64,000 bases of DNA, from IMG/VR virus record IMGVR_UViG_3300029822_000005. One strand, given 5' to 3'. This stretch comes from a virus. The notes beneath the pieces are model-generated. The model was not told the origin of the DNA, ran no database searches, and worked only from the letters and a program-made list of their open reading frames with translations. This document shows, one piece after another, positions 1 to 64,000 of this stretch; within the stretch, counting starts at the first letter, position 1; the number at the start of each line of letters is the position of its first letter. The position numbers were made by a program, and so were the translations under genes.

Positions 1-113
1 TCTGAAAAATTATATCCAGGTAGCCCTTCTTTTCTTAATCGATCTATTGTTCTTTCACTACATCTTAAATATTCTGCTAATTCTTTTTTAGTTAAAAATT
101 CTTTTTCATTCAT
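1..113 (-). CDS. Excisionase-like / MerR-type HTH DNA-binding protein (partial, runs off the window)
   Basis: Manual translation MNEKEFLTKKELAEYLRCSERTIDRLRKEGLPGYNFS; SD (AAAGGAG on minus strand) at about 123-129. Confidence 0.7.
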   Translation of the reverse strand, partial: MNEKEFLTKKELAEYLRCSERTIDRLRKEGLPGYNFS

Positions 114-147
114 AGTTAAAATCTCCTTTGATTTACCCTACAGTTTG

Positions 148-176
148 ATTATAGGGCATAATTATCCAATTGTCAA
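148..176 (-). promoter_or_regulatory. Sigma-A promoter for the HTH gene
   Basis: Minus strand TTGACA(176-171)-17 nt-TATAAT(153-148); near-palindrome GGCATAATTATCC in the spacer. Confidence 0.75.
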
Positions 177-386
177 GTCATATGATGAAATTATTTTGAC
201 TTCTTTCAATTTCTTTTGACATTTCTATAATAACCCAAATTTGTAACGTTGTCAATTAACTTTTTAAACTTTTGTTTAATTTATTACACAATTCAAAATG
301 TTTTGTATATAATATTACACAAATAATGTTAATGCACTTGTTTTGTGTAATATATTGAACTATAATATAAAGTAGAGGTGTTTTAT

Positions 387-461
387 ATGCGTGAAACAAT
401 ACTGCTGATAGTTGTAATTATAGTTTTAATTGTTACTTATATATGTTGGAAATATAACTAA
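387..461 (+). CDS. 24-aa hydrophobic peptide
   Basis: MRETILLIVVIIVLIVTYICWKYN; AGAGGTG SD; TATAAT just upstream. Confidence 0.55.
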   Translation: MRETILLIVVIIVLIVTYICWKYN

Positions 462-477
462 AGGAGGTGTGTTTATT

Positions 478-642
478 ATGATACGTGCCGAAGTTATACC
501 GTATAATAAATTAGACGAACAATTGGAAATTGCATTGAGTTTAAGACAGAAACGCCAAAAGAAACAAATTAAACATTATCACGATCTCGGAAACTGCTTT
601 TTAGTTTACTTGTATAAACCGGACGATAAAATCAGATGGTGA
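478..642 (+). CDS. Hypothetical protein
   Basis: AGGAGG SD before ATG 478, in frame with track ORF 430..642. Confidence 0.6.
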   Translation: MIRAEVIPYNKLDEQLEIALSLRQKRQKKQIKHYHDLGNCFLVYLYKPDDKIRW

Positions 643-890
643 AAATGCGTACATGGCTAGATTGGAATATGGAAGAAGAACCATATTCAGATGAAGAAAA
701 AAATTTAGTAATAGATGAACTTACTAAAGGACTATTTCTTGGAGAGATAAAGAGAAGGATTACTAAAAAAGAACTAAAGGAATGGTTTGCAAATATTGCA
801 ATGAACCATTTTGGAGAGTATTGCCCGAATATTACAGGAAGTGACTTGGTAGAGATAGCGAGGGAATTTGGAATGGAGGTGCAAGGGTGA
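636..890 (+). CDS. Hypothetical phage protein
   Basis: ORF overlapping upstream stop, operon-like packing. Confidence 0.6.
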   Translation: MVKMRTWLDWNMEEEPYSDEEKNLVIDELTKGLFLGEIKRRITKKELKEWFANIAMNHFGEYCPNITGSDLVEIAREFGMEVQG

Positions 891-1244
891 AAAAGATAGT
901 TTCAATTGATATGATAAGCCATAGAGATCCGGGCGAATTTTATGAACATTTAAAGAGAATAATAGGATACTTGCAAAATTCTGATGAAGAAGTTGAAGTT
1001 CAATATTCTAATAGCCCTGATGGATTATATTTGGCTTTAATACTTGGAAGAAAAGAAACAATTTAAAAATAATATATTTATCAGGAGGTTGAAAAGTGAA
1101 ATATTTAGCTATATACACATTAATTTTTACTATAATTTCTATGCTTTTAAATATATTAACTCAGGAAAAAGGATGGAATTTATTAGGAATATTATCGCAG
1201 TTACCTATACTTGTGTTTTTCTTATATTACTTGGGGGTGATCTG

Positions 1245-1403
1245 ATGAAGTTTTTAGCGTGTTATACAGTGTTTATTTGCAGTCTTATGTCCACATCAAC
1301 AGTACTGTTTAGGAAAGAACTACCTATAAAAGAAAAAGTCATAGACTTAATCGCTTATGTTCCTATGCTTATATTCGGACTGGTTTATATAGCATTAAAT
1401 TGA
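1245..1403 (+). CDS. Small membrane protein
   Basis: GGGGGTG SD before ATG 1245; two hydrophobic segments. Confidence 0.5.
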   Translation: MKFLACYTVFICSLMSTSTVLFRKELPIKEKVIDLIAYVPMLIFGLVYIALN

Positions 1404-1411
1404 GGTGAAAA

Positions 1412-1564
1412 ATGAAAGGATTCTTTAAAGCTCTTGTATTTTATGTAGCAATTCTATATTCACAAACATTAGTAATTCAAGGTAAAGAGACACTAAGTTT
1501 TGGTATTGCACTCGTTAGTGTACTCATATTAGGAAAATGTTTAGAAAAGAGGTGTGATAAATAA
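1412..1564 (+). CDS. Small membrane protein (50 aa)
   Basis: Manual translation MKGFFKALVFYVAILYSQ...GIALVSVLILGK; GAGGTG SD. Confidence 0.5.
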   Translation: MKGFFKALVFYVAILYSQTLVIQGKETLSFGIALVSVLILGKCLEKRCDK

Positions 1565-2156
1565 ATCTATGGATATAACAAACCATTGTATAAGAAGATA
1601 TGTAGAAAGAATAAAAGGTATAAATAATTCTATAGAAGTTAAAGAATACATAGCTGTAAATCAAGACCAGATAGAAAAAGAAATAAATAAAATGTTTACT
1701 TATGCAGATTTTGTTATAGAAGCCCAAATAGGCGGAGATAAAACAAATAAAAGATTCTACATAAGAGACAACGTTATATTTGTAGTTAATTCAGATGATA
1801 AAGTAATAATTACCTTATATAAGATTGATTTTGGGTTTCCAGAAGCCACTAATAGGAAGATAACCAAGGATTTAATAGAAGAAATACATAATTTAGATGA
1901 ACAATTAGAAGAAAAGAACAAGAGCGTAAGTGAATATGTAGAATCTAAGAAATTGGAGATAGATACCTGGAACAATGAAATAAGTTGTTTAGAGGAAAAA
2001 ATTAAATGCTTAAAAAGAAAGATAAAAGTCAATGAATGTTCTATAGATGAAAGTGTACAAAGTAATAATGTTATCAGGACACAGTTAAAGGATTATGCAA
2101 ATAAGCTTTGTAATTCTATTGAATATAAAATGGATCTGAAAGAGTTGAATAAGTAG
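1554..2156 (+). CDS. Hypothetical protein with C-terminal coiled coil
   Basis: 200-aa ORF; N-terminal ITNHCIRRYVER motif, heptad-rich C-terminus. Confidence 0.65.
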   Translation: MINKSMDITNHCIRRYVERIKGINNSIEVKEYIAVNQDQIEKEINKMFTYADFVIEAQIGGDKTNKRFYIRDNVIFVVNSDDKVIITLYKIDFGFPEATNRKITKDLIEEIHNLDEQLEEKNKSVSEYVESKKLEIDTWNNEISCLEEKIKCLKRKIKVNECSIDESVQSNNVIRTQLKDYANKLCNSIEYKMDLKELNK

Positions 2157-2164
2157 GTGGATAA

Positions 2165-2356
2165 ATGATTACTAGAGATACTTTAAACAAACGAATTTGT
2201 GATGTGGAAAAGGAAGCAACAAATACTCAAACATATAAGGAATTTATAAGAGAAAGTGAAGAAGAGTTTGGATTGCAACATGAAACTGTAGAGTTGTATA
2301 CAAGCGTTGAATTGCAAGAGTATTTAGGTTTTTTGAATAAATTATGGGATAAGTGA
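2165..2356 (+). CDS. Hypothetical acidic protein
   Basis: ORF with AGGTGG SD. Confidence 0.6.
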   Translation: MITRDTLNKRICDVEKEATNTQTYKEFIRESEEEFGLQHETVELYTSVELQEYLGFLNKLWDK

Positions 2357-2404
2357 AAGAGGACAGCTATATTATAGGCAGATACACCAGCCCAGGAGAA
2401 TAAC

Positions 2405-2872
2405 ATGGCTTATTTATGTTTGAAATGCTACAAAGTTATAGAAGAAAGAGCAATAAAAAGGGCCAGAAAGATACCTTATGAGAATAAAATAGGACATTAT
2501 TATGTATGCCCTTATACTAAGTGCCAAGGGGAGGTAGTTTGGATAGATGAACTCATGGTACCTATTATAACTACCCTTAACCAGAAGGGGTATAAAACAA
2601 AACATTCATGCTCTGCTCATTCCTATCAAGAAAACCCTAACTGCTACATATTATTTGAAACATATTGTAAATTACAGCACCTACCCAAAGGATTTAATCA
2701 GGAAGGAAAAATGATAAGAAAAGTATTTAGAGAGCGGGGAACAAGACTATTTAAGGAAATAAGCAATACTGCTATTGAATTATTAGAATATGCGGGTAGA
2801 TTACCTGGGAAAGAAGGGGAAAATGAAACTGGTCAAAAAGATAAACAAAAAACTTATGAAACAAATAGCTAA
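2405..2872 (+). CDS. Cys/His-rich putative zinc-binding protein
   Basis: CLKC, CPYTKC and HSCSAH motifs. Confidence 0.55.
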   Translation: MAYLCLKCYKVIEERAIKRARKIPYENKIGHYYVCPYTKCQGEVVWIDELMVPIITTLNQKGYKTKHSCSAHSYQENPNCYILFETYCKLQHLPKGFNQEGKMIRKVFRERGTRLFKEISNTAIELLEYAGRLPGKEGENETGQKDKQKTYETNS

Positions 2873-3113
2873 TTTTATATTTAATTTTATAAATTTCATA
2901 ATAGAGTGTTTTATATCAGGTATGTGTATTTCGGTTATTATATCAGGTGGCGTATGTGCTATATTAGAAGATTCCTTTTCGCAAAGAATTAAGTGGTTTC
3001 TGTTGGCTGGTATAGCACTGTATATTTTACTGCAGATGGGAATGTCCATAACAACTAGAAGAAAAGGAACTTGTGGTTTGAAAGGTTATTTAAATAAGGA
3101 GGAAAGTAGATGA
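2823..3113 (+). CDS. Putative two-TM membrane protein
   Basis: GAAGGGG SD before ATG 2823; two hydrophobic segments. Confidence 0.5.
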   Translation: MKLVKKINKKLMKQIANFIFNFINFIIECFISGMCISVIISGGVCAILEDSFSQRIKWFLLAGIALYILLQMGMSITTRRKGTCGLKGYLNKEESR

Positions 3114-4036
3114 AATATAGAAACAAAGTTACAGGTGATGAAATAGAAGCTCTACACATTTATTCAGGTATATGCGGTAGAGATATATTCGAATTTGCCG
3201 GAGGATTAGTAGATACTTTAACGGATAATACTTTTGAAGGTGGATTTGCTACAATAAGTGGACCAGGTTTTGAGATTATAATAATTATGGGCGATTATCT
3301 TATGAAAATTGAAAATAAACTATACATATTGCCAGAGAAAGAATTTGAAGAATGTTTTGAAGCTATTAAAAAGGAAAGCAATGATGTGGAAAGCCAAATA
3401 AAATTTTATGTAAATAAAAATAATGGTAATATAGTTAGAGCTTTTAAAAACTTAAAAAAACAAAAGCATTATTATTCTGATCCTATTTTGGAATTAGGCA
3501 GAGGGCTAATAATGAGCTACAGCTCGTTAGACACAGTCACTAAAATACAATTTAAGAACGATACAGGTATAGGCAATATAAAACCTAATGATTACATAAT
3601 AAGAGAAGAAAACAATATATATGTACTACCTCAAGAAGTGTTTGAAACTTATTTTGAACCTGCTAAGGAAAAGAACATATTTAATCCGGTAGACAATGTA
3701 GTTGTATCTGGCGTAGAAATCAATAAAGAACGTACTGTAAAAGATTTAATACTAGATATGATTATAGAGGAAAAGTCAAATTTGGTACAAACTTTAATTT
3801 GGAACTATATTAATAGCAAAATTCAAAATGAAAATCAGAATATTGCAGAGTTTGGAGAATCAGAAACATCCAGATATTCAGAGTTGGTAGAAACAAGAAA
3901 ATTGATCTCCAATAATTTTTTAGATAGAGCAGAAACAGATTTATTTAAAGTCTTTTGTGCTATCGATATGAAAGGCATTAAACGAGAACTTAAACGTCTT
4001 TTAAGACAGCAAGAAGCAAAAGAAGGTGAAAAATAG
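3110..4036 (+). CDS. Phage protein with two tandem copies of a small domain
   Basis: GDYLMKIENKLYILPEKEFEECFE vs NDYIIREENNIYVLPQEVFETYFE. Confidence 0.6.
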   Translation: MKYRNKVTGDEIEALHIYSGICGRDIFEFAGGLVDTLTDNTFEGGFATISGPGFEIIIIMGDYLMKIENKLYILPEKEFEECFEAIKKESNDVESQIKFYVNKNNGNIVRAFKNLKKQKHYYSDPILELGRGLIMSYSSLDTVTKIQFKNDTGIGNIKPNDYIIREENNIYVLPQEVFETYFEPAKEKNIFNPVDNVVVSGVEINKERTVKDLILDMIIEEKSNLVQTLIWNYINSKIQNENQNIAEFGESETSRYSELVETRKLISNNFLDRAETDLFKVFCAIDMKGIKRELKRLLRQQEAKEGEK

Positions 4037-4251
4037 TGGAGGATAAAAACAAAAAAATAAATGAACAAGCTGAATTTTGTTTAGATATTGCAGAAGGTAA
4101 AATAGCTTTAGAAAAAATGAAAGATACTGCTCCTTTAACTGTAGGCATATTGAAAATAATATATAACGAAGCTGTAAAACAAGGATTTAATGTTAACCAA
4201 GCTTTTGAGTTCGCTACTAAGTATGTAATTGCAGCTAGTTTTAAAATCTAA
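4036..4251 (+). CDS. Hypothetical phage protein
   Basis: ORF coupled to upstream stop. Confidence 0.55.
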   Translation: MEDKNKKINEQAEFCLDIAEGKIALEKMKDTAPLTVGILKIIYNEAVKQGFNVNQAFEFATKYVIAASFKI

Positions 4252-4409
4252 TTCAAGGAAGAAGGAAAATTAATGTTTAAAATAAAAACAGATAAAACTA
4301 AACAAACATATAAGACAGGAAGCTTTTATCAGTATGGGATTCCAACACCTAAAAAGAAGCTTAACAAAGCAATGAGAGAACAAATATTAAAAAAGGGGGA
4401 GTACTAAAA

Positions 4410-4772
4410 ATGAAATTATCAACAATTCAAAAAAGAGAAAAATTAAACGGAGTATTTGTTATAGATGAAGTTGGCTCAGGAGGAGCTAATCATGAATATT
4501 TAATAGTTTCAGATAAGGGATTACAAATTCCTAAAGAAACAAAAATTCAATTTCAAAAGGGCCCAAGAAAAGAAGAAGGCTCAACCCATGGGGTAATTGA
4601 TACTGATCTACTGGAAATAGTAAGACATAGACTACAGTGTTTCCAAGCAGGCCCATTTTCATCAAGGGAAAATGCTTGTGCATTGACACATATTGAAGAA
4701 GCTTTAATGTGGCTGAATAGACGTGTTGAGGATAGAATTGAAAGAAATGTATTAGGTAAAAACGAGAAATAA
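4410..4772 (+). CDS. tad1: Tad1-family anti-Thoeris / anti-CBASS nucleotide-signal sponge
   Basis: [12 protein letters not shown]...[66 protein letters not shown] closely matches Clostridium botulinum prophage Tad1 as I recall it. Confidence 0.9.
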
Positions 4773-4878
4773 ATATAAATTACAGAGTTTACCACTGGTA
4801 GGCTCTTCTTTTATGCAATTCATGCGTAAATTTTCAATATATGGTAATGTGGTAATAACCGAAAGAAGGTGATTCAAT

Positions 4879-6348
4879 TTGGAACATAAGGGTTTTAAAC
4901 TAGAAATTAAAGAAATAAATGATCAAGGCGAATTTAAAGGATTACTTTCAACTTATGATTTTATAGATGATGGTGGAGATAGGGTAACCAAGGGTGCTTT
5001 TAAAAATTGTTTAGGTGATTCAGGACAAAAAAAAATAAAATTATTATGGCAACATGACACTAAATCTCCGATAGGAACCGGAACAATCTCAGATAGCCCA
5101 GATGGATTACTTATAGATGGAAGGTTAAATTTACTTACAACACCTCAAGGATACCCTAAAGTCCCAAAAGCACATGAAGCACATGCTTTGCTAGTAAATA
5201 AGGACCTTGATGAACTAAGCATGGGATATGTGACAAAAAACTTTAAATACAGCGTTGAAAATGGTCAAACTGTGAGAGATTTATTAGATGTAAATGTTAT
5301 GGAAGGCAGTATTGTAACTTTCGCTATGAACTCACAATGTAAAATATCAGAAGCCAAAAATAATTCTGGAGGTGATAATTTGGATACTGAAACAAAAGGT
5401 GCAAGTGGATCAACTACATTACCTGTAGCAGATAAAACTGTTAAATGGGATGGAGCGGCAGCAGAGAAGAATATTTTTGATAAATATACAGACGACAAAG
5501 GCAACGTCAGTGCAGAAGTTAAGAAAGCTTTCTTTTGGGTTGATACATCTAAACCCAATGAAAAAGGTAGTTATAAACTAGGGTTTGCAGATATTGTTGA
5601 CGATAAGTTAACAGCTATTCCAACAGGAATAGAAGCGGCTGCAAATGCTATAAGAGGGGCAAGAAATCCTGTAGATATTCCCGCAGAAGACAAAAAGGCA
5701 ATTGCTAAAAAAATAAATGTATATTTAAAAGCCTTAAAATATACAGAAATAAAAGATGAAGAGATAAAAGAAGATTCCACAGTTTTAGAGCATAAAGAGG
5801 ATACACAACAATTAGAAGGAAAAGCTTTAGGATTTGCTGATTTATTGAAAGTACAACAGGCCAATGAAATGAGATGGCAGTTACAAGATGCTTTGAATAC
5901 TTCTTTTAGACAACTAATGAATGACGATAACATGACTATAGAGGATAAATTAGTTCAACTTGAAAGCAATGTAGATGATTTTGCAGCAGCTTACAAAGAA
6001 GCTATGAAATTAGTATTACAAGCTAGTGCAAATAATAATGTGGCTAAAAAGCAAATTCAAGAAGTACTGGAAATTAAACAAATTGAAATTGAGACTAAGG
6101 CAGGAAAGAAAATAAGTAAGGCTAATACAGATAAGATTAAGAAAGCTATGGACAGTATATCTGATACTTTAACAGCATTAAAAGAAATGGTAGATATGCC
6201 AGAGGACGAAGAAGAAACTGAAGATGACCAAAACGATACAAATAAGCAAAAAAAATCAAATGATGTTACAATGGAGTGGAAAAGTGAGGAAGTCCAAGCT
6301 TTAGAAGCACTTTTCAAGACAATAGAAGAAAATAAGGAGGCGGTCTAA
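4879..6348 (+). CDS. HK97-family prohead protease with long C-terminal extension
   Basis: KLLWQHD..PIG, DELSMGY, EGSIVTFAMN motifs; directly upstream of the capsid gene. Confidence 0.9.
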   Translation: MEHKGFKLEIKEINDQGEFKGLLSTYDFIDDGGDRVTKGAFKNCLGDSGQKKIKLLWQHDTKSPIGTGTISDSPDGLLIDGRLNLLTTPQGYPKVPKAHEAHALLVNKDLDELSMGYVTKNFKYSVENGQTVRDLLDVNVMEGSIVTFAMNSQCKISEAKNNSGGDNLDTETKGASGSTTLPVADKTVKWDGAAAEKNIFDKYTDDKGNVSAEVKKAFFWVDTSKPNEKGSYKLGFADIVDDKLTAIPTGIEAAANAIRGARNPVDIPAEDKKAIAKKINVYLKALKYTEIKDEEIKEDSTVLEHKEDTQQLEGKALGFADLLKVQQANEMRWQLQDALNTSFRQLMNDDNMTIEDKLVQLESNVDDFAAAYKEAMKLVLQASANNNVAKKQIQEVLEIKQIEIETKAGKKISKANTDKIKKAMDSISDTLTALKEMVDMPEDEEETEDDQNDTNKQKKSNDVTMEWKSEEVQALEALFKTIEENKEAV

Positions 6349-7476
6349 ATGGCAGAAAATAAAACCCCTGTTGAAATGATAGAAGAAATAAACAAAGCTT
6401 ATAAGTCATTAAAAGATGAACTAGAAAAGAAAAGCGCAGATCCAGCGGCTATTGAGAAAATTCAATCTAGATTAGATGAATTGGAACTTAAATCACAGAG
6501 AATAAATACTACACCTAAAGCTATAGAAGAAAAGGGAATGACTAAAGAGGAGATAGAATATAAATCTTCTTTCGATAGCTACGCTAGAAAAGGTGTTGTA
6601 GATCAGAATCTTGAAAAAAAGCAGATGGCTAGTGACAGCAATCCAGATGGAGGATATATGGTGCCAAGTGTTATGGCTACCAATATAGTTGAAAGGGTTC
6701 GCCAAATGTCCCCTATAAGACAAATAGCTAATGTAGTAACTATATCTAATGCTGGAGAATATAAAATACCAAGAGAAAATACAGATGACTTTGATTCTGG
6801 TTGGGTAGGAGAAAGACAAGAAAGACCTTTGACTGCTAATGGTACTTTAGAGATGGTTAAAATTCCATTAAATGAGCAGTATGCACAGCCAGCACTTACT
6901 AGAAAGTTAATGATAGACAGTAACTTTAACTGGGAGTCTTATATAAATAGAAAAATAGGTAACAAATTTGCCAGACAAGAAGCTACTGCATTTGTATTAG
7001 GAGATGGCGTTAATAAACCACTAGGATTTTTATTTCAGCCTGATACTAAACAAGGTATAGAAGTAGTAACCAAAACCCTTAACTTTGATGGATTGATGGA
7101 TTTACAAGCAGCATTACTTGAAGAATACTTACCTAATGCAACGTGGTTGCTAAACAGGCTTACTTTAAGAGATGTAAGAAAACTTAAAGATAGCCAGAAT
7201 AGGTATTTATGGGAACCATCTACACAAGTGGGGCATCCAAATACTATCTTAGGATATGAATATAACCTTGCAGCAGATATGCCTACACCTGGAACAAATG
7301 CTTTATCTGTAGCTTTTGGAGATTTTGCACAAGCTTATACTATAGTTGATGGAGCTGGTATGTACGCATTAAGAGATGAATTGACAAGAAAACCTAATAT
7401 ACTTTTCTATACTACTAGAGAAGTTGGCGGCGGTGTAGAAACGCCAGATGCTCTTAAAATTTTAAAACAACAATAG
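6349..7476 (+). CDS. Major capsid protein, HK97 fold
   Basis: Coiled-coil delta domain, DGGYMVP, AFVLGDGVNKPLG, YLWEPS, VAFGDF, REVGGGV motifs. Confidence 0.95.
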   Translation: MAENKTPVEMIEEINKAYKSLKDELEKKSADPAAIEKIQSRLDELELKSQRINTTPKAIEEKGMTKEEIEYKSSFDSYARKGVVDQNLEKKQMASDSNPDGGYMVPSVMATNIVERVRQMSPIRQIANVVTISNAGEYKIPRENTDDFDSGWVGERQERPLTANGTLEMVKIPLNEQYAQPALTRKLMIDSNFNWESYINRKIGNKFARQEATAFVLGDGVNKPLGFLFQPDTKQGIEVVTKTLNFDGLMDLQAALLEEYLPNATWLLNRLTLRDVRKLKDSQNRYLWEPSTQVGHPNTILGYEYNLAADMPTPGTNALSVAFGDFAQAYTIVDGAGMYALRDELTRKPNILFYTTREVGGGVETPDALKILKQQ

Positions 7477-7487
7477 GAGGGATTTAA

Positions 7488-7877
7488 ATGGCAAGCAGAG
7501 ATTTATTTAGCGAAATAGCGCCAAGACCAAGCGTAGCTGCACAAAGCGTAACAGCTACGCTGACAGGAACAGCAGTTGATACTATCACATATGAAAGCGC
7601 AACAGGTGTAATAAATGCTGGGGCAGGACTTACGACAGAAAATAAACTTACGGTTTCTTTGGTAGAAGGAGATGTAAGTGGTACTTTGACAGATGTTGCA
7701 GCAGAAGATTATATAACAGGAGGCCCTTTCGATATTACTGCAGCAGGTGTTTATAAAATAGGCTATAGGGGCGTTAAAAGATATGTAGCAATAAAATTAA
7801 CAGTTGCCGGTACTGTAAATACTCCTGTAAGTGGAAGTATAATCCTAGGACATCCTAGAGTTGGTGCTACAGAATAG
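7488..7877 (+). CDS. Putative head decoration / virion protein
   Basis: Beta-rich 129-aa protein right after capsid; IGYRGVKRYV motif. Confidence 0.5.
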   Translation: MASRDLFSEIAPRPSVAAQSVTATLTGTAVDTITYESATGVINAGAGLTTENKLTVSLVEGDVSGTLTDVAAEDYITGGPFDITAAGVYKIGYRGVKRYVAIKLTVAGTVNTPVSGSIILGHPRVGATE

Positions 7878-7887
7878 GGGTGACAAT

Positions 7888-8118
7888 ATGATTAAGTTAG
7901 TAGCTTTAGAAGATTTTTACGCAGCAGAAGACGGAATACATACAAGACACTATATAAAAGGGGATAAATTCACAGTAACAAGTAAGGAATTTATGGACTT
8001 GTTAATAAAAAAAGGTCATGCAGATGTGCCAAAACTTGAAACTAAAGTTGTAGAACCCAAAGAAACAAAAGCGTCTAAAACACAGGAAGTTAAAGCAGAG
8101 ACGAAACCTAGTAAATAA
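7888..8118 (+). CDS. Small head-module protein
   Basis: GGGGTG SD; followed by hairpin AAACCTAG...CTAGGTTT at about 8104-8128. Confidence 0.5.
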   Translation: MIKLVALEDFYAAEDGIHTRHYIKGDKFTVTSKEFMDLLIKKGHADVPKLETKVVEPKETKASKTQEVKAETKPSK

Positions 8119-8168
8119 GCTAGGTTTTTCTTTTTACCTTAAAATGGAATTAAAGAGAGGTGAAATAG

Positions 8169-8768
8169 ATGGATTTATGTACTTTAGAAGAATTAAAAGA
8201 TTTTATGGTTATAGCAGATACAGCAGAGCCAAGGGATACCAATTTACAAAAGTATATTTCTGGAATAAGTCAACAAATACAAAAACAAATAGGTAGAAAT
8301 ATATTTGCTAAAGATTATGTAGAAAGATACAAAGGAACAGACACAGCAGAATTGATTTTAAAGAATTTTCCAGTGAATACAATTAATTCAGTGGAATATG
8401 TATATGAGAATCAAGTAATAAGAACTTTAGATGATTATGAGTATGATCTAGATGAAGAAGTGGGGGTTTTAACTAAAGATGATGGTTGGCTAATTGAAGG
8501 ATATTCCATTAGATATATGAGCAATAAAATAGATTTCCCTAGAAGACATATAAGGGTGATTTATAATGCTGGATATGTAGAAATACCCCTAGACCTTAAT
8601 CTACTTACGATGCAGTATATAAGCGATTTATACACTATGGATAATAGTAGGGGCGGAACACTAAAAAATTACAAGATAGACGACATAGCTATGGAATATC
8701 GTGACGAGATTAAACTAAATGAAAGTCAAATGAAAATTATAAATTCATATAAAGGAATGAGGTTTTAA
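8169..8768 (+). CDS. Head-tail connector (gp6-like adaptor)
   Basis: DLCTLEELKDF N-terminus, IYNAGYVEIPLDL motif, position. Confidence 0.75.
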   Translation: MDLCTLEELKDFMVIADTAEPRDTNLQKYISGISQQIQKQIGRNIFAKDYVERYKGTDTAELILKNFPVNTINSVEYVYENQVIRTLDDYEYDLDEEVGVLTKDDGWLIEGYSIRYMSNKIDFPRRHIRVIYNAGYVEIPLDLNLLTMQYISDLYTMDNSRGGTLKNYKIDDIAMEYRDEIKLNESQMKIINSYKGMRF

Positions 8769-9274
8769 TGCCAGTTAAAAAGATAGTAAAACAAGATAAC
8801 ATACCAAGACTAAAGAGTATTTTATCTGAATTAAAGAGTAAAAAAATACAAGTTGGAATTTTTGGAGATGATCCACATGTGTTGTTATATGCTGGCGTAA
8901 ATGAGTTTGGATGTAATATAACAATTACCCCTAAAATGAGGGTGTGGTTACACGCTAATGGGCTTCATGTAAAGGATAGCACAACAGATATACATATACC
9001 AGAAAGAAGCTTTATAAGAAAGACAGCAAACGAAAAAGAAGATGAAATATCTGCATTGCTAAAAACAAACCTAGATTTGCTTCTAACTTTCAGAATGGAC
9101 ATTACTACTTTTTTCAATAAATTAGGTGAAAAATTAGTGGAGATTACAAAACAAACTGTACAGGATACATATTCTCCTGAAAACCATCCATTTACCCTTC
9201 AAAGAAAAGAAGGAACGCACCCACTGATAGATTCTTCAACTATGCTTAACTCTATAACTTTTAAGATTGTTTAA
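8768..9274 (+). CDS. Neck / tail-completion protein (HK97 gp10-like)
   Basis: YAGVNEFG...IPERSFIR...PLIDS motifs; position. Confidence 0.6.
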   Translation: MPVKKIVKQDNIPRLKSILSELKSKKIQVGIFGDDPHVLLYAGVNEFGCNITITPKMRVWLHANGLHVKDSTTDIHIPERSFIRKTANEKEDEISALLKTNLDLLLTFRMDITTFFNKLGEKLVEITKQTVQDTYSPENHPFTLQRKEGTHPLIDSSTMLNSITFKIV

Positions 9275-9287
9275 AGGAAGTGATTTA

Positions 9288-9662
9288 ATGAGTACTATAT
9301 CTCCAGATGATTTAATTTTAGATGAATTTAAAAAGGATTTAGTAGCAGTTATAGAGACAAGTGTATTAGATAGAAGCACTGGAGAGTGGATAAAAACTTC
9401 TGAAGATGTTAATTTTGTTGGGGCAATTTTGCCAACTACTCTTAGGGACTTAAGCCAGCTACAAATACTTTCGGGCGGGCAAGTATCTGTAGATATAAAA
9501 AAACTATACACTGAATATCCTTCTACATTTAAAAATGAAACTGTTATAAAAGATGGGGATATTAAATATCAAATATACACTATTAAGGACTATGGTATAG
9601 CAAGTAATCTAAGACGTTATTACATAAAAAGATTAGAACCTGTAAACGGAGGTGGTAGTTAA
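9288..9662 (+). CDS. Head closure protein
   Basis: Size and position in neck module. Confidence 0.5.
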   Translation: MSTISPDDLILDEFKKDLVAVIETSVLDRSTGEWIKTSEDVNFVGAILPTTLRDLSQLQILSGGQVSVDIKKLYTEYPSTFKNETVIKDGDIKYQIYTIKDYGIASNLRRYYIKRLEPVNGGGS

Positions 9663-10181
9663 ATGGTAGATATAAACGCTATTTGGAACACATTTATAAA
9701 TGGATTGAATACTCAATACCCTTCTTATACATATCTAAAGGCTAATTTAAAAGGACCATTACCTCCATACCCCTATGTAACTATTAATTGCCTTACTCCT
9801 TACAAAAAAGATATGGATATTGTAGGAGGCACCAAGATAAGACAAACGGTGAATAACAAAGTTCAAGTAATATCAACAGAACAGCCTAAAATGATTTTTA
9901 GTTTTATGGTATATTCGGACAATCTTTCTCAATGTTTACAAGTTTTAAGAGATACCCTTGATTGGATAAAAACTACAAATCAGCAATATCTTAGAAAACG
10001 TGGTATCGTAGTTGTAGACGTAGGAAACGTAGGAGATAGGTCGGTTTTCTTAGAAGTAGATTACCAATATTGTTGGGGGAGCGACATAACCATAAGAGTA
10101 TTTGATAGTGTCACTACCGAAATTAACCCTATCAGTAGCGTTGAAATTACAGGGAATGACAATGAATTAATAGATATATAA
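9663..10181 (+). CDS. Tail terminator / neck protein
   Basis: PPYPYVTI motif; position before sheath. Confidence 0.6.
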   Translation: MVDINAIWNTFINGLNTQYPSYTYLKANLKGPLPPYPYVTINCLTPYKKDMDIVGGTKIRQTVNNKVQVISTEQPKMIFSFMVYSDNLSQCLQVLRDTLDWIKTTNQQYLRKRGIVVVDVGNVGDRSVFLEVDYQYCWGSDITIRVFDSVTTEINPISSVEITGNDNELIDI

Positions 10182-10478
10182 GGAACTTCAAATAGTTGCT
10201 AAATAGTTATACAAAATTGGACATTTAATATTTTGTATAATAATTATTTGATGTTTTCAAGCCTAAGTGAATGTAGTGGATTGAAAAATCTATAGTATGA
10301 TGAACTACGATTGTAGAAAAGTTAAAGATGTACCCTTAAATGTATTCTTCAGTTTAAGGCTCTACAAATATTGAGGATGACCGACTACTATTGTCCTGTA
10401 GTCAAACACCAAAAATATATATACTTTCTACTGTCATTGGCAAGAAGAAAATTTCCACAAAAGTGAGGTTTATCAGAA
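10182..10478 (+). ncRNA. omegaRNA (HEARO-like) scaffold of IscB
   Basis: Long 5' hairpin (10184-10197 pairs with 10242-10255; 10207-10217 with 10230-10240), then CAAGCCTAAG, ACTACG, GTAGAAAAGT/ACTTTCTAC pairing, TTCTTC/GAAGAA pseudoknot-type pairing and CATTGGC directly 5' of iscB; boundaries approximate. Confidence 0.75.
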
Positions 10479-11720
10479 ATGATAAAAAATAATAATTATA
10501 GTTTTGTTATTGATAATAAAGGTAATAAACTAAGTCCATGTAAAACAAATAAAGCATGGTATTTAATTAGAAAAAGTAGAGCAATACAAGTTAATAAATA
10601 TCCTATGATTATTCAATTAAAAAAAGAAATAAAGGATAAAAAAGATGAATCAGAATTTGTTAGTGGAATAGATGATGGATCTGCCCATGTAGGTATTAGT
10701 GTAATTCAAAAATGTAAAACTAAAAATAAAGTAATATTTAAAGGAACGATTGAACAACGTCAAGATGTTAAGCACTTAATGGATGTTCGTAGAGGTTATA
10801 GACGTTATAAGAGATACCATAAAAGATATAGAAAAGCTAGATTCAATAATCGTTCAAATAGTAAAAGAAAAAATAGGATTGCTCCAAGTATTAAACAAAA
10901 GAAAGATGCTACTTTAAGAGTTATTAATAGATTAAATAAATATATCAATATAACAGAATATCATTTGGAAGATGTTGCAATAGATATAAGAGCATTAACA
11001 GAAGGTAAAAAACTATATAGATGGCAGTATCAAAAATCTAACAGGCTAGATGAAAACATAAGAAAAGCAGTTATATTAAGAGATGATTGTAAATGTCAAG
11101 AATGTGGTAAATCTAATTATATTTTAGAAGTACATCATATCGTTCCTAAAAGATTACATGGAAGTAATAATATTGGTAATCTTATAACTTTATGTAGTAA
11201 ATGTCATCAAAAGACAGAAGGAAAAGAAGAATTATTTATTAAACATTATCAGGATATGATACAAGGAAAAAATATAAGATTTGATTATGCTCAACATGTA
11301 ATGCAAGGAAAAATATATCTTAGAAACGAATTAAGTAAATTAGATAAATTAATATTAACAACAGGTGGAGATACAGCGAATAAAAGAATTCAATGGGATA
11401 TAGAAAAGACACATAGTAATGATTCATTAGTTATAAATGATTTAAAAATTAATAGTAAAGATTGTAATATAAAAGATTGGATAATAAAACCAATGAGAAG
11501 AAAAAATAAAGGTAATATAGATGAATGTTTAGGATTTAAACATAGAGATTTGGTAAAATGCACAAAGAAAAATGGTGAAAGTTATATAGGATATATTACA
11601 GCATTATATCCTCAAAAGAAACAATGTAATATAACAACGTTAGAAGGAAAAATATTAAAAAGATATGGAATTAAATCTTGTAAATTATTATGGAGATTTA
11701 ATAAAATATATTGGTTTTAA
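10479..11720 (+). CDS. iscB: IscB RNA-guided endonuclease (PLMP-like, RRXRR, split RuvC, HNH)
   Basis: [18 protein letters not shown] (RuvC-I), Arg-rich bridge helix, HLEDV (RuvC-II), CQECG...EVHHI...N...LCSKCH (HNH), HSND (RuvC-III). Confidence 0.92.
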
Positions 11721-11791
11721 AAACTTAGAAAATAAAAATAAATAGGAAGGAGAGGTTAAGTTTGTCTAAGTTTTCTTAACCAGGTATTTAA

Positions 11792-12820
11792 ATGGATATA
11801 ACAGTAAATATTTCTGATGCTGTTCCAGTTGTGAGCCAATCTGGTTTTGGATTACCTTTGATATTTTGCACAACAGCAGCACATGATTATGAGGAATATG
11901 ATATAAGCGAAGATATACTTTCTGTAGCAGCAGATTTTGCAAGTAATACAGAAACGTATAAAATAGCCAATACAATAGCAGGACAAAGCCCAAGACCACA
12001 GAAATTAGCTATATTTGGAGTGGATTTATCTGCAAGCGTGCAGAAAGCAACAGATTTAGTGTCCGCATTAAACACATTAATTGTTACTAATGGTGATTGG
12101 TACAGGTTACTACTAGAGGATAAAACTGAACCACTTATAGCAGCAGCCAGTGAATGGGCAGAAACTAACGGAAAATCTTTCTATACAACATTTGGAAATA
12201 TTACTTTTACTACAGATTTTTCAATTAGAGCAAAAACTAATCTGTTCTATAAGGAAAATACTGATAGAGTAGATGCGGCAGCAGTAGGATATGCAACAAC
12301 CAGAATACCTGGAACGTACATATTTAAGTTTAGAAATCTAAATGGTATTACTGCAGACGCACTTACACCGTCAGAACTTTTGACAATAAGAAGTAAAAAG
12401 ATGAACGCATATGTTAGCAAGTTTGGAAATGTAGATTTAGCTACTAATCAACTCGACGAAGGATTTGCAGCCAACGGGAAGCCAATTGACTATGAAGAAA
12501 GTAAAGATTGGGTTAAATATAGAATTACTCAAGAAATTGCTAGACTTCTGATGAATACACCCAAACTGGGGGCAGACGATGCGGGAATTGCAAGTATTGT
12601 AACTGCGGTAACAACCGCCTTAGATGATGCAACAGCAAATACTATTATACGTAGAGGCCCAAATAAAAAAGGGTTATATACTATTTCCTACCTAACAGCA
12701 GATAACTTGCCAGAAGCAGATATAGTTGCAGGAAGAATCTCAGGAATTTCTTTTAAATATGCGTATTTGTTTGGAATAAAAGAAGTTGCTGTAAGTGGTT
12801 CAGTTGTAGTCAATCTATAG
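11792..12820 (+). CDS. Contractile tail sheath protein (DUF3383-like)
   Basis: SQSGFGLPLI, ETYKIA..IAGQSPRPQK, KFRNLNGIT, DYEESKDWVK motifs. Confidence 0.85.
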   Translation: MDITVNISDAVPVVSQSGFGLPLIFCTTAAHDYEEYDISEDILSVAADFASNTETYKIANTIAGQSPRPQKLAIFGVDLSASVQKATDLVSALNTLIVTNGDWYRLLLEDKTEPLIAAASEWAETNGKSFYTTFGNITFTTDFSIRAKTNLFYKENTDRVDAAAVGYATTRIPGTYIFKFRNLNGITADALTPSELLTIRSKKMNAYVSKFGNVDLATNQLDEGFAANGKPIDYEESKDWVKYRITQEIARLLMNTPKLGADDAGIASIVTAVTTALDDATANTIIRRGPNKKGLYTISYLTADNLPEADIVAGRISGISFKYAYLFGIKEVAVSGSVVVNL

Positions 12821-12835
12821 GAAGGAGTTTTATGG

Positions 12836-13258
12836 ATGAAAGTTTTTGATTTTGATAAAGTTAATATGATTTTAACTAACGCCGAAGGAGAACAAGCCAT
12901 ATTAAGTGGGTTTGCAAATGGATCCACAATAGAGGCAGAATATAAAAATGATGCATTTACAGCACATATAGGAGCAAAGGGAATGAATGACGCTGCATAT
13001 GCAAAAAACAACGATCATTCTGGCACTGTAAAATGCACAATTATGAACACAAGTGAATCTAACAAGGTTCTTATGGATTTCTATAATTCCTCTAGTACAT
13101 TTTCTTTACAGATTGTAGATGGAAATGATTTAGGCAAGAGTGAAGTATCTGGAGAAGAATGTGTTGTAGAGAAACCGGCAACTTGGAGCCGAGGGGCTGA
13201 AATCGAAGGGCAAGAATGGACAATAGGTGTGCTTAATCTCGTAATAAATTATAGTTAA
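12836..13258 (+). CDS. Tail tube protein (DUF3277-like)
   Basis: FDFDKVNMI, HIGAKG, SGTVKCTI motifs; follows sheath. Confidence 0.8.
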   Translation: MKVFDFDKVNMILTNAEGEQAILSGFANGSTIEAEYKNDAFTAHIGAKGMNDAAYAKNNDHSGTVKCTIMNTSESNKVLMDFYNSSSTFSLQIVDGNDLGKSEVSGEECVVEKPATWSRGAEIEGQEWTIGVLNLVINYS

Positions 13259-13277
13259 AAAAAGGATGGTGTAGTGG

Positions 13278-13697
13278 ATGATTAATGAAACTATAGATAT
13301 AGAGTTAAAAGTGTTAGACGAAAATGAAAAAGAAACTACAAAAACATTGAAGGTAACGTTACAGGAAGTTTCCCCTTTTAAAACAGCGGATATATTTGCA
13401 GAAAACATAACAGGAAACGGTAAGATAAGAAAATCTGGCGGCTTTATAAAAGATTGTATGAATGTAGTAATAATGTCTCCTAAAAACCTAGTAGAAGAAA
13501 TAGAAAAAGCAGAAAATGCCTTTGAGGTAATCGGACAGTTAGCAAATGAGGTGCAAGAATTTATAAACAGCCCCAGGCTCTACAAACTTAAAAGACAAGA
13601 ATTATTACAGAAAAAGAGCAATGAAGAATCTAGTACTGTGGGAGAGGATTCTGCACAACCTGACACTAACGGAAGCGAAACAGTTAACAACGGATGA
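13278..13697 (+). CDS. Tail assembly chaperone (gpG-like)
   Basis: Position after tube gene; acidic 139 aa. Confidence 0.7.
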   Translation: MINETIDIELKVLDENEKETTKTLKVTLQEVSPFKTADIFAENITGNGKIRKSGGFIKDCMNVVIMSPKNLVEEIEKAENAFEVIGQLANEVQEFINSPRLYKLKRQELLQKKSNEESSTVGEDSAQPDTNGSETVNNG

Positions 13698-13761
13698 TTA
13701 TTATACCCTTATCGCAACAAATGAAATATTACTTGAAAAACAAAAAAATAAAAAAAAATAA
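13621..13761 (+). CDS. Overlapping +1-frame ORF, probable gpT-like part of chaperone
   Basis: MKNLVLWERILHNLTLTEAKQLTTDDYYTLIATNEILLEKQK; this frame is open from about 13567. Confidence 0.55.
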   Translation: MKNLVLWERILHNLTLTEAKQLTTDDYYTLIATNEILLEKQKNKKK

Positions 13762-13794
13762 AAGCAGGTTTAAGACTTTTTACCTGCTTTTATT
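13760..13794. terminator. Bidirectional intrinsic terminator
   Basis: AAAAGCAGGT-loop-ACCTGCTTTT between convergent genes. Confidence 0.75.
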
Positions 13795-13985
13795 GCGTTT
13801 TTTTCTAATATTTTTAGCATTTCCCATGGTTCAATCTCAAATATTTGGGATAATTTTCTTATTTTGCGAATTGTAAGACTGTCTATATGACCATGTTCTA
13901 TGCGAGATATGTAGCTTTGGCTAGCATGTATCCATTCTCCTAATTTCTTTTGAGTAAATCCACGCTTTTTTCTTAATTCTTTCAC
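13770..13985 (-). CDS. XRE-family HTH transcriptional regulator
   Basis: LRKKRGFTQKKLGEWIHASQSYISRIEHG. Confidence 0.85.
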   Translation of the reverse strand: MKELRKKRGFTQKKLGEWIHASQSYISRIEHGHIDSLTIRKIRKLSQIFEIEPWEMLKILEKNAIKAGKKS

Positions 13986-14131
13986 GTTTTCCCCCTATAG
14001 ATATTATCGGTTTTTAATTATGTCGAATAATGTTTTAAAATACAATATTAAAATTTTGGAAATTGCGAAAAAATTGTAAAAAGTATTCATGACAGTAATG
14101 TTTTTGGTGCTATACTATTTAGTGAAAGGGA

Positions 14132-14401
14132 GTGATGCCAATGGCTACAAAAGAATTAAATACAGAGGAATTATTTAATGAATTATTGGAGAAAAATATA
14201 ATAGAAAGGAGGTTGAAAAATGATAAAATATACCAAGACAATTTAGTTAAATTGGATTTTTCTTTTTATTTACTAAAGAGATATATACCGAAACATAAAA
14301 TAAATGTATTACTGATGTATGAAGAATTGTCGGAAAATATAAATTTAACAGAAAAGCATGAAATATTTAAAGAAGGAGTTAGACAAGCAGGTTTTAGATA
14401 A
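14132..14401 (+). CDS. Hypothetical protein
   Basis: AAAGGGAG SD; 89 aa. Confidence 0.55.
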   Translation: MMPMATKELNTEELFNELLEKNIIERRLKNDKIYQDNLVKLDFSFYLLKRYIPKHKINVLLMYEELSENINLTEKHEIFKEGVRQAGFR

Positions 14402-14510
14402 CCTGCTTTATTTTTATATAAAATGTTTTATATATTACACAAATTGCTTAAATTCTTGTGTAATATATGATATAATTGTATTGTATTCTATACACAGAGA
14501 GGATTTTAAC

Positions 14511-15953
14511 ATGGAGGAACGATGTGACTATAACTTAGAACTTTTAGGAAAAAGAGATAACGTAAGTATCAATAAATTAGCTGAAGTTAATTTGCCCTTA
14601 GTTAAATCTATATCTAAGAAGTTTCTGAATAGAGGATATGAATATGAAGATATATTTCAAATAGGCTGTGTAGGACTTGTTAAGGCTATAAATAAATTTG
14701 ATTTTTCCTTTGGTGTAGCTTTTTCTGCATATGCAGTTCCTATGATTACAGGAGAAATAAAAAGATTTCTAAGAGATGATGGTATTGTGAGAATACCTAG
14801 ACCTATAAAGGCAGCTTACATCAAGGTTCGTTATGCCTATAGTGAATTATACAATAAATATAGCAGAAAACCAACTACAGAAGAGTTATCTACTTATTTA
14901 AATATATCCAAGGATATTGTAGAAGAAGTAACTAAAATGAACTTGAAAGCTATACCTGATTCTCTAAACAGAATAATCCACGATCCTCAAAAGTCTGGAA
15001 CCGATATTACTGTATGTGATAAAGTTACAAGTAATTTCAATTTAGAGGATACAACTATACAAAAGATAGATTTAGAGACTGCTATAAATAAATTGCCAAT
15101 ATTACAGAAAAGAATAGTTTTATACCGTATGCAAGATTACACTCAAACTAAAATAGCTGAAATACTTAACATAAACCAGGTTGCAGTATCAAGGATAGAA
15201 AAGAAAGCTTACATAGAATTAAAAAGAATATTAACAGGAGGGAATATGAGCAAGAGAGAAGAAGCGATAAAAATGTTTAAGAAAGGGGATGGATTAAATG
15301 AAGTGACCAAAAAACTTGGCATAACTAAGAGTTCTGCTATGACATATAAGACTTACTACAACAGAGAAACAGGAAAATCCAAACATACAACCTCTAAGAA
15401 GTTAGATGCCTTTAAAATGTTTTCTCAAAAGTTTAAGTGCAAAGTTATTGCAGAAAAATTAAATCTTACAGCAGCAACAGTACAAGGATATCAAACGGAG
15501 TTTTTCAAACTAAAAGATATTGTATTTAAAGCTTTAGATAATAATAAAACAGAAGAAATGATATCTAAGGAATTTAAAATAGATATAAGTATCATAAAAA
15601 ATCTAAGGCATGAATGGGCTACTACACCACTCAAAGAAGAAAATATAGTAACTACAGGAATAAAGGAAGCAGATGAAGTTGAGAAGAAAACAAAACAAAC
15701 TTCTATAGCCAACCCAAAACCTACTAAAGAAGCTGAACAAACTATAAAACAAGAAATAAAAGAATTTAAGGAGGATGGAGAATTGAAAACAGATATATTA
15801 AAAATAACTACATTAAAAGGAAAGGTAATGAAATATGACTTGGAGGATGGCAATATAAAAATCACTAATGCAGGAGAAGAGGTTATAAAAGTGCCTAGCG
15901 ATCAATTAGATGGTCTTATAGAAGAATTACAGGCTTTGAAAGAGGTGATTTAA
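14511..15953 (+). CDS. SigF/SigG/SigB-like sigma factor fused to a multi-HTH C-terminal extension
   Basis: NLPLVKSISKKF, YEDIFQIGCVGLVKAINKFD, FSAYAVPMITGEIKRFLRD, TQTKIAEILNINQVAVSRIEKK; start at ATG 14511 (GAGAGG SD); in-frame internal ATG 15246 with GGAGGG SD. Confidence 0.85.
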   Translation: MEERCDYNLELLGKRDNVSINKLAEVNLPLVKSISKKFLNRGYEYEDIFQIGCVGLVKAINKFDFSFGVAFSAYAVPMITGEIKRFLRDDGIVRIPRPIKAAYIKVRYAYSELYNKYSRKPTTEELSTYLNISKDIVEEVTKMNLKAIPDSLNRIIHDPQKSGTDITVCDKVTSNFNLEDTTIQKIDLETAINKLPILQKRIVLYRMQDYTQTKIAEILNINQVAVSRIEKKAYIELKRILTGGNMSKREEAIKMFKKGDGLNEVTKKLGITKSSAMTYKTYYNRETGKSKHTTSKKLDAFKMFSQKFKCKVIAEKLNLTAATVQGYQTEFFKLKDIVFKALDNNKTEEMISKEFKIDISIIKNLRHEWATTPLKEENIVTTGIKEADEVEKKTKQTSIANPKPTKEAEQTIKQEIKEFKEDGELKTDILKITTLKGKVMKYDLEDGNIKITNAGEEVIKVPSDQLDGLIEELQALKEVI

Positions 15954-15955
15954 GT

Positions 15956-16774
15956 ATGGATAAATTACAACCCATGGAATTTGATGATCAAAGAATACTT
16001 ACCTCAAAACAATTAGCAGAAATATATGAAACAACAGAAGGAAACATATCAAATAATTTTAATAATAACAAAAATCATTTTAAAGAAGGCAAACATTATT
16101 ATTTTCTTAAAGGCGAACAATTAAAGCAATTTTTGCAATCCTATGAAATAGGAGTACAAAATCCATCGAAAGTAAGAAGCCTTTATGTCTGGACAGAGCG
16201 TGGAGCAGATAGACATTGCAAAATACTTGATACTGACAAAGCCTGGGAGCAATTTGACAATTTGGAGGAAACTTATTTTAGGAATAAAGAATATGGTTGG
16301 CAGCCACCTAAATTAGAACGTGGTTCAGAAAGCTTAGATACTGTAAATAGAACGATGGAGTTAGTTATAGATCAGCTCAATAAAGTAAGTGTATCAGAAG
16401 AATCAAAGGTTTTAGTAATGAAAACTTTACTCAAAAAAGCTGGAGTAGATTTACCTATAGATGTACAATCAAAAGAAAAATTTTATGATAGCTTACAAAT
16501 AGCAAAAGAATTAGGAGTTTATAGTGGTAGTGGTAAACCTCATGGGCAAGCTATAAAGGCTATAATAAACAGGTTAGAATTGGATGAAACTGAACAAAAG
16601 CAAGTATGGGAAACCAATGGTTCATGGCAAGGAACGGTTATAAAATATACTAATACAGTAGTGCCAAAAGTTAAAGATTGGCTTATAGAAAATAATTATC
16701 CTGAAAAGATAACGGTAAAAATAGCTAACAATAAAACAAAAAATTTTACTGTAGTTTATAAAAACGCGGCATAG
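15956..16774 (+). CDS. ORF6N-domain antirepressor-like DNA-binding protein
   Basis: QRILTSKQLAEIYETTEGNISNNFNNNKNHFKEGKHYYFL...LYVWTERGADRHCKILDTDKAWEQFDNLEETYF. Confidence 0.85.
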   Translation: MDKLQPMEFDDQRILTSKQLAEIYETTEGNISNNFNNNKNHFKEGKHYYFLKGEQLKQFLQSYEIGVQNPSKVRSLYVWTERGADRHCKILDTDKAWEQFDNLEETYFRNKEYGWQPPKLERGSESLDTVNRTMELVIDQLNKVSVSEESKVLVMKTLLKKAGVDLPIDVQSKEKFYDSLQIAKELGVYSGSGKPHGQAIKAIINRLELDETEQKQVWETNGSWQGTVIKYTNTVVPKVKDWLIENNYPEKITVKIANNKTKNFTVVYKNAA

Positions 16775-16857
16775 TTAAAATAGAAATCATAAGTTTTCCC
16801 TTTAATTTCGGGAAACCCCTATTTTAAAGGGGAAACATTAAAAAGGGGATGGAATGA

Positions 16858-17091
16858 ATGAATTATTTGGATAGAAAATATGACAAATTTTTAAATGAAA
16901 AATCACACGAGGTATTAAAGAAAAATGAAAATTATATAAATGCTGAACAAAAGGCTGACGAATTAAATAAAGAATTGAATAAAGCGCTAAAAAACATTTC
17001 AGAAATTATAAGGAAGTATGATGATGCACTTACTGAAATAGGTTGTGTTATGTCAGAAGAGTATTATAAACAGGGGTTTAAACGTAAGTAA
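16858..17091 (+). CDS. Hypothetical coiled-coil protein
   Basis: ORF with SD, followed by hairpin AAGTTCGCTC...GAGCGAACTT (17101-17133). Confidence 0.55.
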   Translation: MNYLDRKYDKFLNEKSHEVLKKNENYINAEQKADELNKELNKALKNISEIIRKYDDALTEIGCVMSEEYYKQGFKRK

Positions 17092-17268
17092 AATAATAAT
17101 AAGTTCGCTCGGCTTTTAGTTCAGAGCGAACTTACCTCCTAAAAATTTATGAAAGATGTGATGCGATGATTACAGTTAGAAAATAGATAAATAAGAGTAT
17201 AAGTTAAGTTTTGGAACATAAAAAACAAACCCTTGTTGAAATATCAAGGGTTTGTTCTATCTATATCT

Positions 17269-18687
17269 TTAATTATTTAATGTAAGCGTAGCATTGTGTA
17301 ATTTCATGTATTGCCCATCCTGTATGGTTATATATTTATCTCCAGTGAAATTATCATTAGATATTATCCCGTCTAGTGTATGCCTACTACCAGAAGTTAT
17401 TTCAATGTACCCATTACTAGGAGAATTTATTTTATATTCGCCTGCCTGAATATCCGTTCCAACTTTATACATTCCGTCTGATAAAGTACCACTTGAAGTA
17501 TCAATCTTAGGAGCTTTATCTAAAGGATATATTTTAGCGTTTTTTACAGTTAAATATTCAGTATCATTTACAGTAACATAGGTTCTATTAGCTATATTTT
17601 CATTGCTTATTATGCTATCAAAAGTTCCTGTACTATCTTTAGTTATTTGCATATATCCTTGTTCAGAGTTATTTGTGATTATTACATATTCACCCGCCGA
17701 TAAATCAGTTCCTACTTTGTACATACCTTCTTTTATAGAGCCATCATCCACAACTGCGTTTGAAGGAGATATATCATCAGTGTTATTGACACTGGTAGTA
17801 TTATCTGTGGTTTTTTCAATGTCGGTAGGTGTTTGAGATACAGTTGATTTTGTATTCGTATTTGTGTTTTTTTTGTTGCTTGTATTCGTTGTTATAACTG
17901 CCATCATTATAACGATAAATGCTATTGTAAGTGCTACTATTATTCCTTTCCTTTCTTTTTTTGCGTTAAAAGGTTTAATATTATCAGAGTAAACTAATGC
18001 CATTAATTGACTATATTTTTTTTCAGATAATAAGCCACTACTAAATATCATTTCTATTTTATTCTCTTTATATTTTAATGTTATAGTAATTGTTTTCCCC
18101 ATACTTTTATCTAAATAATGATGTTTTATCTCAATAATATCATTTATATTGATCCTGAATTTTTCCATCAAAGTATTTCTACTTAAAAATATGATTTCAT
18201 TATCATTTCTTGTAATTAAAGCTGAAAAACTTTTATGATAGCCCGGATAACCTCCTTCGTAAAACAGAGCAACCTTATTTATATTGTTATTGTTCATATT
18301 TTTATTTTTCTCTCCTTTAATTTCATTATATATAACTGTGTTATCTTCGCTATTTCTATTAAATTGAACATTATCATCAGAAGAATATTTCTCCATTAAA
18401 ATAAGAATTTTTTGATATATCTTATTCCAATGTACTACAATATACGGAATTATAACAAAGAATACAGTTAATCTAATAAATTCAGCAGTAAAGCTTAATC
18501 CTGAATTTTCACTTCCAATAGTCCCAGATATGATTAAAAAATAAAACAAATAAAGAACAGACGTTATTATCCTAGGTATTACACGATATCTTTTGTTTTT
18601 CCACATCAAAATTATTCCAATTGGCGATAATGTTCCAAACATGATCCACATGAACAAATCTTTATCATAGAATCGTTCTTTTTCCAA
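17269..18687 (-). CDS. Membrane-anchored surface protein (moron), antisense to the tail operon
   Basis: N-terminal TM segments, central TM, Thr/Asn linker, two C-terminal repeats GMYKVGTD..AGEY; own SD and terminator (about 17228-17254). Confidence 0.75.
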   Translation of the reverse strand: MEKERFYDKDLFMWIMFGTLSPIGIILMWKNKRYRVIPRIITSVLYLFYFLIISGTIGSENSGLSFTAEFIRLTVFFVIIPYIVVHWNKIYQKILILMEKYSSDDNVQFNRNSEDNTVIYNEIKGEKNKNMNNNNINKVALFYEGGYPGYHKSFSALITRNDNEIIFLSRNTLMEKFRININDIIEIKHHYLDKSMGKTITITLKYKENKIEMIFSSGLLSEKKYSQLMALVYSDNIKPFNAKKERKGIIVALTIAFIVIMMAVITTNTSNKKNTNTNTKSTVSQTPTDIEKTTDNTTSVNNTDDISPSNAVVDDGSIKEGMYKVGTDLSAGEYVIITNNSEQGYMQITKDSTGTFDSIISNENIANRTYVTVNDTEYLTVKNAKIYPLDKAPKIDTSSGTLSDGMYKVGTDIQAGEYKINSPSNGYIEITSGSRHTLDGIISNDNFTGDKYITIQDGQYMKLHNATLTLNN

Positions 18688-18793
18688 TATAATCCCCCCT
18701 TATTTATTTCATTATAGCATGTTTTGCCTGAAATTCTACAATTCGGCAGAAAAATTATATCTGTAATAAAATGGGAATAAGGAGGTGTATTAA

Positions 18794-21700
18794 ATGTCTT
18801 TACAGGATCTTGCTTATGAGATTAGTTATAACACAAATGAAAGCGGATTAATGAAATCTGTAGAATTGATAAACAGTTTAGACGCATCTTTGGATGGCAT
18901 GGTAAAAAAAGTTGATTCAATCGCAAATGCTTTCAGCAAATTTAATACACCTATTAATAACTTAGGCAAGTCTACAAGCGATCTTAACGTAGACAATTTA
19001 AGTAATTCTTTGAAAAACGCAACAAGCAATGCAACAGAATTAAATGCTTCTACAGAACGGCAGCAGAGACTTACGGAGATGGTAAATAAATATGCAGATG
19101 AATACAACTCTAAAATAGATGAAAGTTCTAAGTTGGCGGAGCAGTTAAACAATAGAACTGCCAATTTAAGTGCGCCAGTTGAAAAAATGGTGGCAGAACA
19201 ACAAAGGTTAAATCAAGAAATTTTTGAGGGTGTAGAGAATGAAAATAAGTTTGCTAGCGTCCTAAATAAAGTGCAAGAAGGCATGAGCAAAGGAGCTGCT
19301 AAAGCTAACGAATTTAGTAGTTCTTTAAGCGGGCTTAGGAGTATTTCATCCGGAATGAGCGGTGTATTAGGGGCTTTGGGCTTTATTGGAGTTGGATATA
19401 CAGCTGTGGCCGGAATTAAAGAAGCTACAACTGCCTTTATGGACTTCCAACAACAAATGGCTGGAGTACATGCTACATTAGGGGAAGTTACAAATAAGGA
19501 TTTAACGAAATTAGGTAATAAGGCTATTGAGGTTAGTAACAAGTATGCAATCTCATCAAAAGAGATTGCGGCTGGGGAAGAGAATTTGGCCTCTGCGGGC
19601 TTTGATGCAAAACAAGTAATGGATTCGTTGGAAGCATCCACGTTATTATCGGTGGCTGGAAATATAAAAATGCAAGAATCTACTTTGGATATTGCAGCAG
19701 CTATAAGAAATTTTAATATGGAAACTTCACAAGCCGCACATGTGGCGGATATTTACGCTAAAGCAGCGGCTGACACTTCAGCAGCAATGCCTGATATGGC
19801 ATTTGCAATGAAATATATTGCACCTGTAGCTAATCAAGCCGGATGGTCTATTGAAAGTACTGCAGCGGCAGTGGGAGTGCTTGCAAATGCTGGAATAAAA
19901 AGCACTTCTGCTGGTACAGGGTTAAGAAGGATGTTTACCAGACTAATAAACCCAACAGATAAAGCAGCAGAAAAAATGAAAGAATTAGGGTTTGAAGCTA
20001 TAGACCCTACTACACATAAGATAAAAGATATAGGAACATTAATTCAAGACTTGCAAGGGTCTATGAAAGGTTTGGATTCAGCTTCTAAAGGAGCAGCACT
20101 ATCTTTAATTTTTGGAGTTGAAGGATTAACTCCTATGTCTGCATTAATGAATAGCAGTAAAGATGAAATAGATAAATTAACCAAAAGTTTTCAAGATAGT
20201 GATGGGGCAGCTCAAAAAATGGCTGACACAATGAATGATACTGTGGCCGGCTCATTGGGGTTATTTAAAACGAACATTGAAAATGCATTTATAACCGATA
20301 TAGATAAATCGCCATTAGGAAAATCCTTAAGAACTTTTATAGATGATTTGAATAAAAACTTACCTGATATAACCAATAATATAGCATGGATTTTAAATAC
20401 AATGGTAGATGTAGGAAGTACCATTAAAAAAAATTGGGGAGGGATAGCCTCTATTATATTTGGTGTAGCGGGTGCATTTATAATATTAAAAGGTGCTATG
20501 GCTGTAGGCGATTTAGTTAAGACCGTCGGAGCATTAGGAAACCTTGGTTCTGTGTTAAAGTTTGCAGGAGGAGTAGGACTTCTGGCAGCGGGTTTTATGG
20601 AACTTAAACAAGGTAATACCGGATTAGGTTCTTTATTAATGGGTACAGGTGCAGGATTAATGGCAGTTAGTCTCGGTTTTGGAGCGTTGTCAGGTTTGGG
20701 TATTGGCGCCATTGTAACGGGCTTTATACAACTTAAACAAGGAAACACTGGATTAGGATCATTGCTTATGGGTACAGGGTTAGGCCTTTTAGCGTTAGCT
20801 GGTGGGTTAGCGTTAGTTCAATTATTTGCCTTACCGGTAACGTGGCCTATTTATCTTATTGCAGGAGCGGTGGCAGTTCTGGCCGCAGGGTTAATATATC
20901 TCCATGAAAAATTTGGAAGCCTATCAGCTGCATGGGCTGCAATTTGGGGAAGTATAAAGCAAACCGCCATTGATGGAGTAAATGTTGTAATAGAAAAGAT
21001 AAACGGATTAATAACCAAAATAAATGGGGTTATAACCACCATAGATAAAATTCCGGGAATAAATATCCCAACCATAAAAGCTTTAGAATATGTTGGGGAT
21101 AAAAAGAAGGAGACTAAAGGGAAAAACTTAGATAAGGCAACAGGTCTTCCAGCAGCGGCTAACGGGATGGTAAACAGCCCGGGCGGGGTAACATTAGTTG
21201 GAGAAAAAGGTCCTGAATTAGTAAACCTTCCTAAAGGTGCAGATGTAACGACAGCTTCAAAGACAAATAAAATGTTAAGTGGTAGCTTTGCACAAATGGG
21301 TACCGGAACATTAGGGGCAAGTGCAGAGTTAAATAGTTCTGCAGAGAAAGTTATTGCAGATAATCAAAAAATAATAACCGGTTATGTGGACCAACATAAA
21401 TTATATGGGCGTGACAGTGTAGAAAACTTTTCAGTGGCTTTATTGCAAAATGAATCCCTAAGCACAAACGCAACGTCTACACTTTCTACAGACAATAAGA
21501 ACATAATGAATAACCTATCCTTATCAGGATATACATATGGCTCTGGCGTGGTTAACAATTTAGCTCAAGGAGTACAGGCGAATGAAGGTAACTTAACAAC
21601 TGTGGTACAAACACTTACAGATAAGGTTATAGAAACATTTAAAAGTGGTTTTGGAATACATTCACCAAGTACAGTCATGTATTCAATGGGTAGCAATTTG

Positions 21701-22444
21701 TTACGGGGACTTGTAAATGGAATGACTTCAAAAGATATGGGAAGTTTTATTCAGAACTGGATTGGTAGTATGACAGGTGCGGCTGGAGGTGCCATGAGCG
21801 GAAGTGTAACTAGCTGGCTGGCAACAGCTATGGCTATAACAGGAACGCCTATGAGTTTCTTACCACTTCTCCAAAATATCGCAATGCATGAATCTGGTGG
21901 AAATCCTAATAGTATAAATCTATGGGATTCCAACGCCGCCGCAGGGCATCCATCTAAGGGACTTATGCAGATGATAGATGAAACTTTCAACCGTTGGGCG
22001 CTTCCAGGAATGAATGATATATGGAACCCTATCCATAATGCAGTATCCTCCATAAGGTATATGATAGGCAGATATGGAAGTATAGCAAATGTACCCGGAA
22101 TTCGTTCACAATTAGCTGGTGGAGCATACGTGGGCTATGAGGAGGGAACAAGAAACGCTACCCCCGGTGTACATCTTGTGGGAGAAAAAGGGCCAGAACT
22201 TGTTTGGATGAAAGGCGGCGAAACGGTAACACCTAATGATAAAATAAGCATTGCTTCTCAAACTCCATATGCAACTAGCAATAATGTTTCAACACAATTA
22301 AGCCCTAGCGTTATAATACATATTCATGAATCCAAAGATCCAAGAGCTACCGCGGATGAAGTCTTAAGGGTTTTAAAGAAACATTTTGGGCCATTATTTG
22401 ACGATAAAATGGCAGATCTAAAAATTCAAATGGGGCTTAGTTAG
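18794..22444 (+). CDS. Tape measure protein with C-terminal lytic transglycosylase (SLT) domain
   Basis: TP901-type core (EENLASAGF, ADIYAKAAA, AGTGLRRMF), LVGEKGPELV motifs, HESGGNP...SKGLMQ...NPIHN SLT motif. Confidence 0.93.
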   Translation: MSLQDLAYEISYNTNESGLMKSVELINSLDASLDGMVKKVDSIANAFSKFNTPINNLGKSTSDLNVDNLSNSLKNATSNATELNASTERQQRLTEMVNKYADEYNSKIDESSKLAEQLNNRTANLSAPVEKMVAEQQRLNQEIFEGVENENKFASVLNKVQEGMSKGAAKANEFSSSLSGLRSISSGMSGVLGALGFIGVGYTAVAGIKEATTAFMDFQQQMAGVHATLGEVTNKDLTKLGNKAIEVSNKYAISSKEIAAGEENLASAGFDAKQVMDSLEASTLLSVAGNIKMQESTLDIAAAIRNFNMETSQAAHVADIYAKAAADTSAAMPDMAFAMKYIAPVANQAGWSIESTAAAVGVLANAGIKSTSAGTGLRRMFTRLINPTDKAAEKMKELGFEAIDPTTHKIKDIGTLIQDLQGSMKGLDSASKGAALSLIFGVEGLTPMSALMNSSKDEIDKLTKSFQDSDGAAQKMADTMNDTVAGSLGLFKTNIENAFITDIDKSPLGKSLRTFIDDLNKNLPDITNNIAWILNTMVDVGSTIKKNWGGIASIIFGVAGAFIILKGAMAVGDLVKTVGALGNLGSVLKFAGGVGLLAAGFMELKQGNTGLGSLLMGTGAGLMAVSLGFGALSGLGIGAIVTGFIQLKQGNTGLGSLLMGTGLGLLALAGGLALVQLFALPVTWPIYLIAGAVAVLAAGLIYLHEKFGSLSAAWAAIWGSIKQTAIDGVNVVIEKINGLITKINGVITTIDKIPGINIPTIKALEYVGDKKKETKGKNLDKATGLPAAANGMVNSPGGVTLVGEKGPELVNLPKGADVTTASKTNKMLSGSFAQMGTGTLGASAELNSSAEKVIADNQKIITGYVDQHKLYGRDSVENFSVALLQNESLSTNATSTLSTDNKNIMNNLSLSGYTYGSGVVNNLAQGVQANEGNLTTVVQTLTDKVIETFKSGFGIHSPSTVMYSMGSNLLRGLVNGMTSKDMGSFIQNWIGSMTGAAGGAMSGSVTSWLATAMAITGTPMSFLPLLQNIAMHESGGNPNSINLWDSNAAAGHPSKGLMQMIDETFNRWALPGMNDIWNPIHNAVSSIRYMIGRYGSIANVPGIRSQLAGGAYVGYEEGTRNATPGVHLVGEKGPELVWMKGGETVTPNDKISIASQTPYATSNNVSTQLSPSVIIHIHESKDPRATADEVLRVLKKHFGPLFDDKMADLKIQMGLS

Positions 22445-22454
22445 GAGGTGCGTT

Positions 22455-23093
22455 ATGGCTGATTTTACTACAGATCTTTTAAAAAACTTAAGCATTATAA
22501 CTAAAGAAGTAGCTGAAAAAGCAAAATCACTTGTAAGCCAGAAAGCTAGGTTTAAAGATGTAGTCTTTACGGTTGTGGAAGAAGAAACCTATACATATTC
22601 TAATGACGTAACAGACAAACCCCTTGAAGATGGTTCTGTTATAACGGATCACTTTCAGAATAAGCCGATTACAATACATTTATCTGGAATTATAACAGGT
22701 AAAGGGAATTATCCCCAACAGCAATTAGATTTATTAAGAAGATATTGTATCCAAGGTGTGGTAGATCAATATTATGGTATCCAAACATTATGGAATTTTA
22801 TAATTACAAATTTTGAAAATAAACATACAGCAGATGTTGCCGACGGGTGCGCTTTTGAAATGGATTTACAACAGGTTTTGACAGCCAAAAGAGAAGTTGT
22901 CAATATTCTAACTTCCGATATAAGTATACCTGATATAGAAGCTATAAAAACTCAACTAAGTTCTAATGATACAAGTAATGCAGAAGTTGTAAGAACTCGT
23001 GTAATTGCACCAACTAGGACTAACAAACAAGCCAAAGAGGTTTTAGATGCAAGTAATCAAGCTATTTCGAATCAAATTAAAGCTATGTATTAA
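22455..23093 (+). CDS. Baseplate / tail tube initiator protein
   Basis: VTDKPLEDGSVITDH motif; follows TMP. Confidence 0.7.
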   Translation: MADFTTDLLKNLSIITKEVAEKAKSLVSQKARFKDVVFTVVEEETYTYSNDVTDKPLEDGSVITDHFQNKPITIHLSGIITGKGNYPQQQLDLLRRYCIQGVVDQYYGIQTLWNFIITNFENKHTADVADGCAFEMDLQQVLTAKREVVNILTSDISIPDIEAIKTQLSSNDTSNAEVVRTRVIAPTRTNKQAKEVLDASNQAISNQIKAMY

Positions 23094-23106
23094 GGAGCTG
23101 AATTAT

Positions 23107-23448
23107 ATGGGAATAATTAATATAAATAAATATTTAATACCTTATAGCTTTACGATTAAACTTAGCGGTTCTACATATACAGTCTCCATTAAATACAATG
23201 TTCTATTTGATTTTTTTACAGCTTCTTTGAGTTTAGGAGATAAGACCTTGGTTGAAAACGAAAAACTTGTTTTAGGACAATTCCTTTTTAGAGAGCAAGG
23301 CGAGGACATGGAACATAATATAAATTCTGATTTTCCACAAGAATTATTATATGTGGGAAGCGAAGACATTTCAATAGAGCGTGTAACATGGGACAATTTT
23401 GGGGATACAGTGTTTCTGTATTACGTTGAACGAAGTGAGGTGGCATAA
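23107..23448 (+). CDS. Baseplate protein
   Basis: IPYSFTIKL...YNVLFDFFT motif typical of this myovirus module. Confidence 0.6.
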   Translation: MGIININKYLIPYSFTIKLSGSTYTVSIKYNVLFDFFTASLSLGDKTLVENEKLVLGQFLFREQGEDMEHNINSDFPQELLYVGSEDISIERVTWDNFGDTVFLYYVERSEVA

Positions 23449-24239
23449 TGTCTATCTCATTTGGAAGAAAAGCAGAAATTATAGTCGCAGGAAGAAATTT
23501 CATATTTCCACAGTTATATCTTGAATTTAATGTAAAATTTGATGCCGACAGCGTTCCAGATGAATTTACAGTTGATCTTTATAATTTGGCAGACGATACT
23601 ATGGAAGTCATACAACGAAGCCAAGGTATCACGATAAACGCTGGATATGGTGAAGATATGGGAACTTTAACGCAAGGTATTGTAACAACTGTAAGTTCTG
23701 AAAAATCTGGAATGGATAGAATTTTCCATATAAAGGGATTGAATATAACAAGTCAATATTTAAAAGTAAAATTAAACAAGAGCTATGCAGAAAATACAAC
23801 AGCTACTTTTATTATGAAAGACCTTGCCAATTCGCTAGGAATTAAATTCGACATACTTTCTGTAAAGCAAGATGTAATTTATCCTCGTGGATACTATGCG
23901 AGTGGAACTTTTCAGGATATAATTTCTGATCTTGTGGATGATTGTAATAGTTTATTTATAGTAAGTGGAGCAAGTCTTGTAGTTATACCTGGATGGTCTG
24001 GATATACGTATGGATATTTAATAGATGCTGAACATGGACTTATAAGTGTAGAGGATATAGATAGAAATGATACACCTGCTAAGTATAAAGTTAAATGTCT
24101 TTTAACTCATGGTATACAAGCCTATACATTTTTAGATTTAAGATCGGAGAAAGTGAGTGGGCGTATGTTAGTAGCCGAGGGGCAACACTCTCTTAGTGGG
24201 AGTGATTTTATAACAGAATGTGAGGTAATTCCTATATGA
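23448..24239 (+). CDS. Baseplate hub protein
   Basis: LYNLA, INAGYG, GLISV motifs. Confidence 0.7.
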   Translation: MSISFGRKAEIIVAGRNFIFPQLYLEFNVKFDADSVPDEFTVDLYNLADDTMEVIQRSQGITINAGYGEDMGTLTQGIVTTVSSEKSGMDRIFHIKGLNITSQYLKVKLNKSYAENTTATFIMKDLANSLGIKFDILSVKQDVIYPRGYYASGTFQDIISDLVDDCNSLFIVSGASLVVIPGWSGYTYGYLIDAEHGLISVEDIDRNDTPAKYKVKCLLTHGIQAYTFLDLRSEKVSGRMLVAEGQHSLSGSDFITECEVIPI

Positions 24240-24793
24240 ACAGGAGTATTGATTTTTTTAAAACTATAGGAAAACAGATGATGAAAGATTTAAATGTAAT
24301 GATGATAGCACAAATACAATCCTATAATCCTTCTAATAACACGGCCACAGTAGTTCCTTTACATACAGAACCAAATACCAATGAAGTGTATAATCCAATC
24401 CCCAACATACCAATAGGGTTTTTCTCCATAGGCGGATATTCAATAAAAGTGCAGCCTAAAAACGGGGATATAATCTTATTGATATTTTGTGATTATGACA
24501 TGGATAATATTTCTATAGATGGTCAAACAAAAGATGCTAAAACAACAAGAACACATAGTTTGCAGGATGCCATAGTATTACCACTATCAATTAATTTTTT
24601 AAATAATACTTTTAGTGCTACACAAGATTTAATTATTCAGAAAGATGGTACAAGTGCATATGCAAAGTTAACTCAAGACGGAAATTGGGTCTTGAATGGC
24701 AATAGTATAAAACTTGGTGAAAACGCAAATAAGAGAGTGCTTGTAGAAGATTCAGAGGGTTATACAAGTTCAAGTAAAGTTTATGCAGAATAA
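24236..24793 (+). CDS. Baseplate spike (Gp138 N-terminal-like)
   Basis: AQIQSYNP, GDIILLIFCDYD, RTHSLQDAI motifs. Confidence 0.75.
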   Translation: MNRSIDFFKTIGKQMMKDLNVMMIAQIQSYNPSNNTATVVPLHTEPNTNEVYNPIPNIPIGFFSIGGYSIKVQPKNGDIILLIFCDYDMDNISIDGQTKDAKTTRTHSLQDAIVLPLSINFLNNTFSATQDLIIQKDGTSAYAKLTQDGNWVLNGNSIKLGENANKRVLVEDSEGYTSSSKVYAE

Positions 24794-24805
24794 GGAGGTG
24801 AATGT

Positions 24806-25174
24806 ATGCTTTCTGTGATGATTCAAAACGGAGACATTGTTATAAAAGATAAATTGTTACAGACTGTAAATGAGGAAGTTCAAAAAAAACAAAGGACTGC
24901 AGGACTGCTGCAAATTGTAAAAGGTGAGCTTTTCTATAATGCTAATATGGGATTAGATTATTCTGAAATATTGGAAATAAATGAAAAGGGAATAGATGAT
25001 GGCAGAAAAAAGATTGCCGTTGCAAAAGCTCTTGAGTATGATGACAACATAGAAAAAATAATAGCTGTGAATATAACTCAAGAAGGTGAAAACAGCGGCA
25101 ATCAAGCAATTGATGTAGAATTAAGTTATACAGACGGTTCAATAGCTACGGTAGGAGGTGTTATCATTGGATAA
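24806..25174 (+). CDS. Baseplate wedge / sheath initiator (DUF2634-like)
   Basis: GELFYNANMGLDY motif. Confidence 0.65.
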   Translation: MLSVMIQNGDIVIKDKLLQTVNEEVQKKQRTAGLLQIVKGELFYNANMGLDYSEILEINEKGIDDGRKKIAVAKALEYDDNIEKIIAVNITQEGENSGNQAIDVELSYTDGSIATVGGVIIG

Positions 25175-26339
25175 GTTGGCTAGTGGGTATGGAATAACAA
25201 CAACGGGATATAACAAAAGAGATTTTAATTCCATAGTGGGTTATATGTCAACAAGTTTAAAAAGTTCTGATAAATTTGGGGCAAATGTGGACTTCACAGA
25301 CAAAGATCCTTTATATCATCTCTCTGTACCTATTATGGAACTTTTGGCCGAAATATGGGAAGTGGCAGAACAGACATTTTATATACCTAATCCTAAATAC
25401 GCAGAAGGTACCCCTTTAGGATATGCAGGTAAATATATAGGTATAAGTAGAAAACAAGCCACGAAAGCATCTGGCGTAGTCAGATTTACAGGTACATCAG
25501 GAACAATAATAAGTACTGATTTTCAAGTAAAAACGGATATGGATATATTGTTTATTACAACAGAGAATAAAATAATACCCTCGATTGGATATGTAGATAT
25601 AAATATAGTTGCTGTAAATGCTGGAGCTAATGGAAATGTAAGTTCAAATACAATAACTAAAATAGTTTCTCCTTTAATTGGTCTTAATTCAGTAACAAAC
25701 CTAAATGAAACTACAGGAGGACAAGATGAAGAAAGTGATACTAATTTTAGAACCAGGTATGCAAACAGTACATCTAGTGGAAGCGGTTCAACAACGGATG
25801 CGATAAGGGCTAATGTCTTAAAAGTAACAGCGGTTACAGATTGCATTGTAAAACAAAACAAAACAGATTCTACGGTAGATGGTATTCCTCCACATTCAAT
25901 ATATGTTCTTGTGAATGGTGGAGACAACACAGCCATAGCACAAGCTATATTAGAAAAATCTCCAGGAGGAATTGATACATACGGATCTATTACGGTAGAT
26001 GTAGTGGATTCTCAAGGAATAACACAACATATTAGTTTCTCAAGACCATCACAGGTTGATATATGGATTAGAGTAGATGTTACAACAAATAGTAGTTTTC
26101 CGGCAGACGGAGATACACAAATTCAAAATGAAGTCTTGTCTTATATCGGAGGTATTGGGGTTGGAGAAAGTGTAAAAATCTATAAAATAAATGCAGCCAT
26201 AACAAGCCTGAATTTAAATGGTATAGATGATATGACTATTACTCTAAGTACAGATGGCGTAACATATGAACCGAATAATATAGTGATGGATTCAGATAAA
26301 ATTGCAATAACAGAGTTAGCCAAGATTGAGGTGGTTTAA
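25167..26339 (+). CDS. Baseplate J / gp47 family protein
   Basis: GQDEESDTNFRTR, GIPPHSIYVLVNGG, PGGIDTYG motifs; TTG start after AGGAGG. Confidence 0.9.
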   Translation: MDKLASGYGITTTGYNKRDFNSIVGYMSTSLKSSDKFGANVDFTDKDPLYHLSVPIMELLAEIWEVAEQTFYIPNPKYAEGTPLGYAGKYIGISRKQATKASGVVRFTGTSGTIISTDFQVKTDMDILFITTENKIIPSIGYVDINIVAVNAGANGNVSSNTITKIVSPLIGLNSVTNLNETTGGQDEESDTNFRTRYANSTSSGSGSTTDAIRANVLKVTAVTDCIVKQNKTDSTVDGIPPHSIYVLVNGGDNTAIAQAILEKSPGGIDTYGSITVDVVDSQGITQHISFSRPSQVDIWIRVDVTTNSSFPADGDTQIQNEVLSYIGGIGVGESVKIYKINAAITSLNLNGIDDMTITLSTDGVTYEPNNIVMDSDKIAITELAKIEVV

Positions 26340-26340
26340 T

Positions 26341-26865
26341 ATGTCTCAAACTACAGATAGAATGATTTCTTTGCTTCCATATTATTTAAGAAATGGAAGT
26401 AATATTAAAAAATACTTTTCAGCACTTGCGGAACTATTTGATGAATTAATAGAGGCTTTCATACAGATACAACAAAGCCGAGATATAGATCAAAGCGAAT
26501 GGTATGGATTAGATGTTATCGGGAGTATAGTAGGAGAAAGCCGGAACGGATTAAGTGATTCCGATTATAGAAAAATCCTAAAAACAAAAATAATTTCAAA
26601 TAGATCAGATGGTAGCATAGAGGTATTAAATGATTTTGGAAGATTAATTTTAGGGCAGTTTTATAATGGTGTAATTAAAAGTTCTAATCCAGCAGAATTA
26701 ATTTTAAGATATACATATCCTTTAATTGAAAATCCAGAAGAATATCTATCAAAAGCTACAGCGGCAGGAATAAATATAATAACAGAATTAGATATACAAG
26801 TTCCAGTTTGCGGAACATTTTCATTAGGCACTATACCGTTTGCCAAAACTTTAGTTTCATCATAA
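26341..26865 (+). CDS. Baseplate wedge protein (DUF2612-like)
   Basis: LDVIGSIVG..R...DSDYRKILK motif. Confidence 0.7.
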   Translation: MSQTTDRMISLLPYYLRNGSNIKKYFSALAELFDELIEAFIQIQQSRDIDQSEWYGLDVIGSIVGESRNGLSDSDYRKILKTKIISNRSDGSIEVLNDFGRLILGQFYNGVIKSSNPAELILRYTYPLIENPEEYLSKATAAGINIITELDIQVPVCGTFSLGTIPFAKTLVSS

Positions 26866-26875
26866 GGAGGGTAAA

Positions 26876-27178
26876 ATGAAAACCTTAAGGTATGCAGATA
26901 GACAAATTCAAGCAGACAAATTCGTAAAAACGCAAGATTCTATAATCGGATATATAAATGATATTGAAAGTATAAGAATACATCCTTTAAGTTCTTCCTT
27001 TACTTATACCGTATACAACGAAAATGGAACCATAGGAGTTTTTGATGATGATGTAGGAATAAATAGTTCTGCCACGGATTTATTAAAGCTCATTTATGTA
27101 ATGATGAAAGAAATTAACACATTGCAAACAGATGTAACGAACTTGCAACAGGAAGTGGCAAATTTAACACAAAGCTAG
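26876..27178 (+). CDS. Tail-associated hypothetical protein
   Basis: AGGAGG SD; position. Confidence 0.55.
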   Translation: MKTLRYADRQIQADKFVKTQDSIIGYINDIESIRIHPLSSSFTYTVYNENGTIGVFDDDVGINSSATDLLKLIYVMMKEINTLQTDVTNLQQEVANLTQS

Positions 27179-27371
27179 GAGGAATTTAGTATGAGTATAA
27201 AAGATATGTTTGATGAATATATAAATGAGGGAAAATTAAGTAAGGCAACACTTTTAGATATGTTGGAACAAATAAAAGCTAGGAATACAACAGATGTTGT
27301 TATAATCACAGATGATGAATATAATTCAATTAAGGCAAGAATAGAACAATTATCAAGTTAGGAGGGATAAT

Positions 27372-30300
27372 GTGGCTAAAAAAATTGTGTTTAGTGATCG
27401 AGTTGCCCAATATCCTAGCAGATATTCGGTAGGTGATCTTGGGGGTGGATTGTACTCAATTGAAGCTAGTCCTGGAACTATCTCAACAGAAGGTACAGCA
27501 ATTTCAGCAAGCAATTTAAATGCAATGGCAGACGAGGTCATATTTAAATTAAAAGATACAAGTTCTAGTACAACCACATATACTACAAGTCTAACAGGAT
27601 TAAGTACATACTATGAAGGATTAACAATATTATTTAAGCCCACAAATACCAATACAGGGGCAAGCACAATTAATATAAGCGGTATTGGAGCTGTATCTAT
27701 AAAAAAGACTAACAACAGTGGTACTATAGTTGATCTGGCAATCAACGATTTAATAAAAAATAAATACTACACAATGACATACGACGGAACAGAATTTCTT
27801 ATGAATAATCCTAGTGCAGACTTAGCACAAGTAATAACAGATATACAAAATGTAGAGGATAGATTGGATACAGACGAAACAAATATTGCTAATTTAAAGA
27901 AAGAAACAATTAAACTTGCAGTTTTAACAGGAAGTAACAACGCATATGGAGCAACAATATCAACGGTAACAAGTTATACAACTGGATTAAATATAGATAT
28001 TATACCTAATGTAGCAAATACAGGGGCGTGTACATTAAATGTAAATGGACTGGGTGCTAAAAATTTAACTTATAACGGAGTTGCTTTAACAAATGGTTTT
28101 CTACAAGCTAATAAAATATACAGAACTATCTATAATGGGATGAGTTTTGAAATACAACCGTCATCTTCCTTTACCCCCACAAACAATGGGCTTGTACAAA
28201 CAAATTTAATAGCAGAACAAGCCTCAAAGTTACAGACACCTAGAACAATATCTTTAACAGGAGATGCCACAGGAAGTACTCCTTTTGATGGTTCTGCTAA
28301 TAAGAGTATAACTGTAGTATTAGCTAACAGTGGAGCAACAGCAGGAACTTACACGAAACTTACGATAGATGCGAAAGGCAGGGTTATTTCTGCAACTAAT
28401 TTAAGTGCTGCGGACATACCTAATCTTGATTGGAGTAAGATAGCATCTGGGAAACCAACTACATTAGCAGGGTACGGAGTAACAGATGCAGTAAGTAAAT
28501 ATATTATATTACCTTCTGGAACAGACCTAAATACAGTCGTTACATCTGGTTTTTATGGACTTGATGCTACGTCACCTAATTATACTAATTTACCCCCAAA
28601 TTCAAATGTTAGTTATGGACAATTAATTGTATCTCGTGGTTCAGATACTGTATTTCAAATTATCACAGGGTATAACAACAATGAATATTATATGAGACAA
28701 GGGGCTAAAGGAGGAGGCACCGATACAAATTTTACAACTTGGCAACCTTGGAGAAGGATTTGGCATGACGGTAATTTTGATCCTGATACTAAAACAAAAA
28801 GATTTATTTTGACAGGACAGCTTCAGAATAATAGTTATGTAAAATCCGTAATAGCATTATGTGAATTGACAAACACGAACCCAAATTTTAATTCTTATAG
28901 TTCTGGGATAATCAGTTTTCATAGATTTGATGGAACAACAGGGGGAGAAATAAATTCTTTATATGTAGGCGCTGAAAAGAAATATAACACATCAATTATG
29001 AATTATTTTGGTTTAGGATTAGGAAAAAATATAGAAAATTTACGTCCATGCACTTTCACATATAATGGGAAAAAATACGGGGGTGTTGAATTTTATTTCG
29101 CAGCACAACAATCAGAAACTATAGAATTTAACGGTTCTTCTAATTTTGGTATATTCGGTTTAGATTATTATAATACGAATACATCTACAGTGTTAAATCA
29201 AGAGATATATGATTCTTTAGAATTTGATACTACAGTAAATAAATTGCCTAATCTAGTGTATAACAATGAAAAAGTCATCACGCACGAAGAACAAGGTGGA
29301 ATAAATTTATTATCTAATGGAAGTTTTGATAATGGATTAAATTCATGGACTAAAAATAATACTGCAACATTATCTATAATTTCAGATGAAAAATTCAGTA
29401 AGTGTTGTAAAATAGTTACTTCCGTTCAAGGCGGCGGTATTTATAATAGCTCTCCTAGTGCTATTAAAAATGACGCAGGAACTTATGTCTATTCTGCGTG
29501 GTTAAAAGCAGATGCCCCTTTGACGATAGCTTTTGGCTTGGATAATAATCGACAAACTATAACTCTTACTACAGAATGGACGAGATATTATTTTATTCAA
29601 AATAAAAATCCTGGAGCAAATAATATATTATCAATTTTTAGTTGGGACACCAGTGGAAGTACAGTAACTTTTTATGTAGCAAATGCCCAAGTGGAAACTG
29701 GTACAATGATAACAGATTGGAAACCTTCTGTTGAAGATAATAAGACTTATTCAGATAATAAAATTTTAAGTTTAGGTACAACTACCAATTCGGGTAATGC
29801 TTATACCTTAACAGCTCCAACAGGGTTCACTTTACAAGATGGGCAATTAATTGTAATGAAATTTAATGCTGCAAGTTCAGGAGCTATTACTATAAATGTG
29901 GGTGGTACTGGTGCCAAATCTGTTAAAGACTATTTTGGAAACTCTATTACGAATGTAAGGGCAAATTTACCAGCTAATTTAGTATACGAAAGCACCTCGG
30001 ATTCTTTTATATTGTTGGGTAAAGGAGGTGGTGGAGATGCAACGGAACCTCAATTATTAATTGGTAAAAAAGCTACTGTAGATACCGGACCTATAGTTGG
30101 AACAATGCCTAATAATGGTTCTGTTGGAGGAACTATTACAACAGAAGGAGAAAGTATTACAATCCCCTTAGGATATACTACTGGCGGTACTGTTACAGCA
30201 AACTACAAAGAAAAACAAGATATATTTAATTATTTAGTCAATATACCTTCAGGAACAGATTACAATCAATTAACTCCATTGGGATTTACCAAAGGAGAAG

Positions 30301-30821
30301 GCATGTGGTTTATGCAAGGTACAGATACATCCGGAACAGCCATATTATTAAATTCAAGTGGCAGCGTTGTAAGTACACTTACTATAGGTGGTGCAGGAAT
30401 GTTTTTTCATGCATCCAAAAACTATATAATGAGACAAACATATCCTGCGCAGAATATAGAAATAACCAATAAATCAGGAACGGTTATAACAACAATATCG
30501 ACTACTTATTATGGAACAGGACTTTTGGGATGTATAAATGAATATCATAGTTTAATTTTCTTTATCCACTCTGCTACTTGCGATATTTATAATTTAAGTG
30601 GAACATTACTTTATAGCGTTACAGTTCCTAATATTAGCACTGGTTATAGTGCTAATTTATTAATACCTTGTAAAGGTGGAGCAATATTACTATTTGATAA
30701 TGGTGAAAATACTTCTATATCTACGATTTCCACTGTAGGTACTGTTACTACACGAACCCTCACTAAAACCGATAGTAAAGAAAATAAAGTATATGGCGTG
30801 CTATTAAATGCATTAATTTAG
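27372..30821 (+). CDS. Long mosaic tail fibre / receptor-binding protein
   Basis: Repeated fibre units, TPRTISLTGD/AGTYTKLTIDAKGRV repeat, pyocin-knob-like segment, CBM-like NLLSNGSF domain. Confidence 0.85.
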   Translation: MAKKIVFSDRVAQYPSRYSVGDLGGGLYSIEASPGTISTEGTAISASNLNAMADEVIFKLKDTSSSTTTYTTSLTGLSTYYEGLTILFKPTNTNTGASTINISGIGAVSIKKTNNSGTIVDLAINDLIKNKYYTMTYDGTEFLMNNPSADLAQVITDIQNVEDRLDTDETNIANLKKETIKLAVLTGSNNAYGATISTVTSYTTGLNIDIIPNVANTGACTLNVNGLGAKNLTYNGVALTNGFLQANKIYRTIYNGMSFEIQPSSSFTPTNNGLVQTNLIAEQASKLQTPRTISLTGDATGSTPFDGSANKSITVVLANSGATAGTYTKLTIDAKGRVISATNLSAADIPNLDWSKIASGKPTTLAGYGVTDAVSKYIILPSGTDLNTVVTSGFYGLDATSPNYTNLPPNSNVSYGQLIVSRGSDTVFQIITGYNNNEYYMRQGAKGGGTDTNFTTWQPWRRIWHDGNFDPDTKTKRFILTGQLQNNSYVKSVIALCELTNTNPNFNSYSSGIISFHRFDGTTGGEINSLYVGAEKKYNTSIMNYFGLGLGKNIENLRPCTFTYNGKKYGGVEFYFAAQQSETIEFNGSSNFGIFGLDYYNTNTSTVLNQEIYDSLEFDTTVNKLPNLVYNNEKVITHEEQGGINLLSNGSFDNGLNSWTKNNTATLSIISDEKFSKCCKIVTSVQGGGIYNSSPSAIKNDAGTYVYSAWLKADAPLTIAFGLDNNRQTITLTTEWTRYYFIQNKNPGANNILSIFSWDTSGSTVTFYVANAQVETGTMITDWKPSVEDNKTYSDNKILSLGTTTNSGNAYTLTAPTGFTLQDGQLIVMKFNAASSGAITINVGGTGAKSVKDYFGNSITNVRANLPANLVYESTSDSFILLGKGGGGDATEPQLLIGKKATVDTGPIVGTMPNNGSVGGTITTEGESITIPLGYTTGGTVTANYKEKQDIFNYLVNIPSGTDYNQLTPLGFTKGEGMWFMQGTDTSGTAILLNSSGSVVSTLTIGGAGMFFHASKNYIMRQTYPAQNIEITNKSGTVITTISTTYYGTGLLGCINEYHSLIFFIHSATCDIYNLSGTLLYSVTVPNISTGYSANLLIPCKGGAILLFDNGENTSISTISTVGTVTTRTLTKTDSKENKVYGVLLNALI

Positions 30822-30836
30822 GAAGGTGAGAAGTAA

Positions 30837-31181
30837 ATGAAATATATAAAAATAAATAATTTTTGGAATCAATTTAATCAACCTGATTATAAAGGGTTAG
30901 ATATAGATAAATTTATAGCCGGAAGTCAAAGGTGCAATTTATTTATAACATACTCTGTATGTGCAACAAATGAGGAATTAACATCATTACTAATAGATGT
31001 AGAAGAAATTACAGAAGAACAATATAAAATAGAGACTCAAAATATACAGAATATAAATCAACAGCCTAGTCAAAATGAAGTTTTAGCCCAAACCGTAGCA
31101 AATTTAACTCTCCAAAATGCAGATCTGGCAAGCCAGGTCGAAACACTAAGTCAAACAATTGCACAAATGCAATTAGGATAA
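30837..31181 (+). CDS. Putative tail fibre assembly protein
   Basis: Follows fibre gene; C-terminal coiled coil. Confidence 0.5.
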   Translation: MKYIKINNFWNQFNQPDYKGLDIDKFIAGSQRCNLFITYSVCATNEELTSLLIDVEEITEEQYKIETQNIQNINQQPSQNEVLAQTVANLTLQNADLASQVETLSQTIAQMQLG

Positions 31182-31196
31182 GAAAGGATGATATAA

Positions 31197-31337
31197 ATGA
31201 GTAAATATTTTAATTTTTGGAGCATGGTTTATAAGAATAGTTGGGTAAATTTAGATATGGTAAAACAGGCAACAAGTAAAAGTATTATAACTACAGATGA
31301 ATTTAAAACCATAACCGGCCAGGATTATACAGAATAG
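31197..31337 (+). CDS. XkdX-family protein
   Basis: 46 aa ending ITTDEFKTITGQDYTE. Confidence 0.8.
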   Translation: MSKYFNFWSMVYKNSWVNLDMVKQATSKSIITTDEFKTITGQDYTE

Positions 31338-31418
31338 ACCATAAGGCAAAATAGGAGCTAGAGATAGCTTTACATACTTAGGGTTATGAATTTCTTCATA
31401 GCTCTTTTATTTTTCTAA

Positions 31419-31820
31419 ATCTGCAATATATACGGAATTAAAATTGAATGTGCGTGGGTGCAAATGTGTTTAGAAACTAATTTTTTAAGATATTCAGATA
31501 CATCTATAACTACTTTGGATATGCACAATTACGCTGGTCTAGGTGCTATAGATGGAAACGGAAGAAGAGAAGCATTAAGTTTTAATACAGAGGATGAAGG
31601 TGTTAAATGTCATATTCAACATTTATATGCTTATTGTAGTACTAATCCTATACCTGGTAATGAAACATTGATAGATCCAAGATTTCAACTTGTTACGAGA
31701 GGAATCGCTCCCAATATTGAAAACTTGGGTAATGGTAACTGGGCAAGCGATAAAGAATATGCAAGTAAATTAATAAATTTATTAAATCAATTATTAAATG
31801 TAAAACAAGGAGGGGAATCT
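31419..31820 (+). pseudogene. 5'-truncated glucosaminidase (GH73-like) domain, in frame with the amidase
   Basis: ICNIYGI..ECAWVQMCLETNFL...HNYAGLG...EGVKCHIQHLYAY...DPRF...WASDKEY; in-frame TAA at 31416-31418, no SD or start for the N-terminus. Confidence 0.6.
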
Positions 31821-32591
31821 ATGGTAATAACTTATGATTTTGGACATGGTTGTGGTGCAGATAGAGGGGCAGAAGGTTATTTGAATGAAGAGGCAATAGT
31901 TAGAGAATACGGAGCCAATGCAGTATCAAAACTCAAAACATTAGGACATACATTATATGATTGTACACCGCCAGCAAGTTTAAATTTAACCTTAGCACAA
32001 AGTTTAGCTTATAGAGTTAATAAAGCTAATTCTTATAATTCACAATTGCATCTATGCTTTCATGTCAACGCCTTTAAAACAGATGTGGCTACAGGTTGCG
32101 AGGTTGAATATGCCAGTGCCGCAGGACAGGCTTATGCAGAAAGGGTATCATCTGAAATTTCTACAGCTTTGGGACTAACAAATAGAGGTGCAAAACGTCA
32201 AGGTGATTTATATGTGCTTAAATACACGAGCATGGTCGCAATCTTGATTGAACCTTTTTTCTGTGATACCAAAGCAGACTGTGACAAATACAACGCTGAA
32301 AAATTAGCTACTGCAATAGTGAAAGGAATCACTGGAATAGATACTTCAACGCAGAGCAATTCAGCTACTCAACCAATAGTACAAACAGCTCCAACCTATG
32401 AGGAAACTGTACCTACAGGGTCAAATATTTGGCAGATACCAGGGACGCCTTTTTATATTGAAAAAAGAACTGACGGAGATATGGCTATTCACTTAGATAG
32501 AGGGAATTATTTCGTTATTCGTAAAGGCGGAGCGCCAGAGGTATATTGGAATAATAACCAAGGAGCAGGTGGATCTAAAAGATTATTTTAA
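31821..32591 (+). CDS. Endolysin, N-acetylmuramoyl-L-alanine amidase (Amidase_3)
   Basis: DFGHG, E, LCFHVNA, GCEV, ILIEPFFCD Zn-amidase motifs; own GGAGGGG SD. Confidence 0.9.
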   Translation: MVITYDFGHGCGADRGAEGYLNEEAIVREYGANAVSKLKTLGHTLYDCTPPASLNLTLAQSLAYRVNKANSYNSQLHLCFHVNAFKTDVATGCEVEYASAAGQAYAERVSSEISTALGLTNRGAKRQGDLYVLKYTSMVAILIEPFFCDTKADCDKYNAEKLATAIVKGITGIDTSTQSNSATQPIVQTAPTYEETVPTGSNIWQIPGTPFYIEKRTDGDMAIHLDRGNYFVIRKGGAPEVYWNNNQGAGGSKRLF

Positions 32592-32616
32592 TTATAAAAA
32601 ATATTAGGAGGCAAAT

Positions 32617-33057
32617 ATGGGAAATCAATTGATAAACATAATATTAAATGGAGTTTTAAGTATTCTTGGAGCGTTAGCTTCTTATGCTGTTACTGTGGGG
32701 ATAGCTTATCTTAAAAAGAAAAAAGAATCTCTTGTTAAACAAATAGGGGTAGAACAATATAATAAATGCTATAACATTGCAAAAGATGTTTATTATATTG
32801 TAGAACAGCAATTTAAGTTTATTCCACAAGCAGGAGAACAAAAAAAGAAGGAATTTGATAATCTCTTAATTAAAAAAATTCCTGGTATATCACAAGAAGA
32901 AATTAATCATTTTAGAGAAGCTATTTGTGGGAAAATCAATACAGAACTTAAAGATTCTAAACTTGCAGCGCCGGTTTTTAATTCCGAAACCGATAGTGCA
33001 GATGCCCAGAATATTATACAACAAGATGCTCAAACAACAGAACCTACAGAGAGTTAA
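32617..33057 (+). CDS. Holin, LL-H-like
   Basis: N-terminal TM; IAKDVYYIVEQ...GEQKKKEF motif. Confidence 0.7.
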   Translation: MGNQLINIILNGVLSILGALASYAVTVGIAYLKKKKESLVKQIGVEQYNKCYNIAKDVYYIVEQQFKFIPQAGEQKKKEFDNLLIKKIPGISQEEINHFREAICGKINTELKDSKLAAPVFNSETDSADAQNIIQQDAQTTEPTES

Positions 33058-33134
33058 TTTACATATTTTAGAATTTATGCAATAAAAGTAAAAAGGCATT
33101 ACAATTAAATAAGAAAATCTAAGGAGGTAAAAAT

Positions 33135-33464
33135 ATGGGAAATAAAAACAAATATTTCATAGCTTTAATAATCATAATTGCTATCCTCCTTGGATTGATA
33201 ATAGGACAAAGTATCTCCGATTATAAAAATAAGTCTGTAAATCAAAGTCAGAATGTTAATATTAACACTTCCACTACACCTGATATACCTAAAATAAACT
33301 TAAATACAGCTACACAAAGGGAATTAGAAAGCTTAGACGGTATTGGAAAAGTAAAGGCACTTAAAATCATAGAAAATAGGCCTTATACAAATGTTTCACA
33401 ATTATTAAATGTAATAGGAGAAACAACATATTCAAAAACAGAGGATCAAGTGGAGGTGAAATAA
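33135..33464 (+). CDS. ComEA-like helix-hairpin-helix DNA-binding membrane protein
   Basis: N-terminal TM then INLNTATQRELESLDGIGKVKALKII. Confidence 0.8.
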   Translation: MGNKNKYFIALIIIIAILLGLIIGQSISDYKNKSVNQSQNVNINTSTTPDIPKINLNTATQRELESLDGIGKVKALKIIENRPYTNVSQLLNVIGETTYSKTEDQVEVK

Positions 33465-33815
33465 ATGAATTTAAGCTATGATTTGATTGCAAAAGCAGGA
33501 AGCTTTACAGTATTAGCTCTTATGCTTTTCTTCTTAATGAAAAATTATATAGATTCCCAAAACAAGCAACAAGAAGCATATAAAAATTTGGTAGAGAATG
33601 TACGGAATGAAAGTAAAGAAAGAGAAGAAAAATTAATGGTCCAGTTAGATAAATGTACAAATAGTTTACAGGATAATACGGAAAGCTTAAAAGAAATAAG
33701 CAAAAACATGAAAGTTATACCTAAAATTCAAGAGGAACTTAAAGCAATTCCTGTTATGCAAGAAGATATAAGTTATCTAAAAAACAGAATAACTAAAGAT
33801 AAGGTGTTTAATTAA
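33465..33815 (+). CDS. BhlA/UviB-like holin-type protein
   Basis: Single N-terminal TM; RNESKEREEKLM coiled coil. Confidence 0.55.
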   Translation: MNLSYDLIAKAGSFTVLALMLFFLMKNYIDSQNKQQEAYKNLVENVRNESKEREEKLMVQLDKCTNSLQDNTESLKEISKNMKVIPKIQEELKAIPVMQEDISYLKNRITKDKVFN

Positions 33816-33853
33816 AGAAAGTTCAGTATAAATGCTCAATAACACAACAAAAT

Positions 33854-33909
33854 AAAACCTGTCTTTTATAAGTAATTGCTACAGGAATTCGATATAAAAG
33901 ACAGGTTTT
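33854..33909. other. Perfect 17-bp inverted repeat with 22-bp spacer; candidate attP and/or bidirectional terminator
   Basis: AAAACCTGTCTTTTATA (33854-33870) / TATAAAAGACAGGTTTT (33893-33909) directly downstream of the integrase. Confidence 0.5.
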
Positions 33910-33914
33910 TATCA

Positions 33915-35492
33915 TTAAAGTTTTAATTTTAAACCTATACGTTTCCCGTCCCATACAACCTCTTTGACAACACTTCTTATTAATTCCTTTTTACGATCTA
34001 TATCTAAGTTTTTTATATCTGCACTTAAATATTTTATGTTTCCAAATGCAAAATAAAAATCCTTTTCCCTTTGTTTATACAAAAACGTTTTATCTTCAAA
34101 TTCGGAAATTTGTTTTTCTAGAGATTGTATTTCTAAATCCAAACTTTCTATTTTTTTAATTATATATTTACTTGCCACAGAATTTTCAGCATCTATTAAT
34201 TTTATGGTCAATTTTTCTATATCGTCTTTATTCTGCTTTATTTTGATTTTCATTTTTTTTATATTTATTTCATTATCCGGTACGTTTGAATTTTTAGAAT
34301 ATTCTTTGTATATTTTGTTAAGCTTGTCCTCGTTTTGCGAAATATCTATAATTCTATTCAGTACAAACTCATCTGTCTTTCTACCATTTAAATTTTTTAT
34401 AGAACAATCTATTCCGCGTGTATTTACTTTTTTGTAACATCTATAATAAAAAATATCTTTCTTTCCTTCTTTGTATTCGTATGATATTTTCATATTACTA
34501 CCACAATTAGCACATTTTAATAAACCTCCTAACAACGCAGTGCCAGAGGTTCCTTGTCTCGGATATTTACTATAGTTAGCTTTAAGTAACCTTTGGACTT
34601 TAACCCATGCGGAACCTTGAATTATTCCTTCATGTTTCCCAATAGAAATTATCCAATTGCTAGTGGGTTTTAATATGCTTGTTTTGTTGCTAAAAGTTCT
34701 ATCGTATGATGTTACTCCTTTTGACATGTTATTCTTAAACTCTTCTTCACTATTACATATAATCATTTTTGTTTCTACAGCATAATTATAAAAATCCAGA
34801 TCTGCAATACAATAGACTGGATTTTTCAGGGTAAAAGAAAGAACATTATATGCAAAATTATTTCCGTTTTTTCTTCTTACGTTATGTTCAAGGCACCATT
34901 TTGAAGTAGCATATATAGAACCTTTTTCTATATATGTGTTATATATTTTTTTGATTATGTTCGCATCCGCGGGTTCTAATTTCAAATATGTATTTTTAGC
35001 ACTTCCTACTCTTGTATATCCAAGTGGTACTTTTCCTCCTAACCACTTACCATTTTTCGCAAGTTCAATCATATTATCTCTAATACGTTCAGCGATAGTT
35101 TCTCTTTCCAATTGAGCAAAAACAGAGGCTATATATACCATAGCCTTTCCCATAGGTGTTGAAGTGTCAAATTGTTCTTTAATGCTTATAAAAGCTACAT
35201 TATATTGTTCTAATAATTCCAGTGTGGTGGAAAAGTCAGCAACATTTCTGCTTATCCTATCTAATCTATAGCACATTAAAATATTAAATTTTTTATTTTT
35301 TATATCTTTAATTAATTTTTGAAAGTTAGGTCTGTTTGTATTTCCTCCCGAGAACCCTTCATCTTCGTATAAAAATGTGTTTGAATCTTTATAATTTTTT
35401 GATATGTATTCTTTACACATTTGTATTTGATTTTCTATAGATTCAGAACCTTCAATAAATTTTGATTTTCTACTATATATCGCTACATTCAT
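33915..35492 (-). CDS. Large serine recombinase (integrase)
   Basis: VAIYSRKS, YEDEGFSG.NTNRP, YRLDRISR, FAQLERETIAERI, recombinase domain, Zn ribbon CANC...C, coiled coil. Confidence 0.95.
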   Translation of the reverse strand: MNVAIYSRKSKFIEGSESIENQIQMCKEYISKNYKDSNTFLYEDEGFSGGNTNRPNFQKLIKDIKNKKFNILMCYRLDRISRNVADFSTTLELLEQYNVAFISIKEQFDTSTPMGKAMVYIASVFAQLERETIAERIRDNMIELAKNGKWLGGKVPLGYTRVGSAKNTYLKLEPADANIIKKIYNTYIEKGSIYATSKWCLEHNVRRKNGNNFAYNVLSFTLKNPVYCIADLDFYNYAVETKMIICNSEEEFKNNMSKGVTSYDRTFSNKTSILKPTSNWIISIGKHEGIIQGSAWVKVQRLLKANYSKYPRQGTSGTALLGGLLKCANCGSNMKISYEYKEGKKDIFYYRCYKKVNTRGIDCSIKNLNGRKTDEFVLNRIIDISQNEDKLNKIYKEYSKNSNVPDNEINIKKMKIKIKQNKDDIEKLTIKLIDAENSVASKYIIKKIESLDLEIQSLEKQISEFEDKTFLYKQREKDFYFAFGNIKYLSADIKNLDIDRKKELIRSVVKEVVWDGKRIGLKLKL

Positions 35493-35923
35493 TTTTCTAC
35501 ATCCTTATTATTTTCTTTTACATCTTCCCCAAATATAGTAGATGCTATTTTTTCCATTTTTATTTCGAGTTCTTTCATTTCTTTCATTTTTTCATCCATT
35601 TCTGTATAGGTCATTCCATTCGGGAATTTATAAGTATGTAAAATCATTTTCTCAAAAGCAGATACATCACCCGTATTTATCATATCTTTGTTCATTGTTT
35701 TTTTCTTTAAATATTCCTCTTGACCAAGGAGGTATTCAACAGTTGTGTCTAATGCTAAAGCAATGTTCATTGCGTTTTCTACACTCATGGTACTTCTGCT
35801 GTTTTCTACGGCATTTATTAGACTAGAACTAACTCCTGCTAATTCACCTAATCCTCTTGTACTTAATTTTTTGTTCTTCCTTTCTTGCGCTAATCTTTCA
35901 GCAAATATCTTATCATAGTTCAT
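35489..35923 (-). CDS. CI-like XRE repressor
   Basis: RLAQERKNKKLSTRGLGELAGVSSSLINAVEN; divergent from cro-like gene. Confidence 0.85.
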   Translation of the reverse strand: MNYDKIFAERLAQERKNKKLSTRGLGELAGVSSSLINAVENSRSTMSVENAMNIALALDTTVEYLLGQEEYLKKKTMNKDMINTGDVSAFEKMILHTYKFPNGMTYTEMDEKMKEMKELEIKMEKIASTIFGEDVKENNKDVEK

Positions 35924-36215
35924 ATATTATTATCTCCTTTTTATATTCATATGGTATATTGTACGCATTTATACAATGTAAACATTATATAGTTTAAATT
36001 TTTAAACTTCAAGCCTAAAAATAACTAAAATTGTCTAAAATTTTAGACAAAACGTACATTATTTAATACATTCTTTATTTTTCTTAGAAATACTCTGGAT
36101 TTTAAATTTGATTGTTTGTACAAAATATTATACACTATATTTACGGACATTTCATAAATTGTACATTCTAATTTTTCCTGTCCAATATTTTGTACATAAA
36201 GGAGGTGAATATATT
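35924..36215. promoter_or_regulatory. Lysis/lysogeny switch region with operators
   Basis: Perfect palindrome TTGTCTAAAATTTTAGACAA (36031-36050); inverted pair TGTACAAAATATT (36117-36129) / AATATTTTGTACA (36184-36196). Confidence 0.65.
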
Positions 36216-36419
36216 GTGAGTTTAGGTTTGGCTATAAAAATGGCCAGGATACAAAATAAATTAACTCAAAAAGATGTAGCACAAGAAATTAAAATAAGCA
36301 GCCAATATCTATCCGAGATAGAATGTGATAAAAGAATACCTAGTTACCTCATTGCAAAAAAGTTACAGGTATTCTTTCCAAATTCTACAATACTTAAAGA
36401 ATATGAAATCCTTATTTAA
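36216..36419 (+). CDS. Cro-like XRE regulator
   Basis: GTG after AGGAGG; IKMARIQNKLTQKDVAQEIKISSQYLSEIE. Confidence 0.85.
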   Translation: MSLGLAIKMARIQNKLTQKDVAQEIKISSQYLSEIECDKRIPSYLIAKKLQVFFPNSTILKEYEILI

Positions 36420-36481
36420 TTAATTTAAGTTTAACAATTTTTTAAAATTAGTCAATGGTTTTAAATGGAAAGGAGATAGCT

Positions 36482-37621
36482 ATGGAAGGTGTGCTTATTT
36501 ATCCAGACATTCCAAATGCAAAAGAAATTATTTCTGCAAACTTTACAGAAGCAATGTTTAATGTATTTGCAGATGATTTCGAAAATGGAGGAATATTAAT
36601 GAAAAAATTAAATGGATTATTAGAAAAAGAAAAGGATGTTTTAAAGAAATTTAAGGATTATAACAACAAGAAGATAAAAGAGTGCCACAAAAGCAAAAAT
36701 CAAGAATATTCCAAGGGTTATATAGATGCTCTTAAGGAACAAAACAGTATTTTAGATAAGCAATTAAAAATACTGAACGAGGTGAATTATGGAAACTAAC
36801 TACAGTATGGAAGAAATAGTGTCTATTCTTAGGCACAATTTCTACCTATATTATAAAACATTTGGAGCTACAGATTATAGGACAGAATACGCATACAAAG
36901 AATGGAAGGAAACCTTAATAGGTTTATTAGAAGAAAAGAGGTTGGGCAGATGAATTTGTTAGGTACTGCAACACTTCATATTTACAGTTTAATTCTTGTC
37001 TCTAGTCTATTGGCTGTATGGATTAAGAAGTGTATTCAAACAAAAGGTAAAGATTTTAAGTGTGTTTTCTTAATTCCGATTTTTTTATATCTAATTAATT
37101 TATAGGAGGGTGAAACTGTGAGAGAAGGAAAAGTGGAAAAGCCTGTTTTTGACATAGATTATAAAGGCATGGTCTACGATATTGACACTTATGAGACAGT
37201 CTGTGAAGATATTACAACACTTACAGACGAACAGGCTTTAAATTTAAGGAGGGAAAACTGTGGAGATTACTAATAATACAGCGTTTGTTTTAGGATTTTT
37301 GAAAAGTCTTAAAAATTCTAATAACACCGATATTAAAATATGCTCTGGGGAATCAAAAGAAGATTTTGAAAGAGGATACAACAGGGCAGTTATAAGCAGG
37401 GCAGAAAAACAAAACAGGATCTTAGATAGTTTTATTAAAGAACTGGAGGGAATGGAATGTTAACAGAATATTTAATGCAAAGTGTTGCTCGTAAGCCAAT
37501 TATGGTTTGTAGTATATGCGGTGAACTTATTTACGAAAATGATTCTTATTATGTGATTGAAGAACAGAATGTTTGTGAATGTTGTATAAACGCCTTTAGA
37601 AGAATAGCAGAGGGGGAATAA
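36482..37621 (+). other. Cluster of small early hypothetical ORFs (36482..36799, 36950..37105, 37118..37273, 37260..37463 and a small Cys-rich ORF)
   Basis: Tightly packed ORFs with SDs; no recognisable domains. Confidence 0.5.
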
Positions 37622-37623
37622 GT

Positions 37624-38118
37624 GTGGATAAATTATATGAAATTTCTGAAAGATATAAAAATTTAGAAGAGCTTTTAGACAATCCGGATCTAGAAAATAT
37701 GAAAGAAGAGATTGAAAAATCTTTAGATGCAGTAAACGAAGAGTTTGATTTAAAAGCTGAAAATATTACAAAATTTATTAAATCTAAAGAAGTATATGTA
37801 TTAGGATTAAAAGAAGAAATAGAAAGATTACAGGCTAGAAAGAAAACAGAAGAAAATCAAATTCTGAATTTAAAGTCCTATTTATTTGAGCATATGAGAG
37901 CTTTAAACAAACAAAAAATCAAAGGCAATCTATTTACCCTCTCACTTCAGAATAATCCTGCTAGCATAGCTATAAATAACGAGAATGTTATCCCTGGTAA
38001 ATATAGGATACCTCAACCAGATAAGATTGATAAAAAAGCTATATTGAATGATTTGAAACAGAATATAAAAATAGATGGTGTTGAAATGAAACAAGGTCAA
38101 GGATTAAGAATTAGATAG
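37624..38118 (+). CDS. Siphovirus Gp157-family protein
   Basis: KLYEISERY, KAENI, LSLQNNP, QPDKIDKKAI motifs. Confidence 0.85.
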   Translation: MDKLYEISERYKNLEELLDNPDLENMKEEIEKSLDAVNEEFDLKAENITKFIKSKEVYVLGLKEEIERLQARKKTEENQILNLKSYLFEHMRALNKQKIKGNLFTLSLQNNPASIAINNENVIPGKYRIPQPDKIDKKAILNDLKQNIKIDGVEMKQGQGLRIR

Positions 38119-38120
38119 AG

Positions 38121-38858
38121 GTGATGGGCTTGAAAGAAATAAGGCTTTTAAAAGCCAGTGAGATAGAAGTGCGTGTACAGTCTGTTAAAAAGACAACCAA
38201 GAGTGTCGGAGCTATATTACTACTCTATAAAAATGCTAGAGTAGATATGAATATCCTTGATGAAATATATGGTCCTACAGGATGGCAGAGGGAACATGAA
38301 TTGATAAACGGTAACTTGTTCTGTACTATTTCTATATGGGATGATGAAAAAAAACAATGGATAAAAAAACAAGATGTAGGAGTGGAAAGTTATACAGAAA
38401 AAGAAAAGGGCCAAGCAAGTGACAGCTTCAAAAGGGCGGGGTTCAATGTTGGAATAGGCAGAGAACTTTATACAGCACCTTTTATATGGATTAATTTGAA
38501 CGAAGGAGAGTATAACAAAACAACAGACACTAGAACTAAAAAAGATAAATATAATCTATCACCTATTATAAAATTCAATGTTAAGTCTATTGAGTATAAC
38601 GAAGATAAGGAAATCAGCAAATTAGAAATTCAAGATAATCATAATAAAATTAGATATACACTTAGCAAAAACACAATACAAACTAATACTGCAACCAATA
38701 CTACCAAACCTGCTGTAACAGGTTCCAAGACTTCTTTCACACTTAAATGTGAAAAGTGCGGAATGGAGATTTCAGAAAAGGTTGCAAATTACAGTAAAAG
38801 TAAAATTGGTAATGCATTGTGTATGAATTGCCAAAGTGCATATCAGAAAAATAAATAA
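38121..38858 (+). CDS. Single-strand annealing recombinase (Rad52/Sak3-like) with C-terminal Zn finger
   Basis: LLLYKNARVDMNILDE, KQDVG, EKGQASDSFKRA..GIGRELY; CEKC...CMNC. Confidence 0.75.
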   Translation: MMGLKEIRLLKASEIEVRVQSVKKTTKSVGAILLLYKNARVDMNILDEIYGPTGWQREHELINGNLFCTISIWDDEKKQWIKKQDVGVESYTEKEKGQASDSFKRAGFNVGIGRELYTAPFIWINLNEGEYNKTTDTRTKKDKYNLSPIIKFNVKSIEYNEDKEISKLEIQDNHNKIRYTLSKNTIQTNTATNTTKPAVTGSKTSFTLKCEKCGMEISEKVANYSKSKIGNALCMNCQSAYQKNK

Positions 38859-38981
38859 TTAAACAATTTTTATTATAAACCATGCAGGGCCATTCTAGCA
38901 AGTTTTCATGTTAGACATATAATTATATGTTTTTAAAGTAAAGTGTATCTTAAATAGTACCTGTGTGGTTATAGGAGGTAT

Positions 38982-39329
38982 TTGGAAATGAAAGTAAAAC
39001 CTTTTATTACGGAAGAGACTGGGAAAATCTTTGGAGATGTTATTGAAATTAATCCCGAAGAACTTTATATAAAACCAATTTACAACTATGAAAGTCAAAA
39101 CATTTGTTATTATGCAGTGTGTTCTAATCTTAACAACGTAGAGGTAGAACTGTGTAAATATGGAGATACAGAAGAAATAAAGGGCATCCCTTGTGCTAGA
39201 GATATGATTGAAATATTATTCTTACACAAGTATGATACAGAGCCTTTTGCAATGCTTAACCAACAGGAAGTTATACAATGGCATAAGGGCATAAATAAAC
39301 TTTGTAAGGCAATAAAAGAGAGCAAATAA
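38982..39329 (+). CDS. Hypothetical protein
   Basis: AGGAGG SD; 115 aa. Confidence 0.55.
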   Translation: MEMKVKPFITEETGKIFGDVIEINPEELYIKPIYNYESQNICYYAVCSNLNNVEVELCKYGDTEEIKGIPCARDMIEILFLHKYDTEPFAMLNQQEVIQWHKGINKLCKAIKESK

Positions 39330-39393
39330 AAACCTATAGAGTGTGATGTATAATATATTGCACTCTAAGAATTAAATTTTAGGGGGAATAAAA

Positions 39394-39687
39394 ATGGCTT
39401 ATAAATATAAAAATGTACATGAAATAGTTAGGAGCAGGGTGTTGGAAGTAGGGGAATTTATAGCTGCAACAGGAACAACAGTTAGGGAAGCGGGGCTAAT
39501 ATTTGGGGTTTGCAAGAGTACTATACATAGGGATTGTAGAGAAAGATTACCTGAAATAGATCCAGTGTTATATAAAGAGGTGGACAAAGCCTTAAATATC
39601 AACAAATTAGAAAGGAATATACGTGGTGGAAAAGCTACTAGAGAAAAGTTTTTGCGTTTAAAGTGTGTAAAATATAACACACAATAA
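39394..39687 (+). CDS. spoIIID: SpoIIID-like sporulation transcription factor
   Basis: TVREAGLIFGVCKSTIHRDCRERLPEIDPVLYKEV...ERNIRGGKATREK matches the SpoIIID pattern (TVR..A..FGVSKSTVHKDL.ERLP.I.P.L..EV...RH.RGG.AT..KY). Confidence 0.88.
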   Translation: MAYKYKNVHEIVRSRVLEVGEFIAATGTTVREAGLIFGVCKSTIHRDCRERLPEIDPVLYKEVDKALNINKLERNIRGGKATREKFLRLKCVKYNTQ

Positions 39688-39769
39688 AATTTTTGTGTAT
39701 AAAATATTGCACAAATACAAATTTTGGTGTATAATATAATAAAGAGTTAGTGAGAGGGGGTGCTAAATT

Positions 39770-39943
39770 ATGAACATAGAAACAAGGGTTGTTAATTGCC
39801 CAGTTCTTATGCCTGCTACATTTCATTCAAGAATGAAGAAAGCTGCAAAAATAGACAATAACAAAACTCTGAAAGAATTTATGATAGATGCAATAGAAGA
39901 AAAAATTTTAAGAATTGAAGAAAACAATAAGCAGGTGGTTTAA
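39770..39943 (+). CDS. Small ribbon-helix-helix-like regulator
   Basis: Manual translation ...MPATFHSRMKKAAKIDNNKTLKEFMIDAIEEKI; TATAAT upstream. Confidence 0.5.
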   Translation: MNIETRVVNCPVLMPATFHSRMKKAAKIDNNKTLKEFMIDAIEEKILRIEENNKQVV

Positions 39944-40711
39944 TTGAAACTTACTTTGTTGGGTTTCCAGCAGCAAAAATTAATCGACAATAAGCTAGAT
40001 ATAAAAGATGCTGTAATACTTAGAAATATCCTAGACAGATATGCTTCTATGAAAATGGAAAGTATTATTGTAGACAATGAAAGATATATCTGGATAAACT
40101 GGAATTCTTTCATGGAAGATATACCTTTAGTTATTAATAATAGAAAAACTCTTGAAGCAAGAATAAAAAAATATTCAGACGAATCTTTTATTTTAAGAGA
40201 AATTAGGCATAGAAAAGACGGAAGGGGTGGAACTTTTGTATATGTCAAACCTACTGAAAAACTCGATAATATCACAGAATATGAAGCATCCCTTAAAAAC
40301 GAGGGATACCACCCCTCAAAAAATAGGGATACCACCCCTCAAAAAATAGGGAACAAAGATCCTTCTATTAAAGATCCTTCTATTAAAGATAATATATATA
40401 CTGAAGATTTTTTAGAGTGGTATGAATCTTATCCGAATAAGTTCAATAAAAGCCGTACTTTTAAAAATTGGCAGAATACTATTAAAAAAGAATCTAAAGA
40501 GAATATAGTAATAGCAACTAATCAGTATGTACAACATATTAAGAAAAATAACATCAAATTACAGTATATTATCAGGAGTACTAATTTTATAGGACAACAT
40601 CAAGAGTATAAAGGATATTTAGAAATGGCAAAAGAAAACAATAAAAAAGAAACTAAAATGGAAGAATTCTTTGGATGCAGAACATGGGATCCAAGTGAAT
40701 TAAATTTATAG
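39944..40711 (+). CDS. Phage replication initiator
   Basis: N-terminal wHTH-like region (YIWINW), repeat linker KDPSIKDPSIKD, FLEWYESYPNK C-terminal domain. Confidence 0.7.
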   Translation: MKLTLLGFQQQKLIDNKLDIKDAVILRNILDRYASMKMESIIVDNERYIWINWNSFMEDIPLVINNRKTLEARIKKYSDESFILREIRHRKDGRGGTFVYVKPTEKLDNITEYEASLKNEGYHPSKNRDTTPQKIGNKDPSIKDPSIKDNIYTEDFLEWYESYPNKFNKSRTFKNWQNTIKKESKENIVIATNQYVQHIKKNNIKLQYIIRSTNFIGQHQEYKGYLEMAKENNKKETKMEEFFGCRTWDPSELNL

Positions 40712-40726
40712 TACAGGAGGTAAGGT

Positions 40727-40951
40727 ATGTTAAGTAAAAAAGCTTTTGAAGATGGAATAGAAATACTTACTACAGAATATGAAGATTTTAAAATGAACGA
40801 AGCGAGAAAAGAATTATGGTATGTATATTTCAAAGATATACCAGATAAAGTATTTCTTTCAAAGGTGAATGTAGTTATAAAGAACTTAAATAGAACTCCT
40901 TTTATGGCAGACATATATAATGCTTATCCAGAAACAGGATATATTGAATAA
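40727..40951 (+). CDS. Helicase loader/inhibitor-like protein
   Basis: LWYVYFKD...PFMADI pattern; between initiator and helicase. Confidence 0.5.
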   Translation: MLSKKAFEDGIEILTTEYEDFKMNEARKELWYVYFKDIPDKVFLSKVNVVIKNLNRTPFMADIYNAYPETGYIE

Positions 40952-40953
40952 AC

Positions 40954-42783
40954 ATGAATGAAATACAATTTGCCGATAGATATTTACAGCCGTATAAAAG
41001 TAGAGGAGATGAAATAAATCCCCGGTTATGCCCATATTGTCAGGGCGGTAGACATCATGATAAATATACTTTTTTCTTAAATACTAAAAAACACACGTTT
41101 ATGTGTCATAGAGGAAGTTGTGGAGCTTCCGGGACTTTTAATGAGTTAGCTAAACTATACAATGAAAGGGCTGATTATATACTTGATATGTATAAGCAAA
41201 GATTTGATATGTTAGAAGAAAAGAAAGAATATAAAAAGCCTGTTATGAAATTGGTTAAGCTATCACAACAGGCCGAAGATTATTTACGGTTAAGAAAAAT
41301 ATCTTTAACCACCGCAACTTATTTTAACATAAAATCAGATACAAACGGAAATATTATTTTCCCATATTATAACGAAAATAACGAACATGTGTTAAATAAA
41401 ATACGAGTGGCAAGAAAATTCGTAAAAGGTAAAGATAAAGCTAAAAGCAAAATTTGGCAAGAGGGTGGCGGCGCTCCCGTACTATTTAACATGAACAGGG
41501 TTGATACTGAAAAACCTATTTTGATCCAAGAGGGAGAATTTGATTGTTTATCTGTTTATGAAGCAGGATATACGAATGTAGTTTCAATTCCATTTGGTAC
41601 CGACGATATGGAGTGGATAAACGAATGTTGGGAGTGGCTAGGGAAATGCAAAGAATTTATCCTATGGTTTGATAATGATATAGCAGGAAGAAAATCCATT
41701 GAAAAAGTAGCGAAAAAACTAGGCATAGATAGATGCAAAAGAGTAAAAGCAGAAGAAAAAGATGCAAACATAGTTTTGTATAAACATGGTTCTAAAAAAG
41801 TATTGGAATATATAGAAAATGCACAATTTTTTCCTATAGATAATCTGTTTAGAATGAGTGATATAAAGAAAAAAGACATTGATAGAATACTGTATGGAGA
41901 TAGATTCCTGGATTATTTTTTAGGTGGTTGTCGTGGCGGGGAACTTGTTATATGGACTGGGAAAAGGGGTGGTGGCAAGAGTACCTTCTTAAACCAAACC
42001 TTGGTTGATACAATAGCTCAAAAAACGAAATGCTTTATATATAGCGGTGAATTGGATAATTCAAAGGTTAAGCAATGGCTTGATAGGCAAATAGCTGGAG
42101 AAAAATATATTGTGAAATTTAAAGATCAATTAACGGGAAGAGAAGAATATGGAGTACACCCAGAAGTTGAAGCATTGTTAAATGAATGGTACAAGGAATA
42201 TCTTTACTGTTATGGCGAGGACGGAAGCGACGATATAGAAACTTTAATTGAAATTATGACATATGGATATAAAAGATATGATATAAGAAGATTTGTAATA
42301 GACAATCTAAAAACATTAAGAACAAGCAGAAAAGAAGACTACTATAGACAACAGGCTTTTATTGTAAACAGACTTAAAAGCTTTGCTAGAAAATATGATG
42401 TGCATATAGATTTAGTTGCTCATCCAAGAAAGACAACAAATGAAATTTTAGAGGATGAAGACGTAGGCGGTGCAACAGATATTATAGATTTAGCAGATGC
42501 CGTAGTTGCCATAGCTAGAATAACAGATAAAATGAGGGAAAAAGCCGAGAGCAAAGAAAAAGAAAATCTTGAAAACAATGATACGGTTATTATTATTCGG
42601 AAAAACAGAGAATATGGAGACGTTGATGTAAAAAGTTTCTATAAATATAGTGCAATAGATAAAAGAATGTTTGCAGAAAAGAATATAAAAAAATATAGTT
42701 GGGAGAAAAAAATTAAAGATAAAGAATTGATTTTTAAAGCCATAATAGAAGACCCTGAAAACGAAGAAGAATGTCCATTTTAA
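40954..42783 (+). CDS. Primase-helicase (Zn finger, TOPRIM, SF4 helicase)
   Basis: CPYC..HRGSC, QEGEFDCL, WFDNDIAG, Walker A GKRGGGKST, VIDNL, VAHPRK. Confidence 0.92.
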   Translation: MNEIQFADRYLQPYKSRGDEINPRLCPYCQGGRHHDKYTFFLNTKKHTFMCHRGSCGASGTFNELAKLYNERADYILDMYKQRFDMLEEKKEYKKPVMKLVKLSQQAEDYLRLRKISLTTATYFNIKSDTNGNIIFPYYNENNEHVLNKIRVARKFVKGKDKAKSKIWQEGGGAPVLFNMNRVDTEKPILIQEGEFDCLSVYEAGYTNVVSIPFGTDDMEWINECWEWLGKCKEFILWFDNDIAGRKSIEKVAKKLGIDRCKRVKAEEKDANIVLYKHGSKKVLEYIENAQFFPIDNLFRMSDIKKKDIDRILYGDRFLDYFLGGCRGGELVIWTGKRGGGKSTFLNQTLVDTIAQKTKCFIYSGELDNSKVKQWLDRQIAGEKYIVKFKDQLTGREEYGVHPEVEALLNEWYKEYLYCYGEDGSDDIETLIEIMTYGYKRYDIRRFVIDNLKTLRTSRKEDYYRQQAFIVNRLKSFARKYDVHIDLVAHPRKTTNEILEDEDVGGATDIIDLADAVVAIARITDKMREKAESKEKENLENNDTVIIIRKNREYGDVDVKSFYKYSAIDKRMFAEKNIKKYSWEKKIKDKELIFKAIIEDPENEEECPF

Positions 42784-42795
42784 AGAGGTGAAGAT

Positions 42796-44170
42796 ATGGA
42801 ATTAGAAGGTTTGAAAGAAAGATATAATAAGGTGTTAGAAAGAGAGAAAAAGGCCGAGAAATGGATGGAAACAGCTCCAATAGCTAAGATAGAAAAATGG
42901 ATGCCAGACTATTTAGAAATAACTAGACAACTAAGTGGTATGATGCAAGAATTTAGGCAGATTACAGGGCGTTCAATGACACAGGAAGAGTGTCTGGAGG
43001 GTCTAAAATGACATTCGATAAGGTTATATCTAAACTAATTAATACTATAGTTGAAGGTATAGAAAGTACAGACGATAAAGAAATTTTAAAGAAGTATCAA
43101 AGGATTTTAGATTTCTTCAATCAGTTCATAGAAAAGAAATAAGGAGATAGGTTATATGGTGTTATTAGAGGAATAAAAAAAGTGATAACTTCTATAAGCT
43201 ATCACCAACCAAGAATATTTGCCAAAACATTCACTTGAATAATACCATATAAACCTATAGAAAGTCAAGAATAGGGGGAATAAATATGGAATTAGAAGAT
43301 TTTAAGTGTTGTAGAGAGTGTAGGGCTAAAGAAACTTGTCAGGCACCTTGTTATAAGTTTCTAAATGCTGCGGAAATGAAAGTTCTGGATAAGAGCGTGT
43401 TCAATCATTCTTTATTTGGAGATAACGGCGAAGAAGTAGCAAGGAAAGCGGAGATTAAATTCAGGGCAACCAAAGAGGAAGTTTTAAGAAAAGCCAAGCT
43501 AAATAAAGAACTAACTTTTAAAATAAGGCAATGGAGATGTGAAGAGGTAGACACTGGGAAAGTAACACAGATAACAGATGCTTTTATAGTCTTAAAATGT
43601 CTTAGATATATAAAAACTATAAATTTCAGAGATATTCTGACTAAAGATGTGGTGATTCTAAATGCCTAATTGTGATTTTTCAGACGTTAAAAAAGCAATA
43701 GAACTATATAACAAATATAAATCTATGAATAGAGCGGCATTGAGTTTTGGGTGTTCTGCAACTAAGTTTAAGAAAATATTAGTTGAAAATGGTGTAGAGA
43801 TAAAGAAACATAAACCACCAAAACTAAATATGCACTTTAGGAATACAAGGATGGGAGGAAAGAAATGAATTTAGAATTTAAAGTTTATAAACTAGAATCT
43901 AAAACAAATTTTGGAAAGATATTAGAAAGACAAGGAATTAAAGAACTGATAATTGTAGGAGCCGAAAACAATGTATATAAAATGCATGATATAAAAGATG
44001 GCCCTCTTCTTATAAAAGGACTGTCAATATTAGATACTGCTTTTATTGTAAATAAAGAAGATTTGAAGCTTAAAGGCGATAAAGTATCTCATGAAACTTG
44101 TGAGCTGGATATACCCAAAGAATACTTAAGCATGGAGATTATAGAGGAAATTCAGAGGTTAAATAAATAA
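42796..44170 (+). other. Small hypothetical ORFs (42796..43011, 43286..43669, 43662..43868, 43865..44170)
   Basis: ORF track and SDs. Confidence 0.5.
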
Positions 44171-44183
44171 AGGGAGCGAATAG

Positions 44184-44588
44184 ATGGAGAGAGAAATTAA
44201 ATTTAGGGCATGGGATAAGTTAGAGAAAAGAATGGGTGAAGTAAATTATATTAAGTATAGCAAAGTATGGTATACGCATATTTCTGTCAGATTCAAACAA
44301 AAAGAAAAAACTGTTGATGAATGGTTTAATTACTGGAATGAAGATAGATGCAATAATATAATTTTGATGCAGTATACAGGCTTGAAGGATAAGAATGGTG
44401 TAGAGATTTATGAGGGCGATATTGTAAGGATAGATGAAACTGAAGATATAGATGTAGTTGACTGGACAGATGGGAAAGAATATGGCATAGGTTTTGGGTT
44501 ATTTAGTTGTTTTAAATACGAAGTTATAGGCAATATTTATGCTAATCCGGAACTTTTAAAGGAAGGTGAAAAGATTGAGAGAAATTAA
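44184..44588 (+). CDS. YopX-family protein
   Basis: REIKFRAWD...MQYTGLKDKNGVEIYEGDIV...EVIGNIY. Confidence 0.9.
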   Translation: MEREIKFRAWDKLEKRMGEVNYIKYSKVWYTHISVRFKQKEKTVDEWFNYWNEDRCNNIILMQYTGLKDKNGVEIYEGDIVRIDETEDIDVVDWTDGKEYGIGFGLFSCFKYEVIGNIYANPELLKEGEKIERN

Positions 44589-45075
44589 GTTTAGGGCATG
44601 GGATGGACATACAATGTTTCCTGTCAATGTATTAGCGATAGCACCGGTTGGATGGAGTTGTGATGAAGGAGAAGGAGTCAGTTTATTTTATCAACAACAT
44701 ATAAAAGTGATGCAATACACAGGCCTGAAAGATATAAATGGTAAAGAACTATACGAGGGTGACCTATGTAAAGAGGTTGATGAAGAAGGTAAAGAAACAG
44801 GATTCTTATTGCAAATTTTATGGTCAGAAAATTATCAATTCTGCGCAAATGTAATAAAAGGTGGAGTTCTATCAAGAGGGCTATCATTTCCTTTATGGCA
44901 ATGGGATAAATGCAAGGGAAATGCATATAGGCAATTAGAGATTATAGGCAATATCTATGAGGATTCGGAGTTCTTAAATGTATATGTAACTGCTAAAGAT
45001 GAAGATGTAAAGGAAGCTATAGAGAGATGTAATAAAAAGCATGAAAAAACTTTGAAAAGGTTGGAGGAAAATTAA
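44566..45075 (+). CDS. YopX-family protein (second tandem copy)
   Basis: REIKFRAWD...MQYTGLKDINGKELYEGD...EIIGNIYE. Confidence 0.9.
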   Translation: MKRLREIKFRAWDGHTMFPVNVLAIAPVGWSCDEGEGVSLFYQQHIKVMQYTGLKDINGKELYEGDLCKEVDEEGKETGFLLQILWSENYQFCANVIKGGVLSRGLSFPLWQWDKCKGNAYRQLEIIGNIYEDSEFLNVYVTAKDEDVKEAIERCNKKHEKTLKRLEEN

Positions 45076-45559
45076 ACGAGAGAACCATTAGTAAAATTGA
45101 ATAAAAAGGAAACAGAAGAGTTTGAGAATATCGCGAGTATGAATGAGGCACTTGATAGACAATTAGAATCACTGACTGCAACTAGAGCTAAAGTCATTAG
45201 GCAAAAAAGTAAATGGTGGGAAAAGCTTCAATCTCAATATAAAGAAGAGTTAGAGGGTATAGAGCATTTGATATGTAAAGACGGAGCTATATATGAATAT
45301 GAGGAAGAAGAATAATGAGAGTAAGTAAGAATCAACTTAAATGGATTATATTATGTCATTGTGTTGTCAATATAAAAGCAGATGGAGAAATACTGAAATA
45401 TAGGTACTTAAATAATCCAGATAAACCAGGGGAACACGTATGGTTTTGCAATGGAGAAAATACAGGAATGGTCGGAGGACTGGGATTGTTTAAACATCTT
45501 TCAGAAAAGTATAAGAATATAGAAGTGACATATAAAAGGCAATTTTAGGGGGTGAATAT

Positions 45560-46012
45560 TTGAAAGCTATAACAATATTGCAGCCCTTTGCAACTCTTAT
45601 AGCATTAGGAGAAAAGAAATTTGAGACTAGGAGTTGGAAAACAGATTATAGAGGACCACTACTGATACATGCGGGAAAAGGAAAAGCTTATATGTTCTTG
45701 TGTGATATAGAACCTTTTAAAAGTATTCTAAAAAAGCATGGATACGATAAAGACAACTTGCCTCTTGGAAAAATAATTGCAAAAGTAAATTTAAAGAATT
45801 GTAGCCAAATAACAACACCGGGAATATTAGACATAAAAGTTGTATTAAAAAACAAGTGCAAAACTGAAATTACAGGAAATGAATTAGAATTTGGTGATTA
45901 TAGTTCGGGTAGATATGCTTGGAAACTTGAAGATGTTGAAATACTTAAGGAGCCAATACAAGTTAAAGGACAGCAGAGATTATGGAACTATGATTTTAAG
46001 GAGGATAAATAA
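45560..46012 (+). CDS. ASCH domain protein
   Basis: KAITILQPFATLI..GEKKFETRSW...YRGPLLIHAG. Confidence 0.9.
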   Translation: MKAITILQPFATLIALGEKKFETRSWKTDYRGPLLIHAGKGKAYMFLCDIEPFKSILKKHGYDKDNLPLGKIIAKVNLKNCSQITTPGILDIKVVLKNKCKTEITGNELEFGDYSSGRYAWKLEDVEILKEPIQVKGQQRLWNYDFKEDK

Positions 46013-46522
46013 TTGAATTTAAAACAGATGTTAGAAGACCAAAAGAAATTAGATGCTGTAATATTTAAAAATGCAGGAATGGCTGAATATCCATTAAAAA
46101 GCATGAAACTTTCTCTTTTAGTTGAGATAGGAGAACTTTGTAATCAGTGGAAAGGCTTTAAGCACTGGAAGAAACACAAAGAAATTGATAAGGAAAAACT
46201 TTTAGACGAGTTTGCAGATTGTCTCCATTTCGGATTAAGTTTAGAAAATAAACTAAAACAACTAGAAGGAACTGACTTTAGAATAATATTGCCTCCGATA
46301 AATATTGTCAGAGATTTTATAAGCAATTGCAATGAAGGTGATGTGAATTTAATGAGAATATGTGCTTTTGAAAATGCATATAAACAATGTTCAACACTAG
46401 AAAATGTGGTTATCAATATTTTGACAGTAGGAGCTTATTTAGGAATCACGGAAGAAGAAATGGAAACGTCATATTATAAGAAGCACAGAGAGAACTATAA
46501 AAGGCAAGAAGAGGGTTATTAA
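46013..46522 (+). CDS. dut: Dimeric dUTPase (dUTPase_2)
   Basis: LLVEIGELCNQWKGFKHWK, LLDEFADCLHFGLS, YYKKHRENYKRQEEGY. Confidence 0.88.
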   Translation: MNLKQMLEDQKKLDAVIFKNAGMAEYPLKSMKLSLLVEIGELCNQWKGFKHWKKHKEIDKEKLLDEFADCLHFGLSLENKLKQLEGTDFRIILPPINIVRDFISNCNEGDVNLMRICAFENAYKQCSTLENVVINILTVGAYLGITEEEMETSYYKKHRENYKRQEEGY

Positions 46523-46792
46523 ACCCAAAAGGTATAAATGGTTACTAAAATATGGAACGCTCTAAATTTAATGTATTAGAGTTATAGAATACTAATATTA
46601 TGGAGGAGTGAAGATGAGAAAGTTAACAATTATATTTAAGGATAATTCACAGGTTAAATATACGATAAGAGATTCTGTGGCATGGGAACCTTGTTTTGAA
46701 AGACATTCTAAAGGGAGTATGAAAAGTGCTGTATTACAGCAATATCCTAAGAAGAATAACAGGCCTATAGTTTTAATTTAGGAGGAATAAGA

Positions 46793-49216
46793 TTGAATGA
46801 AGAAAAAATAAATAAAGATGCGGCTGAATTAGGGAATTGTATAAAACTAGGCAAGTTAAAAAAAGTTACATTGCCTTGGCATGAGTATTTAAAAGAGAAA
46901 AGACTGTTATTATTTAAACTTGGCGAAGGATACAACTTACTCTCTATAGTTGGAGAAAAAGGAATAAGAGGTTTGTGTAAGTGGTGCTATGAAAATAATA
47001 GAAAAGATTTTGATGATATGGGATATGAAAGCTTAGATGATTGGATAGAGGAATGTGAACTAGGAAATGATGGATTCGGGTTTGGTAAAGATGAAATAGA
47101 GGAATTGGGTGGTATGGAAGAAATAAAAAATACCATTACCACCTAAAATATGCGTGTAGGAGGTGTAAATTTTGAAAAGTGAACAACTTTCAATAATGAA
47201 GGTAATTCAATTTCCTAAGAATCGACAAGTAGAACACAAAATAAGGAACCAAAAACTTGATGTTGCAATAAGAATGTTGGAGTATTTAGTTGATATAGGA
47301 GCAGATTTTCATATTGTGGTGGATGTAGAACATGGCTCGGAATTGTTCACACCAAAACAGGAATGGCGACCTGACACTCAACATGTAATATTGAGTAGCA
47401 ACAAAGAAAAAGTACTAAAGTTGAATGTAAATAATTTAAATTCATCATATTACTGCTTAGAAGGAAATGAACTTGATTAATTGAAGTAAGGAGAAATAAT
47501 ATGGAAAGATGTTTTATAGCAACAGAAGAAAGTAAATGGCTAAAAGATTATAATAGCTACTTAGAAAAAGCCAAGCAGCAGAGGAAATTTATAAACAAGT
47601 TCTTTGAGGAAAAGGGCATAGATGGAGAAAGTTACTTGATTGGTGGTAATGGATTTGTTAATCAACCTTTTGAAAAATGGGAAGAAAAAAACATTACACT
47701 TTCCATTGAACCTACGGAAAATAACTTGAAAAAGTTTGGAAAGATGCTAAATAAGGTTGGCAGACATGGACTATGTAAATTTAGAAAAAATTCCAGTGTA
47801 AATACAGAACTTGCCCAAAGGTGTGTAGATGAGAAGATAGTTATAAATCTATACGAATCAGATATTAGAGATTATTTTAAGGATCTACGCTGCAATAGTT
47901 GCGGTTATCAAGCATTCTTATATAAAGATACCTGGTATATAAAAATTGAAAGTGAGTTTTTAAAAGAAGATGATACACCGGAAGGGTTTCGGGAAATAAA
48001 ACTTAGCGAGTATTACATGGTTAAGGAGAAGAGGGAAGAGGAAAAGAAAGGGAAAGATGATGAACAAAAATAAGTTAAGAAAAGACGATCCGGTATATTA
48101 CAAAGTGATGCTTAATGATTTGTTTAAGCAAGCATTAAATGAAGGGTTAACGGTTCAAGCACAACATTTAAAGAATGGTGTAAAGATTTATTTTAAAGCT
48201 AGTAACGGGGATATATCTGGTGTGAATTTATTGGAGAATGGTAATTGTAAGTGTGAAGACGTATCAAGCAAACCTCGTTGTTATGGGGAAATGGATTGGA
48301 TTTTAAAATATCCAGAAGATAAAACCCCTAATATTTCTATATGTGATTGTGAATTTGTGAATAGCTGCATGAGAATTACAAGAAATAAAGGTAAGGAGGA
48401 ATAAGCTTGTGATAGACAAAGAATACGGTAAATATGTATTGGTTTGTGATGTATGCGGTGAGGAAGTAACTGGATTTGATACTTTTGATAGAGCATTGGA
48501 TTATAAGGATAAAGAAGGATGGAAGAGTAGACGAGGTGAGCAATTGGATTTAAAAGATGGGTTTGTAGATATATGCCCTGCTTGTATAGAAAGGGGAAAT
48601 TAACTTGTGGTTCTGGGTACAACTAATGTCAGAAAAGTATGACTATGATACAGTTAAAAATTGTTGGCTAGGTGAATTTGAAACTGAGGATAAGAACATA
48701 GAAGAAGGAGAGTTTTATATAAAGTTAAATACAGCAGAGGATATTACACAGGTATCTAATTTAGTTGGAGAAAATATTGAAGTTGGAACTTTCTGCGATG
48801 AACCTGTGATAATAATTTAGTTTAAATCTTCTAGGAGGTTAAAAATTATGAAAAAAGAATCTCCACAAAGGCAATTAAAAATATATTCAGATGAAATTTT
48901 AAAAGAAATAGAAATGTGGGAGTATCAATATAAAAATGGATGCAATGATCCTTTTTGGCCGGATGGATGTAATTTAAATTTACTACGAGCCCATGTAATT
49001 AGCTATAAAAAAGATATAAAAAATCTTTGTGATGAAATTGGAATGAGTGTCCCAAAAGAATATTTTTTACCTACTCCACCATATACAGATGCAAATTATT
49101 TTGCCAATCCTGAATCAGAACGAGCAAAAAGAATAAAAAAATATAATTTGTGCGCAAATACAGAAAAGGTAGATAAAGAATCCCTTGAAAACAAGCAAAT
49201 AAGTATATTTGATTAA
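46793..49216 (+). other. Cluster of small hypothetical middle genes
   Basis: ORFs 46793..47146, 47172..47480, 47501..48073, 48057..48404, 48409..48603, 48605..48820, 48848..49216. Confidence 0.5.
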
Positions 49217-49489
49217 TATGTTGCACGGGAGGTGTGAAAGATGAAAAAGTGGGAAGTTAAAGAAGCGTTAACCGATGTTGAAAACATGAATGATAATGAA
49301 CTTTCCATAAATCATAAGTATATAAGAGAAGTAGTACAGGAAGCCTATTGTTTGATAAAAAATTTAGAAAGACAAGTAGGTGAACTGCAAAAAAATTATG
49401 TAATTTAAAATATAAAGACACTAATACAGTAGAATCCTGAAATGAATATAGTATTACTGTATTAGTGAAATAAGAAAGTGGGTGGATGG

Positions 49490-50875
49490 ATGAATTATGA
49501 AGATTTTCTAAAGTCTAAGGAAATTAAATTTCAGTCTAGTGGATTTGAAGTAGATAGAGAAGATTTAAATGAAAATTTATTTAAATATCAAAAAGATATA
49601 ATCCAATGGAGTTTAAGAAAAGGGAAATCGGCAGCGTTTACAGAGTGTGGCACTGGTAAAACTTTAATGCAATTAGAATGGGGAAATAAAGTACATGAGT
49701 ACACCGGGAAAGATATATTAATTTTAGCACCTCTAGCAGTTTCAAAACAGACTAAAAATGAAGGTAGAAAATTCGGGATAGATGTAAATATAGCAGCAAG
49801 TCAAAGTGAAATCAAACCCGGGATAAATATAACCAACTATGAAAAATTGCATAAATTTGATATGAGCAAATTTGTTGGAATAGTCCTAGATGAAAGCTCA
49901 ATCTTAAAATCTTTTTCAGGGAAAATACGAACTGAAATTATAGAAAATTGTAGAAATATTCAATATAAATTAGCGTGTACAGCAACTCCAGCCCCAAACG
50001 ATTTTATGGAACTAGGCAATCATGCGGAGTTTTTAGGAGTTATGACAAGGCAGGAAATGTTATCTATGTTCTTTGTACATGATGGAGGAAATACAAGTCA
50101 GTGGAGATTAAAAGGTCATGCACAAAATAAATTTTGGGAATGGGTTAGTACGTGGGCTACAGTTATGAGAAATCCAGGGGATTTAGGATATGATGATGAA
50201 AAGTTTATTTTGCCTGAATTAAAGATACATGAAATAACTGTAAAAAATGAAGAGGAATTTGATACTCTGATTCCTATGGTAGCTCAAACATTACAAGAAA
50301 GAAGAGCATCAAGAAAAAGCAGCTTGAATAATAGAGTAGCTAGGGCGGCAGAGTTAGCAAATAACTCAAATGAAAGTTGGCTTGTATGGTGCAATTACAA
50401 TGACGAGAGTAAAGCACTTAAAAAAGCTGTAAATGATGGTGTAGAAGTGACTGGAAGTGATACAGATGAACATAAGACAAATTCTATGTTAGATTTTGCA
50501 GCAGGAAATATAAAAGTCTTAATAAGTAAAAGTACAATCTGTGGATTCGGCATGAATTTTCAAAGCTGTCATAACATGATATTTTGCGGATTGAGTGATA
50601 GTTACGAACAATTTTATCAAGCTGTGAGAAGATGCTGGAGGTTCGGCCAAGATAAAGAAGTGAATGTATATATAATCACTGGAGCTAAAGAAATAGCTGT
50701 AATAAATAATATAAAACGTAAGCATAAAGAAGCTCAAACAATGCAAAATGAGATGATTAAATATACCAAAGATATTATGAAACAGAATATAAAATCAACT
50801 TATAAAGAAGTAACGGGATATAATCCAAAAGTTGAAATGATATTACCTGAATGGGTAGGGGGAATGGCAATTTGA
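49490..50875 (+). CDS. SF2 (SNF2-like) helicase
   Basis: FTECGTGKT, VLDESS, TATPAPND, GMNFQ, YQAVRRCWRFGQ. Confidence 0.9.
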   Translation: MNYEDFLKSKEIKFQSSGFEVDREDLNENLFKYQKDIIQWSLRKGKSAAFTECGTGKTLMQLEWGNKVHEYTGKDILILAPLAVSKQTKNEGRKFGIDVNIAASQSEIKPGINITNYEKLHKFDMSKFVGIVLDESSILKSFSGKIRTEIIENCRNIQYKLACTATPAPNDFMELGNHAEFLGVMTRQEMLSMFFVHDGGNTSQWRLKGHAQNKFWEWVSTWATVMRNPGDLGYDDEKFILPELKIHEITVKNEEEFDTLIPMVAQTLQERRASRKSSLNNRVARAAELANNSNESWLVWCNYNDESKALKKAVNDGVEVTGSDTDEHKTNSMLDFAAGNIKVLISKSTICGFGMNFQSCHNMIFCGLSDSYEQFYQAVRRCWRFGQDKEVNVYIITGAKEIAVINNIKRKHKEAQTMQNEMIKYTKDIMKQNIKSTYKEVTGYNPKVEMILPEWVGGMAI

Positions 50876-51855
50876 AAGTTTTAAATCAAGCACAAGGGAA
50901 AGATTGGATTTTATATCAAGGGGATTGCATAGAAGTTTTGAAAGGAATACCAGAAAATTCAATACATTATTCAATTTTTAGTCCTCCTTTTGCGAGTTTA
51001 TACACATACTCAAACAGCGAAAGAGATATGGGAAATTGTATGAGTGATAAAGAATTTTATAAAAATATGGAGTTTTTAGCACCTGAATTATATAGGGCTA
51101 TAATGCCAGGAAGATTGGTTTCATTTCATTGCATGGATATTCCAGCCATGAAGGAAAGAGACGGATTCATAGGATTAAAAGATTTCCCAGGGGATTTACT
51201 TAGGATATTTGAAAGGGCAGGATTTATATATCATTCTAAAGTTATGATATGGAAAGACCCTTTAACCGAAGCCACAAGAACAAAGGCACTAGGATTGATG
51301 CATAAGCAAATTGTAAAAGATAGTGCAATGTGCCGCCAGGGATTACCAGACTATTTAATAACTATGAGAAAACCGGGTAATAATCAAGAACCAGTGGCAC
51401 ATCCAGAGGGATTTACAGATTATATTGGCACAGATGAAATTAATGCTCCTAAAATCGAAAGACCTAAACCGGATAAAAAAGCATATAAAAATCATGAATC
51501 ATATGTTGGTGGACCAGTATTCTCACATCAAGTATGGAGAAAATACGCATCTTCTGTATGGATGGATATAAACCAAAGCAATACATTAAATAAAGAGCCT
51601 GCAAGGGATTCAGCAGATGAAAGGCATATTTGCCCCCTACAATTAGATGTAATAGAAAGAGCATTAGAATTATGGACTAACCCAGGAGATATAGTTTTAT
51701 CGCCATTTGCAGGTATAGGCTCCGAAGGATATATGTCAGTGAAAAAAGGCAGAAAATCGATAGGTGTAGAACTCAAAGAAAGCTATTTTAAACAGGGAGT
51801 AAATAATATGAGGGAAGTAGAAAAAAGTAAATTACAAATAAGTTTATTTGATTAG
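50872..51855 (+). CDS. DNA amino-methyltransferase (N4-C/N6-A, beta class)
   Basis: Catalytic SPPF near N-terminus; SAM-binding VLSPFAGIGS near C-terminus. Confidence 0.9.
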   Translation: MKVLNQAQGKDWILYQGDCIEVLKGIPENSIHYSIFSPPFASLYTYSNSERDMGNCMSDKEFYKNMEFLAPELYRAIMPGRLVSFHCMDIPAMKERDGFIGLKDFPGDLLRIFERAGFIYHSKVMIWKDPLTEATRTKALGLMHKQIVKDSAMCRQGLPDYLITMRKPGNNQEPVAHPEGFTDYIGTDEINAPKIERPKPDKKAYKNHESYVGGPVFSHQVWRKYASSVWMDINQSNTLNKEPARDSADERHICPLQLDVIERALELWTNPGDIVLSPFAGIGSEGYMSVKKGRKSIGVELKESYFKQGVNNMREVEKSKLQISLFD

Positions 51856-51968
51856 GAGGATAGTATGAAGAAAGTATATCTAATGTCTAAACAAGAGAAA
51901 AAGGATATATGGTGGGGAGAGGTATTGGGTGCTGCTGTAGGGTTATTGATGGTTATTAGACTTTTGAT

Positions 51969-52304
51969 ATGAGAAAGGAAATGAAAATTATGGAAGTAAT
52001 AAATGGAACAATAGTTACCGGAGCCAGTGACGATTTAATTGAAGTGGAGGGAGAACTTCGGGAGGAATTTGATTCTTTTAGTTGTCAAAATGGTGTTATG
52101 GCTTTCAGTGATGGAACGTTGTTGAGAGTTAAATATGACGATGATGGTATTTGGAGATTTAAACCTTTATTTAAAGGCAGTTTATTTGAAAAAATAAAGG
52201 ATGGCTCAGTAAATGAAGATACAAATGATAAAGTTTATTTCAAAACAGGGCTTAAATGGTGTGCTTTCTCTGATACAATGCAAGTTGAAGTTAACCATAA
52301 TTAA
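51969..52304 (+). CDS. Conserved phage hypothetical protein
   Basis: GASDDLIEVEG..REEF motif. Confidence 0.55.
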   Translation: MRKEMKIMEVINGTIVTGASDDLIEVEGELREEFDSFSCQNGVMAFSDGTLLRVKYDDDGIWRFKPLFKGSLFEKIKDGSVNEDTNDKVYFKTGLKWCAFSDTMQVEVNHN

Positions 52305-52425
52305 TTTGTAATCAAATATTTAAGGAATCAAACTAAAAGCACGGAATGGTGCTAACATGAGTGTATTAGTAAAATAATAATGTAGTACAGTATAAAAGCT
52401 GTACTACATACAAAGGAATGATTGA

Positions 52426-52821
52426 ATGGAATATAAACACTGTGAAAATTGTGGCTCTACTAAACAGTTGGAAAAGCACCACCGAATTTTCAAAAGTAGG
52501 TGTAAGCCATTAGCACACTGTAAATATAATATGGTTTACTTATGTTCAGATTGCCATAGGAATAAACCTTATGCAGTTCATAACAAACATGGGCATGAGC
52601 TAGATATGAAATTGAAGTTACAGTTTCAAAATTGGTTAGAGGAAACATTTTATCAGGAAAGATACACATTAGATGAAATAAGAAAGAAATTAGATATATC
52701 TCAAAATGCAGCAAGAAGCTTGTCTAAACTTATAGACATAGACAAAGGGGCTTATACCAGAGGAAACATTATAAGAGCAGCAATGGGCGGAAAAATAATT
52801 GAATTGGAGGAGATTAAATGA
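52426..52821 (+). CDS. HNH endonuclease family protein
   Basis: CENCG...LEKHH...N..YLCSDCH. Confidence 0.8.
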   Translation: MEYKHCENCGSTKQLEKHHRIFKSRCKPLAHCKYNMVYLCSDCHRNKPYAVHNKHGHELDMKLKLQFQNWLEETFYQERYTLDEIRKKLDISQNAARSLSKLIDIDKGAYTRGNIIRAAMGGKIIELEEIK

Positions 52822-53258
52822 AAACATATAGAACCATTGATTTACTTAAGAAAGCTTATGACGGAGAAATATTTAAGAATAGGTTCAAGAATGTAAAGAC
52901 AGGGAAAGAAATAGAACAAGGGAAAATATCATCAACCAATTTCTTTTATATTGATACACACGAAAATATTTTTAATATTGAATCTAACTTTATAACTATA
53001 GATATTAATAAAATCTTACAGCAGGAATGGGAAGAAGTGCAAGAGCCAGTGGATTTTATGGAAGCTGTAAAGGCATTGGATATAGGCAATACAATATATT
53101 GCCAAGTTATTAATAGTTTCCATGATAAAGGTGATGTGCTTGTTACTAATGTTTATAGACCTAACGCCATGAATGAATTACGAAATGAGCAAGGTGAAGC
53201 ACCAACATTATGGATGATAGTACACGCCAATTGGTATATAGGGGAGGATGAAGAATAA
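52818..53258 (+). CDS. Hypothetical protein
   Basis: ORF coupled to HNH gene. Confidence 0.5.
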   Translation: MKTYRTIDLLKKAYDGEIFKNRFKNVKTGKEIEQGKISSTNFFYIDTHENIFNIESNFITIDINKILQQEWEEVQEPVDFMEAVKALDIGNTIYCQVINSFHDKGDVLVTNVYRPNAMNELRNEQGEAPTLWMIVHANWYIGEDEE

Positions 53259-53423
53259 ATGAGAGATAAGGTATCTGAATGTATAGATTTAATCACAGAA
53301 GAAATAGAGAGTCAACAAATCAAAAAAGATGATTTTGATGTTACAGGCTTGATAAAACAAGGCAGAATACAAGGTTTAGAATTGGCAAGGATGATTTTAT
53401 CTAATTATTGGGAGGGAAATTAG

Positions 53424-53840
53424 ATGATAGAGTTTAAGGTTCCTGGATTACCAATGGGAAAACAACGCCCGATTGTAACTAGAAAAGGAGCCTTTACTCC
53501 TAAGAAAACTGTAAATTATGAGAACTATATTAAAGAACTATATATAATAAATAAACTGCCAAAGTTAGAAGGGTATTTAAGTATGTCTGTAATGGCATAC
53601 TACCCCATACCAAAGAGTACAAGCAAGAAGAAAAGAGAACAGATGCTAAAAGGCATATTATTACCAGATAAGAAGCCAGATATTGATAATGTCTTAAAGT
53701 GTATATGTGATGCATTAAATAAAATAGCTTATGATGATGATAAACAAATAATAAATATGTCTATATCAAAGTATTATAGTGAAAATCCATGTACCATAAT
53801 AAGGCTAGATAAAGTTTGCGGAGAAGACTTAAGCTATTAG
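53424..53840 (+). CDS. rusA: RusA-like Holliday junction resolvase
   Basis: PMGKQRP, KPDIDNVLKCICDALNKIAYDDDKQI. Confidence 0.9.
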   Translation: MIEFKVPGLPMGKQRPIVTRKGAFTPKKTVNYENYIKELYIINKLPKLEGYLSMSVMAYYPIPKSTSKKKREQMLKGILLPDKKPDIDNVLKCICDALNKIAYDDDKQIINMSISKYYSENPCTIIRLDKVCGEDLSY

Positions 53841-53894
53841 GGGAAGTGTAACTATGAGTAGACCATTAGTACAAGAAGAAAGGAAGATAATTAA

Positions 53895-54470
53895 ATGGAG
53901 ATAGATGTAATTAGAAGAGAAATGACTAGAGCGGATTTTTTAATCAAATATGGGGGAGGAAGAGCGTGCCCTAGTTATTTTTCGCTTAATGATAAATGTG
54001 CATTAAATGAATGTAAAACACCTAATGAGTGCCATAGATGTCTTAAAGAAGCTGTACAGAATATAGAATTTAAAGGTGAGTATATAAAAAATAGTACGAG
54101 ATCTAAAACGATAAAAGAAATCAATCAGGAACCTAAAAAGTATGCAGGATGGGAAATGGCTAAAATGATGGCAGAAAAACAGCTAAAGGATGGAACAAAG
54201 ATTGTATGGCATAACAACTCAACCGATAAACAAACTGTTTTTATTATGTATAATCATTTCTTAACTTATGAAGAATCGAAAGATGCGATAGAAATATTTT
54301 ATTTAACGCATGATATAAATATAGGATATTTTACTATAGAAGAATACATGACTTTTAATGAAGCAAAAAAACTAGGAACTCCACGCCACAAAGATAAAGG
54401 ATATTCATATCAAGACTATAAAGTTTCAGAGTTTATAAATGAAATGGATAAAAAGGTGTGGTATGTATGA
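53895..54470 (+). CDS. Hypothetical protein with Cys cluster
   Basis: ACPSYF...CALNEC...CHRC. Confidence 0.5.
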   Translation: MEIDVIRREMTRADFLIKYGGGRACPSYFSLNDKCALNECKTPNECHRCLKEAVQNIEFKGEYIKNSTRSKTIKEINQEPKKYAGWEMAKMMAEKQLKDGTKIVWHNNSTDKQTVFIMYNHFLTYEESKDAIEIFYLTHDINIGYFTIEEYMTFNEAKKLGTPRHKDKGYSYQDYKVSEFINEMDKKVWYV

Positions 54471-54763
54471 TTGATATAGAGTTTTGGTTAGATGAAGTAG
54501 AAAGATTGTATAGAGAGGGCTGGAGCTTAAAGGATGCTATATTATTTATACATGTAGTGAAATTGAATTATGAGCTAGATAAATAACATACTTAAATATA
54601 AAAAATGGAGTAGATAAATAAGTCTGCTCCATTAAATTATTATCAACTAAATATTTTTTAATTTAGGAAAACATTGATTAATATAAAAAATGTTGGACAT
54701 AATAACAAATATAACGCACGTGAAATAAATGTCAGATATAGGACAAACAGCCAGAGGATATAG

Positions 54764-55621
54764 ATGGGAGGGTTAAAAGGAATGAGAGCAACAAAAATCA
54801 ACAGTACTAAGGTAAAAATATTTGAAAGGAAGGATTTAATTGAAAAGCTAAACTTTACAGAAGATGAAGCTAAAATAATAATGAAATACCAAAGGACTTT
54901 TCCAGAGTTACTGCAAGATATTAAAGGATTTGTTATTGATGGAGAAACTTTGTGTAATTCATTAGGAGTAAAAGATCATTTCACCAAATGGTTACTTGGA
55001 AACAGAATAGATAATGAAGGAAATGTTAAATCACAAGGTAAACTTATTAAATACCGTATGATTGAAAATATAGATTATCACTTGGGGGAATCCCCAACTG
55101 TTGCAAAAGGTACTCCTAAAAAGATTATTACCTTGACATTACAATGTGCTAAGAAAATTGCAATGCGTCAAAATAATAAAATGGGAGATTTAGTATGTGA
55201 TTATTTCATCCTCATGGAGAGAGCTTTAAGAGATTACGAACATTGGACAATGATAAGAAATCCAGAAAAAGAAAGCTATAGAAAACTCTGTGATGTATTA
55301 AATGAAAATTATAAATTAACTCACGAAGGTAAAGAAGCTAATAATTATATATATTCAAATGAAGCTGACATGATAAACAGAGCTTTGTTAGGAGAATCGG
55401 CTAAGAATATAAACAAGCTTTTAGAAAATGAAGATAAGGTTACTAGAGAACATTTTAACATAGAGATAAACAGAACTTTAAATGAACTACAGACTATGGA
55501 TATGGCTTTAGTTATGGCTGGGCTTAGCTTTGAAGCTAGACAGAAAACCATAAATAATATATGTAATACTAAATATGCAGGAATATCTCTTAAAATTAAA
55601 GAATTAAAGGAAGCTTTATAG
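54764..55621 (+). CDS. AntA/AntB-like antirepressor
   Basis: LCNSLGVKDHFTKWL...MIENIDY...ITLTLQCAKKIAM...VCDYFILME. Confidence 0.7.
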   Translation: MGGLKGMRATKINSTKVKIFERKDLIEKLNFTEDEAKIIMKYQRTFPELLQDIKGFVIDGETLCNSLGVKDHFTKWLLGNRIDNEGNVKSQGKLIKYRMIENIDYHLGESPTVAKGTPKKIITLTLQCAKKIAMRQNNKMGDLVCDYFILMERALRDYEHWTMIRNPEKESYRKLCDVLNENYKLTHEGKEANNYIYSNEADMINRALLGESAKNINKLLENEDKVTREHFNIEINRTLNELQTMDMALVMAGLSFEARQKTINNICNTKYAGISLKIKELKEAL

Positions 55622-55736
55622 TTAAAATATGTAGCAGAACAGTTTGGAAAAAAGAATAGAACAGCATTATTATACATAGAAGAAGATTTGAGAGCATTGA
55701 CTCTCTTTTTTTATTGAAAAAACTTTCTAAAATCTA

Positions 55737-55765
55737 TTGACAATACATCCACGTGGATGTATAAT
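55737..55765 (+). promoter_or_regulatory. Sigma-A promoter with perfect 20-bp palindromic operator (cassette A)
   Basis: TTGACA 55737-42, ATACATCCACGTGGATGTAT 55743-62, TATAAT 55760-65. Confidence 0.85.
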
Positions 55766-55794
55766 ATAGTTGTAGGCAAGAAAGGAGATATGAA

Positions 55795-56412
55795 ATGTTT
55801 AATAAAAATTTAGCACAGGATGCTCATAGAATAGCTAGAGAGATAAAGAAGCAATTTCCAGAGATAGACTATAATTTTCAATTCGGTATTAACATTAAAT
55901 ATCTCCTTTCTAAAGTTAAGGAGGTTGAAGAAACTATGGCAGAGATTAGTCTTAGCAAGGTAGATGCTGTTATAGAGATTATAAAGAGAGGAATTAAAGA
56001 GATAAGCGATCCATCAAAGCCAGAGATACAGGAACGCAGACTTAAAATGTTAGAAGATAACATTCGTCTGTTTAAGGAAGAAGAATTTAACAGATGTATA
56101 ACTCTTAGAGATGGATTCGAAAAAGCAATGGAAATTGCTTATTTCGCAGCAGAAGATGAAATTGCACCTAAGAAATTTCACAGTATGCTATGCCTTGTAG
56201 ATAACGCTTTAAGCGCAAAAGCAATGGAAAGTACCCTTATAGAGGATAAGAAAAATTTAGTTAAAATAGAAATGCCTTTATGGTTGGCAAGTAAGAAAGA
56301 AGTAGAAAGTACTCTTATAACTAAAATAGAAAAGGAAACAGAAAAAGCAGTATGCGTAGAAAACGGTATTTGGCTTCCTAAGAGCCAGATTGAAATAGTA
56401 AAAGATTTTTAA
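55795..56412 (+). CDS. Cassette A cargo: shared 47-aa leader plus unknown protein (second in-frame start 55936)
   Basis: Leader homologous to 59804 ORF; internal AAGGAGG SD; C-terminal EKETEKAV...WLPKSQI motif. Confidence 0.7.
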   Translation: MFNKNLAQDAHRIAREIKKQFPEIDYNFQFGINIKYLLSKVKEVEETMAEISLSKVDAVIEIIKRGIKEISDPSKPEIQERRLKMLEDNIRLFKEEEFNRCITLRDGFEKAMEIAYFAAEDEIAPKKFHSMLCLVDNALSAKAMESTLIEDKKNLVKIEMPLWLASKKEVESTLITKIEKETEKAVCVENGIWLPKSQIEIVKDF

Positions 56413-56436
56413 AATAGAAAATAGGAGGTATATAAT

Positions 56437-57096
56437 ATGTGGTTAGAAGATTTCAAAACCTTGCGAGAAGTGGCAGAGGAAACAGGTATTCATATTAAAA
56501 CACTACAGCAGAGATTGGATTTACCTGGATTTAATCTTACAGAAGGAAAAGACTTTAAACGTTTAGGAGATAGACAGCCTACATTTTTATCCCCTGTAGG
56601 GATAAGGAAAATAACGCAAGGGATTGCAGGCAAGCGCAAAAATGTAAATAGGAACTATTTAGAAACAAAGGATAACTTCGTATTATCTTGGGAAGAAGAA
56701 ATTTTGGGAGATGTACAAAAATATAAAGTTAAAGGAGAAATAGAAAAAGTGGAGGTAAACCATTATTACTTCCACAAAAAATTTGAGGGGTATGTAGACT
56801 TAAGCCTAGACCGCGGGCGTATAGCATTTGTTTTCGTGGAAGGTTTAGACAATATGAGGGATATCTTACAAAATTATTGGTTTCAAACGGATAAACCAAT
56901 ACGGAAATTCTTCGAACTTGTGACAAAACATAAGGTTGGGTTTCTGCCTTGGAGTTTTAAAGAATATATGAAAAAAACTTATTTGGTAGAAGATTGGGAC
57001 TGTTTACTTAAAGAAAATTATTACAGGCAATGGAAAGAGACACATAGTGCAAAGGAAAATAGACGTATGGCTAGACTGCTTTTTATAAAAGAATAG
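56437..57096 (+). CDS. HTH DNA-binding protein (N-terminal HTH plus unknown domain)
   Basis: TLREVAEETGIHIKTLQQRLDLPGFNLTEGKDF...RQPTFL; homologous to C-terminus of 60260 ORF. Confidence 0.75.
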   Translation: MWLEDFKTLREVAEETGIHIKTLQQRLDLPGFNLTEGKDFKRLGDRQPTFLSPVGIRKITQGIAGKRKNVNRNYLETKDNFVLSWEEEILGDVQKYKVKGEIEKVEVNHYYFHKKFEGYVDLSLDRGRIAFVFVEGLDNMRDILQNYWFQTDKPIRKFFELVTKHKVGFLPWSFKEYMKKTYLVEDWDCLLKENYYRQWKETHSAKENRRMARLLFIKE

Positions 57097-57161
57097 ATTT
57101 AATGTACTAAAGAAGGAGTGGAAATGTAAATCAATATTTCTACTCTTTTCAATTAAATATA

Positions 57162-57190
57162 TTGAAATTCGTGACGAATTATTATATTAT
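57162..57190 (+). promoter_or_regulatory. Sigma-A-like promoter with palindromic operator AATTCGTGACGAATT
   Basis: TTGAAA 57162-67, 17-nt spacer, TATTAT 57185-90; operator 57166-80. Confidence 0.65.
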
Positions 57191-57219
57191 AGAGATATAA
57201 AATAATAAGGAGCTAAGAT

Positions 57220-57402
57220 ATGGAAACTAAGAATCTAAAAGTGAGTTTTTGCAAAAGTGGTGGAACAGCAGGAAGTGGAGGAATGTCTACAAGAGTTATA
57301 TTACCTATTACATGGTTTAGAAAGATGGGAATAACTCCAGATGATAGGGAATTAAAGGCCACTTTTGATGGAGAAAAGATAATATTAGAGAAAGAGAAGT
57401 AA
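57220..57402 (+). CDS. AbrB/MazE/SpoVT-like DNA-binding protein
   Basis: KSGGTAGSGGMSTRVILPITWFRKMGITPDDRELKATFDGEKIILEK. Confidence 0.75.
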   Translation: METKNLKVSFCKSGGTAGSGGMSTRVILPITWFRKMGITPDDRELKATFDGEKIILEKEK

Positions 57403-57439
57403 GGGGCGAAAAAGTCTCTTATTTTTTTATTTAAAATGC

Positions 57440-57468
57440 TTGACTATTCGTCACGAATGATTTATAAT
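57440..57468 (+). promoter_or_regulatory. Sigma-A promoter with the same operator in reverse orientation
   Basis: TTGACT 57440-45, ATTCGTCACGAAT 57446-58, TATAAT 57463-68. Confidence 0.8.
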
Positions 57469-57501
57469 ATAATTGTAAGATAAAGAAAGGGGATATGAAA
57501 A

Positions 57502-57726
57502 ATGAAATTACAATTTATAAAAAATGTATTAGATGTTAAGGTTGATGGATTAAAAGGTGTAAATCACTATACTATAAAAGCAATGTATGACAAGATAGGC
57601 GATGACGGATTTGCTGCAACAACAAATAAATTAGTTGATGAGTTTGACATGACGTGGAAGGAAATCGAAGAAGAGGGCGGAATAGCAGCAATAAACAAAG
57701 ATTTAAAGGAATGTTACGGAGTATAG
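57502..57726 (+). CDS. Small acidic hypothetical protein
   Basis: 74 aa; shared GAAAGGGGATATGAA leader. Confidence 0.65.
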   Translation: MKLQFIKNVLDVKVDGLKGVNHYTIKAMYDKIGDDGFAATTNKLVDEFDMTWKEIEEEGGIAAINKDLKECYGV

Positions 57727-57799
57727 GAGAAATATTTCTCCTTATTCTCTGCAAGATAGTGATGACAACGATATAAAAAATAGGAAGGGGATATGAAAG

Positions 57800-57985
57800 G
57801 TGGATTTAAATGATTTAAGCAAAGAACAACTTATTGAACTGGTTAGAGAGCTTTCAGAAGAGAAAGGAATACCAGAAGAAAAATTATTGCAACTAGAAGA
57901 AGACAACTTGCGAAGTGAAGCGTGGATGGAATCACATGGTAGAATTGATTATGGTTATGGAATAGGAGCCTATGGCCCGTTATAA
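57800..57985 (+). CDS. Small acidic hypothetical protein
   Basis: 61 aa, Glu/Asp-rich; shared GAAGGGGATATGAA leader. Confidence 0.6.
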   Translation: MDLNDLSKEQLIELVRELSEEKGIPEEKLLQLEEDNLRSEAWMESHGRIDYGYGIGAYGPL

Positions 57986-58084
57986 GTTTAAAAGCCTTTT
58001 ATTAGCTCACAACTAATAAAAGGCCACCTACAAAGAGTAGGAAATGTATATTTTTATTATATCGTAATTAAGGGAGGATTTAAA

Positions 58085-58456
58085 GTGAATATGTCAATTT
58101 TAACAGCTTATTATTATATAGCAGCAGATATTTTAAAAGAATATTTACCGTCTATACCAGAATTTAAATTAAGCAATGCAAAAGGGTATTATGGTCAAAT
58201 AGAGTATAAAGGCAATGACGAGTTTTTAATAAGGTTGAGCAAATGGAATTTAGATTGTGGCCCTATTCATTGGTGGGATGAAGAAGATATTCACGAACTA
58301 GTAGAAACTATATGCCATGAATTTGCTCATATAATTTATTGGGAGCATGGCAAAGAACACACAGAATTAACGGAAGTTTTTACAAGATTTGTTGAGAATA
58401 AGTTGAGAATACGTGAATTAGATGAAAAATTAAACAGGTTGGATGAAGCTGTATAA
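58085..58456 (+). CDS. HEXXH zinc metallopeptidase-like protein (SprT-like)
   Basis: ETICHEFAHIIYWEHGKEH. Confidence 0.7.
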   Translation: MNMSILTAYYYIAADILKEYLPSIPEFKLSNAKGYYGQIEYKGNDEFLIRLSKWNLDCGPIHWWDEEDIHELVETICHEFAHIIYWEHGKEHTELTEVFTRFVENKLRIRELDEKLNRLDEAV

Positions 58457-58471
58457 GCTCAAAAGGAGGAT

Positions 58472-58909
58472 TTGAAGATGAAAAAGAAGATAATGGGAAC
58501 AGTTTTAATAGTAGCTGTGGTACTTATATTTTTTAGTAACTTTCATATAGGAGTATTCAGGTATAAGAATGTGCTTACAGACACAAACAAAAAGAAGTAT
58601 AATATATATGAGGATAAAAGCGGATTTAAGGTGCTGGAACCCGTACAAGATAAACATAGCTTTGTGGTTAGGGTTATACCTATAAATGATTATAAGAATA
58701 ATTAGGGGAGGGGATTGAGCATGATAAATTTTCAAATAACTTATTGCAGAGGGAATTATGTATATAGTATACCTTTTGAAGCCAAAAACATAAAGGAAGC
58801 AAAGGACGTTTTTAATAATTGGAAAACAGGGAAAAGATTTATAAACGGTTTTCATCTATCCTTAATGGATAACTGTATTTTCCCTAATTTAATAAAGGTA
58901 ATTGAATGA
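58472..58909 (+). other. Two small hypothetical ORFs (58472..58705 membrane-anchored; 58715..58909)
   Basis: ORF track and SDs. Confidence 0.5.
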
Positions 58910-58974
58910 TTAAAGAGTATCTAAAAAAGGTACTCTTATTTTTGGAGTATTTATGAAAAAGTTTTAAAAACATA

Positions 58975-59003
58975 TTGACACGTGTTAAAACACTTGTTAT
59001 AAT
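58975..59003 (+). promoter_or_regulatory. Sigma-A promoter of hicAB with imperfect palindrome
   Basis: TTGACA 58975-80, ACACGTGTTAAAACACTTGT 58978-97, TATAAT 58998-59003. Confidence 0.8.
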
Positions 59004-59022
59004 ATAATTGTAAGGGGGAAGG

Positions 59023-59208
59023 ATGATGACACCAAAAGAATTAATTAAAATTTTGAAAAAAGATGGATGGATACTTAAAAATCAAGAAGGTTCACATAGA
59101 CATTTTGTTCATCCAGCTAAAAAGGGAAAAATCCAAGTACCTTACCACAATAAAGATTTAAGACCTGGAACACTTAATAAAATACTTAAAGATGCAGGGT
59201 TGAAATAA
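59023..59208 (+). CDS. hicA: HicA toxin (mRNA interferase)
   Basis: LIKILKKDGW..KNQEGSHRHFVHP...VPYHNKDLRPGTLNKILKDAGL. Confidence 0.93.
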   Translation: MMTPKELIKILKKDGWILKNQEGSHRHFVHPAKKGKIQVPYHNKDLRPGTLNKILKDAGLK

Positions 59209-59263
59209 ATGCCCTGCCCCATCTTAAGATTATATAGAATACTATTTATAAGGAGGAAAATCT

Positions 59264-59659
59264 ATGGATAAATATATGTATCCTGCATTATTTGAAGCTT
59301 ATGAGGATGGTGGGTATACTGTTTCATTCCCAGATTTAAAAGGTTGCGTAACAGAAGGGGATAATCTGGAAGAAGCTTTAAAAATGGCAAAAGAAGCATT
59401 AGAATTATTTTTGTGGAATATGGAAGATGATAACGAAGAAATTCCAGAGCCAACACCACCAGAGAAACTGGAAACCCAAAAGGGGAGTTTCATAGTCCCA
59501 ATAGAAGCGGATATGTTGTTAATACGTGCTAAAATGAATAACAAGACAGTTAACACCACAGTAACCATGCCACAGTGGCTAAAATATCAAGCGGAAAAGA
59601 ATAAAATCAATTTTTCACAGGTTTTACAGGAGGCATTGAAAGAAAAAATGAATATTTAA
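59264..59659 (+). CDS. hicB: HicB antitoxin
   Basis: YPALF...YTVSFPDLKGCVTEGDNLEEALKMAKEAL...TVTMPQWL...INFSQVLQEAL. Confidence 0.93.
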   Translation: MDKYMYPALFEAYEDGGYTVSFPDLKGCVTEGDNLEEALKMAKEALELFLWNMEDDNEEIPEPTPPEKLETQKGSFIVPIEADMLLIRAKMNNKTVNTTVTMPQWLKYQAEKNKINFSQVLQEALKEKMNI

Positions 59660-59742
59660 AAATTAGAAATAAGATATGTGATGATGTATAGCTTAAGAGA
59701 GTGTAAAGCTCTCTTTTTTATGAAAAATTTTCTAAAAAGGTA

Positions 59743-59771
59743 TTGACAATATGCCTACGTAGGCATATAAT
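59743..59771 (+). promoter_or_regulatory. Sigma-A promoter with perfect 20-bp palindromic operator (cassette B)
   Basis: TTGACA 59743-48, ATATGCCTACGTAGGCATAT 59749-68, TATAAT 59766-71. Confidence 0.85.
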
Positions 59772-59803
59772 ATAACTGAAGATAAGGAAAGGGGATATGA
59801 AGA

Positions 59804-60223
59804 ATGTTTAATGGAGAATTGGTTAGAAAGGCACACAGATTAACAAAAGAAATAAAGGCAGAATTTCCAGAAGCAGATTACAGCTTTCAGTTTGGAATCT
59901 GCATGAAATATCTCCTTTCTGAAAAGGAGGTTAAAAATATTATGGTTGAACTAAAAGGGAGTCCTAAACAAGTTGCATGGGCAGAGAAAATCAGGGTAGA
60001 GAAATTAGAAAAACTTCAAAAAGGGTTGGAATTCTTCACAAAGCAAGCAGAAAAGCAGACAAGAAAAAGCTCCAGAGCTGCAATGGTATTAGAAGGGTTC
60101 GCAAGAACTATAGAAATACTAGAAAATGCAGAAGATGCAGCGACGTGGATAGACCTCAGATGGAATAGTTTTACACCAGTGGGAAACAAATTGGCAGAAG
60201 AAACAAAAAGATTTTTAGGATAG
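59804..60223 (+). CDS. Cassette B cargo: shared 46-aa leader plus LKGSPKQVAWAEKIR-motif protein (second in-frame start 59942)
   Basis: Leader homologous to 55795 ORF; internal AAGGAGG SD. Confidence 0.7.
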   Translation: MFNGELVRKAHRLTKEIKAEFPEADYSFQFGICMKYLLSEKEVKNIMVELKGSPKQVAWAEKIRVEKLEKLQKGLEFFTKQAEKQTRKSSRAAMVLEGFARTIEILENAEDAATWIDLRWNSFTPVGNKLAEETKRFLG

Positions 60224-60259
60224 TGTTGAACCGCCTAATAAATTTTAGGAGGAATTTAA

Positions 60260-60736
60260 ATGAAAAAATATAAGATAGAATTTACAGAAGACGAAATATT
60301 TTACCTTAATTTAATATTTGAATATGCGTATAGAGATATTAAAAAGACAATAGAAGAATATGAGAAAAGGACAATGTCAAAAAATCTCCGTAAAGAAGTT
60401 AAAGACATTGCACAGAGAATGATCAACGTATGTAAAGACCAAAAGAAAAGTTTCAACCCTCTATACCAAAGGATTGAAAAAGTAAAAAACAGTATTCTTT
60501 ATGACCAACTACTAGAAGAAGAGGCAAAAGAAGAATTAAAACTTTCCGAGGTGAAAAAACTTGCAGATGTGGCAAAAGAAACCGAAATACCTAAGAGAAC
60601 ATTGCAACAAAGGTTAGATTTGCCAGGGTTTGGCCTTGTTGAAGGAAAAGATTTTATTAGGAGCGGGAAAAGACAACCAACCTTTTTAACCCCAGAGGGA
60701 GTAAAGAAAATAATAAGAAAAGAAGGTTCAAAATAA
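60260..60736 (+). CDS. Unknown N-terminal domain plus C-terminal HTH
   Basis: KLADVAKETEIPKRTLQQRLDLPGFGLVEGKDF...RQPTFL. Confidence 0.75.
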   Translation: MKKYKIEFTEDEIFYLNLIFEYAYRDIKKTIEEYEKRTMSKNLRKEVKDIAQRMINVCKDQKKSFNPLYQRIEKVKNSILYDQLLEEEAKEELKLSEVKKLADVAKETEIPKRTLQQRLDLPGFGLVEGKDFIRSGKRQPTFLTPEGVKKIIRKEGSK

Positions 60737-61060
60737 TAGGGTTAAGTTTTAGAAAATCATTTAAACTATATTAACAGAGGAATTAAAAGAAGAAATACTT
60801 ACTACAATGAATGATTTTATGGGGAAAAATAAAGTGGGAGGATATTGCAGAGGGAAGAGGCATAGGAATAGAAGGTTTGATTTGCTTCATGATTGATGTA
60901 GAAGAAGATGGAACTTTGCGGATTGATACGGATGTGGATGATTAAAGAGTGCAATTAAGCACTCTTTTTATTGTGTAGGCATTGCATACTTTCTGCATAC
61001 TTTCTGGTTTTAATTTACAATAATAGTAATTAAAACTATGGTGTCAGGAGGTAATAATAT

Positions 61061-61969
61061 ATGGCACAATCCAATAAAGACTTAGCAAGAATTGATTACC
61101 TTCATGGTATGAAATATAAAGAATTAGCAGAGAAGTATGGAGTTACTTTATCTACTGTTAAATCGTGGAAAACACGTTATAAATGGGAAAGAAAAAGTCT
61201 GCAAAAAGATAAAAAAACGCATACAAAACCTAAAAGAAGTACGCATACCAATAAAAGTACGCAAGCGATAGAAGAATCAAACAAAAAAGTTGAAGAAAAA
61301 ATAAATAGAGATTTAGAAAGATCGATAGATAAATTATTAATAAACGACCAATTGAACGATAAACAAAAGTTATTCTGTATGTATTATATAAAAAGATTTA
61401 ACGCAACTAAGGCATATCAACAGGCTTATAACTGTACTTATGAGACAGCGGTAGTAAATGGGCCACGTTTGCTTGGTGTTGCTAGGATAAGGACTGAAAT
61501 AGAGCGATTAAAGGCCGATAAATTCAAAGGAGCCATGCTTTCAGCTAAGGATTGGCTTCAAAAATACATAGATATAGCGCTAGCAGATGTCAATGATTAT
61601 ATGAAATATGGACATGAAAAAATACCGATGGTAGATAAGGAAACAGGTGAACAGAGACTAGACGAAAACGGCAAGCCTATGTACTGGATTAATAACTATG
61701 TTATATTAAATGATTCTTCAAAGGTAGACGGAACACTTATAACAGAAATAAGCCAGGGCAAGGATGGTATTAAGGTAAAACTATTAGATAAAAAGTTTGC
61801 ACTTGAATTTTTAAGAAAGTGCAGCGGATTATTAGATGTTGAAACTAAACAAAAACTTGATATTGAACGTAGAAAAATGGAACTTGCGGAAAAAAACGCT
61901 GATACTCTGGATGATGATATAGAATACGCTGTAGAAGGTGGCACTGATGAAGATAAAGAAAAGGATTAG
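61061..61969 (+). CDS. terS: Terminase small subunit
   Basis: N-terminal HTH ([22 protein letters not shown]), [39 protein letters not shown]. Confidence 0.9.
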
Positions 61970-63476
61970 GCTGCAGCGGCCATACGTAAATGAAAAATAT
62001 AGATTCATGTTTAAACCCGGGTATATCCCTAAAAAATACAATGTATTCTATGGCGGAACAGGCTCCAGTAAATCATTTACACTGTATAGCAAATTTATAG
62101 AGATGTGTGTTACCCATAAAACTTTTGATATTCTGATAGTCCGTAAAGTAGCCTCAACTTTATATGATACAGTACAAAAACCACTTGTAGATATTATGAC
62201 TAAGAACTTTAGAAATAAGTTGAGTGGCAATGGATTAAGAGAGGGGAGGGATTTCACATACAATAGGACTCTTAAACATATTCAATTTAGTAGTGGTTCT
62301 GTAATAAGGTTTAAGGGCTATGATGATCCAGAAAAATTAAAAGGTATTGGTAATGTAAATGTTCTTCATTTGGAAGAAGCAACCGATTTTACAAAAGAAG
62401 ATTTAGAAGATATACAGGATAGATTAAGAAGCACCCCACCAGATAGCCATCCTTGGGGCAAAGAACTTAAAGTATTTTTATCTTTCAACCCTATTTTTAA
62501 AACCCATTGGATAAGAGAGTACTTTTTTAAAGATGAAATAGATATGTCCGAGGAAATATGGAAAGATTTTGTTAAAGATTCCGATACAACCTTTGCTTTA
62601 AAGACTACATGGAGAGACAATAAGTTTTATAATGGACAATATCTTAATAAAAAATTAAGAGAAAATATGAAATTACACAATAAACGTAAATATGGAGTTC
62701 AATGTAATGGCAACTGGGGCGTACTTGGAGAACTTATATATGAAAATTGGGAAATTATTAAGTGCATTAAAGATTTAAACTATTATGATAGTGTAAGCTA
62801 TGGGCTAGATTTTGGGTTTGAACATAATACATCATTTCATGAGATAGGTAGCAAAGATGGTGATATTTACATTACTAGAGAATTATATAAACCTAAGCTC
62901 ACTGTAAATGATATTATAAAGAAACTTAAAAGAATGTTCCCTTATATAAAGGAAGAAGTAGAAAAGCTAAAAGAAAACATAGATAAAAATAGCGATATAT
63001 CTCCCAAAATGCAATTATTTTATATGTTGAAAGAAAAATATATATCTGTAGACTTAGACATATTTAAACAAAAAGAAGTAACGGAAAGAGACATAAATTT
63101 AGATTATATTATAGATGAAATACAAAAACATATTGGAATACCATATTGTGAACTACCAATATATGCAGATAATTCAAGACCAGAAGCGATTGAAGAAATG
63201 AAAAGAGCGGGATTTTCAGGTATAAGAGCGTGTACGAAAGGTCCTAATAGTGTATTGGAGGGTATTGACTGGTTACAAGATAGATATATGTATATAGATG
63301 AAAGCTGTACAGGTGCAAGTAATGAAATTGAATCATATCAGTGGGAAAAAGATAAAAAAACAGGGGTAAGATTACCTAAACCTGTTAAAGTTAACGATGA
63401 TGCAATGGACGATATTCGATATGGATGTCAAAAATTCAGAAACCCAAGTAAGTTTAGGTTAACCATTTTAGGATAA
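61947..63476 (+). CDS. terL: Terminase large subunit (PBSX-like)
   Basis: Walker [10 protein letters not shown], Walker [36 protein letters not shown]. Confidence 0.93.
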
Positions 63477-63504
63477 GATCGTTAAAGATCGGTTTAGCGA
63501 TCTT
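63475..63504 (+). terminator. Hairpin immediately after terL
   Basis: AAGATCGTTAAA-loop-TTTAGCGATCTT. Confidence 0.5.
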
Positions 63505-63756
63505 ATATTACATGAATAATAGTGCGTTTATTGTTTTGATTATTCGTAAATTTTCATCCAAAATGATTTTTGCTGTATATGGAGATAAACATATTTTCTT
63601 TAGAATTGTGTAAAATTACGAACATTAAAGAATATTATTTACTATATATGATACGACTTAAATTTTATAAAGCTACGATATACTTAGCGTATAGCATAAA
63701 ACATATATAAGCGCGTGTAATTTATTATACAGTTTAAAATATTTTGTGCATTATAC

Positions 63757-63784
63757 TTGACAATATTCTTAAATGGTGTATAAT
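63757..63784 (+). promoter_or_regulatory. Sigma-A-like promoter
   Basis: TTGACA 63757-62, 16-nt spacer, TATAAT 63779-84. Confidence 0.6.
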
Positions 63785-64000
63785 ATAAAGTGTTGACAAG
63801 ATATTTTATTTAGTAGTAATTAAAAGTAAATAAACCTAAGACAAGAGGGTGGTTAAAAGAAGTGTGGATAAATCTTTAATAGAACAAAAATATAAATAAT
63901 TAAGCAGCAAGAGCGACAAAGTTTATGTAGAAACAGAAGATGGTTGGCTTTCAATCTTCAAATCATTTGTGTAGGTGTGACTAGAGCCTGGAATCTAGTC

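Follow-up and report, generated by a model that had tools for sequence, protein, structure and literature searches.

A phage-borne IscB-omegaRNA element within the Shine-Dalgarno sequence of a tail sheath gene: a candidate for RNA-guided homing into, or removal of, co-infecting phages with an empty site

Introduction

IscB-omegaRNA elements and homing-type logic are both established, as are the TAM and the structure of the HfmIscB-2 lineage. In IscB elements the scaffold of the RNA comes from the transposon end, the guide is the outside DNA adjacent to it on the 5' side, and guides need transcription that enters from outside the element (Meers et al. 2023, bioRxiv 10.1101/2023.03.14.532601). 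The locus described here raises the question of what such an element does when it sits between two genes of a phage late operon. 'Transposon non-restorative homing' between co-infecting phages has been considered as a theoretical case only (2026 review, PMC13565253), and a full-text literature search of incomplete coverage found neither phage-borne IscB homing nor a Shine-Dalgarno TAM for IscB.

In this paper we describe an IscB-omegaRNA element in a 64,000-nucleotide stretch of viral DNA (IMG/VR record IMGVR_UViG_3300029822_000005), referred to below as the window, and compare it with empty alleles and with relatives in other phages and bacteria. The locus adds a clean natural test case, that is, an intact late-operon element with exact boundaries and sister phages that carry a perfectly matching empty target, and it gives a specific and falsifiable prediction of guide, TAM and self-protection. 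An earlier note, made from the letters of this DNA alone, had proposed that the element takes its guide from the end of the upstream tail gene and could act against related phages that lack it; the outcome for its separate claims is given with the results that bear on them. Three points go beyond that note, namely that a sheath Shine-Dalgarno sequence is split by the insertion, that this sequence is likely to be the TAM, and that the element falls in the HfmIscB-2 lineage.

Phage and insertion site

The window comes from a temperate phage whose host is a low-GC Firmicute. Its late operon on the + strand runs from head to tail through the major head protein (6349-7476), a head-tail adaptor, Neck1, the tail terminator and the tail sheath, and a large serine recombinase adjoins a CI-like repressor (33915-35923); the 525-aa recombinase (33915-35492) has phage-integrase architecture. 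No close cultured phage was found, capsid identity being at most 38%. By exact-protein look-up this phage was also found in the fermentation metagenome PRJNA260163, where its contigs reach 68.8 kb, and a scan of the metagenome collection with a left-flank 24-mer and the start of the sheath gene gave 0 matches to further phage relatives.

The gene upstream of the element (9663..10181, +, 172 aa) matches PF23961 (5.8e-21) and phrog_1232 tail terminator (1e-26), which bears out its earlier reading as a tail terminator gene, and the gene downstream (11792-12820, +, ATG at 11792) matches phrog_205 tail sheath (3.9e-54). Empty-site comparison places the insertion between them at 10185..11782 (+, 1598 bp), with 10184-11781 equally possible because of an ambiguous A. 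Apart from this 1-nt ambiguity, a single clean block of 1598 bp separates the occupied from the empty allele; neither terminal inverted repeats nor a target-site duplication accompany it, as expected of an IS200/IS605 (ISC) sequence, and GC content is 24.9% in the insertion as against about 33% in the flanks.

Empty-site relatives, on whose existence the earlier note had made its proposal depend, are present: five sister-phage contigs (L001 from IMG/VR and L062-L065) from at least four samples have an uninterrupted terminator-sheath junction, in which the terminator is 95% identical and the sheath gene begins after a gap of 12 nt. All five read ...GATATATAAGGAGGTATTTAAATGG and agree with the window at every one of the 45 nt before the junction. 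Where the empty allele carries TAAGGAGGTATTTAAATG, the window retains a remnant of the sheath Shine-Dalgarno sequence, GG at 11783-11784 (+), so that the insertion point lies within that sequence, at TAAGG^AGG, 3-4 nt past the terminator stop codon. In the 22 contigs read with the window-type allele, all places shown are occupied by an identical copy of the element, and in the five contigs read of the sister type, all four places shown are empty. The two types were recovered from separate samples, those of the occupied type including SRR1561993, SRR1561995, SRR1562008 and SRR27955146.

At its right end the element has an imperfect palindrome (11712..11782, +; arms 11712-11732 and 11762-11782), a 21-nt inverted repeat with 81% complementarity, which spans the iscB stop codon, holds GGAAGGAGAGG (11745-11755) in its loop and has its 3' foot at the insertion boundary. 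Folded as single-stranded DNA, the right end gives z = -2.0 (10/200 shuffles are as good) and the first stem with its inner hairpin at the left end gives z = -2.7; a hairpin across the iscB stop codon is also predicted in about six relatives. The earlier note had ended the element near 11760, and the empty-site comparison moves this end to 11782. An origin in two events, in which a first insertion ended before AAGGAG at 11747 and a further 31 nt then entered the Shine-Dalgarno sequence so regenerated, is less likely than a single insertion, given that the foot of the right-end palindrome coincides with the empty-site boundary. The 28-nt right-end hairpin, searched in viral contigs as a possible old carried-over flank, gave 0 matches. 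A hairpin that would bring the upstream GGAGAGG near the sheath ATG was considered and rejected, since the RNA fold of 11736-11800 has z = 0.07 and the purine run is itself paired.

Nuclease and omegaRNA scaffold

The sole plausible ORF of the insertion is iscB (10479..11720, +, 413 aa). Pfam matches are PF14239 RRXRR (5.3e-49, residues 9-186) and PF01844 HNH (1.6e-12, residues 206-246), and the protein matches the HfmIscB structure PDB 9k2z with 572 bits across residues 7-413. When IscB is aligned to the OgeuIscB and HfmIscB structures, the RuvC and HNH catalytic positions are filled by D65, E164, H219/H220, N234, H243, H312 and D315, and the motifs GIDDG (D65), LEDV (E164) and HSND (H312/D315) stand against GIDPG, LE, HH and HylD in OgeuIscB. 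This structure-guided alignment finds every RuvC and HNH residue and so confirms that iscB is catalytically complete, as had been claimed. Four further contigs with the exact element have an iscB of the same sequence. Judged from its sequence, the nuclease is an intact IscB and a member of the HfmIscB-2 lineage.

The absence of tnpA, also claimed earlier, was upheld: the 1598-bp insertion encodes no Y1 (HUH) TnpA and no other plausible ORF, and the Y1_Tnp model PF01797 matches none of the 30 other window ORFs that were searched. The element is non-autonomous at most, like most iscB elements.

The omegaRNA scaffold (10181..10478, +) comprises a leader, a first stem with an inner hairpin, a HEARO core and a 3' hairpin just 5' of the iscB start. 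The HEARO model RF02033 has one match in the 64-kb window, at 10253-10455 (+), which covers the full model length and includes the AGCC/GGC long-range pairing of the core; it scores 35.6 bits against the Rfam gathering score of 83, with E = 6.7e-5 in a 4-kb search and 0.0011 in the whole window. The covariance-model check that the earlier note had suggested thus gave a match directly 5' of iscB and on the same strand, at a score under the gathering threshold. The first stem with its inner hairpin (10182-10257, +) is missed by the Rfam model and was found by folding. In it the GAAC of the leader and TCAAATAGTT (10183-10198) pair with AATTATTTGA and GTTT (10241-10255), and the stem encloses a hairpin at 10205-10241; this architecture is common to eleven relatives. 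The stem begins 1-2 nt past the terminator stop codon (10179-10181), in agreement with the start near 10182 given before. In an alignment of ten members of the lineage, compensatory changes occur in 29 of the 46 consensus pairs, including the HEARO-typical long-range AGCC/GGC pairing, and the scaffold is collinear with the HfmIscB-2 scaffold listed in Suppl. Table 1 of Kannan et al. 2025.

No terminator-like site is predicted, and promoter-like sites number 15 as against 21 expected from shuffles, which is not above chance. From these scans, the co-orientation of the genes and the rule of Meers et al. on transcription from outside, we infer that scaffold and guide are co-transcribed with the late operon. 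An internal promoter that would yield a guide-less omegaRNA was considered at 10217-10241 and rejected, as the TTGGAC...TATAAT-like hexamers there are only 13 nt apart and are not kept in relatives.

Guide, TAM and self-protection

Because the boundary given by the empty-site comparison falls 0-4 nt before the first stem, any 5' extension of the omegaRNA is flank DNA. The HfmIscB-2 scaffold begins AGGACTAAT, and the guide therefore has its 3' end just before the AGGA leader; the TAM of HfmIscB-2, from an in vitro cleavage screen, is RNRRRD (both as entered in Kannan et al. 2025, PMC13180657, Suppl. Table 1). In the window the leader AGGAAC (10181..10186, +) consists of the AGGA shared with the empty site and then element sequence. 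The hexamer that follows the target is thus AGGAGG in the empty allele and AGGAAC in the occupied allele, and the former fits RNRRRD while the latter fails at position 6 (C). By analogy with HfmIscB-2, the sheath Shine-Dalgarno sequence AGGAGG is likely to be the TAM at the empty site.

The predicted guide, and with it the target, is AATTAATAGATATATA (10165..10180, +), whose length of 16 nt is assumed from other IscBs and whose register is uncertain by about 2 nt. It corresponds to about the last 15-16 nt of the terminator gene, made up of four terminator codons, the stop codon and one base, adjoins the leader and the 5' side of the first stem, and is unpaired in the MFE fold. Its sequence is identical in 5/5 empty-site contigs; in the window it has no second perfect match, and every other match there carries at least 2 mismatches. 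The guide in the earlier note, GAATTAATAGATATATAA (10164-10181), proved to lie within 1 nt of the register derived from the homologue's TAM (10165-10180).

The choice of guide register depends on a TAM borrowed from that homologue (572-bit match), as can be seen when other registers are tried. A guide ending at the physical junction (10184) would be followed by GGTATT, one ending at 10183 by AGGTAT and one ending at 10182 by GAGGTA, all outside RNRRRD; with an end at 10179 the carrier's own AAGGAA would fit the TAM and there would be no self-protection. Only the registers ending at 10180 or 10181 match both TAM and self-protection. In the lineage, 0 of 14 leaders fit RNRRRD, and a purine hexamer that does fit is found downstream in every copy. 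Self-protection hangs on a single TAM position, the C at position 6.

Distribution of the lineage

Related proteins that are 60-77% identical are encoded on IMG/VR phage contigs, from the gut and elsewhere, and by Firmicutes genomes; Staphylococcus Herelleviridae phages have them too, under the bare annotation 'HNH endonuclease'. Nearly every copy examined has the same layout, namely a co-oriented gene, its stop codon, an (A)AGG(A) leader, scaffold, iscB, a Shine-Dalgarno sequence and the next gene, which in relatives starts 3-60 nt past the iscB stop codon. In the closest relative (L047, 77%) homology runs from exactly 10181 (AGGAACTTCAAATAGTTG) to 11731, the upstream stop codon overlaps the leader and iscB is broken; in two others (L005 and L006) about 73 nt of the scaffold are missing. 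Right ends are highly variable among relatives, that of L004 lying 2-3 nt past the stop codon, and short direct repeats with GG are seen at both junctions.

A second, independent empty-site comparison, among phages of 130-180 kb, sets AACACAAGGAGGATG against AACACAAGG / GCTAACC...TTTTA / AAGGAGG (slashes mark the junctions), and insertion at AAGG^AGG is allowed by both comparisons. A Halanaerobiales genome holds at least four copies that are 94-95% identical, are bounded by GGAG...AAGGAGG and each lie 8-10 nt before a different start codon. Since these near-identical copies stand in different flanks, we regard the lineage as truly mobile.

The second phage group comprises seven occupied and nine empty alleles, and a tree of the 750-bp flanks implies at least five gains or losses. 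Occupancy is no more clustered on this tree than shuffled labels, and the 750-bp flank of one occupied allele is identical to those of three empty alleles. Of the empty alleles, three are a perfect match to the predicted guide, five differ from it by a C-to-T change at a distance of 4 nt from the TAM, on its 5' side, and one has an indel; these target changes may point to escape from cleavage.

Over the tail module the window phage and its empty sisters share about 91% identity; elsewhere they are mosaic. Identity is 96-99% within about 150 bp of the insertion site and 82-95% further out, with a patchy profile throughout, and no clear co-conversion tract was seen in the identity profile around the site.

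Discussion

We consider it somewhat better than an even bet that the IscB-omegaRNA element of the window, non-autonomous and of the ISC or IS200/IS605 type, homes into, or removes, co-infecting phages with an empty site. The boundaries, the intact nuclease, the covarying scaffold, the empty sister allele and the mobility of the lineage can be read from sequence comparison, and they are the ground on which guide production, TAM use, cleavage and repair-mediated copying are presumed. Late-operon transcription would read through the terminator gene into the scaffold, and the mature omegaRNA would carry about 16 nt of the 3' end of that gene, AATTAATAGATATATA, as its guide. In an empty sister genome this target is followed by AGGAGG, the sheath Shine-Dalgarno sequence, which would serve as TAM, and IscB would cut at the terminator/sheath junction. 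The carrier would be spared because the insertion splits the TAM and leaves AGGAAC. In a mixed infection the break might then be repaired from the carrier genome, by which the element would be copied (homing), or the competitor might be removed. If true, this would be a natural example of RNA-guided homing between co-infecting phages, so far a theoretical case. Several points count against homing or exclusion: the TAM is taken from a homologue and self-protection hangs on one of its positions, most of the sheath Shine-Dalgarno sequence is lost in the carrier, which should be costly, occupied and empty phages were not found in the same sample, the flanks show no clear co-conversion tract, and the occupied copies are all identical, with no sign of ongoing spread in this phage.

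How the element reached its sites in the first place is a separate matter, and hairpins with feet at or near both boundaries fit mobilisation in trans of the IS200/IS605 type for the first colonisation. A rival reading, which we find unlikely, is that the element is nothing other than an ordinary non-autonomous passenger of the IS200/IS605 type, mobilised by a host Y1 transposase in trans and with no role between phages. The lack of a target duplication, the hairpins at the two ends and the insertion at AAGG^AGG in two independent comparisons are what such a passenger would leave, only about 1.5% of iscB genes lie near tnpA (Meers et al. 2023, bioRxiv 10.1101/2023.03.14.532601), and the Halanaerobiales genome with four copies has four Y1_Tnp genes elsewhere. 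However, at their ends the Y1 loci of that genome have no similarity to the IscB element, a Y1 transposase is encoded by none of the 30 window ORFs tested, and right ends as variable as those of the relatives (down to 2-3 nt past the stop codon in L004) are unexpected for an end that a transposase recognises. Moreover, a role in retention would have nothing to act on in a phage without excision.

Still less probable, in our judgement, is a domesticated weapon that destroys related superinfecting or co-infecting phages and acts by exclusion without copying, much as some free-standing homing endonucleases kill competitors. A target that matches perfectly and lies within a late operon essential to the sister would suit this purpose, as would the presence of the element in all 22 contigs read with the window terminator allele, at the places shown; repair by gene conversion may also be inefficient between sisters that are about 91% identical in the tail module and mosaic elsewhere. 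Yet the flanks are 96-99% identical within about 150 bp, which is enough for recombinational repair, and a guide tied to late transcription would come too late for early exclusion and be absent in lysogens, while the scattered occupancy in the second phage group resembles a mobile element rather than a fixed weapon. Least probable of these readings, and in our view quite doubtful, is a silent relic in which ORF and scaffold are intact but the guide-bearing RNA is not made, or guide and TAM are not cleavable. Relatives do decay (iscB is broken in L047, and the scaffolds of L005 and L006 are short by about 73 nt), the HEARO score is well under the Rfam threshold and the TAM register is uncertain; against this, the ORF is full-length with every catalytic residue, the scaffold is complete and collinear with that of HfmIscB-2, which is active in vitro, and the deviant GC content (24.9% versus 33%) suggests recent arrival over long decay.

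Beyond this locus, we put forward with some reserve, and at a little under even, the wider proposal that the Shine-Dalgarno sequence is both TAM and insertion site of the lineage and that its phage members are 'intronless' RNA-guided homing endonucleases, which would spread among co-infecting relatives or kill them without a transposase. Placement between a stop codon and a ribosome-binding site would give the guide its read-through transcription, leave the neighbouring ORFs whole and destroy the TAM in the carrier. Such placement across the family may explain how guides are transcribed without a transposase while host genes are spared.

The nearest known system is HfmIscB-2, which comes from the infant-gut metagenome contig Ga0169696_100022 and has a cryo-EM structure, PDB 9k2z (Kannan et al. 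2025, PMC13180657). The two share a lineage, an AGGA-type leader, a long first stem with an inner hairpin and a HEARO core, and the HfmIscB-2 TAM fits the empty site described here. They are different orthologs, however, with different sequences in the first stem and inner hairpin and with AGGAAC as the leader here but AGGACT there. In the accessible part of Kannan et al. 2025 (PMC13180657), HfmIscB-2 is treated as an editing tool, and phage context, insertion site and empty alleles go unmentioned.

GstIscB of Geobacillus stearothermophilus (Meers et al. 2023) is likewise part of a non-autonomous IS605-type element with a scaffold at its end, a guide from outside and a co-oriented upstream gene, and its need for read-through transcription and its targeting of the element-free site are what we propose for the phage element. 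Its TAM is AT-rich (TTCAT, in the transposase sense) and falls entirely outside the element, past its far end, whereas the TAM here is likely a purine-rich Shine-Dalgarno sequence with the insertion point inside it. The host also differs, being a bacterial chromosome with TnpA available in the one case and a phage with no TnpA detected in the ORFs tested in the other.

A Shine-Dalgarno-like TAM and insertion at or beside GG are also features of the IS607-family TnpB elements, with TAM AGGAG or GAGGG and a GG dinucleotide target (review PMC13565253). IS607 TnpB differs from the present element in its nuclease, in a guide located 3' of the scaffold and in its use of a serine recombinase as transposase, and Meers et al. 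(2023, bioRxiv 10.1101/2023.03.14.532601) found no iscB associated with that recombinase. We considered IS607-like GG-core recombination as the route of insertion and rejected it, as a single GG crossover does not account for the window junctions and the serine recombinase of the window is integrase-like.

The free-standing homing endonucleases Seg and Mob of T4 (review PMC13565253) offer a last comparison. As with them, a nuclease gene lies between conserved co-oriented phage genes, is polymorphic, and has as its expected target the allele that lacks it. Unlike Seg and Mob, the present element would recognise its target by an RNA guide and a TAM, and self would be marked by the insertion itself rather than by nearby substitutions.

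Occupied and empty alleles in a second group of phages

A related IscB element occurs in a second group of phages (L022-L037, IMG/VR phages of 130-180 kb), in which we compared the junction upstream of the gene that begins ATGGATATTTTAAATGG. This junction is occupied by the element in seven phages and empty in nine, and occupancy is dispersed over the tree of the flanking sequences, with at least five changes. Among the nine empty alleles, five have a C-to-T substitution located 4 nt ahead of the predicted TAM and another has an indel; these alleles may have escaped cleavage.

Relatives in bacterial and phage genomes

In a Halanaerobiales MAG (G001), at least four copies of the IscB element, 94-95% identical, lie in differing intergenic sites (L039, L040, L048, L055 / L070-L074), and every copy terminates in AAGGAGG, 8-10 nt ahead of a different start codon. 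Four Y1 transposase genes, unlinked to these copies, are also present in this MAG.

The element in the window is most closely related (77% at the amino acid level) to one at 2160-3751 of L047, a locus in a Clostridiaceae MAG, whose iscB is fragmented. The two elements start identically (AGGAACTTCAAATAGTTG), and in L047 the leader is overlapped by the TAG stop of the upstream gene. Two further relatives, L005 and L006 (about 2750-2997), have an intact iscB and look like a decaying copy because their omegaRNA scaffold is missing approximately 73 nt in its middle part.

In Staphylococcus phage vB_SsapH-Golestan101-M (L038, LC557520.1), the product of ORF173, annotated as an "HNH endonuclease", is an IscB, and its omegaRNA is complete. 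The element (2275-3783) lies 3' of the ORF172 stop codon (CAGTAAGGA/CTTA) and 5' of a PhoH-like gene; a gene annotated as a "transposase" lies 1.4 kb downstream.

Right end of the insertion

Homology between the window's element and that of L047 stops at 11731, and the final 62 nt of the insertion (11721-11782) are found in this copy alone. They include another Shine-Dalgarno-like run (GGAAGGAGAGG, 11745-55) as well as a hairpin of 7 bp, GGTTAAG/CTTAACC (11754-81). Only AGG is left of the sheath gene's own Shine-Dalgarno in the carrier.

Other genes of the phage

On the minus strand at 33915-35923, a CI-like HTH repressor adjoins a large serine recombinase that has Resolvase, Recombinase and zinc-ribbon domains; this is the lysogeny module of the phage, which is therefore temperate. 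The replication/recombination region holds, close to RusA (53424-53840), a second HNH endonuclease ORF, which is small and stands alone (52426-52821; PF01844, 8.7e-5). A match to the Acb2/Tad1 hairpin domain (PF24729, 2.2e-9) was obtained for the 120-aa product of 4410-4772.
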